In this document: positions 1 to 64,000 of the stretch, piece by piece
How the letters are laid out: each line of letters starts with the position of its first letter
Numbering within the stretch: position 1 is the stretch's first letter
DNA from: an uncultured cyanobacterium
GTDB lineage: Bacteria; Cyanobacteriota; Cyanobacteriia; Cyanobacteriales; Nostocaceae
NCBI GenBank assembly: GCA_963706595.1
Contig: OY970166.1
Coordinates: 832,001 to 896,000 of the forward strand
Length of the DNA stretch: 64,000 bases
Direction of reading: 5' to 3'
The notes under the pieces: generated by a model
What the model saw: only the letters and a program-made list of their open reading frames with translations
Told to the model about the DNA's origin: nothing
Databases searched by the model: none
Made by a program: the position numbers and the translations under genes

Positions 1-1169
1 AACTGACTTTTGATTTGGTTGGCGGTTTTCGACTCTTTCCAAGCAATTTCTAGTTCTTCCGCCCAGGCTTTGAGTCTATCCACCATTTGCTCCATTGCTT
101 GTGCGAGTTGGTTGAACTCCCGGATTTTGAAGTTGTGTGGTACTGGTTGTGCGGCGTGGTGGCTGTGAAGGTTCAGGGCGTAGTCTCGCAATTCTTCTAA
201 AGGACTGGCTAGGTAAGGGGCAAGATATAAAGATGCTAACAAACTTGCACCAATTAAACCAACTGTTAAAACTATTAAAATCAGTTTTATTTCTTCTAAA
301 CCTAGCAGCGCATTATCCACTGTTGTTACAGCTAGGACTATCCATTTTTGCCCTTGCTCTTTTGTAATGGGATTGTCAATAGCTGTGTAACCAACTATTA
401 ATTCTTTGCCTTGTTGATTCGGTAAATTTATGGAGTTACTTTCTCCAGCAACGCCATTTTTAATAATGTGTTTTATTTGGGAAATATCTGGGTATTCTCG
501 AATATTTCTACCAACTAACTCTGCGGATGGGTGCGCTAAAATCATCCCGTTTTCAGCAATTACTAGGGTAGAACCAGTTAAAGATCCTGGCTGATTTTTG
601 GTTTGTTTGTATAGTGCTGATTGAATACTCAATGCATATAGCGCTTGGCCATTGCGACTGTACACGGGGATAGATAGCAACAATTGCAGTTGATTATGGG
701 GATTTTTTTGCCCTGTGGTTCCTGCTTTTGGAGGTAAGATTTTTTTGATATTAATTTTTTCTCCTTGATCAGGAAAAGATAATCTCAATTCGCTAATTTC
801 TTGATTACCACAGCTACTGGCAATAATTTTACTGCTTTGCAGATTGGTTAATTGCAAGCACTCAACGTGGGTTGGTAATTGTTTGGCTAGCTGAATGAAA
901 TATTGTTCTACTTCTTGAGACGAAGCAGACTGAATAACGGCTGTTTGACTGACAGTTAGCAAGTGAGTTTTGAGGGTGGCGATCGCATTGGCCATTTTCT
1001 CACCTTTGGAGATAGCGCTTTCTGTGAGATTTTGACGGGCGGTTTTCAACAAGCTACCCCTGGCTTTATTCAAAGCCACAATTTCTCCCAGCAGTAAAAC
1101 TGGGACAACCAAAAGCAAAATTCTTGTTACTAAAATACGTCGAAAGGATGATTCACGAGCCTTAACCAT
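1..1169 (-). CDS. Membrane sensor histidine kinase (TM-Cache-TM-HAMP), truncated by window start
   Basis: Not in ORF track. ATG at 1169 reads MVKARESSFRRILVTRILLLVVPVLLLGEIVAL...; the window-edge end reads ...FKIREFNQLAQAMEQMVDRLKAWAEELEIAWKESKTANQIKSQ, a HAMP helix leading into a HisKA H-box. Confidence 0.8.
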   Translation of the reverse strand, partial: MVKARESSFRRILVTRILLLVVPVLLLGEIVALNKARGSLLKTARQNLTESAISKGEKMANAIATLKTHLLTVSQTAVIQSASSQEVEQYFIQLAKQLPTHVECLQLTNLQSSKIIASSCGNQEISELRLSFPDQGEKINIKKILPPKAGTTGQKNPHNQLQLLLSIPVYSRNGQALYALSIQSALYKQTKNQPGSLTGSTLVIAENGMILAHPSAELVGRNIREYPDISQIKHIIKNGVAGESNSINLPNQQGKELIVGYTAIDNPITKEQGQKWIVLAVTTVDNALLGLEEIKLILIVLTVGLIGASLLASLYLAPYLASPLEELRDYALNLHSHHAAQPVPHNFKIREFNQLAQAMEQMVDRLKAWAEELEIAWKESKTANQIKSQ

Positions 1170-1459
1170 CGACTATCTCACTTCGCATCTGTAAACCACA
1201 AAAGTAACGATGTGCAATTAGAACAGCTCAAGGAGACATTCTTATAGGTTATGAGATTTGTTTTGTCAACTCCCAAAAGTGTTAAATATTGAAGATATAA
1301 CCACTAAATCAGCCATACCAAAATTTATATATTGTAGATGTGAACTTGACTGATGTTGCATATAGATCCAGTGATGAAATTGTACTCAAACTAACTTGCG
1401 GGTAAATATTTTTGTCAAATCAATTCACTAACAAGCAAAATTTCCAGACTATTAAACCA

Positions 1460-2191
1460 ATGATGCACAATCGTCCTTATACCACAGTAGTTTTAGCAAT
1501 GAGTGCAGACGGCAAGATAGCAGATTTTAAGCGATCGCCTGCTCGCTTTGGCTCAGAGGCGGATAAAGCGCACCTGGAAAAACAAATTGCTGCCTCTGAT
1601 GCTGTTTTAATAGGTGCTGGTACTCTTCGTGCTTACGGTACAACACTCACCGTATCACAATCAACTTTGCTACAACATCGCCTAAAACAGGGTAAGCCAG
1701 CCCAGCCTCTTCATATAATCCTTACACAATCTGCTGACCTCAATCCGGGAATTAAGTTTTTTCAACAGCCGATCAAACGCTGGTTGCTGACCACAACAAT
1801 GGGCGCATCTTCTTGGCAAAGACGAGAACAGACATTTAATTCCACAGGGTTATCACCCCTAGAAGAGTGTCCTCCCAAGTTTGATCAGATTATAGTTTTT
1901 GACACACCAACGGGAAAGGTTGACACGTCTGCTGCTTTGCAACACCTGGCATCTCTACATATAACACGGTTAGCCGTCTTGGGAGGAGGTGAATTAGTAT
2001 CTTCTATGTTGCAATCAGATTTAATCGATGAACTCTGGCTGACGGTCTGTCCATTGCTTTTAGGCGGTGCATCTGCACCAACACCAGTAGAAGGTGTCGG
2101 ATTTTTATCTCAATTAGCTCCTAAATTAGAACTCTTAGAAGTTGATCAAGTTGAGCAAGAGGTGTTTCTGCACTATCGCCTGCAACGTTGA
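1460..2191 (+). CDS. RibD C-terminal (reductase/DHFR-like) family protein
   Basis: Motifs LAMSADGKIA, DAVLIGAGT, LGGGEL, DLIDELWLTVCPLLLGG; ATG at 1460 preferred over the upstream TTG. Confidence 0.85.
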   Translation: MMHNRPYTTVVLAMSADGKIADFKRSPARFGSEADKAHLEKQIAASDAVLIGAGTLRAYGTTLTVSQSTLLQHRLKQGKPAQPLHIILTQSADLNPGIKFFQQPIKRWLLTTTMGASSWQRREQTFNSTGLSPLEECPPKFDQIIVFDTPTGKVDTSAALQHLASLHITRLAVLGGGELVSSMLQSDLIDELWLTVCPLLLGGASAPTPVEGVGFLSQLAPKLELLEVDQVEQEVFLHYRLQR

Positions 2192-2366
2192 GCAAATTAG
2201 ATTACCCTAGTAATCATTGGTCATTAGCCCTTCGGCTACGCTCAGGGTAAATCATTGGTCATTGGGTATTAGTGGAAGTTCTTATCCAAAATAAAAGCCT
2301 TTTGACTTTTGACTTTTGACTTTTGACTTCCGCGTAGCGGTTCCCTTACCCTAGAAAAGCCCCACA

Positions 2367-3557
2367 ATGGTGGAAAAAATCAAGCCTCGCTACTCTAGCC
2401 TTTGGATTAACAAAATCGCGGAAGTACCCCAAGATGCCTGGGATGCTTTAGCAATGCCACTGAAAACGCCGTTTTTAGAATGGGATTGGCTGAATAATTT
2501 AGAAATTTCCCAGAGTGCTACTGCTAAAACTGGCTGGTTACCCAATCATTTAACTCTTTGGCGAGACAGGACTTTGATTGCGGTTGCGCCACTTTACCTG
2601 AAAGGTCATAGTTATGGCGAATTTGTCTTTGATCACCAATGGGCAGAATTAGCTGATCGTCTTGGAGTCCAGTATTATCCTAAATTACTGGGAATGACTC
2701 CATTTACTCCGGCTGAAGGTTATCGGTTTTTAATCGCCCCAGGGGAAGATGAGGATGAAATTACAGCCCTGATGGTGCATGAGATTGATTCTTTCTGCAC
2801 TAAACATCAGATTTCTGGTTGTCATTTTCTCTATGTTGATCCCCAATGGCGGGCTGTGCTGGAACGTCAAGGTTTTACAACTTGGTTACACCACAGCTAT
2901 ATTTGGGAAAATGTCGAGTTTAAAAATTTTGATGATTATTTAAAATTATTCAACGCTAATCAGCGCCGCAATATCAAGCGAGAACGCAAGGCTGTGGAAA
3001 AGGTGGGTTTACGACTACAAGCAGTGACCGGTGATGCAATTCCTCAGTCTTTATTTCCTTTGATGTACGATTTCTATGCTGATACTTGTGATAAGTTCGG
3101 CTGGTGGGGTAGTAAATACCTGACAAAGCAGTTTTTTGAGCAGCTACACACAAATTATCGCCATCGAGTGGTGTTTTTTCCGGCGTATGATCAGGAAAAT
3201 CAGGGTCAACCTGTGGGAATGTCTTTTTGTTTGTTTAAAGGCGATCGCTTATATGGACGTTATTGGGGTAGTCTTCAAGATATAGATTGTTTACATTTTG
3301 ATGCTTGTTACTATACACCGATTGAGTGGGCGATCGCTCACAATATCCAAAGCTTCGATCCCGGTGCTGGCGGACGACACAAAAAACGCCGTGGTTTTCC
3401 CGCTATGCCTAATTACAGTTTGCACCGCTTTTACAATAGTCGTTTAGACCAAATTCTTCGCCCTTATATTCGGGAAGTTAATCAATTAGAACAGCAGGAG
3501 ATGGAAGCGATTAATCAGGATTTACCTTTTGGTCAAGACACAAAAAAAATCAACTGA
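2367..3557 (+). CDS. GNAT/FemAB-like protein (DUF482 family)
   Basis: Motifs PLYLKGHSYGEFVFDHQWA, LYGRYWG, LHFDACYY, FDPGAGG. Confidence 0.85.
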   Translation: MVEKIKPRYSSLWINKIAEVPQDAWDALAMPLKTPFLEWDWLNNLEISQSATAKTGWLPNHLTLWRDRTLIAVAPLYLKGHSYGEFVFDHQWAELADRLGVQYYPKLLGMTPFTPAEGYRFLIAPGEDEDEITALMVHEIDSFCTKHQISGCHFLYVDPQWRAVLERQGFTTWLHHSYIWENVEFKNFDDYLKLFNANQRRNIKRERKAVEKVGLRLQAVTGDAIPQSLFPLMYDFYADTCDKFGWWGSKYLTKQFFEQLHTNYRHRVVFFPAYDQENQGQPVGMSFCLFKGDRLYGRYWGSLQDIDCLHFDACYYTPIEWAIAHNIQSFDPGAGGRHKKRRGFPAMPNYSLHRFYNSRLDQILRPYIREVNQLEQQEMEAINQDLPFGQDTKKIN

Positions 3558-3605
3558 TGCGCTTCCTTAATCAAACCATCAGTGCTTGGTCATTCATTGC
3601 TGAAA

Positions 3606-3749
3606 ATGTTTTTGTTCCTCACAAATGTTTTAGTCCGTCGGGGACTCAGTGGCATCAGGGAATTTTTCTTAGGTAGTGTCAGCAATTATGTATTACACCA
3701 TGCACCCTGTTCTGTATTGACAGTCCAAGGTGTAAGAGCTAATTTGTAA
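3606..3749 (+). pseudogene. Universal stress protein C-terminal fragment
   Basis: 47-codon ORF ending RRGLSGIREFFLGSVSNYVLHHAPCSVLTVQG, the USP C-terminal signature; the N-terminal two-thirds is absent. Confidence 0.8.
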
Positions 3750-3787
3750 CCAGGATGTGAAAAATTTTTGGCTTCTCAGATATCTGC

Positions 3788-4921
3788 TTAACTATGCATC
3801 ATTAAATATTGTCCATTGCCATTATATTCACCATTGCAACTAGCAAAATTGCTAATAAACCATATCAAATAAAATCTCCATATTCGGCGAAATTTGGCAT
3901 AATCAATGCCATAATTCAAGTATTTTATGGTTTCTTGATTACTGTCAAAATTACTGAGCCATGTAGCAAATGTTTGCGAGTAATTAGAACCATTGAGATA
4001 CCATCTTTTTACGGTTTTAAGATTTTTGTTATGGCTAGGAATTGCATCATAATTCCAGTATCTACCGTGGGGAAAAATATATTTGTGAGTGTAAGCACTA
4101 GAGATATTATTAGGGGTACGAACTGTAATAATATGAATAAAGACCTTGCCATTCTCCTTGAGAAAAGAAGCTAATTTTTCAAAAGAGTTAGTTAAATTAC
4201 CTACATGGGAAAAAACACCAATAGACAGGATTTTGTCAAATTTTGTGTCAAATTCAACATCATTTAAATCTCCTTCAGATAATCCGAATCTGCCTGAACT
4301 GAGGTAGCTTTCAGGGTCTTGCATCTTCTGACGCATATATTCACATTGTTCGTGACTCAAATTCAGCCCAGTCACTTTGACATGAGGAAATTTAGAAAGA
4401 ATGTAATTGGGAACGCACCCCCAGCCACAGCCAAAATCTAATATATGGTCTCCATCCTGGATGTCTAATTTCTCAATCACATCATCAATCATATCTATCT
4501 GTGATTGTTCCAGGTTTAATGCTCCTTTTTCCCATAATCCCATACTGTATTTAGGGTAAATGAGTTTTCCTTCACCCAACATTTTATTCAGCATGGCTTG
4601 AGGCAAATCATACTGAATTTTCATTAAATCTCGTGACCCTTCAGCAATATGATCGGTTTCTTTTAATACCCATTCATAAGGTGCTAAAAGTGAAGGAAAA
4701 TATTGGAAGAAAACAGGCATACAAGTATCAAAAAGTGTTTGCAGACTTGAGTCAGGAATTTCTAATCCGTTAATGTAAGCCTCTGCTATGGCCATTTGGA
4801 TTGTATTCACTACTTCAACGGCTCCACGGGTTGCTTGATATGCCAATGGATTTTTGTAATTTATATCTCCTATGAGAGGTATATGTTTTTGAATTTCTTG
4901 TAATTGATTGCTATTAATCAT
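3788..4921 (-). CDS. SAM-dependent methyltransferase, cyclopropane-fatty-acyl synthase (CMAS)/N-methyltransferase-like
   Basis: ILDFGCGWG, NLSHEQ, FDKILSIG, YIFP motifs; AT-rich; ATG at 4921. Confidence 0.8.
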   Translation of the reverse strand: MINSNQLQEIQKHIPLIGDINYKNPLAYQATRGAVEVVNTIQMAIAEAYINGLEIPDSSLQTLFDTCMPVFFQYFPSLLAPYEWVLKETDHIAEGSRDLMKIQYDLPQAMLNKMLGEGKLIYPKYSMGLWEKGALNLEQSQIDMIDDVIEKLDIQDGDHILDFGCGWGCVPNYILSKFPHVKVTGLNLSHEQCEYMRQKMQDPESYLSSGRFGLSEGDLNDVEFDTKFDKILSIGVFSHVGNLTNSFEKLASFLKENGKVFIHIITVRTPNNISSAYTHKYIFPHGRYWNYDAIPSHNKNLKTVKRWYLNGSNYSQTFATWLSNFDSNQETIKYLNYGIDYAKFRRIWRFYLIWFISNFASCNGEYNGNGQYLMMHS

Positions 4922-5080
4922 GTTTATACTCCTTGTATAAAGCTGGATAATTTTCTCGTAAATTACCACCGATCATAGTAATCAATTACTTGCTTATTCA
5001 CCTACATTTAGGGAGATGTAAAATCTCTAAAATCCTCTAAATACTAAGTATTAAATCAAAAAATATTCAGCCAGAATATA

Positions 5081-5187
5081 TATAGCGGTTATCAGTTAAG
5101 TGAGATACAAGAACCCCACCCCCAACCCCCTCCGGTGCAAGCGAGGAGGGGGCTATGATGTACTTCATGGAAGTGGATACCGCTATA
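5081..5187. mobile_element. MITE-like element
   Basis: Terminal inverted repeats TATAGCGGT (5081-5089) / ACCGCTATA (5179-5187) around a CCCCACCCCCAACCCCCTC...GAGGGGG hairpin core. Confidence 0.6.
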
Positions 5188-5263
5188 TGTAAAATTATTA
5201 TTAATAATGGCTAGTGGTTAATTGATTGCTAGGCAATTAACCATTAGCAGGGCTTAAAAATTC

Positions 5264-6190
5264 TTAAAGTTCTTTGTCATTTTTGTAACTGGCAACAGCT
5301 ACTCTGAGATTGCCTTGGTGTTGTGCAAGCAAGCGATCGCCTGCGGCTTTGTCTAAACCAGTCCAGTGCATCAGCAACGCTAGCTTTACCCACTTCCCAC
5401 TGCGTTCTAGTAAAAAACCAGCAGCTTCCCGACTCAACCCTGTTAAGTCTTGCAGCATCTGTAAAGCGCGATCGCGTAACTTTTGATTAGTCACCGCCAC
5501 ATCCACCATGCGATTACCGTAAACTTTGCCCAGCTTCACCATTACCCCAGTCGAAAGGATATTTAAAGCTAGCTTTGTGGCTGTACCAGCTTTTAAGCGA
5601 GTGGAACCAGCGAGGATTTCTGGACCAGTTAATAAGCGAATATCAACGTCAGCATCAAACCGCACTTGCTCTGTAGGTACACAGGCAATAAAAATAGTCC
5701 TCGCACCCCGTTGACGGGCGGCGTTGAGCGCTCCGTGGACAAAAGGAGTTGTCCCACCGGCAGTAATCCCCACTACCACATCTAATTGAGTAATGTGTCG
5801 TTGAGCGATCGCCCCTTCACCATCTTCGCTCCGATCTTCTAAATCTTCCGAACTGCGTACCAATGCACCAGCACCACCAGCAATAATTCCCTGTACCAAC
5901 TCTGGGGGTGTGCAGAAAGTAGGTGGACATTCAGACGCGTCTAGCACCCCTAACCTGCCACTTGTCCCCGCACCAACATAAAATAAACGTCCTCCCTGGC
6001 TCAAACGTTCTGCGGCCACATCAATGGCTTGCGCCAACTGTAATTGAGCCGCCGCCACCGCCGCCACTGCTTTTTCGTCTTCGCGATTAAACAAATCCAC
6101 CAACTCAACAGAACTGAGTTGGTCTAAATTAAGACTATCAGGATTGACCTGCTCAGTTAAAAGATAGCCCCGTTCATGCAAATTTGGCAT
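5264..6190 (-). CDS. murQ: N-acetylmuramic acid 6-phosphate etherase
   Basis: GAGTSGRLGVLDASECPPTF and GPEILAGSTRLKAGTATK motifs. Confidence 0.95.
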   Translation of the reverse strand: MPNLHERGYLLTEQVNPDSLNLDQLSSVELVDLFNREDEKAVAAVAAAQLQLAQAIDVAAERLSQGGRLFYVGAGTSGRLGVLDASECPPTFCTPPELVQGIIAGGAGALVRSSEDLEDRSEDGEGAIAQRHITQLDVVVGITAGGTTPFVHGALNAARQRGARTIFIACVPTEQVRFDADVDIRLLTGPEILAGSTRLKAGTATKLALNILSTGVMVKLGKVYGNRMVDVAVTNQKLRDRALQMLQDLTGLSREAAGFLLERSGKWVKLALLMHWTGLDKAAGDRLLAQHQGNLRVAVASYKNDKEL

Positions 6191-6263
6191 AGTCTACATC
6201 TTGATTAATGGCTTTCATGCGTATAGAAATCTTTCTGCCTCCACTCCCCACTCCCCACTCAGT

Positions 6264-6716
6264 TCACAACAAACCTTCCAATTTGCGCCGCATATTTTCT
6301 AATTCAGAATCAGACATTTCTGATGCAGCTGGTGGCACTTCGTTAGAGCGGTAGCTATCTTCATCAGTATCCTCCGCTTCGGCATCAGCTTGCCAGTCAG
6401 TATTTTCCAAGTTCATTTCTGGAGGTAAGATTAAATCGCTGTTGGCTGGAACAATTTCCCATTCATAGCCAGCACTTTCACAAAATCCCTTAATTTCCTC
6501 AGCATCGAGCATTTCCACTGTAGGCGTAGGGAAATCCTGAGCTTCCAGTAACAGGGCAAAGCGGAGAGCGTCGTCTTCTGACTCGAACATCAAAATTTTA
6601 TTGCGTACAGCCCCTGGCTGCGATGCTGAAGCATCAGCCACTCGAATTGAATGAATTCCCTCATTTTCTGTGTGAGCATTGAAAATTAGCACAAAAACAC
6701 GCATTGGTGTAATCAT
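6264..6716 (-). CDS. DUF3110 family protein
   Basis: NEGIHSI, MFESEDDALRFALLLEAQDFP, and terminal RRKLEGLL. Confidence 0.8.
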   Translation of the reverse strand: MITPMRVFVLIFNAHTENEGIHSIRVADASASQPGAVRNKILMFESEDDALRFALLLEAQDFPTPTVEMLDAEEIKGFCESAGYEWEIVPANSDLILPPEMNLENTDWQADAEAEDTDEDSYRSNEVPPAASEMSDSELENMRRKLEGLL

Positions 6717-6785
6717 CTGTCCTTTGGTTTTGCGATCTACTTATACTATTAAAGTCTGAGGCTGTGCAAAGAAGGAGAACAGATT

Positions 6786-6900
6786 GAAGAGGCAGGGGAG
6801 CAGGGTGCAGGGTGCAAGGGTGAGTAAGAAATTACTTTAAACTTCCGGTACTTAACAACCATTCCTCTTCTCCCCTGCGCCCTGCCCCTTTTCCTCTTCT
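6786..6900 (+). repeat. ~110-bp dispersed hairpin element, copy A
   Basis: G-rich GGGCAGG arm, core GAAATTACTTTAAACTTCCGG (6828-6848), C-rich arm; related copies at 31529, 49592 (reverse) and 58527. Confidence 0.8.
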
Positions 6901-7030
6901 TTGACCAATATTCTGGAAAAGTTAGGTGTTATATAGCAGTGTTGTTAGACTCCCGCCCGATCTACACTGGAGAAGATGATCCACAATTAAATTCCGAACG
7001 TCGTAAACCCCAATTGCCATTGCAATTTAG

Positions 7031-7500
7031 TGTGACAGCAAGAAGCCTCTCACTTAACACGATAGCGGAAGTGATGAGATGAATTGCGCGTGAATTGACG
7101 ACAGTCTCCCGACCAATGCGACAGCGAGGAAGGGAGACACGGAGGAAACGAGCAAAATATTTTAAATTTGGTATAATCGATTTGGTTGACTTCACCCATA
7201 TTGGTGTCTGATAAGCCTCTGTCCAATAGCATTACGATTATTGGTAAGCGACTCCGTTGCACAGCATAGAAGCAAGTAGGCACATCTTGATTAATACAGA
7301 TCACCTCCGGGTTTGTCCTATAGCGCGAATAAGCCAGCATCTCATCCAGGACAGTAAAATTTGTAGGGTACAAGGTAAGAAATTGCATAGTCTGCGGAGG
7401 GGCTTCTCGTGGACTTAAAACAAAGCTCAGTCAATGTCTTCATAGAAGAGTCGCTGAGAAGCCTACACTGTATGCTTGCATCAGTGTAGGAGTATGTCAC
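7031..7500 (+). mobile_element. Non-autonomous IS200/IS605-family derivative (no tnpA or tnpB)
   Basis: Left end CAAGAAGCC plus hairpin (CTCTCACTT...AAGTGATGAG); right end GAAG-CCTACACTG-tatgcttgcat-CAGTGTAGG-agtatgTCAC; removing 7031-7500 restores the DUF72 frame. Confidence 0.75.
7169..7177 (+). promoter_or_regulatory. Extended -10 element inside the IS605 derivative
   Basis: TGGTATAAT is a perfect TGnTATAAT match. Confidence 0.5.
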
Positions 7501-7655
7501 TGTGACAGCCCCTTTCATTCTGATTCGGTTTATTTCTCACCCAAATTTATCAACGAATCAGCCTTTTATGGAAGAGTGGGTGACACAAATTCAACAATGG
7601 TTACAGGCGGGAAAACGAATTTATTTCTTTGTTCATTGTCCTCTAGAAGAGCGAT

Positions 7656-7680
7656 GATGCTCCGCCCCGCCTTTGGCGAT
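7656..7680 (+). repeat. 25-bp insertion in a HIP1 site
   Basis: GCGAT[gatgctccgccccgcctttgGCGAT]CGC; removal restores GAG CGA TCG CCT (E-R-S-P). Confidence 0.75.
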
Positions 7681-8031
7681 CGCCTGGGACAGCGCGTTAC
7701 TTCCAAAAGCTATTGTCACAACATGGCACAGAAATTCCGCCTTTACCTGGGAATAATCTCGATTATCCTCCCAATCAATTGAGTTTATGGTAGTTTTGGC
7801 AAAATATCATTTCCTCTTGTTTCCAAAAGAGTGATAATGGTTATTACAATGATTTTGTGACCAAACTCGACACACTTCCCCCTGATCAAAAAAAGGGGCA
7901 ATACCCCTCTTTGCAAAAGTAGCAAGAGGTGAACTACAACACCTAAATTTCATTACCCAAAAATATTAAATTGTTGATGTGTAATTGAGGCGATTGTGGT
8001 GAAATCAGCAGTTATATTAAAGGAGGTTAAG

Positions 8032-8472
8032 ATGAGTCGTCTTATTTATGAAAAATCAGTTTCATATAAAGGATATCTCATCATTCCATTTGTTTTTGGC
8101 AAAGCGGATAATTACGAAATTTATTCGTATAAACTCTTGTCAGAAATTGGACGTGGAAGCAAATTTCATAAAGCCGAGAATCCCGCCGAAATCTATGGTA
8201 ATAGTAGCAATAATATCGTTGATATTGCCAAAGAACATATTGACCAACATTCCGAGTTTGTCAATCAAGGAGATAGTTTTAAATCTCGGTATGTATACGG
8301 CAATAACTTGATTATCATCTTTCAAGAGGGAGGTAAGTATTTTTACGACCATTATGCTCCAGAATTACTGAATAATATTGCCGCCCCCAAATTATTCACC
8401 TCTGAATATGAGTGCTTAAATTGGATTCAGCAAGGACTCAGTGGACAATATATGCGCGACAGAGCAAATTGA
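8032..8472 (+). CDS. Conserved hypothetical protein
   Basis: Strong SD (AAGGAGG) just before ATG 8032; 146 aa. Confidence 0.75.
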   Translation: MSRLIYEKSVSYKGYLIIPFVFGKADNYEIYSYKLLSEIGRGSKFHKAENPAEIYGNSSNNIVDIAKEHIDQHSEFVNQGDSFKSRYVYGNNLIIIFQEGGKYFYDHYAPELLNNIAAPKLFTSEYECLNWIQQGLSGQYMRDRAN

Positions 8473-8504
8473 CTTTTTTTTGGAGTTGTTTGTCGTAGAG
8501 GCGG

Positions 8505-10016
8505 CTAAGGCAACCAAAACTCAGGTAAGACAGATTTACCCAAGTCGCGCACAGTTTGATTGAGCGATCGCGCCATTTGAATGTGCGCTTCGTCCTCTTC
8601 TACAGGTATAATATGGGCAGGCTGACCCTGACCTAAGTAGGACATCGCTAAATTTGCGGCTTCTAAACCTGTGACATAAGCCTTTTCCTGAGACCAAGAA
8701 CCGTGACGATTCACAATCCAATCACCACTCATAAAGACATTCTCAAAACTAGTCTTGGCTGGCAACATATAGCGATAGCTACCAGGGGCAAAGTGAGTCA
8801 CTGCATTGGGTAAGCGAATTACACTGCTATCAATTACTTCAGCTTCGCCAAAGGCTGGGACACAAGTTGTTAAATAATCCTTGACTTTAGTAATGATGTC
8901 TGCATCACTCATATTCAGAAACTGATTGGCATGATAGAAATCAACTTCAATCACCGTTCCCGGCTCATTTTTATACTCATCATGTAGGGCATTTAAATCA
9001 AAAAATGTCCATCCTGTGGTGGCATCAAAGCCAAAGCAAGCATTAGAAGGACGAGGAACATTAATTTTGCGGTCAAACCATAAACGGGTGGCTAAAACGT
9101 CAATTGCCCCTAAATTACTTAAATTTCGGAACTCTTCCCGGCTTTGTAAACTGGGACTATTGGCGACAATTTTCTTCATCCCGGTGACACCAACTGCAAA
9201 AATTACCGCATCGGCATCAAATACCTCATCACCGCAAACCACACCCTTGGCTTGATTCTGACTATCCACAATTACATCAGTCACTCGGCGTTGGGGTAAG
9301 ACTTTCGCACCAGCTTTTTCTATTTTTTCCACCCAAGGACGAAATATTTTTTCTCCCACTGTGCCGCGACACCAAACCACATCAAAATCAGCTTGATGCG
9401 CCAGAATAAAAAAGTACAACATTCCTAACGTGGCGGCGGCTGAACATTGTTCACCTGGGGCAAATAAGCCCACTAACAACATAGGTTCAAAAGCTTCTTT
9501 GTAAAGTCGGGCAGAAACGCCAAAATCTTTGAATAATTCACGGGCTGTGACAAAATCATAACGCCGCCAAGCTTCATCAGAATTGTCAAAATCCACAACC
9601 GAATAAAGCAAAGGCAAGGCGCTGATGCGATCTATTAAGGGTAATCGCTGAAATTGAGTGTAAACAAAAGTGCCTATAGGTGCGGGAAGTCGCGGTAAAT
9701 CTTGGAAAATTGGTGATTCAACTTCTAATCCCGCAGGCGAATATTGGGCGGAACGAGTCCAGGTGGTAAAGGGATTAATTTCTAATTCATTAATCAGGGC
9801 AAAAATATTTCTGTAAGGATACCAAAAGCCGTGAATTCCCGCTTCTACAGATTTTCCCTCTGTGGTTTTCCAACCGGCGACTAATCCACCAGGGTAGGAA
9901 CCAGCTTCTAAAAGTGTGACATCATACCCTTGTTTTGCCAAATGGTAAGTTGCGCCTAAACCCGCCCAACCAGCACCGACAACTACCACCCGTTTTGCTT
10001 GTAACCCGACTGTCAT
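8505..10016 (-). CDS. FAD-dependent oxidoreductase (carotenoid desaturase/amine oxidase family)
   Basis: GAGWAG dinucleotide motif, EAGIHGFW, C-terminal GDW...WSQEKA. Confidence 0.85.
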   Translation of the reverse strand: MTVGLQAKRVVVVGAGWAGLGATYHLAKQGYDVTLLEAGSYPGGLVAGWKTTEGKSVEAGIHGFWYPYRNIFALINELEINPFTTWTRSAQYSPAGLEVESPIFQDLPRLPAPIGTFVYTQFQRLPLIDRISALPLLYSVVDFDNSDEAWRRYDFVTARELFKDFGVSARLYKEAFEPMLLVGLFAPGEQCSAAATLGMLYFFILAHQADFDVVWCRGTVGEKIFRPWVEKIEKAGAKVLPQRRVTDVIVDSQNQAKGVVCGDEVFDADAVIFAVGVTGMKKIVANSPSLQSREEFRNLSNLGAIDVLATRLWFDRKINVPRPSNACFGFDATTGWTFFDLNALHDEYKNEPGTVIEVDFYHANQFLNMSDADIITKVKDYLTTCVPAFGEAEVIDSSVIRLPNAVTHFAPGSYRYMLPAKTSFENVFMSGDWIVNRHGSWSQEKAYVTGLEAANLAMSYLGQGQPAHIIPVEEDEAHIQMARSLNQTVRDLGKSVLPEFWLP

Positions 10017-10020
10017 ACAA

Positions 10021-10078
10021 TTTTAGATTTTAGATTTTAGATTTTAGATTTCGGATTTTAGATTAGATTTCGGATTTT
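10021..10078. repeat. Heptamer tandem repeat (TTTTAGA/TTTCGGA)
   Basis: Direct inspection. Confidence 0.85.
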
Positions 10079-10128
10079 CAACCACTCCCCACTCTCTTGT
10101 ACAGACGCGATTCATCGCGTCTCAGCCC

Positions 10129-11976
10129 TCAGCACTCACAATTGGGTATCCATACCGTGAAAATTGAACCAATAGCTACAGTAGATTCTACTTCAATTCG
10201 ACCCCGATGGAGTTCTACAAGTTGTTTGGTTAAAGCTAAACCGAGTCCTGTACCTTCGTAGCGGCGGCGATAGGGTGTATCGAGTTGCTGGAATTTCTCA
10301 AACAGTAGTGGTAATTGTGCTTCAGGAATGCCAATTCCAGTGTCTTCGATTTGAAAGATAGCGGTATTATCTTCTACCCAAATCCGCAAAGTGACACTGC
10401 CACCTTCTGGGGTAAACTTAATGGCATTAGTTAACAGATTCCACAGAATTTGTCCGACTCGTCCCACGTCAGCTTTAAAGCGATCGCGTTGGGGGTCAAT
10501 TTGTAAATCCAGTTGCAGATGGACTTGTTTGCTGTCGGCTTTTTTTAATAGTGACTCTAGGGAACTTTTGGCTGTACCGCTCAAAGAAAATTCTGTAATA
10601 TTTAATACTGTTTTCCCAGCTTCAATTTGTGATACATCGAGGATGTCATTAATTAATTCTAATAAATGTTCTCCACTATCGTGGATTGTTTGTAAATAAT
10701 GGCGTTGGCGTTGACTCAACTCGCCCAAAGGCCAACGTAACAAGGTGGAAGACATCCCGATTACGTAAGTTAAAGGCGTAAGCAATTCATGACTGATGGT
10801 AGCGAGAAATTCATTTCTGAGGCGACTAGCAGCTTCAGCCGCCAGTAAAGCTTCCCGCAAAGCCATTGTGCGTTCAATAACGCGTTTTTCTAGAGTTTGT
10901 TTTTCTGCGGTGAGGGTGCGTGTCACGTCTTGCAGAGATTGTATTAACTCCGATTGATGAATAGCGATCGCTAATTGTTCAGCTATAGAAGTTAGTAAAC
11001 TCTTCTCATCCTCAGTCCATTGTCGGGGAGTGTGACATTGATGAGCAATCAGTAACCCCCACAGCTTTTGTTCAAATATAATTGGTGCTACCAACTTTGC
11101 TCTGACTTGGCTGTTTCTTAAAAAATTTAACAAACATTCTTCCAGAGCATAAGTTTTTTCCACATCATCAACAACTAAAGTAAATCCTTGGCGATACTTT
11201 TCCCAACAGGGAGAATTACGGTTCAAGCAAGCTTCTTCCTGAGCATACAACACCGATGGAATGGCATTTTCAGCGCGGGCTTCGTGAACAATGCAACCCC
11301 CAAGAGGTTGAGGTGGGTTTTGTGGAGTATTGACTCTGGAATGCTCAAATTTATAGACTACCAGTCTGTCTAGTGCCAAAAATTCTTGGACTAAAGCCAT
11401 TGCTGTCGCCATAATTACTGGCAAATCCAAGTTTTTGCAGATTTGGGTTGTCACCTGATTTAACAGATGCTCTCGCTGTAATCTGTGTTTCCAGGCATCT
11501 TCCACAGGCTGACAGGAAGAACCTTGAGGTTCTGTCATCTCCTCTGTTGGCTGTGGCAAAAGATACTCCAATAATAACAGCGTAAATTGAGTTTGGATCT
11601 GGGTATCATTCGGTCTAAGAGCTTGACGATAGCGTTCCAGATTTTGATGCGTGTAGGAATCATCCTCAAACAAATCTCGTACCTGGGAGACAAATAAGGC
11701 GATCGCTTCCGAATTAAATGTCAAGCTAGTATTTAACTCTGGTTCCCCTTGCTCCTGCTTACCCAGCAAAAGTGCGCTAAACTGCTCAGAAATCACCAGC
11801 GTAAATCTTTGATTTTGCCACTGTAGTGGTGTATCAATCCTTGCCAATACAGCTTCTGTAATTACCAGTGCAGTAGTTCCTACTACTTGAGTTATCTGTT
11901 GTAATAATTCCCCAAGCTGATTAAAAACAACTAAAGGCAAATTTCGAGAAAAACTCAAATCAGGAGAACTAAGCAT
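10129..11976 (-). CDS. cikA: CikA-like GAF sensor histidine kinase lacking the C-terminal pseudo-receiver
   Basis: GAF (LWGLLIAHQC), HisKA EFLATISHELLTPLTYVIGMSSTLLRW characteristic of CikA, HATPase; protein ends directly after HATPase. Confidence 0.75.
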   Translation of the reverse strand: MLSSPDLSFSRNLPLVVFNQLGELLQQITQVVGTTALVITEAVLARIDTPLQWQNQRFTLVISEQFSALLLGKQEQGEPELNTSLTFNSEAIALFVSQVRDLFEDDSYTHQNLERYRQALRPNDTQIQTQFTLLLLEYLLPQPTEEMTEPQGSSCQPVEDAWKHRLQREHLLNQVTTQICKNLDLPVIMATAMALVQEFLALDRLVVYKFEHSRVNTPQNPPQPLGGCIVHEARAENAIPSVLYAQEEACLNRNSPCWEKYRQGFTLVVDDVEKTYALEECLLNFLRNSQVRAKLVAPIIFEQKLWGLLIAHQCHTPRQWTEDEKSLLTSIAEQLAIAIHQSELIQSLQDVTRTLTAEKQTLEKRVIERTMALREALLAAEAASRLRNEFLATISHELLTPLTYVIGMSSTLLRWPLGELSQRQRHYLQTIHDSGEHLLELINDILDVSQIEAGKTVLNITEFSLSGTAKSSLESLLKKADSKQVHLQLDLQIDPQRDRFKADVGRVGQILWNLLTNAIKFTPEGGSVTLRIWVEDNTAIFQIEDTGIGIPEAQLPLLFEKFQQLDTPYRRRYEGTGLGLALTKQLVELHRGRIEVESTVAIGSIFTVWIPNCEC

Positions 11977-12050
11977 TTTCAATAGTCTAGTAATAAATTG
12001 CTCAATGCTAATGTTTTCTAACCAACAGTTTAAGACAGTAATACAAGATT

Positions 12051-15000
12051 ATGCATCGTATCAGTGCCACACCGGGCGGATGGAATCAATCAGATGAGTT
12101 AGTTTTTTTAGAACAAACTCCAGCCCCTTTTGTCTTTATTACTGCTGCGGATACTGACATTCAAACCTTAGCAGCAGCCGTCCCTAAATTACCTGCAACA
12201 TTTCCCACCATCAGAGTTGCTAGTTTATTGCAGTTACAACAACAAATCACTATAGATTCTTATGGCGAGGACGTTTTAGAATCTGCCCAAGTAATCATTT
12301 TGCGACTATTAGGAGGACGTTCCTATTGGGCTTATGGTTTAGAAGTAGTGCAAGAAATTGTACAACGTCAGGGGACAACCCTGATAGTAATGCCTGGGGA
12401 CGATGGTCTTGATCCTGAATTAATTTCTCAATCTACTTTACCTTTAAGTGCTGTTAATCAAGTTTTACAGTATTTCAGAGAAGGCGGAGTGGAAAACATT
12501 GTTAACGCTTTGCAATTTATCTCTGATACTTGCTTGGATACGTCGTTTCAACCCCTACCACCGCAAGGGATTCCCCGTGTCGGCTTGTATGAGTGGGAAA
12601 TTCGCCACTCCCCACTCCCCACTCCCCACTCCCCACTCCCCACTCCCCATTCCCCATTCCCTAAAGTGGGGATTCTTTTTTACCGCGCGCATTATTTATC
12701 TGGGAATACGAAGGTAATTGATGCTTTGTGTACGGCTTTAATAAAGCGTAATTTACAACCTGTACCCGTGTTTGTTTCGTCGTTACGCGATCCCGATGTT
12801 CAAGCAGAGTTGAGTGAGTTTTTCCAGCCGAAAGATTCAGAGCAAATTGGCGTATTGCTGAATACTACGAGTTTTTCTCTGGCGCGTTTGGAAACTGAAG
12901 CACCGCAACTTGATTTGTGGCAAAAATTAGATGTGCCGGTGTTCCAAGTTATTCTCAGTGGCGGTGGTGTGGAACAGTGGGAGTCACAGTTACAAGGGCT
13001 TTCGCCTCGTGATATGGCGATGAATGTGGCGTTACCAGAGGTAGATGGACGGATTATTACTCGCGCTGTGTCTTTTAAAACTGTACAAACGCGAAATCCT
13101 GATTTGGAAACAGATGTGATGGTTTATGAACCGGTGAGCGATCGCATTGAGTTTGTAGCTGAACTCGCAGCCAATTGGGTAAAACTCCGCTCTAAGCCAC
13201 CTGAAGAGCGCCGCATTGCCCTGATTTTGGCAAATTACCCAAATCGCAACGGCAGGTTAGCCAATGGCGTAGGATTGGACACGCCAGCCAGTTGTGTGGA
13301 AATTATTAAAGCTTTACAATCTTCTGGGTATGTGGTGGAAAATCCGCCGATTCACGGAGATGATTTAATTCAACGTCTCACCACTGGGGTAACTAATGAT
13401 CCTGAAGGTAGAGAGTTGCGTCCTGTGCTGCAAGGTGTTTCTGGTGCAGATTATCAAGCTTATTTTGCCACTTTACCAGCAACTGTACAGCAAGAAATCA
13501 CTGACAGATGGGGAGCCGCATCTGAAAACTCAGAATCCTCTTCCTCCCCCCTGCCCCCTGCCCCCTGCCCCCCTGCCTCTTCCCTCCCTGTTTCTGGTAT
13601 GCAACTGGGTAACATATTTGTGGGGATTCAGCCGTCACGGGGTTATGATCTTGACCCTAGTTTGAATTATCATGCACCGGATTTGGTGCCAACTCACGCT
13701 TATTTGGCTTTTTATTATTGGGTGCGGGAATGTTTTAATGCTGATGCGGTGGTTCATGTGGGGAAACATGGCAATCTGGAATGGCTACCGGGTAAAAGTG
13801 TGGCTTTGTCTAGTAGTTGTTATCCAGAGGTGGCTTTTGGCGCACTTCCCCACCTTTATCCGTTTATTGTCAATGACCCTGGTGAGGGTTCACAAGCCAA
13901 GCGACGCGCCCAAGCGGTGATTTTAGATCATCTCACTCCTCCGATGACGCGGGCGGAGCTTTATGGGGCTTTGCAACAGTTAGAAAATTTAGTTGATGAA
14001 TATTACGAGGCGGAAAGTTTAGATCCGACGCGTTTACCTTTAATTCGCGATCGCATTCGGGAATTAGTCATCCAAGAGAATCTTCACAAAGATTTAGGGA
14101 TCGAACATGAAACGGATATTTTAAAGTTTGAATCTGTAATTTTAAATTTCATCGGCGGCTATCTTTGTGAATTGAAGGAAGCGCAAATACGAGATGGTTT
14201 ACACATTTTTGGTCAATGTCCCCAAGGGCGACAACTACGAGATTTAATTGTGGCGATCGCACGCATCCCTAACCGCTATTCTGAAGGTATTACGCGCGTT
14301 ATAGCTGAAGATTGGGGTTTGGATTTTGACCCTCTGACAACAGATTTCAACACGCCGTTATCAGCAGGCGATCGGGAGGTTTTAGACGCGAAAATTTCTC
14401 TAGAAATTTCTCTAGACGCGATGAATCCTGAAATTTCAGACGCGATGAATCGCGTCTCTACAAGTCGGACGGTTGGCGATGCGGTAGAAATCTTGGAAAA
14501 TCACGCCGCCCAATTAGTAGAACAACTCCTCTCTTCATCTTGTACAGACGCGATTCATCGCGTCTCCTCTTCTTCTTCTTCGCCGATTGATCGCGTCTCT
14601 TCCTGGATTAGCAACAAACTTCTCCCGGCTTTACAACAAACCAATGAGGAAATTACCAATTTACTCCACGGACTTGACGGTAAATACATTCCCAGCGCCC
14701 CTTCTGGCGCACCTACACGCGGCCGCCCAGAGGTCTTACCCACTGGAAGAAACTTTTATTCCGTTGATATTCGGGCTATTCCTACAGAAACGGCTTGGGA
14801 TGTCGGTAGAAAAGCGGCGGAAAATTTGATTGAATGCTACACCCAAGAAAACGGTGAGTATCCCCAAACACTGGGGTTATCGTTGTGGGGAACTGCAACT
14901 ATGCGGACTGGTGGTGATGACATCGCTGAGGCTTTAGCTTTACTGGGTGTGCGTCCGGTTTGGGATGGTGCAGCCCGGCGCGTTGTAGACTTTGAAATCT

Positions 15001-15974
15001 TACCCCTGAGTATATTGGGTCGTCCTCGTGTCGATGTCACTTTAAGAATTTCAGGATTTTTTAGGGACGCTTTTCCCAATTTAATTGATTTATTCGAGCA
15101 AGCTGTAGCAGCAGTAGCAGCACTGAATGAATCTTCAGAGTATAATCCCCTAGCGGCACAAGTTAACCAAGATACTGATTTTTGGATGCAGCAAGGTTTG
15201 ACTCCAGAAGCAGCAGCAGCGCGATCGCAATATCGCATTTTTGGTTCTCAACCGGGTGCTTATGGTGCGGGACTCCAAGGCTTAATGGCTTCGCAAAATT
15301 GGACAGATGACCAGGATTTAGCTCGCGCTTATATTAATTGGAGTTGTTACGCTTACACCAGTGCTAGTTCCCCCGATGCAAAAGGCGAATTAGTCGGAAT
15401 TTCTGCCCCAGAAGCCTTTGAACAACGTTTGGCACAAATGCAAATTGTGCTACACAACCAAGATAACCGAGAACACGACATCCTCGATTCTGATGACTAT
15501 TATCAGTTTCAGGGCGGTTTAACAGCCGCAGTCAGATCACTGCAAGGGAAAAATCCTCAAACCTATTTTGGTGACAATTCTAATCCAGATCAACCACGGG
15601 TTCGCGAACTCAAATCAGAAATTGCACGGGTGTATCGTTCTCGTGTAGTTAACCCCAAATGGATTGAGGGGATGATGCGCCACGGTTACAAAGGTGCATT
15701 TGAAATGGCCGCCACAGTCGATTATTTATTTGCCTACGATGCTACAGCCCAATGTGTGGAAGACTATATGTATGAGGGCATAACACAAGCGTATTTACTA
15801 GATCCCGTCGTCTGTGAATTTATCCAAGATAAAAATCCGTATGCTCTGCGTGATATTGCTGAAAAATTATTAGAAGCACACCAGCGTAATTTATGGCAGG
15901 ATGTAAGTATCCAGACATTAGACAACTTGCGAAATTTAGTACATCAAGCTGAAGCGACCATCGAAGAAAAATAA
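12051..15974 (+). CDS. cobN: Cobaltochelatase subunit CobN
   Basis: HVGKHGNLEWLPGK, NDPGEGSQAKRR, VLPTGRNFYS, NPKWIEGMMRHGYKG motifs; 1307 aa. Confidence 0.95.
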   Translation: MHRISATPGGWNQSDELVFLEQTPAPFVFITAADTDIQTLAAAVPKLPATFPTIRVASLLQLQQQITIDSYGEDVLESAQVIILRLLGGRSYWAYGLEVVQEIVQRQGTTLIVMPGDDGLDPELISQSTLPLSAVNQVLQYFREGGVENIVNALQFISDTCLDTSFQPLPPQGIPRVGLYEWEIRHSPLPTPHSPLPTPHSPFPKVGILFYRAHYLSGNTKVIDALCTALIKRNLQPVPVFVSSLRDPDVQAELSEFFQPKDSEQIGVLLNTTSFSLARLETEAPQLDLWQKLDVPVFQVILSGGGVEQWESQLQGLSPRDMAMNVALPEVDGRIITRAVSFKTVQTRNPDLETDVMVYEPVSDRIEFVAELAANWVKLRSKPPEERRIALILANYPNRNGRLANGVGLDTPASCVEIIKALQSSGYVVENPPIHGDDLIQRLTTGVTNDPEGRELRPVLQGVSGADYQAYFATLPATVQQEITDRWGAASENSESSSSPLPPAPCPPASSLPVSGMQLGNIFVGIQPSRGYDLDPSLNYHAPDLVPTHAYLAFYYWVRECFNADAVVHVGKHGNLEWLPGKSVALSSSCYPEVAFGALPHLYPFIVNDPGEGSQAKRRAQAVILDHLTPPMTRAELYGALQQLENLVDEYYEAESLDPTRLPLIRDRIRELVIQENLHKDLGIEHETDILKFESVILNFIGGYLCELKEAQIRDGLHIFGQCPQGRQLRDLIVAIARIPNRYSEGITRVIAEDWGLDFDPLTTDFNTPLSAGDREVLDAKISLEISLDAMNPEISDAMNRVSTSRTVGDAVEILENHAAQLVEQLLSSSCTDAIHRVSSSSSSPIDRVSSWISNKLLPALQQTNEEITNLLHGLDGKYIPSAPSGAPTRGRPEVLPTGRNFYSVDIRAIPTETAWDVGRKAAENLIECYTQENGEYPQTLGLSLWGTATMRTGGDDIAEALALLGVRPVWDGAARRVVDFEILPLSILGRPRVDVTLRISGFFRDAFPNLIDLFEQAVAAVAALNESSEYNPLAAQVNQDTDFWMQQGLTPEAAAARSQYRIFGSQPGAYGAGLQGLMASQNWTDDQDLARAYINWSCYAYTSASSPDAKGELVGISAPEAFEQRLAQMQIVLHNQDNREHDILDSDDYYQFQGGLTAAVRSLQGKNPQTYFGDNSNPDQPRVRELKSEIARVYRSRVVNPKWIEGMMRHGYKGAFEMAATVDYLFAYDATAQCVEDYMYEGITQAYLLDPVVCEFIQDKNPYALRDIAEKLLEAHQRNLWQDVSIQTLDNLRNLVHQAEATIEEK

Positions 15975-15993
15975 TTGGTGTAGGAATACAAAT

Positions 15994-17211
15994 ATGGATA
16001 ACTTGGCTTATTTTCATTTAGCTGATGCCTATGAAAACAGCGACTCCAGTGATTTGGTGTCTATGAGTGCTTTATTGAATAAAGCAGCTGCACCAGACTG
16101 GAAACGCCTTTCTAGTAAAGCGTGGAAGCATTTGTTGCCCCTAGCGATCGCCTTGTCTATTCTGAGTTCGGTCAGCAGCGTTTTGGCACTAGAACGAGGT
16201 GATCAAGGTCCTTCGGTGAGGAATCTCCAAGAACAGTTACAGCAAGCAGGCTTTTATGGCGGTAGCATCACAGAAGTCTACGATTTCCCCACAGAAGATG
16301 CTGTGCGGCGTTTTCAACAAGCTCATGGTTTAGCAGTTGATGGCATTGTGGGAGTCAGTACCCGGCAAAAATTATCAAACTGGCAGACACAACAAGCGAG
16401 TTATGGGAGTACAACAGTTTCGACAATCAGTGCGAACAATTTCACACTGCCCACACTCACTACTGCCAGTACACCATTTGCCACAATCAATACTAGCAAT
16501 CCCCAACTTCCCAGAGCCACCACTGCCAGCATGACCACCACAACAATTACTGCTGTGAGAACGCCCAATATCATCCAGCATTCTAACTTGCTGGTGAAAG
16601 GAGATGAGGGTGAGCCAGTTAGGCTTTTACAAGAACGGCTGCGAGTTGCAGGCTTCTATTCCGGTAACGCCACAGGGGTATTTGGCCCTATTACCGAAGA
16701 AGCTGTCAAGCGGTTTCAAGCAGCTTATAACTTAGAAGTTGATGGCATTGTCGGCCCATCAACAGCAAGCAAATTGCCTCCTGTTGGGGTTGGTGGAGCC
16801 GAAACTTCTCCCACACAGACAGTGAATACAAAAAATCTCACAATGGGACATCGCGGTGAAGCAGTCAGACTGCTTCAAAAACAATTGATTCAAGCCGGAT
16901 ATCTGAATGGAACACCAAATGGATACTTTGGTTCTTCTACTGCGGATGCTGTGCGTCGCTTTCAAGCAGCTAATTACTTAGCTGCCAGTGGTATCGCTGG
17001 ACCCACCACTAGAGCTAAGTTATATAGCGTAATTGGGACTGCTCCCCAAGGCGAATTTAGTGTCTTGGAAATCCAAAGGCGACTACGAGATAAGGGTTTC
17101 TATCAAGGAAATCTCAACGGTGTGATGGCAGATGATACCAAAAGAGCCATTAAGCAAGCCCAAGAATTTTACGGAATCAGTCTCAGTGATATCAGAAGCG
17201 GACGCTTTTAG
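15994..17211 (+). CDS. Peptidoglycan-binding repeat protein (Alr1690-like)
   Basis: Repeated PG_binding_1 units (VRxLQ...TEDAVRRFQ...DGIVG); convergent with furA as in Anabaena 7120. Confidence 0.85.
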   Translation: MDNLAYFHLADAYENSDSSDLVSMSALLNKAAAPDWKRLSSKAWKHLLPLAIALSILSSVSSVLALERGDQGPSVRNLQEQLQQAGFYGGSITEVYDFPTEDAVRRFQQAHGLAVDGIVGVSTRQKLSNWQTQQASYGSTTVSTISANNFTLPTLTTASTPFATINTSNPQLPRATTASMTTTTITAVRTPNIIQHSNLLVKGDEGEPVRLLQERLRVAGFYSGNATGVFGPITEEAVKRFQAAYNLEVDGIVGPSTASKLPPVGVGGAETSPTQTVNTKNLTMGHRGEAVRLLQKQLIQAGYLNGTPNGYFGSSTADAVRRFQAANYLAASGIAGPTTRAKLYSVIGTAPQGEFSVLEIQRRLRDKGFYQGNLNGVMADDTKRAIKQAQEFYGISLSDIRSGRF

Positions 17212-17271
17212 CATCCGCTCTCGATGTTGACAGAGATGATTTTTCAACTAATTACTGACCTTTTTGAGTGA

Positions 17272-17727
17272 CTACAAAGGCATGAGCGCCCGTTGACACT
17301 TAGGACAGACTGCGTGGATTGTCATTTGACAGTCCAGCAGGTGAAACCCTTCTTTTTGGGCAGTTTTTGAACCTATTTTTAAAATCGAGTCGTTTTTAAA
17401 CTCAATAGTCGCGTTGCATTTTACACAAATTAAATGGTGGTGATGATGGGGGTAGGGCTGGTTGATTTCATAATGTTTATGTCCTTCTCCCAGTTCTAAC
17501 TCCCGCAAAATCCCCATGCGTGCCATCAATTTCAACGTCCGATAGATAGTGGAAAGACTAATGCCTTCCCCATCACTTTCTAGCCGATGATAAAGATCCT
17601 CAGCACTGAGATGTTCCCCTTGCGGAAGTTCTTGAAAAATGTGTAGAATTGTTTCGCGCTGGGGAGTTAAACGCCAGCCTCGATCATTCAGTTCTGCCTT
17701 GAGTGAAGTAGATGTGTAAACAGTCAT
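17272..17727 (-). CDS. furA: Ferric uptake regulator
   Basis: RGWRLTPQRE, STIYRTL, HHHHHLICVKC, CPKC; ATG 17727. Confidence 0.95.
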   Translation of the reverse strand: MTVYTSTSLKAELNDRGWRLTPQRETILHIFQELPQGEHLSAEDLYHRLESDGEGISLSTIYRTLKLMARMGILRELELGEGHKHYEINQPYPHHHHHLICVKCNATIEFKNDSILKIGSKTAQKEGFHLLDCQMTIHAVCPKCQRALMPL

Positions 17728-17799
17728 ACTAATTTTTCTCAACAAAGCCTATTAGTTGAGAATATAACAAATTTTGGGGGAAATTTGCAACAATCCTCT

Positions 17800-17818
17800 C
17801 TTATTGCGAACATTTATT
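17800..17818 (-). promoter_or_regulatory. Putative FurA autoregulatory box
   Basis: AATAAATGTTCGCAATAAG, an AT-rich imperfect palindrome upstream of furA resembling the Anabaena PfurA site as recalled. Confidence 0.45.
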
Positions 17819-17973
17819 AAATAAATAATTCCAAATAATTCTTCAAGATCAACTAGGTTGATTCCAGAAACCATAGATAGTTCGACAGTCGGATATCTAA
17901 GAGATATGGGTAAACCTCTTAGATATTCTGCTTAACTTGAGACTGTCGAGTGCCAATAACAACCGAGACATGA

Positions 17974-19224
17974 CTAACTGAGAGATTCTAAATAATCGCG
18001 GATCAGGTTGCGTCGTTTGGGTTGGCGGAGCTTTTGCAAAGCTTTGGATTCGATTTGACGAACTCGTTCTCTGGATAAATCAAGAGCGCGGCCAATTTCG
18101 GCTAAGGAATAAGGATGACCATCTGACAAACCAAAACGCATGAGAATCACATCACGCTCACGGCTGGTTAAATCTGCCAACAGGCTATGCAAGTCTTTTT
18201 GTAAAGATTCTCGCATTAACATCTCTTCTGGGGTTACACAGTCGGTTTCCAGTAATTCCCCCAGTTCAGTGTCCTTATCTTTACCAACTTTGGTTTCCAG
18301 AGAAACAGAACGTGGGACTCTGAGCAACACTTCCCGGACTGCGGCTGGTGTCATTTCCAACTCAACTGCTAAATCTTCTAAGGTGGGAGTGCGACCTTTT
18401 TCTTGAGCAATTTTGCGTTGAGCTTTTTTGATTTTGTTCAGCTTTTCTGTAATATGAACAGGTAAGCGAATTGTACGACTAGAAGTCGCGATCGCTCGCG
18501 TAATTCCCTGACGAATCCACCAATAAGCATAAGTGCTAAAGCGATAGCCCTTAGTCGGGTCAAATTTTTCGACAGCTCTTTCTAAGCCTAAAGTTCCTTC
18601 TTGAACTAAATCTAATAATTCTAAACCGCGATTTTGATACTTTTTCGCAACGGACACTACCAAGCGCAAATTTGCCTTGATCATGTGTTCTTTGGCGTGA
18701 AGTCCTTGGGTCTGCACTTGCTCTAGTTCTGCGACTGTTAATTTAGCAATTTCCGCCCAGCGACGCTTGCCATTTGCTAAAGTGGGTTTGAGATCCGCCA
18801 GTTCTATACCAGCAGTAGTCGCCCACCTTTCCAAAGAAGGGCGATGTCCCAGTTCAGATGTCAGACGCTCCTGAACCTGAACTAACTTCAGAAATGGGGC
18901 AATGACTTCATCACCTTGCTTGGCTGCGTCGGCAAGTACAGTCCGCATCCGCAAGTAGCGTTGGACTTTTTGGGCTTCGGAAACTTCTTCATCGCGCCCT
19001 AGAAGCCTAACTCGTCCAATTTCCTGAAGGTATAGACGTACTAAGTCTGTACTCCGACGGTTATTGTTCGCCGCCAAGTAAGCAGGGTCAACAGCAGCTA
19101 CTTCCAATTCCTGAATCTCATCTGCCGACAACTCACCATCATCAATAATGAGTTCTTCTTCCATTGCCTGGTGGGACTTTTTGGTATTGGAAGCGGCATC
19201 TGCATAAAAAGATGTTGCTGGCAT
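17974..19224 (-). CDS. sigC: Group 2 sigma factor SigC
   Basis: DLVRLYLQEIG, NLRLVVSVAKKY, KGYRFSTYAYWWIRQ; adjacent to furA. Confidence 0.9.
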   Translation of the reverse strand: MPATSFYADAASNTKKSHQAMEEELIIDDGELSADEIQELEVAAVDPAYLAANNNRRSTDLVRLYLQEIGRVRLLGRDEEVSEAQKVQRYLRMRTVLADAAKQGDEVIAPFLKLVQVQERLTSELGHRPSLERWATTAGIELADLKPTLANGKRRWAEIAKLTVAELEQVQTQGLHAKEHMIKANLRLVVSVAKKYQNRGLELLDLVQEGTLGLERAVEKFDPTKGYRFSTYAYWWIRQGITRAIATSSRTIRLPVHITEKLNKIKKAQRKIAQEKGRTPTLEDLAVELEMTPAAVREVLLRVPRSVSLETKVGKDKDTELGELLETDCVTPEEMLMRESLQKDLHSLLADLTSRERDVILMRFGLSDGHPYSLAEIGRALDLSRERVRQIESKALQKLRQPKRRNLIRDYLESLS

Positions 19225-19697
19225 AAGGATCGTCTCAATGGCTCCAGGTAACAATAGATTACGGTCAGCTAATTAACTGTTGCTATTGTTCCCGTGATTC
19301 CAGATGAAATAACACGGTTGAGGTTTTCAGTAATTTTTCTTTAAGAAAACATACTGAAATTTTCCGACACTAATACCGAATTGTATCGGTTAAGCGTCTG
19401 AATTGAACCAATAGCTATTCAAATCTACATTTAGTCTTTAGATTACACACTACTTAGTGTGTATTTCCACGATGATAAATATTTATGATTACGTTGGTAA
19501 CTGGTATAAACATCGTCAGTAAAAAATATGTTTATCATTGGTATAGTCATATATACATGGGAGGAAAGTAATATCCTGATGATTTATGATTTTTTTTCTA
19601 GGGATGATTGAGGAATAACTACAAGTGACAGGTTGTCATAGATTAGCCAGTATATACTGAGAAAGACCCATTAAACTGCTCTGATGAAGTTTAATAG

Positions 19698-20642
19698 TTA
19701 GTTATACTCTGGCTTGGTATCTCTTACCATCAGTTCTAACAGTGCTTGTCGGGGTGTGACTTCACTGTGAAGCAAGCGGTAAACTTGCTCAGTAATCGGG
19801 ATCACAATATTGTGGTGCTTGGCTCGTTGTACTAACACTTGGCAAGTGTTGACACCTTCAGCTGTTCCGGGTAAGTTGTCCAGAATTTCTGGAAGTGTTT
19901 GACCAAGAGCCATCTGATAACCAACTTGGTAATTGCGACTCAGAGGACTGTTGCAAGTTGCTAACAAGTCTCCTAGACCTGATAAACCATAAAATGTTTC
20001 CGTTTTTGCACCCCAACTCTGGCCAATGCGAACCATTTCTGTGAGTCCACGGGTGACTAAGGCGGCTTTAGCATTGGTTCCCAGATGTAACCCATCACAT
20101 ACACCTGCTGCGATCGCCATAATATTTTTTAATGTCCCTCCTAGCTCTACACCTAGAGGATCAGGATTAGTATATACCCGAAACCGAGGCGAAGAAAATA
20201 CCAGTTGCACAAGTTCAGCCGCAGTACTATCATTGCTGGCTGCTACCGTTGCAGCTGGTAATGATTGTTGAATTTCTTTCGATAAATTTGGCCCCGATAA
20301 CACAACTACTGAATGATGTGGAAATGCTGTTTGCCAAATTTGCGACGGTGTACAGGTCGTTTTGGGATCTAAGCCTTTTGTGGCTGTGACAAAAATTGTT
20401 TTTGGGGAAAGGGGGAATGATTTGACTTGAGAGACGACATCACTCACCCCTTTCATGGCGATCGCCGATAAAATAATTTGGGCATCTTGTAGAACTGCTT
20501 CCAGATTTGCTGTTCCTCTACGTGACCACACACGCACCTGATGGCCGTTTGCACTCGCCAAATCTGCTAAAGCCATACCCCACGCACCTGCACCCAGAAT
20601 CGCTATGGTAGTTTTTTGCACCGCTATCATTACCATTTCCAA
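19698..20642 (-). CDS. gpsA: NAD(P)H-dependent glycerol-3-phosphate dehydrogenase
   Basis: GAGAWG, LSGPNLS, GGTLKN, GLGDLLATC, SRNY. Confidence 0.95.
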   Translation of the reverse strand: MEMVMIAVQKTTIAILGAGAWGMALADLASANGHQVRVWSRRGTANLEAVLQDAQIILSAIAMKGVSDVVSQVKSFPLSPKTIFVTATKGLDPKTTCTPSQIWQTAFPHHSVVVLSGPNLSKEIQQSLPAATVAASNDSTAAELVQLVFSSPRFRVYTNPDPLGVELGGTLKNIMAIAAGVCDGLHLGTNAKAALVTRGLTEMVRIGQSWGAKTETFYGLSGLGDLLATCNSPLSRNYQVGYQMALGQTLPEILDNLPGTAEGVNTCQVLVQRAKHHNIVIPITEQVYRLLHSEVTPRQALLELMVRDTKPEYN

Positions 20643-20646
20643 CTAC

Positions 20647-21549
20647 TTAAATCTCAGACGCGAGCAATTGCGTCTCTACCTGACGGGGGTAGCGTTGCAT
20701 TAATTCCCTGACTTGCTCTGCATGATATGAGCTTCTTGTCAAGGGTGAGGAAACAACTTGTAAAAATCCGATTTCCGTACCGAATACCTGCCAAGCTGCA
20801 AATTGTTCGGGGGTAATAAAGTCATTAACTTGCAAGTGTTTTTGACTGGGTTGGAGGTACTGCCCAATGGTCAAAATGTCACAATCTACAGAGCGTAAGT
20901 CTTGCATAGCTTGGCGAATTTCGGTATCAGTTTCACCTAGTCCGACCATGATACCGGATTTAGTGTATACCCAAGGGGCAATTTGGCGAGAGCGTTGCAA
21001 TAATTCCAAAGTGCGCGCATAGTTTCCTTGGGGACGCACCCGACGATACAAGCGCTCAATTGTTTCTGTATTATGGTTAAGTACCTCTGGCGCAGCTTGT
21101 AAAATTATTTCTAAAGCATTCCAATTACCGCACAAATCAGGAATCAGCACCTCAATTGTGGTTTGAGGCGAGACACTCCGCACGGCTGCAATACACCGGA
21201 CAAACTGAGAAGCCCCACCATCAGGTAAATCATCCCGGTTTACAGAAGTAATCACCACATGATTAAGTTTCATCCGGCGCACAGCCTCAGCCAGTCGTGC
21301 TGGTTCTGTAGGGTCTAGGGGTTGGGGTTTTTTCTCAAAATCAATATCACAGTAAGGACAAGCACGAGTACAAGCAGGCCCCATAATCAAAAATGTGGCA
21401 GTACCGGCTTGAAAGCACTCACCAATATTCGGACAGGAAGCTTCCTCGCAAACTGTATTGAGTGCTAAATCCCGCAAAATTTCTTTGACGTTACCAACGC
21501 GCTCCCACTGAGGCGCTTTTACTCGCAACCAGTCTGGTTTAACAGTCAC
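20647..21549 (-). CDS. lipA: Lipoyl synthase
   Basis: [12 protein letters not shown], radical [17 protein letters not shown]. Confidence 0.95.
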
Positions 21550-21664
21550 AATCTACTTTTATGAAGTTATACAAATCTCATCCTAGCAAGCAAAGCTCTA
21601 AATAATCAGCACATTTTGATATTTTATGATTGCTTATGATATAATCAGATGGTATTTATTGTGG

Positions 21665-21738
21665 CGGGATGTGGCGCAGCTTGGTAGCGCACTTCGTTCG
21701 GGACGAAGGGGCCGCTGGTTCGAATCCAGTCATCCCGA
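21665..21738 (+). tRNA. tRNA-Pro(CGG)
   Basis: Acceptor CGGGATG/CATCCCG, anticodon arm CTTCG-TTCGGGA-CGAAG, T-loop GGTTCGAATCC; CCA not encoded. Confidence 0.97.
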
Positions 21739-21827
21739 TTTTTTGTTGTTGGTTTACCTGAAGCAATAGTTCATTAACCCTATTGTATTACTCTCGTCAG
21801 ATAAAAATTAGTACCCGTTATTTTAAG

Positions 21828-21950
21828 GACTTTGATGAATTTTGACGTAGGTTGGGTTGAACAAAATGAAACCCAACACCAAGAAGACCTGGTTTAGTTG
21901 GGCAAAGCATTATCTCAACCCAAGCGATTGCTTTTTCTTTCATCAGAGTC
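21828..21950. repeat. MITE-like shell containing paired GTAG-type REP hairpins
   Basis: TIRs GACTTTGATGAA / TTCATCAGAGTC around GTAGGTTGGGTTGA...AACCCAAC and GTTGGG...TCAACCCAA. Confidence 0.55.
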
Positions 21951-22121
21951 ATAAAAGAGCGTTAATTAGTGGCGTATTTTTCTCTTCCATCAACTGCCAT
22001 AATTGTTGAAGGGTAGATTTACTTGCTACGAAAGGACACTGAATAGTAATTTTGCTGATTGCCTTATACTGGCTAATTTTGCTAAGTATTATACATTACA
22101 TTTATAACTTGAGAGCCTACA

Positions 22122-23222
22122 ATGAATTATTCAAATAATGAAATGAAATTTATCGCTTTAAGCCATTTTCAATCAAGAATATTTATATTATTAAAAATAA
22201 TAATTAATAAACAATATTATAAGTCTGAAAATAAAAAGAAATTTTTCAAAAACCTATTAGGAAACATACAAACTATTTCGAGTGAAATTAATGACGAACA
22301 TAATAATATAATTGAATTACAGTATAAGTATAATGATTTATCATTTAATTTAATAATAAATATTATAGATAATTTGTTAAATTGTATTACGCAAGATTCA
22401 GAATTTGTCATTGAAAAATATTTGATAGCAGCATCACATTTTGAAAGTACACAAGTAAATGTTGCATTACTAAATAATTTCATAAAAGAAGATGAAATTT
22501 TAGAATTTTATCAAAATAAAATATCAGAAATTTATAAAGAACTTGAGAAGATGAATGATTCAATTGATTCTAATGTTACTATAACTATTGAAAATTCAAT
22601 TTCCCCTATATGGATTCTACCAACTTCAACTTTTGAATGCACAAATATTGTGCAAATTCTCAATGATGGGTGTGAAGAAAGTCTAACAGTAAATGAAATT
22701 TTTATGAATAGATTAATGGTGTCATCCAGGATTGAAGAAACTTTAAATAGTTGGATAAGTAAAAATAATAGCAAGGTAAAAAAAAGAATTTTTATATTAA
22801 AGGAAGCTGTTACAGCCCATTTAGAAGAAAAATATTATTTAAGCGTATCTGCATTAATACCACAAATAGAAGGATTATTAAAAGATGCAATAGATGAGGC
22901 TAATATTACAGGAGTTAACTTGGAGTCGCTAAAGGAAGGATGTATCAAAAATGCAGCAGATAAGTTAGCAATAGAATGGAAAAAACGAACGAAAACAATA
23001 CAGAGAAATTTAGTGGATTTACTCAGTGAAAATTTTCCAAAGGTAATTGCTGATCTATATAAAGACTATAATTCAGAAGATGATCAGGAAAATAAACTTA
23101 ATCGTCATGGAATATGCCACGGGTTACAAACAAATTTTGGTATTGCCACAAGTTCTTTACGTTTAATTTTAATAATTGATAGAATCATCTTCTTTATGGC
23201 CGATGATGAAAATAATAAGTAA
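22122..23222 (+). CDS. AT-rich protein with C-terminal HEPN-like domain
   Basis: YYLSVSALIPQIEGLL helix and NRHGICHG (Rx4H) motif; much more AT-rich than the flanking genes. Confidence 0.6.
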   Translation: MNYSNNEMKFIALSHFQSRIFILLKIIINKQYYKSENKKKFFKNLLGNIQTISSEINDEHNNIIELQYKYNDLSFNLIINIIDNLLNCITQDSEFVIEKYLIAASHFESTQVNVALLNNFIKEDEILEFYQNKISEIYKELEKMNDSIDSNVTITIENSISPIWILPTSTFECTNIVQILNDGCEESLTVNEIFMNRLMVSSRIEETLNSWISKNNSKVKKRIFILKEAVTAHLEEKYYLSVSALIPQIEGLLKDAIDEANITGVNLESLKEGCIKNAADKLAIEWKKRTKTIQRNLVDLLSENFPKVIADLYKDYNSEDDQENKLNRHGICHGLQTNFGIATSSLRLILIIDRIIFFMADDENNK

Positions 23223-23411
23223 TTATAGATACCAATGAAGCGAAAAAATAGATTTAACCAACCATTGAAACGCCTGATCGCTGGCTAAATTGGGCTGCTA
23301 ATGAAAATTTTACAGGCGATCAAAATGTCTGGCAAGGTGTTATTGATGTTTCATCGCTGACCCATAACACTGAAGAATGCACTCAATGTAGGGGTAGTTT
23401 GCAGTGCATTG

Positions 23412-23578
23412 GTGTCAACTTAAGCCCCGGCGACTGGAAGTCGCGGCTACACAAACAAAGTCCGCCTGCGCGGACTCAGGAAAAATCGAGGATCTGAAAC
23501 CCACGGAGGTGGGTTTTGCCTGTGTAGATGCGGTTTTTAACCGCCGATTTAATCTTAAGTTGACACTTAAGTTGACAC
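23412..23578. mobile_element. MITE with nested palindromic repeat and duplicated right end
   Basis: GTGTCAACTTAAG (23412) and CTTAAGTTGACAC twice (23554, 23566); inner GGCGACTGGAAGTCGCGGCTAC... module recurs at ~62596. Confidence 0.75.
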
Positions 23579-24869
23579 GTATGTTCGCAGTGACGCAAAT
23601 CACGGCTAAAAAAATTCGTAGCACTTAGAATAGGCATTGTTATCTTTTAAACATAAGAGTAATCAAACTTAATCAAGCTTGGTAAATTTATGACTGTGAG
23701 CGATGATCGCTTAACAGAAAATTCTTCAGGTAGCACATAGCTAATTACTATGCCTTTAGACTGATTAAGAGTGCTAGAACCCTCATTTTTACGTTAATTT
23801 TCCAAAAATACTGGTTCAATGATTTACAAATATTATGATTTGTATTAGAGTTATGTTATGTTTTGTATAGTGCTTCTAAGTTACTGACCAACAAATTATT
23901 TGTTGGTTTAAGCTCAAACAGCTTAAATTAATACTAGAAAGCCAATTCAAGCGGATTTGGTATTTTTAACACAAAACCGATTCTTAAAAAACTTATAGTT
24001 TCGTTACAATAACCTCAGATATCTTGAAATCCTGAATTCTCAGGAACTACTCAGGTAGTTATTTTGAATACTGAGCAGTAACTAAACGAAGTAAAACAGT
24101 AATTATACTGTTACCGTCCATAGAATCGTAGTCAATCATCTTGGTCTTGAGCCATGTTATGTTTTCACAGTCATGCTAAAAAACAGCTTTCTGAGGATTG
24201 ATCACGGCGATAATTTTAAATATCAGTAGTTGAGAAACATAGGAGTTTCGCCAATTTCAACGATGGGAAAGTTGCTAGAGTCAAACATAGTGGAATTAAT
24301 TAAAATCACGGGAAACTTCCCAAATGTCCACTGTCATTCTCAGCCAAATAGAATGTAGCGAGTTTAGCAATATAAGGTTTAATAGTCATGGTTAGAAACA
24401 GCGAATTAAGAGTTAATCAGGGTTCTCACCTCAAATTAAAGATTGGAGATAAACGATACGAACAGTTCTCCAGGATAGGATTTTTACGAAATCTCACAGT
24501 GGGAAAACCACTAAAATAATACATAGTGGAATACATCCAAATTCAGATGAATCTTGATAAACTATAGCCAAGAACCCCGAAAGCGGGAATACAAGTAATT
24601 GGCAGAATATTACTACTAGGAATATTTGAATAGTTTAAGAAAGCATCTGGAATTAGAGGTGAACCCACCTACAGAATTTTCTCAAATGAATGGTGTTATT
24701 TAATAACATTGCTAGTTAGGAATAAAATTCAGCTTTTGTTTTGAAAGCCTGTTTTGTTGTGCCTTGAATCTCTACGGATAAAGAGCATAATTTTCTACTG
24801 GCTGGTATCAGGATAAGCGGTGATTAATACCGTTAGCTCACAATTTTTTTACTGGGAATAAGGTGAATC

Positions 24870-26099
24870 ATGAATAAAGTGCAAGCATCCTTTGAAGCTA
24901 CAGAAACCGCATTTCACGTCGAAGGTTACGAAAAAATAGATTTTAGTCTTGTTTATGTGAACGGGGCTTTTGATGTCAAAAACCGCGAAATTGCCGATAG
25001 TTACGCGAAATTTGGTCGCTGTCTAACTGTGATTGATGCCAATGTTTATGAACTTTATGGTAAGCAAATCAGGTCATATTTTAAGCACTATGATATTGAT
25101 TTGACAGTATTTCCCATCATCATTTCTGAGACAGATAAAAGCCTGAGCAGTTTTGAAAAAATTGTTGATGCTTTTTCCGACTTTGGCTTAGTTCGCAAAG
25201 AACCAGTTTTAGTCGTCGGTGGTGGTTTAGTTACTGATGTGGCTGGGTTTGCTTGCGCTGCTTACCGTCGCAAGAGCAATTACATTCGCGTTCCCACAAC
25301 CTTGATTGGTTTAATTGATGCAGGTGTAGCAATTAAGGTCGCAGTTAATCATCGTAAGTTGAAAAATCGCTTGGGAGCATATCATGCACCTTTGAAAGTG
25401 ATTCTGGATTTCTCATTTTTGCAGACTTTGCCAACTTCTCAAGTTCGCAATGGTATGGCAGAGTTAGTAAAAATCGCTGTAGTGTCTAATTCACAAGTGT
25501 TTGAACTGCTATACGAATATGGCGAACAACTGCTTGCGACTCATTTTGGACAGGTGAATGGGACACCGGAAATCAAAGAAATTGCTCATACAGTCAACTA
25601 CGAAGCCATCAAAACCATGCTGGAGTTAGAGACTCCTAATTTGCATGAGTTAGACTTGGATCGAGTGATTGCTTATGGACACAGTTGGAGTCCGACTTTA
25701 GAATTAGCACCTCGTGTACCCCTGTATCATGGTCATGCGGTGAATATAGATATGGCTTTGTCTGCAACCATTGCGGCTAAACGGGGTTATATTCCGACTG
25801 GAGAGCGCGATCGCATTCTAGAATTAATGAATCGTATCGGCTTATCTCTGGATCATCCTCTACTAGATGGCGATTTACTTTGGGATGCTACCGAGTCTAT
25901 TAGTTTAACACGAGATGGCAAACAACGCGCCGCTATGCCTCGTCCCATTGGTGAGTGCTTCTTTGTCAATGATTTGACCCGTGAAGAACTTGATGCGGCT
26001 TTAGCTGAACACAAAAATCTTTGTGCTAAATACCCTCGTGGTGGCGCAGGCGTTGACGCATACATTGACAGTCAAGCAGCCAAGCTATTGGGAGTGTAA
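24870..26099 (+). CDS. mysA: Demethyl-4-deoxygadusol synthase (sedoheptulose-7-P cyclase), MAA biosynthesis
   Basis: DHQS-like [48 protein letters not shown]; first gene of the cluster. Confidence 0.95.
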
Positions 26100-26103
26100 A
26101 GAT

Positions 26104-26937
26104 ATGACCAGTCTTTTAGGAAAAGAAACAGCTAGACCAATCACGCCACACAGCATTTTAGTAGCCCAGCTACAGAAAACTCTCAAATTAGCCCAAGAGG
26201 GTAACATTTCCCCAGAAATCTTAGAATCTCTGCGCCAGGGAGTGGAATTAGCCGCAGGTTTAGATCCCTATTTGGATGATTACACTACCCCGGAATCGAG
26301 CGCATTAAAAGCATTGGCGCAAAAAACCAGTCAAGAAGACTGGGGAAAACGCTTTAGTAATCAAGAAACGGTGCGTCAACTAGAGCAAGAAATGCTCTCA
26401 GGACATCTGGAAGGACAGACATTAAAAATGTTTGTTCGCATGACCAAAGCCAAGCGCATTCTGGAAGTGGGAATGTTCACAGGATATTCAGCTTTGGCTA
26501 TGGCAGAAGCACTGCCTAGTGATGGGGTACTAATAGGTTGTGAAGTAGACCCCTATGTGGCTCAATTTGCTCAGGATTGCTTTAATGAGTCTCCTCACGG
26601 CAAAAAAATCATTGTCGAGGTTGCACCAGCCTTAGAGACAATTCACAAGTTAGCAGCCGAAAAAGAATCTTTTGATTTGATTTTCATCGATGCTGATAAA
26701 AAGGAGTATGTCGAATACTTCCAGATGATTTTAGAGCATCAGTTACTGACTCCCGACGGGTTAATCTGCGTGGATAATACTTTGCTGCAAGGACAAGTAT
26801 ACCTCCCCGCCGAACAACGTACCGCCAACGGTGAAGCGATCGCCCAATTCAATCGTGTTGTCGCCGCAGATCCTCGTGTGGAACAAGTTTTGTTACCCAT
26901 TCGAGATGGTGTCACCCTAATTAGACGCGTCGCGTAA
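26104..26937 (+). CDS. mysB: O-methyltransferase, MAA biosynthesis
   Basis: ARPITPHSIL, EVGMFTGYSAL, FIDADK; ATG 26104, 4 nt after the mysA stop. Confidence 0.95.
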   Translation: MTSLLGKETARPITPHSILVAQLQKTLKLAQEGNISPEILESLRQGVELAAGLDPYLDDYTTPESSALKALAQKTSQEDWGKRFSNQETVRQLEQEMLSGHLEGQTLKMFVRMTKAKRILEVGMFTGYSALAMAEALPSDGVLIGCEVDPYVAQFAQDCFNESPHGKKIIVEVAPALETIHKLAAEKESFDLIFIDADKKEYVEYFQMILEHQLLTPDGLICVDNTLLQGQVYLPAEQRTANGEAIAQFNRVVAADPRVEQVLLPIRDGVTLIRRVA

Positions 26938-26984
26938 TCAAGGGATGAGGGAGATAAATTTGCTCCCTTCTCTCCCCCTGTAAG

Positions 26985-27078
26985 AACAGTTAACAGTTAT
27001 CACACCGATATAGTGGGGGATTTAGACCCAATTATGTCTCTTAATTGGTAACTGTTAACTGATAACTGATAACTGACA
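26985..27078. repeat. AACAGTT/AACTG(A/T)T-armed hairpin repeat
   Basis: Related copies at 28486-28555 and 48537-48640 (reverse). Confidence 0.65.
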
Positions 27079-27085
27079 AAGACTT

Positions 27086-28483
27086 ATGGCACAATCAATT
27101 TCTTTATCTTTGGGGAAATCTCCCACTTCTTCAACGGGTGTTTGGGTAAAGTTAGTGACTTTATTCCAGACTCTCGGTACTTTGACATTATTACTCATAG
27201 CTTTGCCGTTTAATGCTTTAATAGTATTGATATCTTTGCTGTGGGGTTTTGTGCGATCGCCTTTTAAACAAAAAGCTGTGGTCGCATATCATCCTCAGAC
27301 TATCTTGGTAAGTGGAGCCAAGATGACCAAAGCATTGCAATTGGCTCGTTGTTTTCACGCAGATGGACACCGAGTTATTTTAATTGAAGGTCACAAATAT
27401 TGGTTATCTGGGCATCGATTCTCTAAAGCAGTCAGTGGTTTTTATACAGTTCCTGCTCCGCAATTAGACCCAGAAGGCTATATCCAGGCGCTGATAGAAA
27501 TCGTGAAAAAAGAGCAGGTTGACGTTTATGTACCTGTATGCAGTCCTGTAGCTAGTTACTACGACTCTTTAGCAAAACCGGCATTATCGGAATACTGCGA
27601 AGTTTTCCACTTTGATGCAGATATTACCAAGATGTTGGATGATAAATTTGCTTTTACTGAGCAGGCGCGATCGCTTGGTTTATCTGTCCCCAAATCCTTT
27701 AAAATCACAGATGCTCAACAAGTGATAAATTTTGATTTTAGTCAAGAAACCCATAAATATATCTTAAAAAATATTGCTTACGATTCCGTTCGCCGCTTAA
27801 ACTTAACCAAACTTCCCTGCGACACCCCAGAACAAACAGCAGCCTTTGTCAACAGTTTACCCATCAGCGAAGCAAACCCTTGGATTATGCAAGAGTTTAT
27901 TCCTGGGAAGGAGTTATGCACACATAGCACAGTGCGAGACGGAGAATTAAGATTGCATTGCTGTTCAGACTCATCAGCATTTCAAATCAACTATGAAAAC
28001 GTAGAAAATACCCAAATTCGGGAATGGGTGCAACACTTCGTTAAAAGTTTAGCACTAACTGGGCAAATTTCCTTCGACTTTATTCAAGCCGAATCCGGGA
28101 CAGTGTACGCCATTGAATGCAATCCCCGTACCCATTCAGCCATCACCATGTTCTACAATCATCCTGGTGTAGCAGAAGCCTATCTAAGTAAAACTCCCCT
28201 AGATGCACCCTTAGAACCCCTAACAAACAGCAAACCTACCTACTGGATATATCACGAAATCTGGAGATTAACAGGTATCCGTTCCTGGAAACAATTGCAA
28301 ACATCAGTAAATACCCTCTTGCGAGGCACAGATGCTATTTTCCAGCTTGATGACCCCGTACCATTCCTTACCCTACATCACTGGCAGATTCCCCTACTAC
28401 TGCTAAAAAACCTGCAAAAACTCACAGGCTGGGTAAAAATAGACTTCAACATCGGTAAACTCGTAGAACTAGACGGCGACTAA
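27086..28483 (+). CDS. mysC: ATP-grasp ligase (mycosporine-glycine synthase)
   Basis: SGAKMTKALQLAR, QEFIPG, IECNPRTHSA, KIDFNIGKLVE. Confidence 0.95.
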   Translation: MAQSISLSLGKSPTSSTGVWVKLVTLFQTLGTLTLLLIALPFNALIVLISLLWGFVRSPFKQKAVVAYHPQTILVSGAKMTKALQLARCFHADGHRVILIEGHKYWLSGHRFSKAVSGFYTVPAPQLDPEGYIQALIEIVKKEQVDVYVPVCSPVASYYDSLAKPALSEYCEVFHFDADITKMLDDKFAFTEQARSLGLSVPKSFKITDAQQVINFDFSQETHKYILKNIAYDSVRRLNLTKLPCDTPEQTAAFVNSLPISEANPWIMQEFIPGKELCTHSTVRDGELRLHCCSDSSAFQINYENVENTQIREWVQHFVKSLALTGQISFDFIQAESGTVYAIECNPRTHSAITMFYNHPGVAEAYLSKTPLDAPLEPLTNSKPTYWIYHEIWRLTGIRSWKQLQTSVNTLLRGTDAIFQLDDPVPFLTLHHWQIPLLLLKNLQKLTGWVKIDFNIGKLVELDGD

Positions 28484-28625
28484 ATCAGTTAACAGTTAAC
28501 AGTTAACAGTTATCACGCCGATTTAATCAGAGGTTTCGACTCAATTAACTGTTAAAAAAACCTCTTCACCTCTTCACCTCTGCGCCTCTGCGCCTTTGCG
28601 TGACACTAATCCATATTAATAAACT

Positions 28626-29678
28626 ATGCCATTACTGAATATCCTGCACTTAGTCGGTTCCGCGCAAAACGAATTTTACTGTGATTTGTCACGCCTTTAC
28701 GCCCAAGATTGCTTGAATGCAACAGCAGAGCGATCGCGCTATAATTTTCAGATTGCATACATTACACCTGATGGCCAGTGGCGATTTCCCCCCTCCCTCA
28801 GTCGAGAAGATATCGCGGACACCAAACCGATTTCCCTCGTTGAAGCCATACAATTTATCACCGCGCAAAACATTGACCTCGTGTTACCACAAATGTTTTG
28901 TATTCCGGGAATGACTTATTACCGCGCCCTCTTCGACCTGCTCAAAATACCCTACGTAGGTAATACTGCGGACGTAATGGCAATAGCCAGCCACAAAGCC
29001 AGAACTAAAGCAATTGTCGCCGCCGCCGGGGTGAAAGTGCCTGAAGGAGAACTGCTTCGTCCTGGAGATGTGCCAACAATTACACCTCCAGTAGTCATCA
29101 AACCCGTAAGTTCTGATAACTCATTAGGGGTAGCTTTAGTTAAAGATGCGGCTGACTATGACGCTGCGTTAAAGACAGCATTTGAGTATGCAGATGAAGT
29201 GATTGTCGAAAAATTCATCGAACTCGGACGAGAAGTCAGATGTGGTATCATTGTCAAAGATGGGGACTTAGTGGGTTTACCCCTAGAAGAATATAAATTA
29301 GACCCTGACAAGAAACCTATCCGCAGTTATGCTGATAAACTCCAAAAAACCGATGATGGTGACTTGAATTTCAGCGCTAAGGATAACAAAAAGTCTTGGA
29401 TTGTAGACCCTAGCGACCCCATTACCCAAAGGGTTCAGGAAGTGGCGAAAAAATGTCATCAGGCTTTGGGTTGTCGCCACTACAGTTTATTTGATTTCCG
29501 CATCGACCCAGAGGGAGAACCTTGGTTTTTAGAAGCCGGTTTATATTGTTCTTTTGCTCCCAAAAGTGTAATTTCCTGTATGGCGAAAGCAGTAGAAATT
29601 CCTCTCAATGACTTATTCATGACCGTTATTCATGAAACCTTGAGCAATGAACCCAAAAAAAATTATGATAATTACTAA
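28626..29678 (+). CDS. mysD: D-Ala-D-Ala-ligase-like MAA ligase
   Basis: ILHLVGS...YCDLSRLYA, PQMFCIPGMT, DNSLG, FLEAGLYCSF; follows mysC. Confidence 0.93.
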   Translation: MPLLNILHLVGSAQNEFYCDLSRLYAQDCLNATAERSRYNFQIAYITPDGQWRFPPSLSREDIADTKPISLVEAIQFITAQNIDLVLPQMFCIPGMTYYRALFDLLKIPYVGNTADVMAIASHKARTKAIVAAAGVKVPEGELLRPGDVPTITPPVVIKPVSSDNSLGVALVKDAADYDAALKTAFEYADEVIVEKFIELGREVRCGIIVKDGDLVGLPLEEYKLDPDKKPIRSYADKLQKTDDGDLNFSAKDNKKSWIVDPSDPITQRVQEVAKKCHQALGCRHYSLFDFRIDPEGEPWFLEAGLYCSFAPKSVISCMAKAVEIPLNDLFMTVIHETLSNEPKKNYDNY

Positions 29679-29738
29679 AACTATTATTTGATCACGAATT
29701 AGAATAGTAGTCTATGACTATATGCCTAAACTAAAAAT

Positions 29739-31433
29739 ATGCAAGAATATGATGTTGTTATTATTGGCGCAGGACATAACGGGCTAGTTTGTGCTGGTTA
29801 TTTGCTGCAAGCTGGCTACAGCGTCCTACTATTAGAGAAACGTCCGGTTCCTGGTGGTGCAGCCACAACCGAAGAATGCATACCTAAAGAAGCGCCTGGA
29901 TTTAAATTTAATTTGTGTGCAATTGACCACGAGTTTATTCATTTGGGGCCAGTTGTAGAAGAATTAGAATTAGAAAAATATGGTTTAGAATATTTAGATT
30001 GTGACCCTGTTGTTTTTTGTCCCCATCCTGATGGAAAATATTTCTTAGCTCACAAATCAGTGGAAAAGACTTGTGCAGAAATCGCTCGTTACAATGAACG
30101 CGATGCTAAAAAATATGCCGAATTTATAGATTACTGGCAAAGGGCAATTAGTGCAATGGTTCCCATGTTTAACGCCCCACCAAAATCATTTATAGATATT
30201 TTTGGTAACTACAATGTGCAAAAATTTAAAGATTTATTTTCGGTAGTCGGTTCGCCAGCCAAAAGCTTGGACTTTATTCGCACGATGTTAAACAGTGCTG
30301 AAGATATTTTAGAGGAATGGTTTGATGAGGAATTCTTAAAAGCCCCACTTTCTCGACTAGCTTCAGAACTCGGTGCGCCGCCTTCACAAAAAAATTTAGC
30401 TATTGGTGTGATGATGATGGCTATGCGTCACAACCCCGGTATGACCAGACCTCGTGGGGGAACTGGGGCGTTAGTCCAAGCATTAGTTAAATTAGTTACT
30501 ACTAAAGGTGGGACAATTTTAACAGACCAACAGGTAGAAAAAGTATTAATTGATAACGGTAAAGCTGTTGGTGTTAGGGTTGCCGGTGGTGAAGAATATC
30601 GCGCTAAATATGGCGTTATTTCCAACATTGATGCTAAACGTCTATTTTTACAGCTAATAGATACCAGTGAAGTTGATGATGCTGATCCTGATTTACGAGA
30701 AAGGTTAGAACGTCGCATCATTAATAATAACGAAACTATCCTAAAAATAGACTTGGCTTTAGACGAACCTCTGCATTTTCCGCACCACGACCACAAAGAT
30801 GATTATCTCATTGGATCTATTTTAATTGCAGATTCAATGGCTCATGTGGAACAGGCTCATAGTAAATGTACCATAGGCGAGATTCCCGATGCTAACCCTT
30901 CCATGTATGCGGTGATGCCTAGCGCCCTTGACCCCACATTAGCACCACCCGGTAAACATACTTTATGGATTGAATTTTTTGCGCCTTATCAAATAGCCGG
31001 TGCTGAAGGTACTGGTTTAAAAGGTACTGGTTGGACAGATGAATTAAAAAATCAAGTTGCAGACAAAGTAATTGATAAGTTAGCTAATTATGCCCCAAAT
31101 GTTAAAGCCGCAACTATCGCCCGGCGTGTGGAAAGTCCAGCCGAATTGGGTGAAAGATTAGGCGCTTACAAAGGGAATTATTATCATATTGATATGACTT
31201 TAGATCAAATGGTGTTTTTCCGTCCTTTACCAGAATTAGCTAACTACAAAACACCAATTGAAAATCTATTTTTAACTGGTGCGGGAACTCATCCAGGTGG
31301 GTCAATTTCCGGAATGCCAGGACGTAATTGTGCGCGGGTATTTTTGCAAGCAAAACATCCTTTAGGTCAAAGTTTAAGGGATGCGAAGGATTCATTTAAA
31401 TCAGCTGTAGGTTCGATATTTGGACTTGGTTGA
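29739..31433 (+). CDS. crtO: Beta-carotene ketolase (CrtI-family)
   Basis: GAGHNGL, GFKFNLCAIDHEFI, GAGTHPGGSISGMPGRN. Confidence 0.85.
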   Translation: MQEYDVVIIGAGHNGLVCAGYLLQAGYSVLLLEKRPVPGGAATTEECIPKEAPGFKFNLCAIDHEFIHLGPVVEELELEKYGLEYLDCDPVVFCPHPDGKYFLAHKSVEKTCAEIARYNERDAKKYAEFIDYWQRAISAMVPMFNAPPKSFIDIFGNYNVQKFKDLFSVVGSPAKSLDFIRTMLNSAEDILEEWFDEEFLKAPLSRLASELGAPPSQKNLAIGVMMMAMRHNPGMTRPRGGTGALVQALVKLVTTKGGTILTDQQVEKVLIDNGKAVGVRVAGGEEYRAKYGVISNIDAKRLFLQLIDTSEVDDADPDLRERLERRIINNNETILKIDLALDEPLHFPHHDHKDDYLIGSILIADSMAHVEQAHSKCTIGEIPDANPSMYAVMPSALDPTLAPPGKHTLWIEFFAPYQIAGAEGTGLKGTGWTDELKNQVADKVIDKLANYAPNVKAATIARRVESPAELGERLGAYKGNYYHIDMTLDQMVFFRPLPELANYKTPIENLFLTGAGTHPGGSISGMPGRNCARVFLQAKHPLGQSLRDAKDSFKSAVGSIFGLG

Positions 31434-31451
31434 GAATTCTCTATAGCAACT

Positions 31452-31658
31452 ATAGCAACCACCAAGGACGTTAAGACATAAACGGATAATCAAACTTAGA
31501 CACCAAAAGGGTTTTAACCCACTCCCCAGAAGAGGCAGGGGAGCAGGGAGAAGGGTGCAAGGGGGAGTAAGAAATTATTTTAAACTTCCGGTTACTTAAC
31601 CACCATTCTTCTTCTCCCCTTCTCCCCACTCCCTACTCCCCACTCCCTACTCCCCAGC
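31452..31658. mobile_element. Composite MITE containing copy B of the 110-bp element
   Basis: TATAGCAACC...CTTAGACACCAAAAGGGTTTTAACCCACTCCCC...CTCCCCAGC; reverse-oriented partial relative at 37735-37906. Confidence 0.6.
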
Positions 31659-31687
31659 AAAAAACCCCGGCGAAACTAACCGAGGTT
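31659..31687 (-). terminator. Rho-independent terminator of psb34
   Basis: Minus strand AACCTCGG-ttagtttcg-CCGGGGTT-TTTT. Confidence 0.7.
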
Positions 31688-31741
31688 GATAGGAGAAGTC
31701 CGAATGACGATGAGAAATACCGATACCGAAATCTATAAATA

Positions 31742-31912
31742 TTAGCTAACGCTCAAGGCTACCAAAACTAAAGTGGTGACGATTAATGTAGCAAATGCAC
31801 CTTGTACAGCATATTGACGTTGCTGCTCTTGGTTGGGGTAGCCAGCATAGTACATTTTAGGTTCGTTGGCGTAGTTATTTAAAATGCCTGCTTCGTTAAC
31901 GGTGGTATACAT
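31742..31912 (-). CDS. psb34: Ssl1498/Psb34 family photosystem II assembly protein (56 aa)
   Basis: Below the ORF-track cutoff: MYTTVNEAGILNNYANEPKMYYAGYPNQEQQRQYAVQGAFATLIVTTLVLVALSVS. Confidence 0.9.
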   Translation of the reverse strand: MYTTVNEAGILNNYANEPKMYYAGYPNQEQQRQYAVQGAFATLIVTTLVLVALSVS

Positions 31913-31926
31913 AATGTTTTCCTGTA

Positions 31927-31965
31927 GTTGTTACCTTATGTAAACTAATATAACAAGATTGTTAC
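31927..31965 (-). promoter_or_regulatory. HLR1-like (RpaB) direct repeats upstream of psb34
   Basis: Minus strand GTAACA-GTTATA-TTTACA-GTAACA half-sites at 11/10/10-nt periodicity. Confidence 0.55.
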
Positions 31966-32188
31966 AAAAGGTCAATAGAGGTTGACAAATAATAGTGGAT
32001 GACTGTAATCACAACTACTTATAGCTGGGGAGTAGGGAGTGAGGAGAAGAGGAAAAGGGGCAGGGGGCAGGGGAGAAGAATACTCGTCAGCATAAATATT
32101 GTGGGGTGGGCTACTGGTCTCCCCAGAACAGGCATCTTGCCTGTTCCACAAGAGAAACGTGTGTTTCATAAATAAAATAGGAGTCCTA

Positions 32189-32315
32189 TATAGGAATCCG
32201 GTTTGATATCTAAATTTATTTGCGTAGGTAGGGAGTGGGGAGTGGGGAGTGGGGAGTAGGGAAAAAGAAATAATGTGTATGGAGTTTTATTCAAAAATCA
32301 AATAGGAGTCCTATA
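32189..32315. mobile_element. TA-flanked MITE with STRR core
   Basis: Imperfect TIRs TATAGGAATCCGGTTTGAT / ATCAAATAGGAGTCCTATA; an extra right end abuts it at ~32175-32190. Confidence 0.7.
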
Positions 32316-32641
32316 TATATCCAAAGTAATAAACTTAGTGAAAATAAAATAATACCTAAGTCTCAATAAGAACCCCATAAAGGTGTGAGGTTTTTATTGA
32401 CTAACGGATAGAGAATGAAAAGGTGGAAAAAAATGCTATGGACATTCTCAAACTTTAACCATGCCATTATGTTCACTGTTGGAGATTATCTCATAAATCC
32501 ACAAACAGGACACTAGGAAAAATTATTGCTGCCGGTCATCAATCGATTAATCATATCCCCAACCGGATTCTTATATAAGCTTTGAATGTTCAATAAAGTA
32601 TGATTGTTCACCAACTCAATAAATTTTATCTAGTTATATTT

Positions 32642-32848
32642 ATGGTACAAGATATAATTTTTTGTTTAAAAGAAGCGACTTCCTATTATATATTTAAAAA
32701 ATACTCTACACCCAGAAATGCTGCTGATTGTTTTGTTAATCCTCCCTGTGGTTGTGCAAATCCTGGCAAGGAACTCAAGTGTGAAAACTGTACTCATTTA
32801 GAAGGTTGTTTATCTCACTTTAAACTCGGTCATAAACCAATGCCATAG
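32642..32848 (+). CDS. Small Cys-rich hypothetical protein
   Basis: 68 aa; CFVNPPCGC...CENC...C cluster. Confidence 0.55.
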   Translation: MVQDIIFCLKEATSYYIFKKYSTPRNAADCFVNPPCGCANPGKELKCENCTHLEGCLSHFKLGHKPMP

Positions 32849-33302
32849 TAGCTCACCCCAACCCTCTCCTTAGTAAGGAGAGGGAGCCAGAAAGGGAGAT
32901 TAAGGGAGGGCTAAACTGGCAGAATTTACATCGTGGTTGTGCAAATCCTGGCAAGGAACTCAAGTGTGAAAACTGTACTCATTTAGAAGGTTGTTTATCT
33001 CACTTTAAACTCGGTCATAAACCAATGCCATAGAACCTCACCCCAACCCTCTCCTTAGTAAGGAGAGGGAGCCGGAAAGGGAGATTAAGGGAGGGCTAAA
33101 CTGGCAGAATTTACATCGTGGTTGTGCAAATCCTGGCAAGGAACTCAAGTGTGAAAACTGTACTCATTTAGAAGCTTGTTTATCTCACTTTAAACTCAGT
33201 CATAAACCAATGCCATAGTACCTCACCCCAACCCTCTCCTTAGTAAGGAGAGGGAGCCGGAAAGGGAGACTAAGGGAGGGCTAAACTGGCAGAATTTACA
33301 TC
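32748..33302. repeat. Tandem triplication, 3 x 185 bp
   Basis: Units begin at 32748, 32933 and 33118; a few substitutions between copies. Confidence 0.95.
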
Positions 33303-34047
33303 TAAAAATAAGGTAGCTTGCGATTGTTGACGTAAAATTGATGCCGGGCAGTTTATGTTAATTGACCCTTGTAGGATCTGTTTTACTACCTGGGCTTTGC
33401 GTTTTTCTGGTGCTAGACAAATAATTTTTTTGGCTGCACAAATCAAGGGCAAAGTAACAGTAAAAGCGTACTGGGGAACATTATCAATATTAGGAAAATG
33501 ACCTGTGTTAACTTGTTGCTGGCGATTGACTTTATCTAGTTTTACCAGTTTGACGCTGTAAGCATCTTGGAAATTGGCTACTGCGGGGTCGTTAAAAGCC
33601 AAATGTCCGTTTTCACCCACACCAAGACAACATAAATCAATGGGTTGGGCTTGCAATAGTTTGGTGTAGCGATCGCACTCTGCAAGAGGTTGCAGCGCAT
33701 CACCTTGTATATAATGAAATTGTCGGGGAGAAACCCGCGTCTCTACACGTTCTCGCATATATCGCCGGAAACTGGCCGGATGGTCGGCTGTAATTCCTAA
33801 ATATTCATCTAAATGAAATAAGGTAATCCGCGACCAATCTACACCACCCAACTTGATTAAAGCATCAAGAAATTTGAGTTGGGAATTTCCTGTGGCTAAC
33901 AGTACCTGCTGCGGTTTCCTGTTGCTGGAGAACTTGCTGTAAATAATTTTGGGCGATTTCGGCAACTTTCTCTGCCATTTCAACTTCAGAGTTGTAAATC
34001 TGCACCAATAAATCATCAACGCGAAAAAAGTTTGTAGCGGCGAGCAT
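33270..34047 (-). pseudogene. nagB: Glucosamine-6-phosphate deaminase with +1 frameshift
   Basis: N-terminus MLAATNFFRVDDL...QETAA and C-terminal part VLLATGNSQ...FHLDEYLG...GENGHLAFNDP lie in different frames; extra G at 33905-33906. Confidence 0.85.
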
Positions 34048-34216
34048 TTGCTTACAGGGAATATTGACAATAATGCACTTATATCCTGTCTTTAGTATAG
34101 ATTTCCGAATTTAAGACAGTTTTATTCCTGTATTAACCCCAGTACAATGATTGAGGACAAAAAACCATGTAAACTATGTAAATTAAGTTAACAATTATTT
34201 ACGTTCACCAAAAACC

Positions 34217-34870
34217 ATGCTGGCTGCAATTCTCTTTGACTTAGACGGTACTATCGTCAATACTGACCCCATACACTACCAAGCTTGGCAGAAAATGCTG
34301 CTGAATTACGATATTCAAATTGATGATAAATTCTATAAATCTCGGATTAGTGGCCGAATAAACCCAGAAATTGTTAAAGATATTTTGCCACAATTATCAG
34401 TAGCTGAAGGTGAAAAGTTGGCCGATGAAAAAGAGGTGCTGTTCCGACAACTGTCCCCCAATCTTCAACCATTGAGTGGATTTGCCGAACTCATAGCATG
34501 GACAAAAACACATCAGCTAAAAAGAGCTTTGGTAACTAATGCTCCTAGACAAAATGCAAAATTCATGCTAGAAGTTTTAGGCATCACTGAAGTTTTTCAC
34601 ACAATTGTTTTAGCTGATGATTGTATAGCAGGTAAGCCCAATCCTGAACCTTATCAAGTGGCTTTGCAAAAATTGGGAATTGCCGCAGAACAAGCGATCG
34701 CTTTGGAAGATTCTCCCTCTGGCATTCAGGCCGCAGTCGGGGCTGGTATTCGTACCATTGGCATTGCTTCCACCCATGAACCGCTAGCCTTGCAGCAGGT
34801 TGGCACATTTATGGCCATTTCAGATTTTACTGATTTACAGTTGTGGAAATTTCTTAACTCTTTGATATAG
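34217..34870 (+). CDS. HAD-family phosphatase (beta-PGM/CbbY-like)
   Basis: FDLDGT, GKPNPEPY, LEDSPSG. Confidence 0.9.
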   Translation: MLAAILFDLDGTIVNTDPIHYQAWQKMLLNYDIQIDDKFYKSRISGRINPEIVKDILPQLSVAEGEKLADEKEVLFRQLSPNLQPLSGFAELIAWTKTHQLKRALVTNAPRQNAKFMLEVLGITEVFHTIVLADDCIAGKPNPEPYQVALQKLGIAAEQAIALEDSPSGIQAAVGAGIRTIGIASTHEPLALQQVGTFMAISDFTDLQLWKFLNSLI

Positions 34871-34875
34871 CCAGT

Positions 34876-35908
34876 TTAAAAAGTTTCTGGCGGGGCAATA
34901 TCTGTACCAAAACTATTAGACTTTAACCCTGGTTTCACATTGACTTCAGACGAATTGGATGATTGCGAAACAGACGAAGACGGGGAAATTACTATATCTG
35001 GATTCAGCACCCTGCCAGTCTTTGTTTGCTGAGAAATCAAGGATACCCCTCCCACAGCCCCTGCCACAAGGGCTGTATAGCCTACATACAAATGTATGGG
35101 ACGAATATCTATTCCTAATCCCCCAGAAGGCTTCGTAGAATTATACCAAGAAGGTAAAATTGATTGCACTGTATCGGCTGCTGGTAAAGAAGCGGCTAAA
35201 TTTGTGCCATTTAGTCCTAAAGTGTTGCCCATAACTCGAATAAATCCACGTAACAAAGTATCTTCTGGCAATAAATCGAAGTTGCTATTTTCGATTGCTT
35301 CCATCCGATAAATTGGAATATGAGTGTAAATATTAAGTTGGCACAGAGAAAAGGCCTTGAGACTGACGCGCTTGTTTAAGTTGTTCGCCAATTTGAGACA
35401 TGATTTCTCTACGTTGTGCAGCTAGGGTTTGTTTGGCTAGTTCAGCTTGGTAAGATTTTTTATTTGGCTTTAACCAGTTCATCAGTGCTGCACCTGGAGA
35501 GTTTATTTCCGTGCTTTTCTCTGAAGTTACAGTTGCTTTTGGTGCTGCGTCACCTTCGCTAATCTGTCTGGTGCTGGTTGACGCAGCTACTTTTATACTT
35601 GGGGAATCACTAGCTGTTTTGGCTTCAACACTTGATGAAACACTATTAGCCTCTCTAACTTTTTCTGGTTGTGCGAATTGCTGAAATGCCAAACTAATAG
35701 CTTCTCTACCCACAGCTTTCAACAAAACCTTGATTGGTTCTCCTGAAGCACCCAGCAAGGTTTGTAATGTAGCGATCGCACGAAGATAGACTTTACTGCT
35801 ATGAAGTTCAGCTTCAATTTCACCTAATAGCGATCGCAATTCATCTTGAGAAATTTTGATGCTAGGATTTCCAGGAATAGTAAACAAATACACAGGTGTC
35901 ATAGTCAT
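34876..35908 (-). pseudogene. RodZ-like HTH protein with +1 frameshift
   Basis: ...QIGEQLKQARQSQGL | SLCQLNIYTHIPIYRMEAIE...LPED..RGFIR forms one HTH_25 domain split by an extra base in the run at 35349-35352. Confidence 0.8.
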
Positions 35909-36181
35909 GGTTAAAGTTGCTCCTGATATACAAACAAAAAGTAGTTGATCTGTATGATTTGTCGCTTTATCGGCTTTAAAATCCGGATTAATCTGGATCA
36001 ATTATCTGGTCTTTTCGGAAAACTAGTAAAATTACGGTGTTATTAGTGAATTTACTGATGTTCTCATATTATTAAGATAAAAATTGCTGTTCAAGCCGAT
36101 ATTTGTTCTGCGATCGCCTCGTTCAAGTCCTGAGATTCATGGATAACAATGGATTAAAAGTAATTACTCCACAGAAAAGTT

Positions 36182-37060
36182 TTAATTTTTACCTCTAGTA
36201 AAGTTGTCAGTTCTCACTCGTTCCACAAAAGACTTGATCCATTGCACATACTCCTCACCAGCAACAGTAGCTGTATTATTATGGTCTGCGGCTGGGATCA
36301 AAAGCAGTTTTTTCGGTTCGGGCGCAGCGTGATAAAGCTTTTGGCTCATAAAAGATGGCACAGTTGTATCAGCAGTCCCATGAATAAATAACACTGGCAT
36401 TTTTAACTGCGGTACTTTTTTAATCGACTCAAAGCGCTGCGTCAAAATTAAATTGACTGGGAAAATCCGAAACAAGTTTCTGTAGTCCACCATATCCGCA
36501 ATCGAGGTAAAGGAACTTTCTACAATCAATGCGGCAGCTTCTGGGTGTTTGATAGCCAAATCAATCGCGATCGCTCCCCCCATAGAATGGCCATAAATAA
36601 AAATTCTGCCCGGCGGAATCTGCTGCTCTTGTACTAAGTAATTCCACGCGACAACTGCATCCTGATAAACCCGGTTTTCGCTAGGAAAGTCACCTTGACT
36701 GCGACCATACCCGCGATAATCAATCAGCAGCACAGAAAATCCTAGTTGATGAAGTCGATTAGCATGACCAACATTGGCGCTCACATTCATGGCGTTACCA
36801 TGCAGATACAGCAACACATCAGCATTTGGTTGCGGGGCTTTAATCCACCAACCATGAATAAGTTTCGCTTGACCATTGGCTGTTACAGGTAGCCATACAT
36901 CCTCGTATAGGAGATTAAAAAACTCTGGTGTTCTTTCAATGACGCTAGAGGGAAAGAAAATGAACCGAGGCTGCTTCACAAACAGAACTAGACAAATCGC
37001 AATGTAGGCAATGACAACAACGATTTCTACAGTTAGTAGCAGCTTGAAACACAATTGCAT
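36182..37060 (-). CDS. Alpha/beta hydrolase
   Basis: LHGNA, DYRGYG, GHSMGG nucleophile elbow, HGTAD, HN. Confidence 0.9.
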   Translation of the reverse strand: MQLCFKLLLTVEIVVVIAYIAICLVLFVKQPRFIFFPSSVIERTPEFFNLLYEDVWLPVTANGQAKLIHGWWIKAPQPNADVLLYLHGNAMNVSANVGHANRLHQLGFSVLLIDYRGYGRSQGDFPSENRVYQDAVVAWNYLVQEQQIPPGRIFIYGHSMGGAIAIDLAIKHPEAAALIVESSFTSIADMVDYRNLFRIFPVNLILTQRFESIKKVPQLKMPVLFIHGTADTTVPSFMSQKLYHAAPEPKKLLLIPAADHNNTATVAGEEYVQWIKSFVERVRTDNFTRGKN

Positions 37061-37268
37061 TGAAAACTGCGGTTTGTTTAAATTTAAGTCCTAAGATATA
37101 TATTTTAACAAATAGTTATGAATAAAATAAATTTTTGTTAAGAAAACGAGGTTAAGAACTTTCCCATTTAAATTAAATTTATATAAACATTTTTTATGGT
37201 AAAACTATTTACGTAATTAAGTGATTTTAGTTTACATAGTCAATATTAGTCATTACTAGGAGTAGGTT

Positions 37269-37995
<727 letters not shown>

Positions 37996-39453
37996 TTATA
38001 TTTGTGGCTGATTCAGCAGCCAACTAGTGGATTGCTCATAAGCATAAGCTACCTGAAATAGTTGGTCTTCTCGCAGCACTTGACCAATTAGCTGTAATCC
38101 AATGGGTAATCCCTGTGCATCAAAGCCACAAGGGACACTTAAGCCGGGTAAACCTGCCAGATTTACGGGAATAGTCATCAAGTCATTTAAGTACATACTT
38201 AAAGGATCACTAATTTTTTCCCCGGCTTTAAATGCTGTGCTGGGAGCAGTAGGACAAACTAAAACATCGACCATCTTAAACGCTTTTTCAAAGTCTTGTT
38301 TAATCAGGGTGCGGATTTTTTGAGCTTTCAGATAGTATGCGTCATAATAGCCAGCCGAAAGGGCGTAAGTACCAATCATAATTCGGCGTTTAACTTCTGT
38401 ACCAAAACCAGTGGAACGGGTACGAGTGTACATAGATAGCAGATTATCTGCATCCTCAGCCCGGAATCCGTATTTTACACCGTCGTAACGAGCCAAATTT
38501 GCTGATGCTTCCGATGGTGCAATGATGTAGTAACTGGGTACGCCGTAGCGGAAATTGGGACAGGAAATAATATGAACCTCGGCTCCCAAACTTTGTAATT
38601 GAGCTATGGCTTTAGTTACAGCTTCTTCCACAACAGAGTCTAAACCATTCCCAAAGGTTTCTTTAATCACCCCAATTCGCAGCTTTCCTCTAGCTTTGAA
38701 ATCTGGTTTTAAGCTGGCGACGTAGTTGGGGATTTCCACTTTCAGGCTAGTAGAGTCTTTGGGATCGTAACCTGCGATCGCATTCAATACTATAGCGGTA
38801 TCTTCCACTGTGCGTCCCAATGGTCCAATTTGATCCAAAGATGAAGCATAAGCAATCAAACCATAGCGAGAAACCAGTCCATAAGTTGGTTTCATCCCCA
38901 CCACACCACAAAAAGCCGCAGGTTGTCGAATAGAACCCCCAGTATCAGTCCCCAGAGACACAACACATTCATTAGCCGCCACCGCCGCCGCCGAACCTCC
39001 AGAAGAACCACCGGGAACCCGTGATATGTCCCAAGGATTAGCTGTCATTTGGTAGGCAGAGTTTTCTGTAGAACTACCCATGCCAAATTCATCTAAATTG
39101 GTTTTGCCGATGATTATCGCCCCAGCATCAATCAATTTTTGGGTGACGGTTGATTCATAAGGCGGCACAAAATTTTCTAAAATTCGAGAAGCGCAAGTAG
39201 TTGGAATCCCCTGAGTACACAAATTATCTTTAATGCCAACTGGAATCCCCGCCAGTAGTCCGATTTCTTCACCAGCAGCGATTTTGGCATCCACAGCACG
39301 AGCCTGCTCTAATGCCTTCTCTGTCGTTACGTGTAAGAAACTGTGTAATTTCGGTTCTAATGCTTGAATACGGTCTAAAGCTTCTTGGGTAATTTCAACA
39401 GCAGAACATTCTTTTTTAATTAGTTGTTCGTGCAACTCGCGGATGGATGCCAT
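37996..39453 (-). CDS. gatA: Asp/Glu-tRNA amidotransferase subunit A
   Basis: [37 protein letters not shown]. Confidence 0.97.
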
Positions 39454-39641
39454 GATTGCTCTCTTTATGACTCAAGTCATCGATTCTAGTACATTTTCCA
39501 GGGTAATGGGTATTGGGTCTGAGGGCTGAGAGAAACTCTTTAATCTGTCCGAAAAAATTTTGCTATTTTTCCGGAATTGTTTGGGCTGTGGTGGTATTAC
39601 TTATCAGTACGGCGATTTATACAGAACTTCTATAACTTTTC

Positions 39642-39697
39642 GGGGAACATATCCCCACCTCCTTGAACAAAAGCCCGGTTATTATGACCGGGTTTTT
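39642..39697 (+). ncRNA. Candidate small RNA (~56 nt)
   Basis: -10-like TATAAC at 39631; hairpin GGGGA-acata-TCCCC; linker ACCTCCTTGAAC; terminator GCCCGGT-tattatg-ACCGGGT-TTTT. Confidence 0.5.
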
Positions 39698-39777
39698 GTA
39701 TGGGATGCTTTCTCTAGACAGAAACATTACGCTCAAAGTATTGGCTAGATTAGCATTAACTATCTTAAATTCAGTTT

Positions 39778-40602
39778 ATGACTAATGTAACAGCCTCAGT
39801 TGAAGATTTAGTCCTAATTGCTGGTGCTACTGGTGGCGTAGGTCAACTTGTCACAGCTAACTTGCTAGAAAAGGGGATGAAAGTTCGTATCCTCACCCGC
39901 AACGCCGCCAAAGCCGCAAAAATGTTTAATCAAAAAGTAGAAATTGCAGTGGGTGATATTCGCGATATCAGCACACTGCCCCCAGCCATGCAGGATATTA
40001 ACTATATTATCTGTTGTACTGGGACTACTGCCTTTCCTTCTGAACGATGGGAATTTGAACCCAAACCCAACTTACTCGAATGGGGAAGAATTTTAATTGA
40101 TTCAGAATATCGCGATCGCACAGCGAAGAATAACCCCCCAAAAGTAGATGCGGAAGGAGTCAGCAACTTAGTATCAGTCGCACCTCCCCAGCTAAAACGC
40201 TTTGTTTTCGTCTCTTCAGTGGGAATTCACCGCAAAGACCAACCACCTTTTAATATTCTCAACGCCTTTGGTGTCCTTGATGCCAAAGAAAAAGGAGAGC
40301 AAGCCATCATCAACTCTGGAATACCCTATACAATTATTCGTCCAGGACGCTTAATTGATGGTCCTTACACATCCTACGACCTCAACACCTTACTCAAAGC
40401 CAAGACAGGCGGAAAGCAAGGCGTAGTAGTAGAAAATGGCGACCAATTAGCCGGAGATGCAAGCCGCATAGACGTAGCTGCTGCGTGTGTAGAGTCTATT
40501 TTTTACTCATCCACAGCCAACAAAGCCTTTAACTTAGTCAACAAAGGAGCAAGACCACCTGTCATACACTGGGAAACCCTTTTTTCCCAACTAACTAAAT
40601 AA
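39778..40602 (+). CDS. Atypical SDR / NAD(P)H-binding oxidoreductase
   Basis: GATGGVG, YTIIRPG, SRIDVA. Confidence 0.88.
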   Translation: MTNVTASVEDLVLIAGATGGVGQLVTANLLEKGMKVRILTRNAAKAAKMFNQKVEIAVGDIRDISTLPPAMQDINYIICCTGTTAFPSERWEFEPKPNLLEWGRILIDSEYRDRTAKNNPPKVDAEGVSNLVSVAPPQLKRFVFVSSVGIHRKDQPPFNILNAFGVLDAKEKGEQAIINSGIPYTIIRPGRLIDGPYTSYDLNTLLKAKTGGKQGVVVENGDQLAGDASRIDVAAACVESIFYSSTANKAFNLVNKGARPPVIHWETLFSQLTK

Positions 40603-41015
40603 TTAGAAGTTGGTAGTGAGGACTTTAGTCCTCCTTTCTGCTCTAAATTCCTCATACATCCAACTGGGAAGAATATCATCCAATGGAAGTTGAAGAAGAG
40701 GCAAAAGCAGTGAATCAATTACTTGATTCATGCGATTGAAATCATGTCTTCTCATCTTAAATTAAAACCCTTTAATTTAGTGATAAATTATCCTAATATT
40801 AACACTCCTAACGACATATCCACCGCCACATCTCCCGTGCGAGTTAGGTCTAAATTTTTTTACAGAAAAATGATTATCAAAAAGTATATATAGCAATAGT
40901 TTCAGTCTATCTAGGTCCTGATTTAACCCTCTTGAGACTTTACCCAATATAGGGAAATTATCTCTAATTTTCTACTACAATTCTGTCATTACCATAACAT
41001 GAGGAGCCAACTTTA

Positions 41016-41258
41016 ATGAAGTCAGATAAAAAAATAATAATCGACGAACTCTCTGATTCGCGCTCGGTGTGGATTGAACTAACGGATGAAGAAAGCAAGA
41101 AGACAATTGGGGGTTTTCAAGAAAGTAAGAATAACTTGAGCCAGAGTTTAGTTGAGGTTGTAACAACTGCGGAAATTCAACTTTCTCATAAATGGGCTGC
41201 AACGCGACTTGGTGATATCGAATTTTCTATCACAATTAGCAACGAATATTCTCACTAA
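41016..41258 (+). CDS. Small protein with double-glycine leader motif
   Basis: SD GAGGAG; ELTDEESKKTIGG. Confidence 0.55.
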   Translation: MKSDKKIIIDELSDSRSVWIELTDEESKKTIGGFQESKNNLSQSLVEVVTTAEIQLSHKWAATRLGDIEFSITISNEYSH

Positions 41259-41336
41259 ACAGAGGACTTAGTTTTCTATTTTTACTTTTTGTAAGTAGGG
41301 GTTGCTGAAAATACAAGTAGGTTATATTACCAAGTT

Positions 41337-41465
41337 TTACCACATCACAAATTCACGTTGATTCCTATCAAAAAGTGCATCTACTGATATTTTTAATCTG
41401 TCAGCAGTTATCAACTCTGTTGCAAAAAATAATTCATCCTCATCACCAAATTTGCCCAAAATCAT
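41337..41465 (-). pseudogene. Truncated clan AA (retropepsin-like) aspartyl protease
   Basis: MILGKFGDEDELFFATELITADRLKISVDALFD| breaks where D(T)G is expected; ATG overlaps the upstream stop (ATGA). Confidence 0.55.
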
Positions 41466-41779
41466 ATCCTACCGCACGCCCCAGTTTCATTAATGCGGAA
41501 AATTTGCAGCCTCATATTCGGGTATTTTTGATGTGCTTTCTGTGCAACTACTAAGATATCTTCGTCAATAAAATATTCTCCACTTTCAGGTTCAACTGCC
41601 ATGTACCAGTTATGGTAAGTTTTGATTAATTCTGGTTGTATTTGAGCAAAAATTGACTGACAACGCTCTTTAAATGCTTGGCGTTCAGCTTTCCATTGGG
41701 CTTTCTGGTGTTCTGTCCACTGAATTTCTGGAAAAATTCTTCCCCGGTATACTGTACGCGTTGACTTGGCTTCAGTCAT
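41462..41779 (-). CDS. Small hypothetical protein of the type paired with aspartyl proteases
   Basis: WYMAVEPESGEYFID...FRINETGACGRI. Confidence 0.7.
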   Translation of the reverse strand: MTEAKSTRTVYRGRIFPEIQWTEHQKAQWKAERQAFKERCQSIFAQIQPELIKTYHNWYMAVEPESGEYFIDEDILVVAQKAHQKYPNMRLQIFRINETGACGRI

Positions 41780-41965
41780 GGTTAATTATCTGTTGAATCC
41801 AATATCTATATTTTGCGGCATTTCTCATTTGGATGAGCGATCGCTATCAACTACCACGCAGCCTAATTTATACATAATTATTATGCTTGTTGCAGAACTA
41901 CCATGATTGTTCCGATTCGAGGGTATCTATCGGAAAACGCGCCGTTGGTGTGGTGGCTCAAGGTC

Positions 41966-42018
41966 TTGTCAAACATTACAATTAACGATACTATACGACT
42001 CTAACGACAAAAGCGACA
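41966..42018 (+). promoter_or_regulatory. Sigma70 promoter with overlapping CGA(C/T) direct repeats
   Basis: TTGTCA-17 nt-TACTAT; repeats aacgata, tacgact, aacgaca, agcgaca at 41984, 41994, 42003, 42012. Confidence 0.65.
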
Positions 42019-42019
42019 A

Positions 42020-42226
42020 ATGCTCGAAGATGTACAACACAACAATAATGAAGATGAAATCTCATTTCTGACAACTAATGAAGTGGCTAATCTTCTTCGT
42101 GTTCACCAAAGGACTGTACAACGATGGATATCATCAAATCGTCTTAAAGCTACAAAAATAGGACCAAGAGTTTGGCGGATTAAAAAACAAGATTTAGATG
42201 ATTTTATGGGAATTGACCACAATTAA
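42020..42226 (+). CDS. Excisionase/HTH_17 DNA-binding protein, probable R-M controller
   Basis: LTTNEVANLLRVHQRTVQRWISSNRLKATKIG..WRI. Confidence 0.85.
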   Translation: MLEDVQHNNNEDEISFLTTNEVANLLRVHQRTVQRWISSNRLKATKIGPRVWRIKKQDLDDFMGIDHN

Positions 42227-42255
42227 AATTAATTAAAGTAAAAATAGGAGTTAAA

Positions 42256-43569
42256 ATGGCAACAGGCATAACAAAAAAAAATGGTACTAAAAGTAAAAAA
42301 CAAAATACAATATCATTCCGCCTAGAATATGAAGGAAAAATCCCTGTAGAAGAGATACTCAAGACTCAACCTGCGAGACTTCGGCGTATAATTCGCGTAG
42401 ATAAAAACCCAATAAATCAATTAATTTATGGTGAAAATTTAAGGGTTCTTAGTTCATTAATAAAGAATGAAGCTCTTGCTGGTAAAGTAGGGTTAATTTA
42501 TATTGATCCCCCTTACGCAACTGGGAGTAGTTTTGAGTCACGAAAAAGAGACCATGCTTATCATGACATAATGGAAGGTGCAGAATATTTAGAATTTATC
42601 CGCCAACGCCTTATTTTATTAAGAGAACTTTTATCTGAAGAAGGTTCAATATATGTGCATCTAGATGAAAATATGGCTTGTGCTGTAAAAATTATAATGG
42701 ATGAAATTTTTGGAACCAAAAATTTTCGCAATTGGATTACTAGAAAAAAATGTAATCCTAAAAACTATACACGTAACCAGTATGGAAACATTGCAGACTA
42801 TATTCTATTTTATACAAAAACAGAAAATTATGTATGGAATCAGCAATTTGATCCTTGGACTGAAAATACTGCAAAAAAGGAGTATCAATATGTTGAAGAA
42901 CACACAGGAAGAATTTATAAAAAAGTTCCTATTCATGCTCCAGGTGTAAGAAAAGGCGCAACAGGTCAATCTTGGAGAGGAATGCTACCACCACCTGGTA
43001 AACACTGGCAGTATACTCCTCAAACTTTAGATGAAATGGATACACGAGGAGAAATTTACTGGTCTTCTACAGGAAATCCCAGAAGAAAAGTTTATTTAGA
43101 TAATAGTCAAGGTATTTCCGTTCAAGATATCTGGCTGAATTTTAAGGATGCTCACAATCAAAATATAAAAATTACTGGTTATCCCACAGAAAAAAATTTA
43201 GATTTGATCAAAAGAATCATTCTAGCCTCATCTAACCCAGGAGACCTTGTTCTAGATGCCTTTGCTGGAAGTGGAACTACTGCCGCCGTAGCGGAAGAGC
43301 TAGGTAGAAAATGGATAGCCATTGATAACTCATCACTAGCTATAACTACAATAGTTCAACGTTTAGTTAAAGGAACCGAAGCAATGGGCGATTTCGTTAA
43401 TGGAAATAATTCTATTAAATATGAACAACAAAGCTTAATAAATACAAATCGAATTTTACAGACTGGTCTGGATTTGTATTTTGAGGAAACACCTGAGTTA
43501 GAGTTAATCTCTGATACTGCGATAAAAGATTGGAATAATCAACTTAACTTTCAAGCCAATCTTTTGTAA
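42256..43569 (+). CDS. Beta-class N6-adenine DNA methyltransferase, M.EcaI-like
   Basis: DPPY before FAGSGT; segments PIHAPGVR, GMLPPPGKHWQ, TGNPRRKVYL, TGYPTEKN recalled from M.EcaI. Confidence 0.88.
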   Translation: MATGITKKNGTKSKKQNTISFRLEYEGKIPVEEILKTQPARLRRIIRVDKNPINQLIYGENLRVLSSLIKNEALAGKVGLIYIDPPYATGSSFESRKRDHAYHDIMEGAEYLEFIRQRLILLRELLSEEGSIYVHLDENMACAVKIIMDEIFGTKNFRNWITRKKCNPKNYTRNQYGNIADYILFYTKTENYVWNQQFDPWTENTAKKEYQYVEEHTGRIYKKVPIHAPGVRKGATGQSWRGMLPPPGKHWQYTPQTLDEMDTRGEIYWSSTGNPRRKVYLDNSQGISVQDIWLNFKDAHNQNIKITGYPTEKNLDLIKRIILASSNPGDLVLDAFAGSGTTAAVAEELGRKWIAIDNSSLAITTIVQRLVKGTEAMGDFVNGNNSIKYEQQSLINTNRILQTGLDLYFEETPELELISDTAIKDWNNQLNFQANLL

Positions 43570-44413
43570 ATCTCTCGTCAAGCATTTTCAGGGTACACAC
43601 CATTACTCTACCGTTACCATTGTTTTCCATGCTAGCGTAATCATTCCACATAGAACCTAGAAGTAATCCTGGTCCATCATTCAGAAAAAACACTTTTAAA
43701 GGGACTTCATAGGTATCAGCATATTTAAAAATATCTGTTATTTTATCTCGATTACCACCTGTTCGATCATCTTCTTGCGAGCCTCCTCTGTCAGAGTCAT
43801 AACGAGAAAATCCAACTACCAATGGGGTTCCATCTAATCGAGATATCAGAATATCAGCTGGAGTTTTACTTTCCCAATTATCTAAAACCTCATTAAGCAT
43901 TACATCTCTTCCACCCCGAATCGGTCCTTGAATTAGGTAATGTTCTCCAAATGTTTTACGAAAATGTGAGAAAAAAGCTTCTGTCAAGTCATAACCTTTT
44001 TGTCCTCGTGTCTTCTGTTCTAAAAGAATTGCCATCAGAGCTTCATCAGGGATTGGGCGAGCTTTTAATTTTTTCCTAACCTCATCTAAATTACGGAATC
44101 TATCACCAAAATCATCAATTATACTCAATATTTTTGTCTTCCTCTTAATCATTTCAACTGAAGTATCAGGTGATACGTACCTGCGAAATATTCTAAGAAG
44201 TTGAATTCGTAGCGGATCAGGATCTTGTGTAATAAGTTCAAGTAAGTTTGCAGAACTTTCCGCTTGATTTACCAATTCTGTAAAGCGTTCCAAAACTTTT
44301 TCATAGAGCATTTTAGCTTCATCTAAAGAATCTGGGTAGAATGCTGAGTCAAATATAGTAATCCATTTAGATGCGGTTGCTTTGTAACTACTGAATCAAT
44401 TAAACACAACCAT
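43544..44413 (-). pseudogene. Type II restriction endonuclease (BstEII/EcaI-like) with nonsense codon 6
   Basis: RYDSDRGGSQEDDR and NDGPG motifs; SD AAGGAAG and ATG 44413, in-frame TGA at 44396-44398, then open into the tracked ORF at 44311. Confidence 0.7.
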
Positions 44414-44555
44414 AAATCTTCCTTGCCATAATGAATACAATTAATCCAGTATAAATTGCATTGAGTCCATCCGAGCTAAAACCTGCCTGCAATATAGTTT
44501 GAACATCCCTATCTATTTTGATTAGGTTTTCTTATTTGAATTAAGAGGAAAACAA

Positions 44556-44753
44556 ATGATGACACCAATTGAGTTGAGAAATAAAGGTTATCAGGTTTTA
44601 GTAGAAAATTTGGGTCAAGTAGATGCTATTCGCTTTTTACAACAAGATGGATGGGGAAGCGGTGACTATACACAGGAAAGAAAGGAAACTTTAGCTAAAG
44701 TAACGAGAGAAGAGTTTTGGGAAGACCTGAAGCGAATTAGAAATAAAGGGTGA
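44556..44753 (+). CDS. Small antitoxin-like hypothetical protein
   Basis: SD GAGGA; GYQVLVENLGQVDAIRFL..GDYTQER; no partner toxin adjacent. Confidence 0.6.
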   Translation: MMTPIELRNKGYQVLVENLGQVDAIRFLQQDGWGSGDYTQERKETLAKVTREEFWEDLKRIRNKG

Positions 44754-45067
44754 GTTAAGAGGGTTATTCAATAGGGATTGGTTTTTTTGCTAGATGAAAC
44801 AAATGATGGTGCGTTGCGCTACGCGACAACACACCCTACAAATAAGGATTTTGAGTAAATTTAATCATTTGTGTGTACACCGTAGCTTAAACCACAGGAG
44901 AAGCAAACGGCGCGATCGCTCATCGCCAAGACTAGCTGTAAGATATATGATCACAGGAAAAATAGACTGCTGAATACAGCCAAAATTGAATAGATGTGTA
45001 AATCAGGTGATTTTGACCTTGGTTCTGTAGTATTTTTGGTGCAAGCCTGTCTTAAAGAGATCATCTG

Positions 45068-45799
45068 ATGAAACAGATCCTTAACGAAATACTTAGCATT
45101 AAAAAATACCTACTTCGGCTAATTGTACCCTTACTGATGGTAGTTCTGGGTGCTTCAGTGTTTGTCTCACCTGCATTAGCTACAGGTGTATATCAAATCC
45201 CCAACCTCACCGAAAGCAATTGGGTTTTAGATCAAAGTGACATTATTAGTCGCGTCAACGAAGGTAAAATCAACAGTACCTTTGAGGATTTAGCCAAAAA
45301 AACAGGTAACGAAGTCAGATTTGTGACGATTCGTCGCCTCGATTATGGTGAAACCCCAGCAAGTTTTACTCAAGAACTGTTTGAAAAATGGTTTCCGACA
45401 CCAGCAGCACAAGCTAATCAAACATTGGTGGTACTGGACACTGTGACTAACGGTACTGCTATTGTGACTGGTGAATCAGTTAAGCCCTTGTTGACTGACT
45501 CTATCGCCGAAAGTGTGGTTTCAGAAACTCTGGGTATACCAATAAGGGACGGTAATAAATACAACCAAGCGTTTGTGGATGCAAGCGATCGCTTGGTCGC
45601 CGTCCTCTCTGGGGAACCCGATCCAGGTCCACCGATAGTTATTGACACTGTACAGGTAGAAGGTACATTTACCAAAGCCGAAGATACGGATCAAGGTAAC
45701 GCTACTGCTTGGGTAGTAGGACTTTTAATCGCCGCTACCGTGATCCCGATGGCTACTTACTTTGTTTACCAGATCAACCAACGATCATCTGAGGGTTAA
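45068..45799 (+). CDS. psb32: Photosystem II repair protein (TPM domain)
   Basis: Signal peptide, VTIRRLDYG, GEPDPGPP, C-terminal TM ATVIPMATY. Confidence 0.85.
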   Translation: MKQILNEILSIKKYLLRLIVPLLMVVLGASVFVSPALATGVYQIPNLTESNWVLDQSDIISRVNEGKINSTFEDLAKKTGNEVRFVTIRRLDYGETPASFTQELFEKWFPTPAAQANQTLVVLDTVTNGTAIVTGESVKPLLTDSIAESVVSETLGIPIRDGNKYNQAFVDASDRLVAVLSGEPDPGPPIVIDTVQVEGTFTKAEDTDQGNATAWVVGLLIAATVIPMATYFVYQINQRSSEG

Positions 45800-45852
45800 C
45801 TGTAACAGTTATCAGTTATCAGTGAACAGTTATCAACTAATTGTTCACTGAT

Positions 45853-46236
45853 TCAATCTTGAATATACTCTTGCCCTGACACTAAAGCCACCTCAGCCCG
45901 GACAAATTCGCGCCCTAAATAAGCCGCATGGTCTAACTGAGTGACTGGACAGGGCTGAGTTTCTTCAAAAATCTTGATTCCCAGTTCCTTAGCCGTCCTT
46001 CCACTAAAAACCGTTGTGTGAGTTCGTTCCACTTTCCCCCTAGCCGGAATTACCTTACCGGTTTCGGGATCGACGGCTAAACCTTGTTCATCAATGATAT
46101 TAGTGAAATGCTTGGCGTAAATTAACCCCGCGCTTCGATCTAAATAGATAATAAAATATCCGCCGGGGTCAAGCTCAATATAACGTTGCGAAAGTTTATT
46201 ATCAATTGCTGCCAAATCTTCAAGTATTAAATCCAT
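45853..46236 (-). CDS. DUF4346 family protein
   Basis: LDPGGYF, GRTAKE, LDHAAYLGRE, YIQD. Confidence 0.85.
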   Translation of the reverse strand: MDLILEDLAAIDNKLSQRYIELDPGGYFIIYLDRSAGLIYAKHFTNIIDEQGLAVDPETGKVIPARGKVERTHTTVFSGRTAKELGIKIFEETQPCPVTQLDHAAYLGREFVRAEVALVSGQEYIQD

Positions 46237-46318
46237 AAACATTCAAAAAAGCAAACTTGTTTCAACTGGTTTTTTACACCCATATATAAGTGTAATTCCT
46301 ATCTTCCATTGATCTGAT

Positions 46319-47014
46319 TCAAATTGGCAACCGATTAATATCTTTGTTATGGCCAATAACTACCATTGCTGAACCCCGTTCTAGACGTTTAGTGGGTTCG
46401 GGATTGATTTTAAATTTGCCATCCTGACTCACGGCTAGTAAATTCAAGCCATAGCGGTTACGCAGTTGCAGTTCGGAGATTGTTCGACCGTGGAATTCAT
46501 CCGGGACAATCATCTCGACAATACTGTTCTCTGGGTCGAGATCAAATCGGTCTAAAATAGATGGTTGAGTAAGCGATCGCGCTAAGGCACAACCTGCTTC
46601 ATATTCCGGAAAAACTACATGATCTGCACCCACTCGTTTCAACAGCTTACGGTGAACTTCACTAGAAGCTTTAGCCACTACATGAGGTACACCACCCTCT
46701 TTGACATTTAAAGTAGTAATGATACTTTCTTGAATGTAGTTCCCAATGGCAATGATTACCGTATCAAATTCAAATATTCCTGCTTCTTTAAGTGCGGCTG
46801 GTTCAGTTGAGTCTAGCTGTAAAGCATGACCAACCATTTCTTCATGTAATGCATCTGATACTAGCTTTTCATCTACATCTGTTGCTAGTACTTGATAACC
46901 CAATTTGTGTAACGTTGAACATACTGATCTACCAAAACGACCTAACCCAATTACCGCAAATTGGTGGTTATCTCGACGCAAACTGCGAAAAAAGCCTATT
47001 GATGACAGATTCAC
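46319..47014 (-). CDS. ktrA: Ktr/Trk K+ uptake NAD-binding subunit
   Basis: VIGLGRFG, GADHVVFPE, TrkA_C domain; GTG 47014. Confidence 0.9.
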   Translation of the reverse strand: MNLSSIGFFRSLRRDNHQFAVIGLGRFGRSVCSTLHKLGYQVLATDVDEKLVSDALHEEMVGHALQLDSTEPAALKEAGIFEFDTVIIAIGNYIQESIITTLNVKEGGVPHVVAKASSEVHRKLLKRVGADHVVFPEYEAGCALARSLTQPSILDRFDLDPENSIVEMIVPDEFHGRTISELQLRNRYGLNLLAVSQDGKFKINPEPTKRLERGSAMVVIGHNKDINRLPI

Positions 47015-47162
47015 ATTTGTTATCCTTATTTTCACTGCCTAATTTTAGCGTAAAAATGATTACACTAAAATTTGGTAAAAGTGTTAGTTTTTTGCCTACT
47101 CATTCATATTTTATCAGTTGATGTTACTGGGATCGAAGGATTAATTAGCCATTAATTAACAC

Positions 47163-48497
47163 CTATCCCACAAGTAAACTTTCTTCAGGATAGTGTACCC
47201 GACTGGGGCGGGGGTCTCCTAGTACAGCAGCCATTAGCAGTAAAACCCCGACTCTTCCCACATACATTGTGACTATTAAAATTAGCTTGGCTGGTACTGA
47301 CACGCTACTCGTGATTCCGGTGGAAAGCCCTACAGTCGCAAAGGCTGAGACCACTTCAAACAGCAGTTGAATAAAATTTAATTCTGGATCTGTGAGAGAA
47401 ATTAAAATTGTAGACAACAGTACCATAGCCACAGAACCAACTAAAACCGCAACAGCTTTTAAAATTAAAGATATGGCGATTTTGCGTTCATATAATAAAA
47501 CGTCTTCTTTGCCTTGAAGAATTGATTTGGTACAGCTGGTGAGAACTCTCAAGGTTGTAGTTTTTATCCCTCCTCCTGTGCCACTGGGACTAGCCCCAAT
47601 AAACATGAAAGCAATGGTAATAAATAACCCAGCCGTTGTCATTTTACCGACATCAATGCTATTAAAACCAGCCGTTCTGGTTGTAACCGATTGAAACCAA
47701 GCTGCTAGTAACTGAGTAGGTAAATTCAGTAAGCCGAATGTCTCTTGGTTTTTTGTCTCTATGAAAAAAAATGCGATTGTGCCGACGAAGAGAAGGATTA
47801 AAGTTGTGCTAGATGCGACTTTAAAATCTAAAGAAAATACGAAATTAGTGGTTTTTTTGAGCAGGCGATCGCGCACCCAAAGATACACTTCTAATATTAC
47901 CTGATAACCAATACCACCAAAAATGATCAACATGGTAATCGTGAAAACTACTAACCCAGATGACTGATATCCCACTAAACTATCTGAGAACAAACTAAAC
48001 CCAGCATTATTCCAAGCCGAAATACTATGAAAAGTCGCAAACCAAAGTCCTTGACTCCAGCCAAAATCGGGAATAAATGCCGGGAGAAGTAACAAAATGC
48101 CTGTTATTTCAAAGATAATAGTTGTGGCAATAATTGAGCGAATAATTTGAGAACTACCACTCATTCCCGGTCGGTCTAAAGTTTGCTGAATGGCGATTTT
48201 TTGCCGCAGGTTAAATTTCCGCCCCACGAGCATAATCAAAAAGGTGGTGGTTGTCATGTACCCCAAGCCGCCAATTTGAGCTAACAGCAAAATACACAAC
48301 TGACCCCAAAAAGAAAAATCAGTCCCAGTATCAGCGACAGCTAACCCCGTCACACAAACGGCGGAGGTGGCTGTAAATAGCGCCACAATGGGGTCATTCC
48401 AAGTCCCACTGCTAGTAGAGAAAGGCATCATCAGCAGGATAGTCCCCACGGTGATCACAGCTAAAAATCCCAAGCAAACTGTGCGAGAAACGGTCAT
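47163..48497 (-). CDS. ktrB: Ktr/TrkH K+ uptake membrane subunit
   Basis: Pore loops SAVCVTGL, NNAGF, RTAGF, ATVGLS. Confidence 0.92.
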   Translation of the reverse strand: MTVSRTVCLGFLAVITVGTILLMMPFSTSSGTWNDPIVALFTATSAVCVTGLAVADTGTDFSFWGQLCILLLAQIGGLGYMTTTTFLIMLVGRKFNLRQKIAIQQTLDRPGMSGSSQIIRSIIATTIIFEITGILLLLPAFIPDFGWSQGLWFATFHSISAWNNAGFSLFSDSLVGYQSSGLVVFTITMLIIFGGIGYQVILEVYLWVRDRLLKKTTNFVFSLDFKVASSTTLILLFVGTIAFFFIETKNQETFGLLNLPTQLLAAWFQSVTTRTAGFNSIDVGKMTTAGLFITIAFMFIGASPSGTGGGIKTTTLRVLTSCTKSILQGKEDVLLYERKIAISLILKAVAVLVGSVAMVLLSTILISLTDPELNFIQLLFEVVSAFATVGLSTGITSSVSVPAKLILIVTMYVGRVGVLLLMAAVLGDPRPSRVHYPEESLLVG

Positions 48498-48742
48498 AAC
48501 AAGATAAATACTTACAAGTTATTCCAGGTACGATACATCAGTTATCAGTTATCAGTTATCAGTCAAGAAACATAATTGGGTTGAAATCCCACACCTGATG
48601 CCTTGATCACTGTTCACTGTTCACTGTTCACTGATTTAACACCCCTAAAAGCAAAAACACTCTTCTATTCAATTAAAAACACACATGGTAGCCTACCAGT
48701 ATGTTTATTTAAATTCGGCATTGTTTTAACACTGCTTTCTTC

Positions 48743-49585
48743 ATGAGTGAAACACTATACCAGCAAATACAGCAATTTTATGACGCTTCCTCTGGTCTGT
48801 GGGAACAGATTTGGGGTGAACACATGCACCACGGCTATTACGGCGCAGATGGTAGCCAAAAAAAAGAGCGGCGACTGGCTCAAATTGATTTAATCGAAGA
48901 ATTACTCAAATGGGCTGAGGTAGAAACAGCAGAAAACATTCTGGATGTGGGTTGTGGTATCGGCGGTAGTTCTCTTTATTTAGCAGGTAAATTTAAGGCT
49001 GAAGCCACAGGAATTACTTTAAGTCCAGTACAAGCCGCTAGAGCCAACGAACGCGCCCAATATGCCGGTTTGAGTGGTAGATGTCGGTTTCAAGTTGCAG
49101 ATGCTCAAGCAATGCCTTTTGCTGACGATTCTTTTGATTTGGTGTGGTCACTGGAAAGTGGTGAACACATGCCAGATAAAACGAAGTTTTTGCAAGAGTG
49201 CTATCGAGTTTTAAAGCCTGGTGGAAAGCTGATTGTGGTGACTTGGTGTCATCGTCCCACGGATAATTCACCATTGACGGCTGATGAACAAAAGCATTTG
49301 CAAGAGATTTATCGGGTATATTGTCTACCCTACGTGATTTCGTTACCTGAATATGAGGCGATCGCTCGTCAACTTCCTTTAAATAATCTTCGCACGGCTG
49401 ATTGGTCAACTGCTGTGGCTCCTTTTTGGGATTTTGTGATTGATTCGGCTTTTACTCCCCAGGCGCTTTTCGGGTTACTCACTTCTGGTTGGGAAACTAT
49501 TCAAGGTGCATTGTCTCTGGGATTAATGAGTGACGGTTATAAACGTGGGTTGATTCGGTTTGCTTTGTTGTCGGGGACTAAATAG
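48743..49585 (+). CDS. vte4: Gamma-tocopherol methyltransferase
   Basis: SGLWEQIWGEHMHHGYY, LDVGCGIGG, ESGEHMPDK; next to the phytyltransferase. Confidence 0.9.
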   Translation: MSETLYQQIQQFYDASSGLWEQIWGEHMHHGYYGADGSQKKERRLAQIDLIEELLKWAEVETAENILDVGCGIGGSSLYLAGKFKAEATGITLSPVQAARANERAQYAGLSGRCRFQVADAQAMPFADDSFDLVWSLESGEHMPDKTKFLQECYRVLKPGGKLIVVTWCHRPTDNSPLTADEQKHLQEIYRVYCLPYVISLPEYEAIARQLPLNNLRTADWSTAVAPFWDFVIDSAFTPQALFGLLTSGWETIQGALSLGLMSDGYKRGLIRFALLSGTK

Positions 49586-49591
49586 AGGAAC

Positions 49592-49713
49592 GGGGGCAGG
49601 GGGCAGGGTGCAGGGGAGAAGAGGAACGGAACGATTGTTGAGTCACCGGAAGTTTAAAGTAATTTCTCACTCCCCCTTGCTCCCTGCACCCTGCTCCCCT
49701 GCCTCTTCTCCCC
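49592..49713 (-). repeat. ~110-bp dispersed hairpin element, copy C
   Basis: Reverse core CCGGAAGTTTAAAGTAATTTC. Confidence 0.8.
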
Positions 49714-49741
49714 ATTCCCTATTCCTTCATCTACAATTTTT

Positions 49742-50680
49742 ATGAATCAAATTTCTGGTCAATCTTCTAATTTTCAAAGTAATTGGCTTTATGCTTTTTG
49801 GAAGTTTTCCCGCCCACACACGATTATTGGTACGAGTTTGAGTGTGTGGAGTTTGTATTTAATTGCTGTTGCTATCTCCGCGACTGGTTTCTCTAATGAG
49901 CAACTAATTCCTGTTCTGGGTGCTTTGACTGCCTGTTTATGTGGCAATGTTTATATTGTGGGTTTGAATCAATTAGAGGATGTTGCGATTGATAAGATTA
50001 ATAAACCTCACTTACCTCTAGCATCAGGGGAATTTTCGCAGAAGCAAGGGCAGTTAATTGTCATAATTATGGGCGTTTTGGCGCTGGTTGTGGCTTGGCT
50101 AACTGGTCCTTTTTTGTTAGGCTTGGTGGCTTCGAGTTTGGCTATTGGTACTGCTTATTCTTTACCACCGATTCGTTTGAAGCAATTTCCCTTTTGGGCG
50201 GCACTTTGTATCTTTTCAGTGCGGGGAACTATTGTAAATTTGGGGCTATTTTTACATTTTAATTGGGCATTAGGACAAACTCCCGCAATTCCCCCGGCGG
50301 TTTGGGTACTGACAATATTTGTTTTAGTGTTTACCTTTGCGATCGCTATCTTTAAAGATATCCCCGATATGGAAGGCGATCGCCTTTACAATATCACGAC
50401 TTTCACGCTCCAACTCGGACCACAAGCAGTATTTAATTTGGCGCTGTGGGTGCTAACTGTTTGCTATTTGGGAATCATGTTAGTGGGTGTGCTGAACTTT
50501 CCAGACATTAATCCAGCATTTTTAGTCATTACTCATCTAATTGTGTTGGCTGGAATGTGGATGCGAAGTTTAGGCGTAGACTTAGAAGATAAAAGTGCGA
50601 TCGCTGATTTCTACCAATTTATCTGGAAACTTTTTTACCTCGAATATATTATGTTCCCTATCGCCTGTCTTTTAGCCTAA
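49742..50680 (+). CDS. hpt: Homogentisate phytyltransferase
   Basis: FSRPHTIIGT, NQLEDVAIDKINKPHLPLASG, KDIPDMEGD, FYQFIWKLF. Confidence 0.92.
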   Translation: MNQISGQSSNFQSNWLYAFWKFSRPHTIIGTSLSVWSLYLIAVAISATGFSNEQLIPVLGALTACLCGNVYIVGLNQLEDVAIDKINKPHLPLASGEFSQKQGQLIVIIMGVLALVVAWLTGPFLLGLVASSLAIGTAYSLPPIRLKQFPFWAALCIFSVRGTIVNLGLFLHFNWALGQTPAIPPAVWVLTIFVLVFTFAIAIFKDIPDMEGDRLYNITTFTLQLGPQAVFNLALWVLTVCYLGIMLVGVLNFPDINPAFLVITHLIVLAGMWMRSLGVDLEDKSAIADFYQFIWKLFYLEYIMFPIACLLA

Positions 50681-50684
50681 ATCT

Positions 50685-51161
50685 ATGTTAGAAACTTTTA
50701 AAACCACAGATATTTTTGCCATAATTCCAGTGGCGATCGCTTTGACAATTCTCGGTTATTTCTCGTGGAAAACTTTGGTAACTTTAAACTCTTTCCAAAA
50801 AGGAGTAAAACTTTATGAACAAAAAGATTACCCTGCGGCTGAAGTAGCTTTTCGCAAAGTAATTTCCAACAACTCGACTAATGACGTAGTTCGCTTATTA
50901 TTGGGAGACATTTTAAAAGAAAAAGGTAATGTCAAAGAAGCAACAGAATTATACCAAGAAGTAATTCGCAGCAGTCCCAAAAATCCTGATGCTTATCTGC
51001 GGATAGCAAATATATTCATGGAGGAAAATCAACCAGAAAAAGCCAAAGAAAATCTAGAACAAGCCAAATCCTTATTACAAAAACAGCGACAACCTGAAAG
51101 GGCGCAAAAAGTCAGTCATCTGTTAGCTAAAATTACCGCTAAAACTGGCAATCAAGCCTAG
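50685..51161 (+). CDS. TPR protein with N-terminal TM segment
   Basis: TPR-like helices (PKNPDAYLRIA). Confidence 0.75.
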   Translation: MLETFKTTDIFAIIPVAIALTILGYFSWKTLVTLNSFQKGVKLYEQKDYPAAEVAFRKVISNNSTNDVVRLLLGDILKEKGNVKEATELYQEVIRSSPKNPDAYLRIANIFMEENQPEKAKENLEQAKSLLQKQRQPERAQKVSHLLAKITAKTGNQA

Positions 51162-51308
51162 ATAGAAAAAACTCCCCCTCCGGCTCCCTCTCCTTACTAA
51201 GGAGAGGGTTGGGGTAAGGTTTCATGTATTACAAAAATGTGTAATAATAAGCCGATCGCACTCCGAGCAGTGCCAAAGAAAATCGCATACACTAGTTAGC
51301 TATCAATT

Positions 51309-52340
51309 GTGCAAGATACCGAATCCATCAACGACCTAGCTGCGGCTTTGCAACAACCAGCCGACCTCAGCTTTGAACTTCCAGATCCAGAAGATGAAGA
51401 GATTTTAGAGTCAGATTTTCAAGAACAACTGGATGTAGCATGGCAGGTATGCGATCGCTTTGACCTGCAAACTGAAATCTGGCGGGGGCGAATATTACGG
51501 GCTATCCGTGACCGCGAAAAAAGAGGTGGTGACGGCAGAGGTACGGGATTTCTGCGATGGCTCAAAGAACACGAAATTAGTAAAAGTCAAGCTTACGCCT
51601 GGATTCAACTAGCTAATAGCGCTGATACTCTCCTCGAAGAAGGCAAACTTGACCCAACTTCAGTGAATAACTTTAGCAAACGGGCATTTATTGAAACCTC
51701 CAAAGCCGTCCCAGAAGTCCAACAGATGGTGAGTGAAGCCGCCCAAAAAGGCGACCAGATTACCAGAAGAGAAGTGCGCCAACTCACAGACGAATGGACG
51801 GCTATGTCCTCAGAGTTATTACCAGAATCAGTCAAGGTAAAAGCAGCCGACAACTCCCTTCCCTCGCGCTACATTGCCCCTCTGGTGAAGGAAATGGAAA
51901 AACTGCCAGAATCACACCAGAAGATCATTCACACCGAAATAGCAGCTAATCCTGACGTTGATACTCTCAAACAAGCAACTTCAGAGGCGCGTCATTTAGC
52001 TAAATATCTCAAATCAGCCGCCCAAGTCCAAGCACTGACACAGGCGGATATTGACATTGAAACAGCGTTAGAAGAAGCGCAAAGGATTGGCTGTTTGAGT
52101 ATAGCCGCCGATTTAGTCAATCAAGCCTCACAGATAGAACAAACCATTGCCAAGTTGTACATGACTTGGAAACGCATCGGTAATTTAGCAGATCGATTAT
52201 ATGTCGATACTGGTGCAAGTACACCCAACCTGCGATCGCTCCTGACTTGCATCGAACCCCTCGGTGGTGAAATCATGGAATTACAACTGAGTGGCGGTAC
52301 TGAACACACAATCCGCCTACAAATTCAGGAAACGAATTAG
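51309..52340 (+). CDS. Conserved cyanobacterial hypothetical protein
   Basis: 343-aa ORF; AWQVCDRFDLQTEIWRG block. Confidence 0.8.
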   Translation: MQDTESINDLAAALQQPADLSFELPDPEDEEILESDFQEQLDVAWQVCDRFDLQTEIWRGRILRAIRDREKRGGDGRGTGFLRWLKEHEISKSQAYAWIQLANSADTLLEEGKLDPTSVNNFSKRAFIETSKAVPEVQQMVSEAAQKGDQITRREVRQLTDEWTAMSSELLPESVKVKAADNSLPSRYIAPLVKEMEKLPESHQKIIHTEIAANPDVDTLKQATSEARHLAKYLKSAAQVQALTQADIDIETALEEAQRIGCLSIAADLVNQASQIEQTIAKLYMTWKRIGNLADRLYVDTGASTPNLRSLLTCIEPLGGEIMELQLSGGTEHTIRLQIQETN

Positions 52341-52409
52341 TCATTAGTCATTGGTCATTAGTCATTGGTCATTGGGGGGTCTTAATTTTCCCCCCTGCAC
52401 CCTGCCTCT

Positions 52410-52488
52410 TTCCCCCACTCCCCACTCCCCACTCCCCACTCCCCACTCCCCACTCCCCACTCCCCACTCCCCACTCCCTATTCCCTAT
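52410..52488. repeat. STRR array (CCCCACT)n
   Basis: Direct inspection. Confidence 0.9.
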
Positions 52489-53316
52489 TCAATTCTTAAT
52501 CCCTGTGGCGGCTATACCGCGTATAAACTGACGTTGACCGATAAGGAATAGCACCATCACCGGCACAGTCGCTATGGTGACAGCAGCCATCATCAGCGGC
52601 CAATTATTCGTGAATTGTTCTTGAAATTCTGCTAAAGCCAATTGCACAGTTCTTAATTCCGGTCGTGTCGTAAATACCAAAGGCTTAAACAAATCGTTCC
52701 ATTCAGCAATAAAGGTAAACAGGAATAGCGTCACCAGGGCGGGACGTGCTAAAGGTAACATGACTCGCCACAGAATTTGCAGCCGGTTCGCCCCATCGAT
52801 AGTTGCTGCTTCTTCCAACTCTACGGGAATTGTCTGGAAATACTGACGTAACAAGAAAATCCCAAAGCCATTGACAGCAGTTGGTAAAATCAGCGCCCCG
52901 TAAGTGTTTATCAGGTGTCCCCACTTTAAAACTAGGAAGATGGGAATCACCAATAATTGAAAGGGAATGACCAAAGTAGCCAAGACAATTAATAACAGCG
53001 CTTGTTTACCGCGAAACTTCAATCTGGCTAGGGCGTAACCAGCTAATGCAGATGTTACCATTTGAAAACCCGTCACAGCGATCGCGACTAAGGTAGAATT
53101 AGCAAACGCGAGTAAAAATTTACCTCGCTCCCAAGCATCACGGTAATTAGCTAAAGACCACTTAGTTTTAGGTGAAACTTCTAAAATAGCCCCTGGAGGT
53201 GCAAAAGAGGTGATAAAGACCACGAGCAACGGTAATAAGACAATAAATGCCCCCAATACCAGCACTCCTAATCTCAAGAAATTGGTAGATTTTAGATTCC
53301 AGTTGGTTTTGGACAT
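52489..53316 (-). CDS. Carbohydrate ABC transporter permease (MalG-type)
   Basis: EAA motif IPVELEEAATIDGA. Confidence 0.9.
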   Translation of the reverse strand: MSKTNWNLKSTNFLRLGVLVLGAFIVLLPLLVVFITSFAPPGAILEVSPKTKWSLANYRDAWERGKFLLAFANSTLVAIAVTGFQMVTSALAGYALARLKFRGKQALLLIVLATLVIPFQLLVIPIFLVLKWGHLINTYGALILPTAVNGFGIFLLRQYFQTIPVELEEAATIDGANRLQILWRVMLPLARPALVTLFLFTFIAEWNDLFKPLVFTTRPELRTVQLALAEFQEQFTNNWPLMMAAVTIATVPVMVLFLIGQRQFIRGIAATGIKN

Positions 53317-53492
53317 GAGTTGAGCGTTAAAGCATTTGTGTTCTATTACTAGAGCATTGCCCCCAGCAAAAGCTAATCTATAACATAGTGACTTGTTAAG
53401 TTAAATTAAACCATAGCGATGATTAACCTTAATAAATAGGTAAAATCGAATTTTTGTATCAAATGATTCAAGTTTACAGGAGTAAACATACC

Positions 53493-54188
53493 ATGCAACA
53501 ACTTGCAGCCGAATTAAAAATTGATTTTCAGACCGAAGAATACAAAGATGCCTACAGCCGCATTAATGCGATTGTGATTGAAGGCGAACAAGAAGCTCAT
53601 GACAATTACATCACATTGGGAGAAATGCTCCCAGAGCTTAAAGATGAACTGATTCGGTTATCGAAAATGGAAAGTCGCCACAAAAAGGGTTTTGAAGCTT
53701 GTGGGCGGAATCTGTCGGTAACACCAGATATGCCCTTTGCTCAGAAGTTTTTCAGTGGACTACACGAAAATTTCCAGAAAGCGGCGGCTGAAGGTCAAGT
53801 AGTGACTTGCTTACTGATTCAATCTTTGATTATTGAATGCTTTGCGATCGCAGCATACAACATCTACATTCCCGTAGCCGATGATTTTGCCCGTAAAATC
53901 ACAGAGGGAGTAGTAAAAGATGAATACAGTCACCTCAACTTTGGGGAAGTTTGGTTAAAAGAAAACTTTGCAGAATCCAAAGAGGAATTAGAAGCAGCTA
54001 ATCGCCAAAACCTGCCCATTGTTTGGAGAATGCTCAACGAAGTCGCAGATGATGCTCACGTCTTAGCAATGGAAAAAGAAGCTTTGGTCGAAGACTTCAT
54101 GATTCAGTACGGTGAAACTTTGAATAACATTGGCTTCACTACCAGAGACATCATGAAAATGTCAGCCTACGGACTCACCGCCGCTTAA
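53493..54188 (+). CDS. ado: Aldehyde-deformylating oxygenase
   Basis: [23 protein letters not shown]; ExxH di-iron motifs. Confidence 0.97.
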
Positions 54189-54339
54189 TTAAGTGCTGAG
54201 TCATTAAAACCTGCAATTGAGCATTGCCTGTCACCCTGATGCATCTTACGCTTTGTTTCCTCTTTTTCAGGATTTGATCAATTTGAAATGATAATCCGAC
54301 AGATACCATCTGGGAAACTAGGATAGAGTCGGATTTTCT

Positions 54340-54435
54340 TAATTACGAATTACGAATTACGAATTACGAATTACGAATTACGAATTACAAATTACGAATT
54401 ACAAATTACGAATTACGAATTACGAATTACGAATT
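54340..54435. repeat. Heptamer tandem repeat (AATTACG)n, about 13 units
   Basis: Direct inspection. Confidence 0.95.
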
Positions 54436-54499
54436 GGTATTTAATTCTTGCCCACTTATTCAACGCTTTCGACAAAGCACACGCCTAATACATCAATAC

Positions 54500-55537
54500 A
54501 TGTTTGGTCTAATTGGACATTTGACTAGTTTAGAACACGCTCAATCGGTAGCCAAAGAATTGGGTTATCCAGAATATGCCGATCAAGGGCTAGATTTTTG
54601 GTGCAGCGCCCCGCCGCAAATTGTCGATGAAATCACAGTTACCAGTATAACTGGGCAGACAATTGAAGGACGGTATGTAGAATCTTGTTTTTTGCCGGAA
54701 ATGTTGGCTAATCGCCGCATCAAGGCCGCAACACGCAAAATTCTCAACGCTATGGCTCATGCTCAAAAACATGGCATAAATATCACTGCTTTAGGGGGAT
54801 TTTCCTCAATTATTTTTGAGAACTTTAAATTAGAGCAGTTTAGCCAAGTCCGCAATATCAAACTAGAGTTTGAACGCTTCACCACCGGAAATACTCACAC
54901 GGCTTACATTATTTGTCGCCAAGTGGAACAAGCGTCGAAACAAATAGGAATTGATTTGTCGAAAGCGACTGTTGCTATATGTGGCGCAACGGGAGATATT
55001 GGCAGCGCCGTTACACGCTGGCTAGATGCCAGAACAGATGTTAAGGAACTTTTGCTCATCGCCCGCAATCATGAACGTCTCAAAGACCTACAAGACGAAC
55101 TGGGGCGAGGAAAAATCATGGCTTTGGATGAAGCATTACCTGAAGCTGATATTGTAGTTTGGGTTGCTAGTATGCCCAAAAGCATGGAAATTGATTTTCA
55201 AGTCTTGAAGCGGCCTTCTTTGCTGATTGATGGCGGCTATCCGAAAAACTTAGCGACTAAAATTCAATATCCTGGTGTCCACGTTCTAAACGGTGGGATT
55301 GTCGAACATTCTCTTGATATTGACTGGAAGATTATGAAAATAGTCAATATGGATGTGCCAGCCCGCCAGTTGTTTGCTTGTTTTGCCGAATCGATGCTGC
55401 TGGAATTTGAGAAGTTATACACGAACTTTTCTTGGGGGCGGAATCAGATTACCGTAGACAAAATGGAGCAGATTGGTCAAGCATCAATCAAACACGGTTT
55501 TAGACCACTGCTAGTTGAGTCCTTAGTCGTTAACTAG
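54500..55537 (+). CDS. aar: Long-chain acyl-ACP reductase
   Basis: [28 protein letters not shown]; follows ado. Confidence 0.97.
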
Positions 55538-55622
55538 GACTTCTAAGTAAATCACAGCCTATAGTCCATGCCCTACATCCCCACCTTAAATAACTCCACA
55601 CTCAACACTCTTAACTTGTACG

Positions 55623-56603
55623 ATGGCAACTACCGAGCGCAAACCACTACTGTTAGATTTTGAAAAGCCACTAGCAGAACTGGCAAACCGAATTGATCAA
55701 ATTCGGCAACTTGCAGAAGAAAATGGCGTTGATGTTTCTGGTGAAATTCGCAAACTAGAAGCACGGGCTATGGAACTACGGGAGGAAATTTTTAGTAATT
55801 TATCACCGTCTCAGCGCCTGCAAGTAGCTCGTCATCCTCGTCGCCCTAGTACTCTTGATTACATTCAGGCCATTAGTGATGAATGGATGGAGTTACATGG
55901 CGATCGCTGCGGTGGTGACGATCCAGCCTTAGTTGGTGGTGTAGGTCGTTTGGGCGGGCAACCAGTGGTAATGTTAGGTCATCAAAAAGGCCGCGATACT
56001 AAAGATAATGTCGCCCGTAACTTCGGTATGGCTTCCCCTGGTGGTTATCGTAAAGCGCTGCGCTTGATGGAACACGCCAATAAATTTGGAATGCCAATTA
56101 TCACTTTTATCGACACCCCCGGCGCTTGGGCAGGCATCGAAGCCGAACACCAAGGACAAGGGGAAGCGATCGCCTATAATTTACGGGAAATGTTTTGCTT
56201 TGATGTGCCAATTATCTGCACAGTCATTGGCGAAGGTGGTTCTGGTGGTGCTTTAGGTATTGGCGTAGGCGATCGCCTGATGATGTTTGAACACGCCGTT
56301 TATACCGTTGCTACCCCCGAAGCCTGTGCCGCCATTCTGTGGAAAGATTCTAGCAAATCTCCCCAAGCAGCTGTGGCTCTCAAAATTATTTCCCATGACC
56401 TAAAAAACTTGGGCATCATCGACGAAATATTACCTGAACCCACTGGTGGCGCTCATTCTGACCCACTCAAAGCCGCCACAACCCTCAAGCAAAGCTTATT
56501 AGACAACTTAGACCAACTCAATCGGTTAACATCTCCAGAACGTCGGCAACTACGCTATGAAAAATTCCGCAAAATTGGTGTTTTTACTGAAGTTGCCCAC
56601 TAA
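55623..56603 (+). CDS. accA: Acetyl-CoA carboxylase carboxyltransferase alpha
   Basis: [26 protein letters not shown]. Confidence 0.97.
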
Positions 56604-56977
56604 TCCTGCGAGAAAATAACCGCTTTACTCATCAGCAATGCTATAATGCCTATGGCTACTTAAAGATTTTTAACAATCTCAATAGCCATAGGTTTTTGTA
56701 TTTTAAGCAAATCAACTTGATTTGATTCAGTGATTTGCCTGTTATTCAGTAATCACATTTAAATCTATGACATAATTTCCCAGTTAAACATTTGTTATCC
56801 TGACTGGGAAAATACCTGACGGGAAAAAATACCCACGCTGACGGAAAAAATTAGTAGTTAGTTATCAACCGGAAATCATCGGAAATTCAGGTTAGTTAAA
56901 TTTAACCAATCCGCAAGATTTGGATAATTGGCTGGTGGAAAAAAGCTTTCAGAACTGCCAAAAAATTTGGAGACAGC

Positions 56978-57700
56978 ATGAGTCTTGAGAAACGACGCGC
57001 CCTGATTACTGGGGCTAGTAGTGGAATTGGCAAAGCAACGGCTTTAGCATTTGCCAAGGCGGGAATTGATGTCGCCTTAGTCAGCCGTTCTTTGGATAAG
57101 TTGGAGACAGTAGCCCAAGCAGCTAGGCATACCGGAGTAACAGCCAAAGCTTACGCTGTTGATCTTGCTAATGTCACTCAAGTCAAAGCCAAAATCGAGG
57201 CGATCGCCCTTGACTTTGGGGGCATAGATATCTTGGTAAACAATGCGGGCATAGCATACACAGCCAACTTAAGTGAAACCCCCTTAGAAGATTGGCAGCA
57301 AGTAATCAACTTGAACCTCACCAGCGTATTTCAATGCATGATGGGAATTCTGCCCGGAATGCGCGATCGCCACACAGGCACAATCATTAACGTAGCCTCA
57401 ATTGCCGCCAAGCAACCCTTTCCCGGTTGGGGAGCATACAGCGTCAGCAAAGCAAGTATCATGGTACTTTCGCAAACCTTGGCACAAGAAGAACGCGCCC
57501 ACGGCATTCGTGTCACAGCCATTTGTCCTGGTGCTGTCAACACCGAACTGTGGGACACAAAAACCGTCCAGTCCAATTTTGACCGTTCAAAAATGTTAAC
57601 GCCAGAAGTTGTTGCTCAATCAATTCTCTACGCAGCTTTACTACCACAGCAAGCCGTCATTGACGAATTGACCCTAATGCCCAGTGCTGGCGCTCTTTAA
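56978..57700 (+). CDS. Short-chain dehydrogenase/reductase
   Basis: TGASSGIG, NNAG, YSVSK. Confidence 0.92.
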   Translation: MSLEKRRALITGASSGIGKATALAFAKAGIDVALVSRSLDKLETVAQAARHTGVTAKAYAVDLANVTQVKAKIEAIALDFGGIDILVNNAGIAYTANLSETPLEDWQQVINLNLTSVFQCMMGILPGMRDRHTGTIINVASIAAKQPFPGWGAYSVSKASIMVLSQTLAQEERAHGIRVTAICPGAVNTELWDTKTVQSNFDRSKMLTPEVVAQSILYAALLPQQAVIDELTLMPSAGAL

Positions 57701-57783
57701 CTCTTTGCGCCTAGTGCGTGAGAAACATAGCTATTCTCAATCAACAACGCTAATAATTCAAACCTTAGCCAAGTAATCACATC

Positions 57784-58491
57784 ATGACTATTGCGAGTTC
57801 CAACGGTTCCAATCGCTCCAAATCTCCTCTCAGCCCCGACTTAGTAGAAGCCATCAGCCCCAAACCCGACCGCAACACCCATAACGGACGACAACCGAAT
57901 TTGCACCCACCGTCAGCGGAAGAAATGGAGTCAATGATGGAGGGCGTAAGAGCAATCATAGTAGGCGTGGGAGAAGACCCCGAAAGAGAAGGACTGCTAA
58001 AAACACCCAAACGTGTAGCAGAAGCCATGCAGTTTCTCACCAGTGGCTACAACCAATCTCTAGAAGAACTCCTTAACGATGCCATCTTTGATGAAGGTCA
58101 TAACGAGATGGTATTAGTCCGGGATATTAACTTCTTTAGCCTCTGCGAACACCACATGCTGCCTTTTATGGGTAAAGCCCACGTTGCTTATATCCCCAAC
58201 CAAAAAGTTGTCGGGTTAAGTAAACTGGCTCGGATTGTCGAGATGTATTCTCGACGTTTACAAGTGCAAGAAAGATTAACCCGTCAAATAGCCGAAGCAA
58301 TTCAGACTATTCTCGAACCTCAAGGTGTAGCAGTTGTCATGGAAGCTACCCATATGTGCATGGCAATGCGCGGTGTGCAAAAACCCGGTTCTTGGACTGT
58401 CACCAGCTCAATGGTTGGGGCATTTGAAGAAGATCAAAAAACTCGTGAAGAATTCTTTAACTTGATTCGTCACCAACCCTCATTTTACTAG
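57784..58491 (+). CDS. folE: GTP cyclohydrolase I
   Basis: [32 protein letters not shown]. Confidence 0.97.
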
Positions 58492-58526
58492 TGATTAGGG
58501 AGTGGGGAGTGGGGAGTGGGGAATTT

Positions 58527-58678
58527 AAGAGGCAGGGGAGCAGGGAGCAGGGAGCGGGGGTGAGTTAGAAATTACTTGACATTCTAGGCTGGCTGCTTAA
58601 TAACTTTTCCTCTTCTCCCCTGCACCCTGCCCCCTTTCCTCTTCTCCCCTGCCCCCTGCCCCCTTTCCTCTTCTCCCC
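58527..58678 (+). repeat. ~110-bp dispersed hairpin element, diverged copy D
   Basis: Same arms; core GAAATTACTTGACATTCTAGG. Confidence 0.7.
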
Positions 58679-58691
58679 TACTCCCTACTCC

Positions 58692-59324
58692 CTACTCCCT
58701 ACTCCCTAAATTCTCAAACAACAGTGCTACTTTATCTAAATCCTTATCACCGGGTTTAAGTTCTACACCGCTAGATAAATCTATCCCGTCGGGTTTGACT
58801 TGATTTAAGGCAGTCACTACATTATCTGGCGTTAGTCCCCCAGCTAATAACCAAGGACAACTGGGTTGAAATTGTTCTAACATCTGCCAGTCTAGAGTTT
58901 GTCCTGTACCTCCCAACTGTTGGGGATGATAAGCATCAAGTAGTAAGGTGTCTATATATTTGGTGTAATTCGAGGCTTGAGCCAAATGTTCAAGACTGCG
59001 AACTCTAAAAGCCTTAAGAATTTCTACATTTGGGAGACTTTGACGTAACAGTGAGCAAAATTCTGGGGATTCGTCTCCGTGTAACTGAACACCAGTCAAT
59101 CCAGAATCGATCACTATTTGGCTAATTTCCGAAATGCTCGTATTGGCAAAAACTCCGATTTTGTCAATATTTGACGGTAATTGCGCCACCAACTCCCGAA
59201 TTTGCTGTGAGGTAACGTAGCGGGGTGAGGTGGGTACACAAATAAATCCTAGTGCAGTTGCGCCCAGATTGGCGATCGCTACAGACTGTTGAAGTTGAGT
59301 AATGCCGCAAATTTTAACCCGCAT
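58692..59324 (-). CDS. trpF: Phosphoribosylanthranilate isomerase
   Basis: [29 protein letters not shown]. Confidence 0.95.
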
Positions 59325-59449
59325 ATAAATTTTAGATATTGGTAACTGAAAATAAAGGTCGAAAATTCACGAATAATTTTCGGTTGTTTGCTGTGGAACT
59401 TTATAATTTTGGAGGACTACATTAATTTTGTCATTTAGGAGATACCAGT

Positions 59450-59701
59450 TTGTTTTTATCAACCTTACTAGCCGCCGCATCTGTTCCCGTGACACCCGAA
59501 TGGACTCCCACGGTAGGAATCATTATTAGCGCTAGCAGCTTTGTAGTTCTTTTGCTAACTCTCAAAATTCAGTATCCTTTGGTAGGCCCCAAGTTGCCTA
59601 TCCTGCCTATCAGCATTCCCGCATTTATCGGCGCAATGGCTTTCGGTCATGTGGTCGGCATTGGTATTGTCTTAGGGCTGACTAATATCGGTCGTCTGTA
59701 G
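59450..59701 (+). CDS. psaK: Photosystem I subunit PsaK (divergent paralog 1)
   Basis: [26 protein letters not shown] and TTG start. Confidence 0.85.
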
Positions 59702-59718
59702 ATTTAGCAGTTAGGGAC

Positions 59719-59980
<262 letters not shown>

Positions 59981-60148
59981 CATGGAACTATTGAATTTAG
60001 CATGGTCAGATTTTTTGTAATCACTCCCACAGAAGAGGGAGAAACTAACCTTCCCTTTGAGGGAGGATTCGGTAACTTCATCCGGCGGAGTATTTACATG
60101 GCTGAGAACTGACAGCTAAATCAGTCTGTTCATGCAGGAGAAAGAACC

Positions 60149-60433
60149 ATGATCTCATTCTCATCAATGTTATTCGCAGTCCAAGTTACTGTTCCCAATA
60201 CCGGCACTACATGGAATTGGATTGGCACTCCCATTATTATTGGCAGTTGTCTATTATGCCTTCTGATTATTCCCCGCACTATTAGCTACCCTCACGTTGG
60301 GAATAAAATGCCTTTACCTTTTCCAGGACTTTTCAACAATCCCAGCGTCGGTTCCTTCCTGGCGGCTATGAGTGCTGGCCATCTGATTGGTATCGGTGCT
60401 GTTTTGGGCTTGACCAATCTCGGCATTATTTGA
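60149..60433 (+). CDS. psaK: Photosystem I subunit PsaK (divergent paralog 2)
   Basis: [26 protein letters not shown]. Confidence 0.8.
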
Positions 60434-60607
60434 CGGCGGAAATCCCCACCCTCAGCTATTTGTCCTGGGGGTCGGGAATATGTCAACCTAGAAGTTAGGA
60501 CATCTCAGACTATTTTGGATTTGAGATTTGGAATTAAATTTTATGTATAAAAAAACTGCACATTTTTAGGATTAATTTCGGCAAATATTTAGTTTTAGGA
60601 GAATATA

Positions 60608-61804
60608 GTGCAAACAAATTGGCGCATCGGGTCATTACTTGGCATCCCGTTATTTTTAGACCCACTGTGGTTTGTAATTTTAGGGCTGGCTACGCTTAAT
60701 TTTGGTATAGCTTACCAGGAATGGGGTACTGCTATCGGTTGGAGTGCTGGAATGGTGATGGCATTGCTGCTGTTTGCTTCGGTATTATTACACGAGTTGG
60801 GTCACAGTTTGGCGGCGCGATCGCAAGGTATTAGAGTAAACTCAATTACTCTGTTTATGTTTGGTGGGGTGGCGGCTATTGAAGAAGAATCAAAAACCCC
60901 AGGAAAAGCCTTTCAAGTCGCCATCGCCGGACCTTTAGTAAGTATTGCCCTCTTTTTGCTATTTAGCCTAGCTACTAACATTACGCCCGCATCTACCCCC
61001 CTTTCGGCAATGGTGACAGATTTGGCGAGAATTAATTTAGTTGTCGCCTTATTTAACCTGATTCCCGGTTTACCTCTAGATGGGGGACAAGTTTTAAAAG
61101 CCGCCCTGTGGAAAATCTCAGGGAACCGCTTTCAAGCTGTACATTGGGCTGCGAGGTCTGGGCAGATTTTAGGTTATAGTGCGATCGCTCTAGGATTAGC
61201 TGTAGACTTCTTCACCAGAGAGTTAATTACTGGTTTGTGGATTGCTTTAATCGGTTGGTTTGCTGTGCGGAATGCTAACAGCTATGATCGCGTCACCACA
61301 TTACAAGAAACTCTACTCAAGGTAATCGCCAGCGATGTGATGACTCGTGATTTTCGCGTAGTCGATGCTGACCAAACTTTACGTGCTTTTGCCGATTCCT
61401 ACCTATTGGACAGCAACGCCCCAAGTATTTATTTTGCTGTATCTGATGGACGTTACCGGGGTATGGTTTCCATTGACGATTTACGCTTAGTAGAAAGAAG
61501 CGAGTGGGAAAACCGCACTGTGCAAAGTATTGTCCATCCTTTAACAGAAATTCCCTCTGTAACTGAATCGATTTCTTTAGCTGAGGTGATAAATAAGTTG
61601 GAAAATGAGCAGTTACCGCGAATTACTGTGCTTTCGCCTGCTGGTACAGTAGCCGGTGTCATTGACCGGGGTGATGTTGTGCGGGAATTAGCGCAAAAGT
61701 TAAGTTTACGCATTACCGATGAGGAAATTAAGCGGATTAAAGAAGAAGGTAGTTATCCGCCAGGGTTGCAATTGGGGGCGATTGCGAAATCAGCGACAAA
61801 TTAA
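60608..61804 (+). CDS. Site-2 protease (M50) with CBS domains
   Basis: HELGH, NLIPGLPLDGG, C-terminal CBS pair. Confidence 0.93.
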   Translation: MQTNWRIGSLLGIPLFLDPLWFVILGLATLNFGIAYQEWGTAIGWSAGMVMALLLFASVLLHELGHSLAARSQGIRVNSITLFMFGGVAAIEEESKTPGKAFQVAIAGPLVSIALFLLFSLATNITPASTPLSAMVTDLARINLVVALFNLIPGLPLDGGQVLKAALWKISGNRFQAVHWAARSGQILGYSAIALGLAVDFFTRELITGLWIALIGWFAVRNANSYDRVTTLQETLLKVIASDVMTRDFRVVDADQTLRAFADSYLLDSNAPSIYFAVSDGRYRGMVSIDDLRLVERSEWENRTVQSIVHPLTEIPSVTESISLAEVINKLENEQLPRITVLSPAGTVAGVIDRGDVVRELAQKLSLRITDEEIKRIKEEGSYPPGLQLGAIAKSATN

Positions 61805-61859
61805 TAGAATACAGAACCTCACCCCCAACCCCTCTCCTTACTAAGGAGAGGGGAGACTG

Positions 61860-62078
61860 TCAAGTTTTCCCGTTGAATAATTGTTTTAAGGTTTCTGGGA
61901 GGTTGGTGATTTCTTGGATGAGGTCGTCGGGACTAAAGCCAAACATATTCAGAATAACAAGAATTACAAAAATAGCGATCGCACTACTCAAAAATGTCTT
62001 GAATACTTTGAGAAAAGCTCGAAAAATGATCAACGCGACAATTAAGGCCGCAATGAGAATTATTATATTAGTGGGCAT
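61860..62078 (-). CDS. Small two-TM hypothetical protein
   Basis: Two hydrophobic helices. Confidence 0.6.
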   Translation of the reverse strand: MPTNIIILIAALIVALIIFRAFLKVFKTFLSSAIAIFVILVILNMFGFSPDDLIQEITNLPETLKQLFNGKT

Positions 62079-62109
62079 AAGTAATTAAGTCTGTATAAAT
62101 CTAATTTTT

Positions 62110-62430
62110 TTAGCTTTGGATAGAAGCGATCGCGATCGCGACATCCTCACGAGTTCCCCCTACAGCTAAAATTGTTTTTACCATCAAATCTAGAGAAACT
62201 GAAGGATCTCCCGCTTCCATCTTGGCTACACGCGATTGACTGGAATTAATTTTCTTAGCCAAATTCGCCTGAGAAAGCTGGTTTTTTAAGCGCAGTTCCT
62301 TCAAATATCTACTTAAAGATAGCTTCATTTCGATAAAAGCTACTTCTTCGGGTAAAAGTTCTAGAAAGTCAGCCGCATCTCCGACACACCAACCAGCTGC
62401 TTCCAAACGTTGACGCTTTACTATATCCAT
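62110..62430 (-). CDS. XRE-family HTH protein (HigA-like)
   Basis: LEAAGW.VG.A.DFL, LSQANLAKKINSSQSRVAKME. Confidence 0.8.
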   Translation of the reverse strand: MDIVKRQRLEAAGWCVGDAADFLELLPEEVAFIEMKLSLSRYLKELRLKNQLSQANLAKKINSSQSRVAKMEAGDPSVSLDLMVKTILAVGGTREDVAIAIASIQS

Positions 62431-62560
62431 ATATGTTCTCGAATAAATTAACTCTCCTGCTTGTATTTTTGTTTTTATGTCAAATCTGATATAAAAATAC
62501 TATAGCAGCAATATGATGGCGATCGCACAAAAAGAAACTCAAGTTGCGTTACGCTTCTTC

Positions 62561-62753
62561 AGAGGTTGTTTAAAAAGTTTAATTTATTACAGCCCTGGCG
62601 ACTAGAAGTCGCGGCTATACAAACTAAACCCGCACTTCGACAAGCTCAGTGACCACCTGCGCGGGTTAAAAAACCATTTTTTCATTAGTCCACGCAGGTG
62701 GACTTTGCCTGTGTAGTAGCGAATTCTATTCGCCCAAAACTTTTAAAACTCTC
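62561..62753. mobile_element. Nested miniature element
   Basis: Outer AGAGGTTGTTTAAAAAGTTT / AAACTTTTAAAACTCTC, inner module shared with 23429-23546, itself interrupted by ACTTCGACAAGCTCAGTGACC. Confidence 0.65.
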
Positions 62754-63498
62754 AAACTTTTGCCAAAATTTCATCCCATTCAGACTGGGAGAGGGGTTGT
62801 ACTTGTATCTGCATCGCAAAACAATCACAAGCTGCTGTGATTAAAGCGGTAATAATTTTATCTAAACTTAAATTTTGGGGTAGTTGTATTTTCGTAAAAG
62901 ATTCTGCACCAAACACCTCAGCAAATAATTCTGCATCTGGCTGTAAACGGATGGAACCATGTTGCAAAATTACTTCACCCCGTCGCAGTTGGGCGCTACC
63001 AATGAGTTTACCTCCATCTGGTAAGACTAAATCTGCACTTGTAGCTGTACCAAAACAATTGGGGTTGTGGATATAGCCCCGCCCAGCTGTACCGTAGCGC
63101 AATTCTACACCAAGCGATCGCCATCCTTGAATTAAAAACTCACAAATCTTTTCATATATCTGGAAACGGCTACCAGGTATTTTAGACGTAATCACCGCAT
63201 AAGTTAAATCACCTTGATGTAGAACCGCCCTACCGCCAGTAGGACGACGCACCAAATCTAGTTTTTGTCCTCTCCAAGTCAAATTTTGCCAAAATTCCGG
63301 GTATTGGCGTTGATGATAGCCGAGAGAAATTGCAGGTGGCGACCAAGTATAAAATCGCAGAGTTGGGGGATGCTTTCCAGATTTGTGCTGTTCTAACAAC
63401 CATCTGTCAATCGCCATCTGCACATCGCCAGAAGCTTCTAGCAAAGGAATCAGTCGCCAAACCTGCTTACCATCAAAGTTTTCAATTGGGTTCAACAC
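62752..63498 (-). CDS. Lipoate-protein ligase/octanoyltransferase family protein
   Basis: MAIDRWL, VRRPTGGRAVLH, KLIGSAQ, QHGS. Confidence 0.9.
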   Translation of the reverse strand: MLNPIENFDGKQVWRLIPLLEASGDVQMAIDRWLLEQHKSGKHPPTLRFYTWSPPAISLGYHQRQYPEFWQNLTWRGQKLDLVRRPTGGRAVLHQGDLTYAVITSKIPGSRFQIYEKICEFLIQGWRSLGVELRYGTAGRGYIHNPNCFGTATSADLVLPDGGKLIGSAQLRRGEVILQHGSIRLQPDAELFAEVFGAESFTKIQLPQNLSLDKIITALITAACDCFAMQIQVQPLSQSEWDEILAKV

Positions 63499-63566
63499 TA
63501 ATATTTAGAGGAGTGCAAGCAATACAATTTGGAACAGTTCAAAGGACAAAGCCTGGGTCAAGGCAT

Positions 63567-64000
63567 TTAAGCAGCGCCAAACTGAGATTGTAAGATTTCA
63601 TCATTTTCATCAGCAATGGTCGCCACAATTGTAACCAGCCGTGAAACTTCCGCCGGAGATAAATCTTCTAGAGTGCGTGTTGATATCACAACTACCCGAT
63701 TCTCAATAATACCAAAACGGGCTTCTAAGGTGTTGGAGCAGTTCATTTCCAAAAGATGACGCATCAACTTGAGTTCATCTTTGACTGGTAAGTTTAGCAC
63801 CGCCGACCAAACTGTGATGGTATCCTCATCACTTTCTCCAGTGAGTTGGATAAAAACTTCCACACTCCCGTATTTAAATTTCCAGAGATAACCATCCTTT
63901 GGGTTGTGGCTCACCATTGCGCTATCATCTTGTTCTAGAGTACCGATGACGTTTTCAATTACTTCCACATGGTTAACGCTCACCGTATCTTCGTTGAATT
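63567..64000 (-). CDS. YbjN-domain protein, start probably beyond window
   Basis: WKFKYGSVEVF, LLEMN, ATIAD; frame open to the window edge. Confidence 0.8.
   Translation of the reverse strand, partial: FNEDTVSVNHVEVIENVIGTLEQDDSAMVSHNPKDGYLWKFKYGSVEVFIQLTGESDEDTITVWSAVLNLPVKDELKLMRHLLEMNCSNTLEARFGIIENRVVVISTRTLEDLSPAEVSRLVTIVATIADENDEILQSQFGAA

Follow-up and report, generated by a model that had tools for sequence, protein, structure and literature searches.

Can a mobile element that codes for no protein still supply a guide RNA to a nuclease encoded elsewhere in the genome? This question is raised by a short insert in an uncultured cyanobacterium of the Nostocaceae, within the 64,000-nt stretch of contig OY970166.1 analysed here (the window, whose numbering is used throughout). 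An earlier note on this DNA had described the insert as a cassette of the IS200/IS605 type that has a promoter of its own and might either express an omegaRNA-like guide or carry an undescribed structured RNA. The features discussed below are collected in Table 1.

Table 1. Features of the insert and its surroundings in window coordinates
Feature	Positions	Strand	Details
5′ piece of DUF72 remnant (host target)	6900-7030	+	92% identity to intact G001 gene
Transposon-adjacent motif (TAM) TTTAG	7026-7030	+	precedes 8/8 copies and the complete element
Protein-free IS605-family mini-element	7031-7500	+	470 bp
TGTG replacing normal left tip CTTAA	7031-7034	+	CTTAA in 7/7 other copies
Left-end region common to complete IS605 element	7035-7154	+	117/120 identical, G000:4057920-4057801
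Left guide tetranucleotide AAGC; left DNA hairpin	7043-7046; 7047-7078	+	fold -4.9 kcal/mol
Extended -10, TGGTATAAT	7169-7177	+	TGnTAnnnT conserved before start
Predicted non-coding RNA, leader and omegaRNA-type scaffold	7184-7500	+	317 nt
Family-specific 5′ hairpins	7223-7244, 7248-7260 (within 7184-7270)	+	93-94% of cells paired
Conserved leader domain	7279-7380	+	7295-7301/7359-7365, hairpin 7303-7312, 7313-7318/7349-7354, GUAAAA linker
Likely boxA-homologous position	7282-7293	+	within leader domain
omegaRNA-type stem 1 and pseudoknot loop	7390-7414	+	94.7% paired
Linker and stems 2/3	7415-7458	+	CUCA 7426-7429 pairs UGAG 7455-7458
Right end	7458-7500	+	GAAG 7458-7461, hairpin 7462-7490 (-9.0 kcal/mol), terminal TCAC
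Predicted guide (host flank)	7501-7516	+	flanks differ among all copies
DUF72 3′ remnant, right of insert	7501-7657	+	DUF72 match 25.3 bits

Insertion site, copies and element ends

The proposed 470-bp insert was borne out at positions 7031-7500. The accompanying claim that it splits a DUF72 gene stands in part. The insert does interrupt DUF72-derived sequence, but the gene is a 3′ remnant rather than an intact one: similarity to intact DUF72 relatives begins at window position 6900, and the single match in a profile search of the genome covers model positions 146-206 of 217. The empty site was not found by a DNA search of five genomes and was found by protein search in four of five other genomes. 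In the intact DUF72 relatives of G001 and G008 it reads TTTAG followed by TGT(A/G)ACAGCCCC, which places the element directly 3′ of TTTAG.

A BLAST comparison of the region with the 5.57-Mb host genome yielded 12 matches. Full-length copies number eight, including the window copy, at 99.8-100% identity; they differ from each other by 0-1 base, their flanks are all different and every one of them follows TTTAG. The element is thus multicopy, has been spreading recently and behaves as a mobile cassette, as had been supposed. In seven of the eight copies the insertion lies 3′ of the fixed TTTAG without target duplication; these copies start with CTTAAACAGC (longer: CTTAAACAGCAAGAAGCC) immediately after the motif. 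The right terminus is GTATGTCAC in all eight.

The window copy is the exception at its left tip, which has been rewritten. TGTG in place of CTTAA, together with the adjoining ACAGC, copies the first 9 nt of the right flank, and hence the 9-bp repeat TGTGACAGC (7031-7039 and 7501-7509) occurs only in this copy. This single case likely arose when an empty allele recombined with a filled one through the ACAGC microhomology common to both. Cutting of the empty allele by TnpB would favour such an exchange, and spontaneous recombination or a tandem intermediate would leave the same left junction.

Two other features lie to the left of the insert. At 6929-6939 the window has TTATATAGCAG in place of GGGCAGAG of the intact DUF72 gene. 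This motif, present in 15 copies, is the terminus of several other TnpB elements of the host genome, which we take to be IS607-like, and it seems to be the trace left by a second element deleted at an AGGTGT microhomology. Further upstream, positions 6786-6899 form an imperfect palindromic repeat that recurs in the host genome at 63 loci, each 80 bp or longer; its Rfam matches are of miRNA type and at chance level only.

Both ends have the organization expected of substrates for a Y1 transposase. GAAGCC, reported earlier for both ends, stands at 7042-7047 and 7458-7463, each time at the foot of a hairpin, and the terminal TCAC was confirmed at 7497-7500. According to the IS608 pairing rule, AAGC fits TTAG and GAAG fits TCAC. 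The autonomous tnpA/tnpB element whose existence the earlier note had proposed to check is also present and has the same left end (Table 1). This complete element of 1.85 kb (G000:4057925-4056075) follows TTTAG and carries divergent tnpA and tnpB genes. Its TnpA (G000:4057310-4057792; Y1_Tnp, 150.7 bits) has the HIH and Y motifs and looks intact; judging by the common left end, it is likely to be the enzyme that excises and inserts the mini-element. Among 39 TnpB-type matches in the host genome, two carry the right-end type of the mini-element, namely the TnpB of the complete element (4057329-4056133) and another at 4680859-4679669, 62% identical to each other. The three acidic motifs of RuvC are retained in both, and TTTAG precedes each of the two elements.

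The element itself codes for neither protein. In agreement with the initial reading, protein and DNA searches revealed no tnpA or tnpB remnant inside it: the best of its six frames scored 3.2 bits on the TnpB protein profile, and the interior aligned to no tnpB and no gene of the host genome. We also rejected a decayed tnpB as the source of the interior, since none of 36 5′ regions reached 0 bits against a profile of 18 tnpB 3′ ends, a score reached by 7 of 720 shuffles. One short stretch, GGCACATCT, reads as the G-T-S codons of tnpB and lies 143 nt from the end, compared with 147-153 nt in tnpB. A small protein was rejected as well: a 112-aa frame on the minus strand and a 53-aa frame on the plus strand have no Pfam family above cut-off, and most indels are frame-breaking.

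A predicted non-coding RNA with an omegaRNA-type scaffold

The perfect TGnTATAAT noted earlier, TGGTATAAT, is found at 7169-7177. Chance alone would give 0.018 occurrences of such a motif over both strands of 466 bp. We scanned 42 homologous loci, 31 of which had a start motif recognised by pattern. In all 31, TGnTAnnnT lies 6-7 nt upstream of the conserved start, while the intervening spacer varies freely. A -10 position that is kept while the spacer changes is the usual sign of a selected extended -10 and points to a start at 7184. A sigma-70 scan detected no -35/-10 pair and no terminator. Further upstream the homologues differ, with several left-end types 199-330 nt before the core, or none recognised.

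The predicted RNA extends from this start to the end of the element. Its full-length homologues (n = 36) measure 271-346 nt, and 81 of 92 indels relative to the window copy are not multiples of three (kin are counted repeatedly in this figure). A DNA search with window 7160-7400 covered 401 genomes of the order, two candidates being scored in each, and 14 of these genomes matched. The covariance model R1, which represents 7270-7417, matched 31 of 150 genomes of the family and 7 of 150 genomes of the phylum, all seven within the family. A short-pattern scan of contigs produced 120 matches, all due to chance except one real locus (L141). The element had no match in plasmid or phage records, none of nine viral pattern matches passed R1, and Rfam returned no match for the element, 12 homologous loci or 20 sister loci (see below). 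Two of 59 loci have a TnpB match in their flanks, and inspection showed each match to belong to a separate element.

Covariation, which the earlier note had proposed to look for with a covariance model, is present. In a structure-blind alignment of 22 sequences (A1), 48 pairs were 93.8% paired and 15 of them showed two-sided changes, a result equalled by none of 500 shuffles. Two-sided changes affected 22 of 33 pairs among 42 model-aligned sequences, although that alignment leans to structure and kin inflate the count. The pairs 7316-7351 and 7300-7360 are formed in 36 of 36 sequences, with seven two-sided changes each. Pairing in A1 reaches 99.3% for core helix 7295-7301/7359-7365 and 100% for core helix 7313-7318/7349-7354, and in the first of the 5′ hairpins (7223-7244) three of six pairs have two-sided changes. 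The three pairings read directly from the window all exist (7247/7455, 7304/7400 and 7223/7244), but only the CCAATA/TATTGG hairpin is conserved (93.0%). The two long-range ones are not kept in homologues, with AGCGACTC/GAGTCGCT paired in 76.5% and CCTCCG/CGGAGG in 63.7% of cells. Another long-range pairing, between GGCAC and the 3′ end, had been seen by eye and was discarded as unsupported in the covariation scan. The folding energy of the predicted transcript is no better than that of shuffles (z -0.36), and the whole element has a z-score of -3.16.

The last ~110 nt of the RNA match the anatomy of the ISDra2 omegaRNA as described in PMC10097598: a pseudoknot that joins positions -5 to -3 to the stem 1 loop near -100, a stem 2 of the CUCA/UGAG type, a terminal hairpin and a guide taken from the 3′ flank. 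In the window copy, GGC at 7401-7403 (-100 to -98) can pair with GUC at 7496-7498 (-5 to -3), a complementarity without covariation across it. The loop, ~100 nt from the end, lies well beyond the 40-nt terminal hairpin. It reads GGGCA in 24 of 36 homologues and GGGCU in 5, the subfamily of the window copy, and is lost in 7, namely six immobile copies upstream of ycf4 and one other. The pair changed in the GGGCU subfamily is non-canonical in ISDra2 as well (PMC10097598). In 29 of 36 homologues the 3-bp core persists, among them members of subfamilies whose stem has been rewritten. Positions 7422-7469 are 89.6% identical to the tail of the tnpB gene of the complete element. At the same time, in contrast to ISDra2 (PMC10097598), the scaffold is not within a tnpB frame and does not overlap a tnpB 3′ end, as fits a stand-alone form, and the RNA has 317 nt as compared with 116 nt. 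The path from the pseudoknot to stem 2 is 22 nt long, versus 18 nt in ISDra2 and 14 nt in the complete element; this 8-nt excess over the latter means that a fit to the resident TnpBs is not assured. Both alternatives raised by the earlier note hold at the level of sequence: the predicted RNA ends in a TnpB-type scaffold, preceded by a structured domain for which we found no description.

Guides would be drawn from whichever sequence lies 3′ of the element. We compared 11 of them with the host genome and found no TAM-adjacent target longer than 9 nt. The left junction of the window copy consists of the TAM and a 9-nt match to the copy's own guide, and by folding back, the guide of this copy can pair with the end of the scaffold (UGUCA-CUG-UGACA).

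Parts of the stretch occur in 20 sequencing runs, 17 of them recorded as RNA. In eight RNA runs from eight studies, contigs cover the interior in all eight; these come from other strains, their strand and ends are unreadable and DNA may be present in the libraries. One contig is identical over 7196-7501. None covers 7035-7077 and seven of the eight begin at or after 7170, although contig ends do not mark start sites. As to possible partners, 27 of the 34 RNA-positive genomes have a related TnpB clade (at least 54% identity), as do 5 of the 20 RNA-negative ones, with at most 34 candidates scored per genome and kin not independent; seven of the 34 positive genomes thus lack the clade. Such co-occurrence is equally expected from a need for TnpA, and does not separate the two needs.

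The leader domain, its sister family and settled copies

Ahead of the scaffold stand ~200 nt that are non-coding, covary and have no similarity to tnpB. Loci that have only the 3′ module in common with the element led to a sister family that has the same linker. We built a model (R2) of the sister 5′ domain alone from 10 sequences, excluding the shared stem. In the element's own family R2 produced full-length, in-register matches at 19 of 27 loci (E 0.016-2.7) and missed eight; it aligned the window copy over 7279-7380 in register with E 1.0, and its background was 10 matches elsewhere in 90 kb. A sequence-only profile detected no similarity between the sister domain and the leader of the element. 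Because the R2 matches are in register yet weak and the sequence profile is blank, we consider homology of the two domains likely but not certain.

The sister domain is widespread: R2 detected it in 66 of the 150 genomes searched in the order and in 20 of 121 in the phylum, often in many copies. We inspected 46 sister loci, comprising a first set of 26 and 20 chosen from weaker or more distant matches, and in all 46 the domain is followed by a protein-free omegaRNA-type end. Each of the first 26 has a TCAC or TCAA end 133-224 nt downstream. Among the other 20 the end was found by pattern in 18 and is visible further on in one, and in the remaining one the contig stops inside a similar scaffold. 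None of the 46 has tnpB inside the element; in two, a TnpB match lies nearby but beyond the ends. The sister tails fall into 12 sequence groups, with best matches to four different TnpB tails of the host genome, and 3 of 9 sister leaders carry a short tnpB-derived stretch. In a fitted alignment of 36 sister sequences, two-sided changes affect 17 of 19 pairs. Around these freely covarying helices, ~25 junction nucleotides are at least 70% conserved. An ACCUU/GGGGU pseudoknot is 92% paired, with no two-sided change. Two sister elements of the host genome itself, at G000:C1:1678110-1678441 (L317, with its R2 match at 1678180) and 5140077-5140332, have a boxA-like leader, a different scaffold and a TCAA end.

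The first strand of the sister domain resembles GAACCTTGAAAA, a motif of the host rRNA leaders and spacers that is presumably boxA. The agreement is 10-12 of 12 positions in 31 of 36 sisters and 6-8 of 12 in the element's family, with 7 of 12 in the window copy. Genes of the NusB family are present in the host genome, and no Rho RNA-binding domain was found in it (94% complete). Given the poor match, the ability of this strand to pair within the leader domain and the missing Rho domain, ordinary anti-Rho antitermination is an unlikely purpose of the leader.

Some copies have ceased to move. In one genus, L040, L041, L042, L049, L141, L247 and L255 sit directly upstream of ycf4 in the same flank; they keep the promoter and leader, have lost the pseudoknot loop and were possibly domesticated as the promoter and 5′ leader of that gene. 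Their fixed guide has no target with fewer than two mismatches. L209 and L211, heavily worn, lie upstream of an S41/PDZ peptidase gene in another genus. L170 (G000:C1:4143370-4143619) is a divergent single copy (73%) with promoter and leader, without stem 1 and with no recognised left end; a contig of RNA run X1 matches it.

Proposed function, alternatives and known systems

Taken together, we favour with moderate confidence the explanation that this is a protein-free mini-element, moved by TnpA, whose own promoter gives a 317-nt RNA that is loaded into TnpB in trans and uses the flanking DNA as its guide. The TnpA of the complete element would move it. The promoter would produce a leader-scaffold-guide RNA, which a TnpB encoded elsewhere would bind and trim, so that the 3′ third is loaded. 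TnpB would then cut empty insertion sites on sister chromosomes; with the filled copy as template, repair would retain the element. For complete elements, TnpB cutting of empty alleles and repair that restores the element are described in PMC10055086, and protein-free omegaRNA carriers are reported to work in trans (PMC10691335, PMC10055086). The 5′ two thirds of the RNA would stand in for the tnpB message that normally carries the omegaRNA. The leader domain may be a biogenesis device, through which an untranslated transcript is made, folds and survives until TnpB binds. In the sister families the leader probably recruits NusB/S10 through boxA; in the element described here boxA would be worn and the fold retained.

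Alternatively, the leader could be the selected cargo, such as a self-cleaving RNA, a ligand sensor or a stabiliser of 5′ ends in cis, with the omegaRNA tail serving mostly as the vehicle of transposition. The conserved junctions of the sister domain between covarying helices have this appearance, as do the ycf4-upstream copies, which retain promoter and leader and not the pseudoknot loop, and the worn copies upstream of the peptidase gene. We nevertheless judge it unlikely, because the domain is tied to an omegaRNA-type end at every sister locus inspected and has no Rfam ribozyme or riboswitch match even at lax E-values.

A slightly less likely possibility is that the RNA acts as a decoy or regulator of TnpB, whose cutting would be blocked by the leader or the lengthened stem 1 module for the protection of host or element. 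Scaffold spacing does depart from that of resident elements in all mobile copies, in one ortholog, cleavage is inhibited by a 5′ region of the tnpB mRNA (PMC10278001), and the window copy has the TAM and self-match at its own left junction. However, the pseudoknot core is retained, as is the terminal TCAC, the guides are as variable as those of ordinary elements, and the 9-nt match falls short of the 12 nt used by ISDra2 (PMC10278001).

We regard as improbable a plain MITE, with an inert interior conserved merely through recent spread. Near-identity of copies within the genome, the transcript z-score and a patchy distribution (31 of 150 family genomes) would all suit it, yet it leaves unexplained the two-sided changes between divergent subfamilies, a promoter retained though spacer and upstream DNA vary, and left ends of several different types and lengths. 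Least probable of all is service to another TnpB-derived protein, e.g. a nuclease-dead repressor, to which the long scaffold, altered linker and absence of the close TnpB clade from 7 of 34 positive genomes might point: no partner gene lies next to the RNA (the flanks of 57 of 59 loci lack a TnpB match), and neither the 11 guides nor the ycf4 guide reveal a corresponding target.

The element stands close to known systems. By its sequence it is a PATE-like IS605 element, and it resembles a stand-alone omegaRNA, both already described. With the PATE-like elements of PMC10055086 it has in common the lack of a protein gene, IS605 ends, probable dependence on TnpA and TnpB in trans and a right-end omegaRNA; it differs in its own conserved promoter and a covarying 5′ region of ~200 nt without tnpB similarity, a kind of domain that the accessible text of that source does not describe. 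Stand-alone omegaRNAs (PMC10691335) are likewise mobile, effector-less guide RNAs with effector loci in the genome, and their function in trans is shown there. In the present case loading is predicted, and across cyanobacteria the same sort of leader precedes scaffolds that belong to several TnpB types. IStrons (10.1101/2023.11.20.567912) also combine an IS605-type element with a large structured RNA besides the omegaRNA, but here there is no Rfam match to a group I intron (E<=10), the element ends in C (TCAC) rather than G, and the predicted RNA has its start within the element, downstream of a promoter. Compared with the boxA leaders of rRNA operons and CRISPR arrays (PMC13753749), to whose motif the sister domains begin with a 10-12/12 match, the strand in the element's family reaches 6-8/12 and is part of a larger fold, in a host in which no Rho was found.

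Several other RNAs were considered and set aside. The omegaRNA of IscB/IsrB (HEARO) has no Rfam match here, and the variable flank is 3′, whereas the HEARO guide is 5′. A TldR guide RNA is at odds with the RuvC motifs of both candidate TnpBs, and no fixed genomic target was found. The ncRNA nsn009 and the DGR1 RNA (PMC5853447 and PMC3610870) do not fit, judging by the descriptions in these sources alone. The GCACATCTTGA motif is absent from the sRNA table of PMC4734099. Length by itself is not new, since processed omegaRNAs on record span 79-466 nt (PMC10278001).

The covarying leader domain is absent from Rfam 15 and from the literature searched, a search with subscription papers and bioRxiv supplements outside its scope. 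Within these bounds, what is new is that a leader domain with covariation occurs solely on carriers that lack a protein gene and is linked there to several kinds of scaffold. TnpB normally excises its guide from its own mRNA. Cyanobacteria may possess dedicated guide-RNA genes, in which a portable ~100-nt domain has repeatedly been joined to omegaRNA scaffolds of different TnpB clades and allows hand-over of the guide in trans, via host elongation factors or through a catalytic or protective fold of its own, much like a CRISPR leader, and was later domesticated as a promoter-leader (e.g. at ycf4). We offer this broader scheme tentatively and with more doubt than confidence. The role of stand-alone omegaRNAs has been called unknown (PMC10691335). 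A domain restricted to protein-free guide carriers gives a direct handle on how such RNAs are produced and loaded. If the leader improves guide expression or loading, it would be a natural part for TnpB tools. It is also a widespread structured RNA without an Rfam match, and a candidate ribozyme or protein-binding motif.

A few loci depart from the common form of the element. In L038 (1790-3227) the 3′ stem of the homologue is interrupted by what is probably a group II intron: the intervening sequence starts with GTGCG, and a reverse transcriptase gene comes after it. Internal deletions in L007, L174, L213 and L208 have left the ends and the 3′ part of the RNA. Finally, L018 and L181 (in G026 and G025) represent a third protein-free type, which has the same ends, a promoter, a short unrelated leader and a scaffold that is not lengthened.
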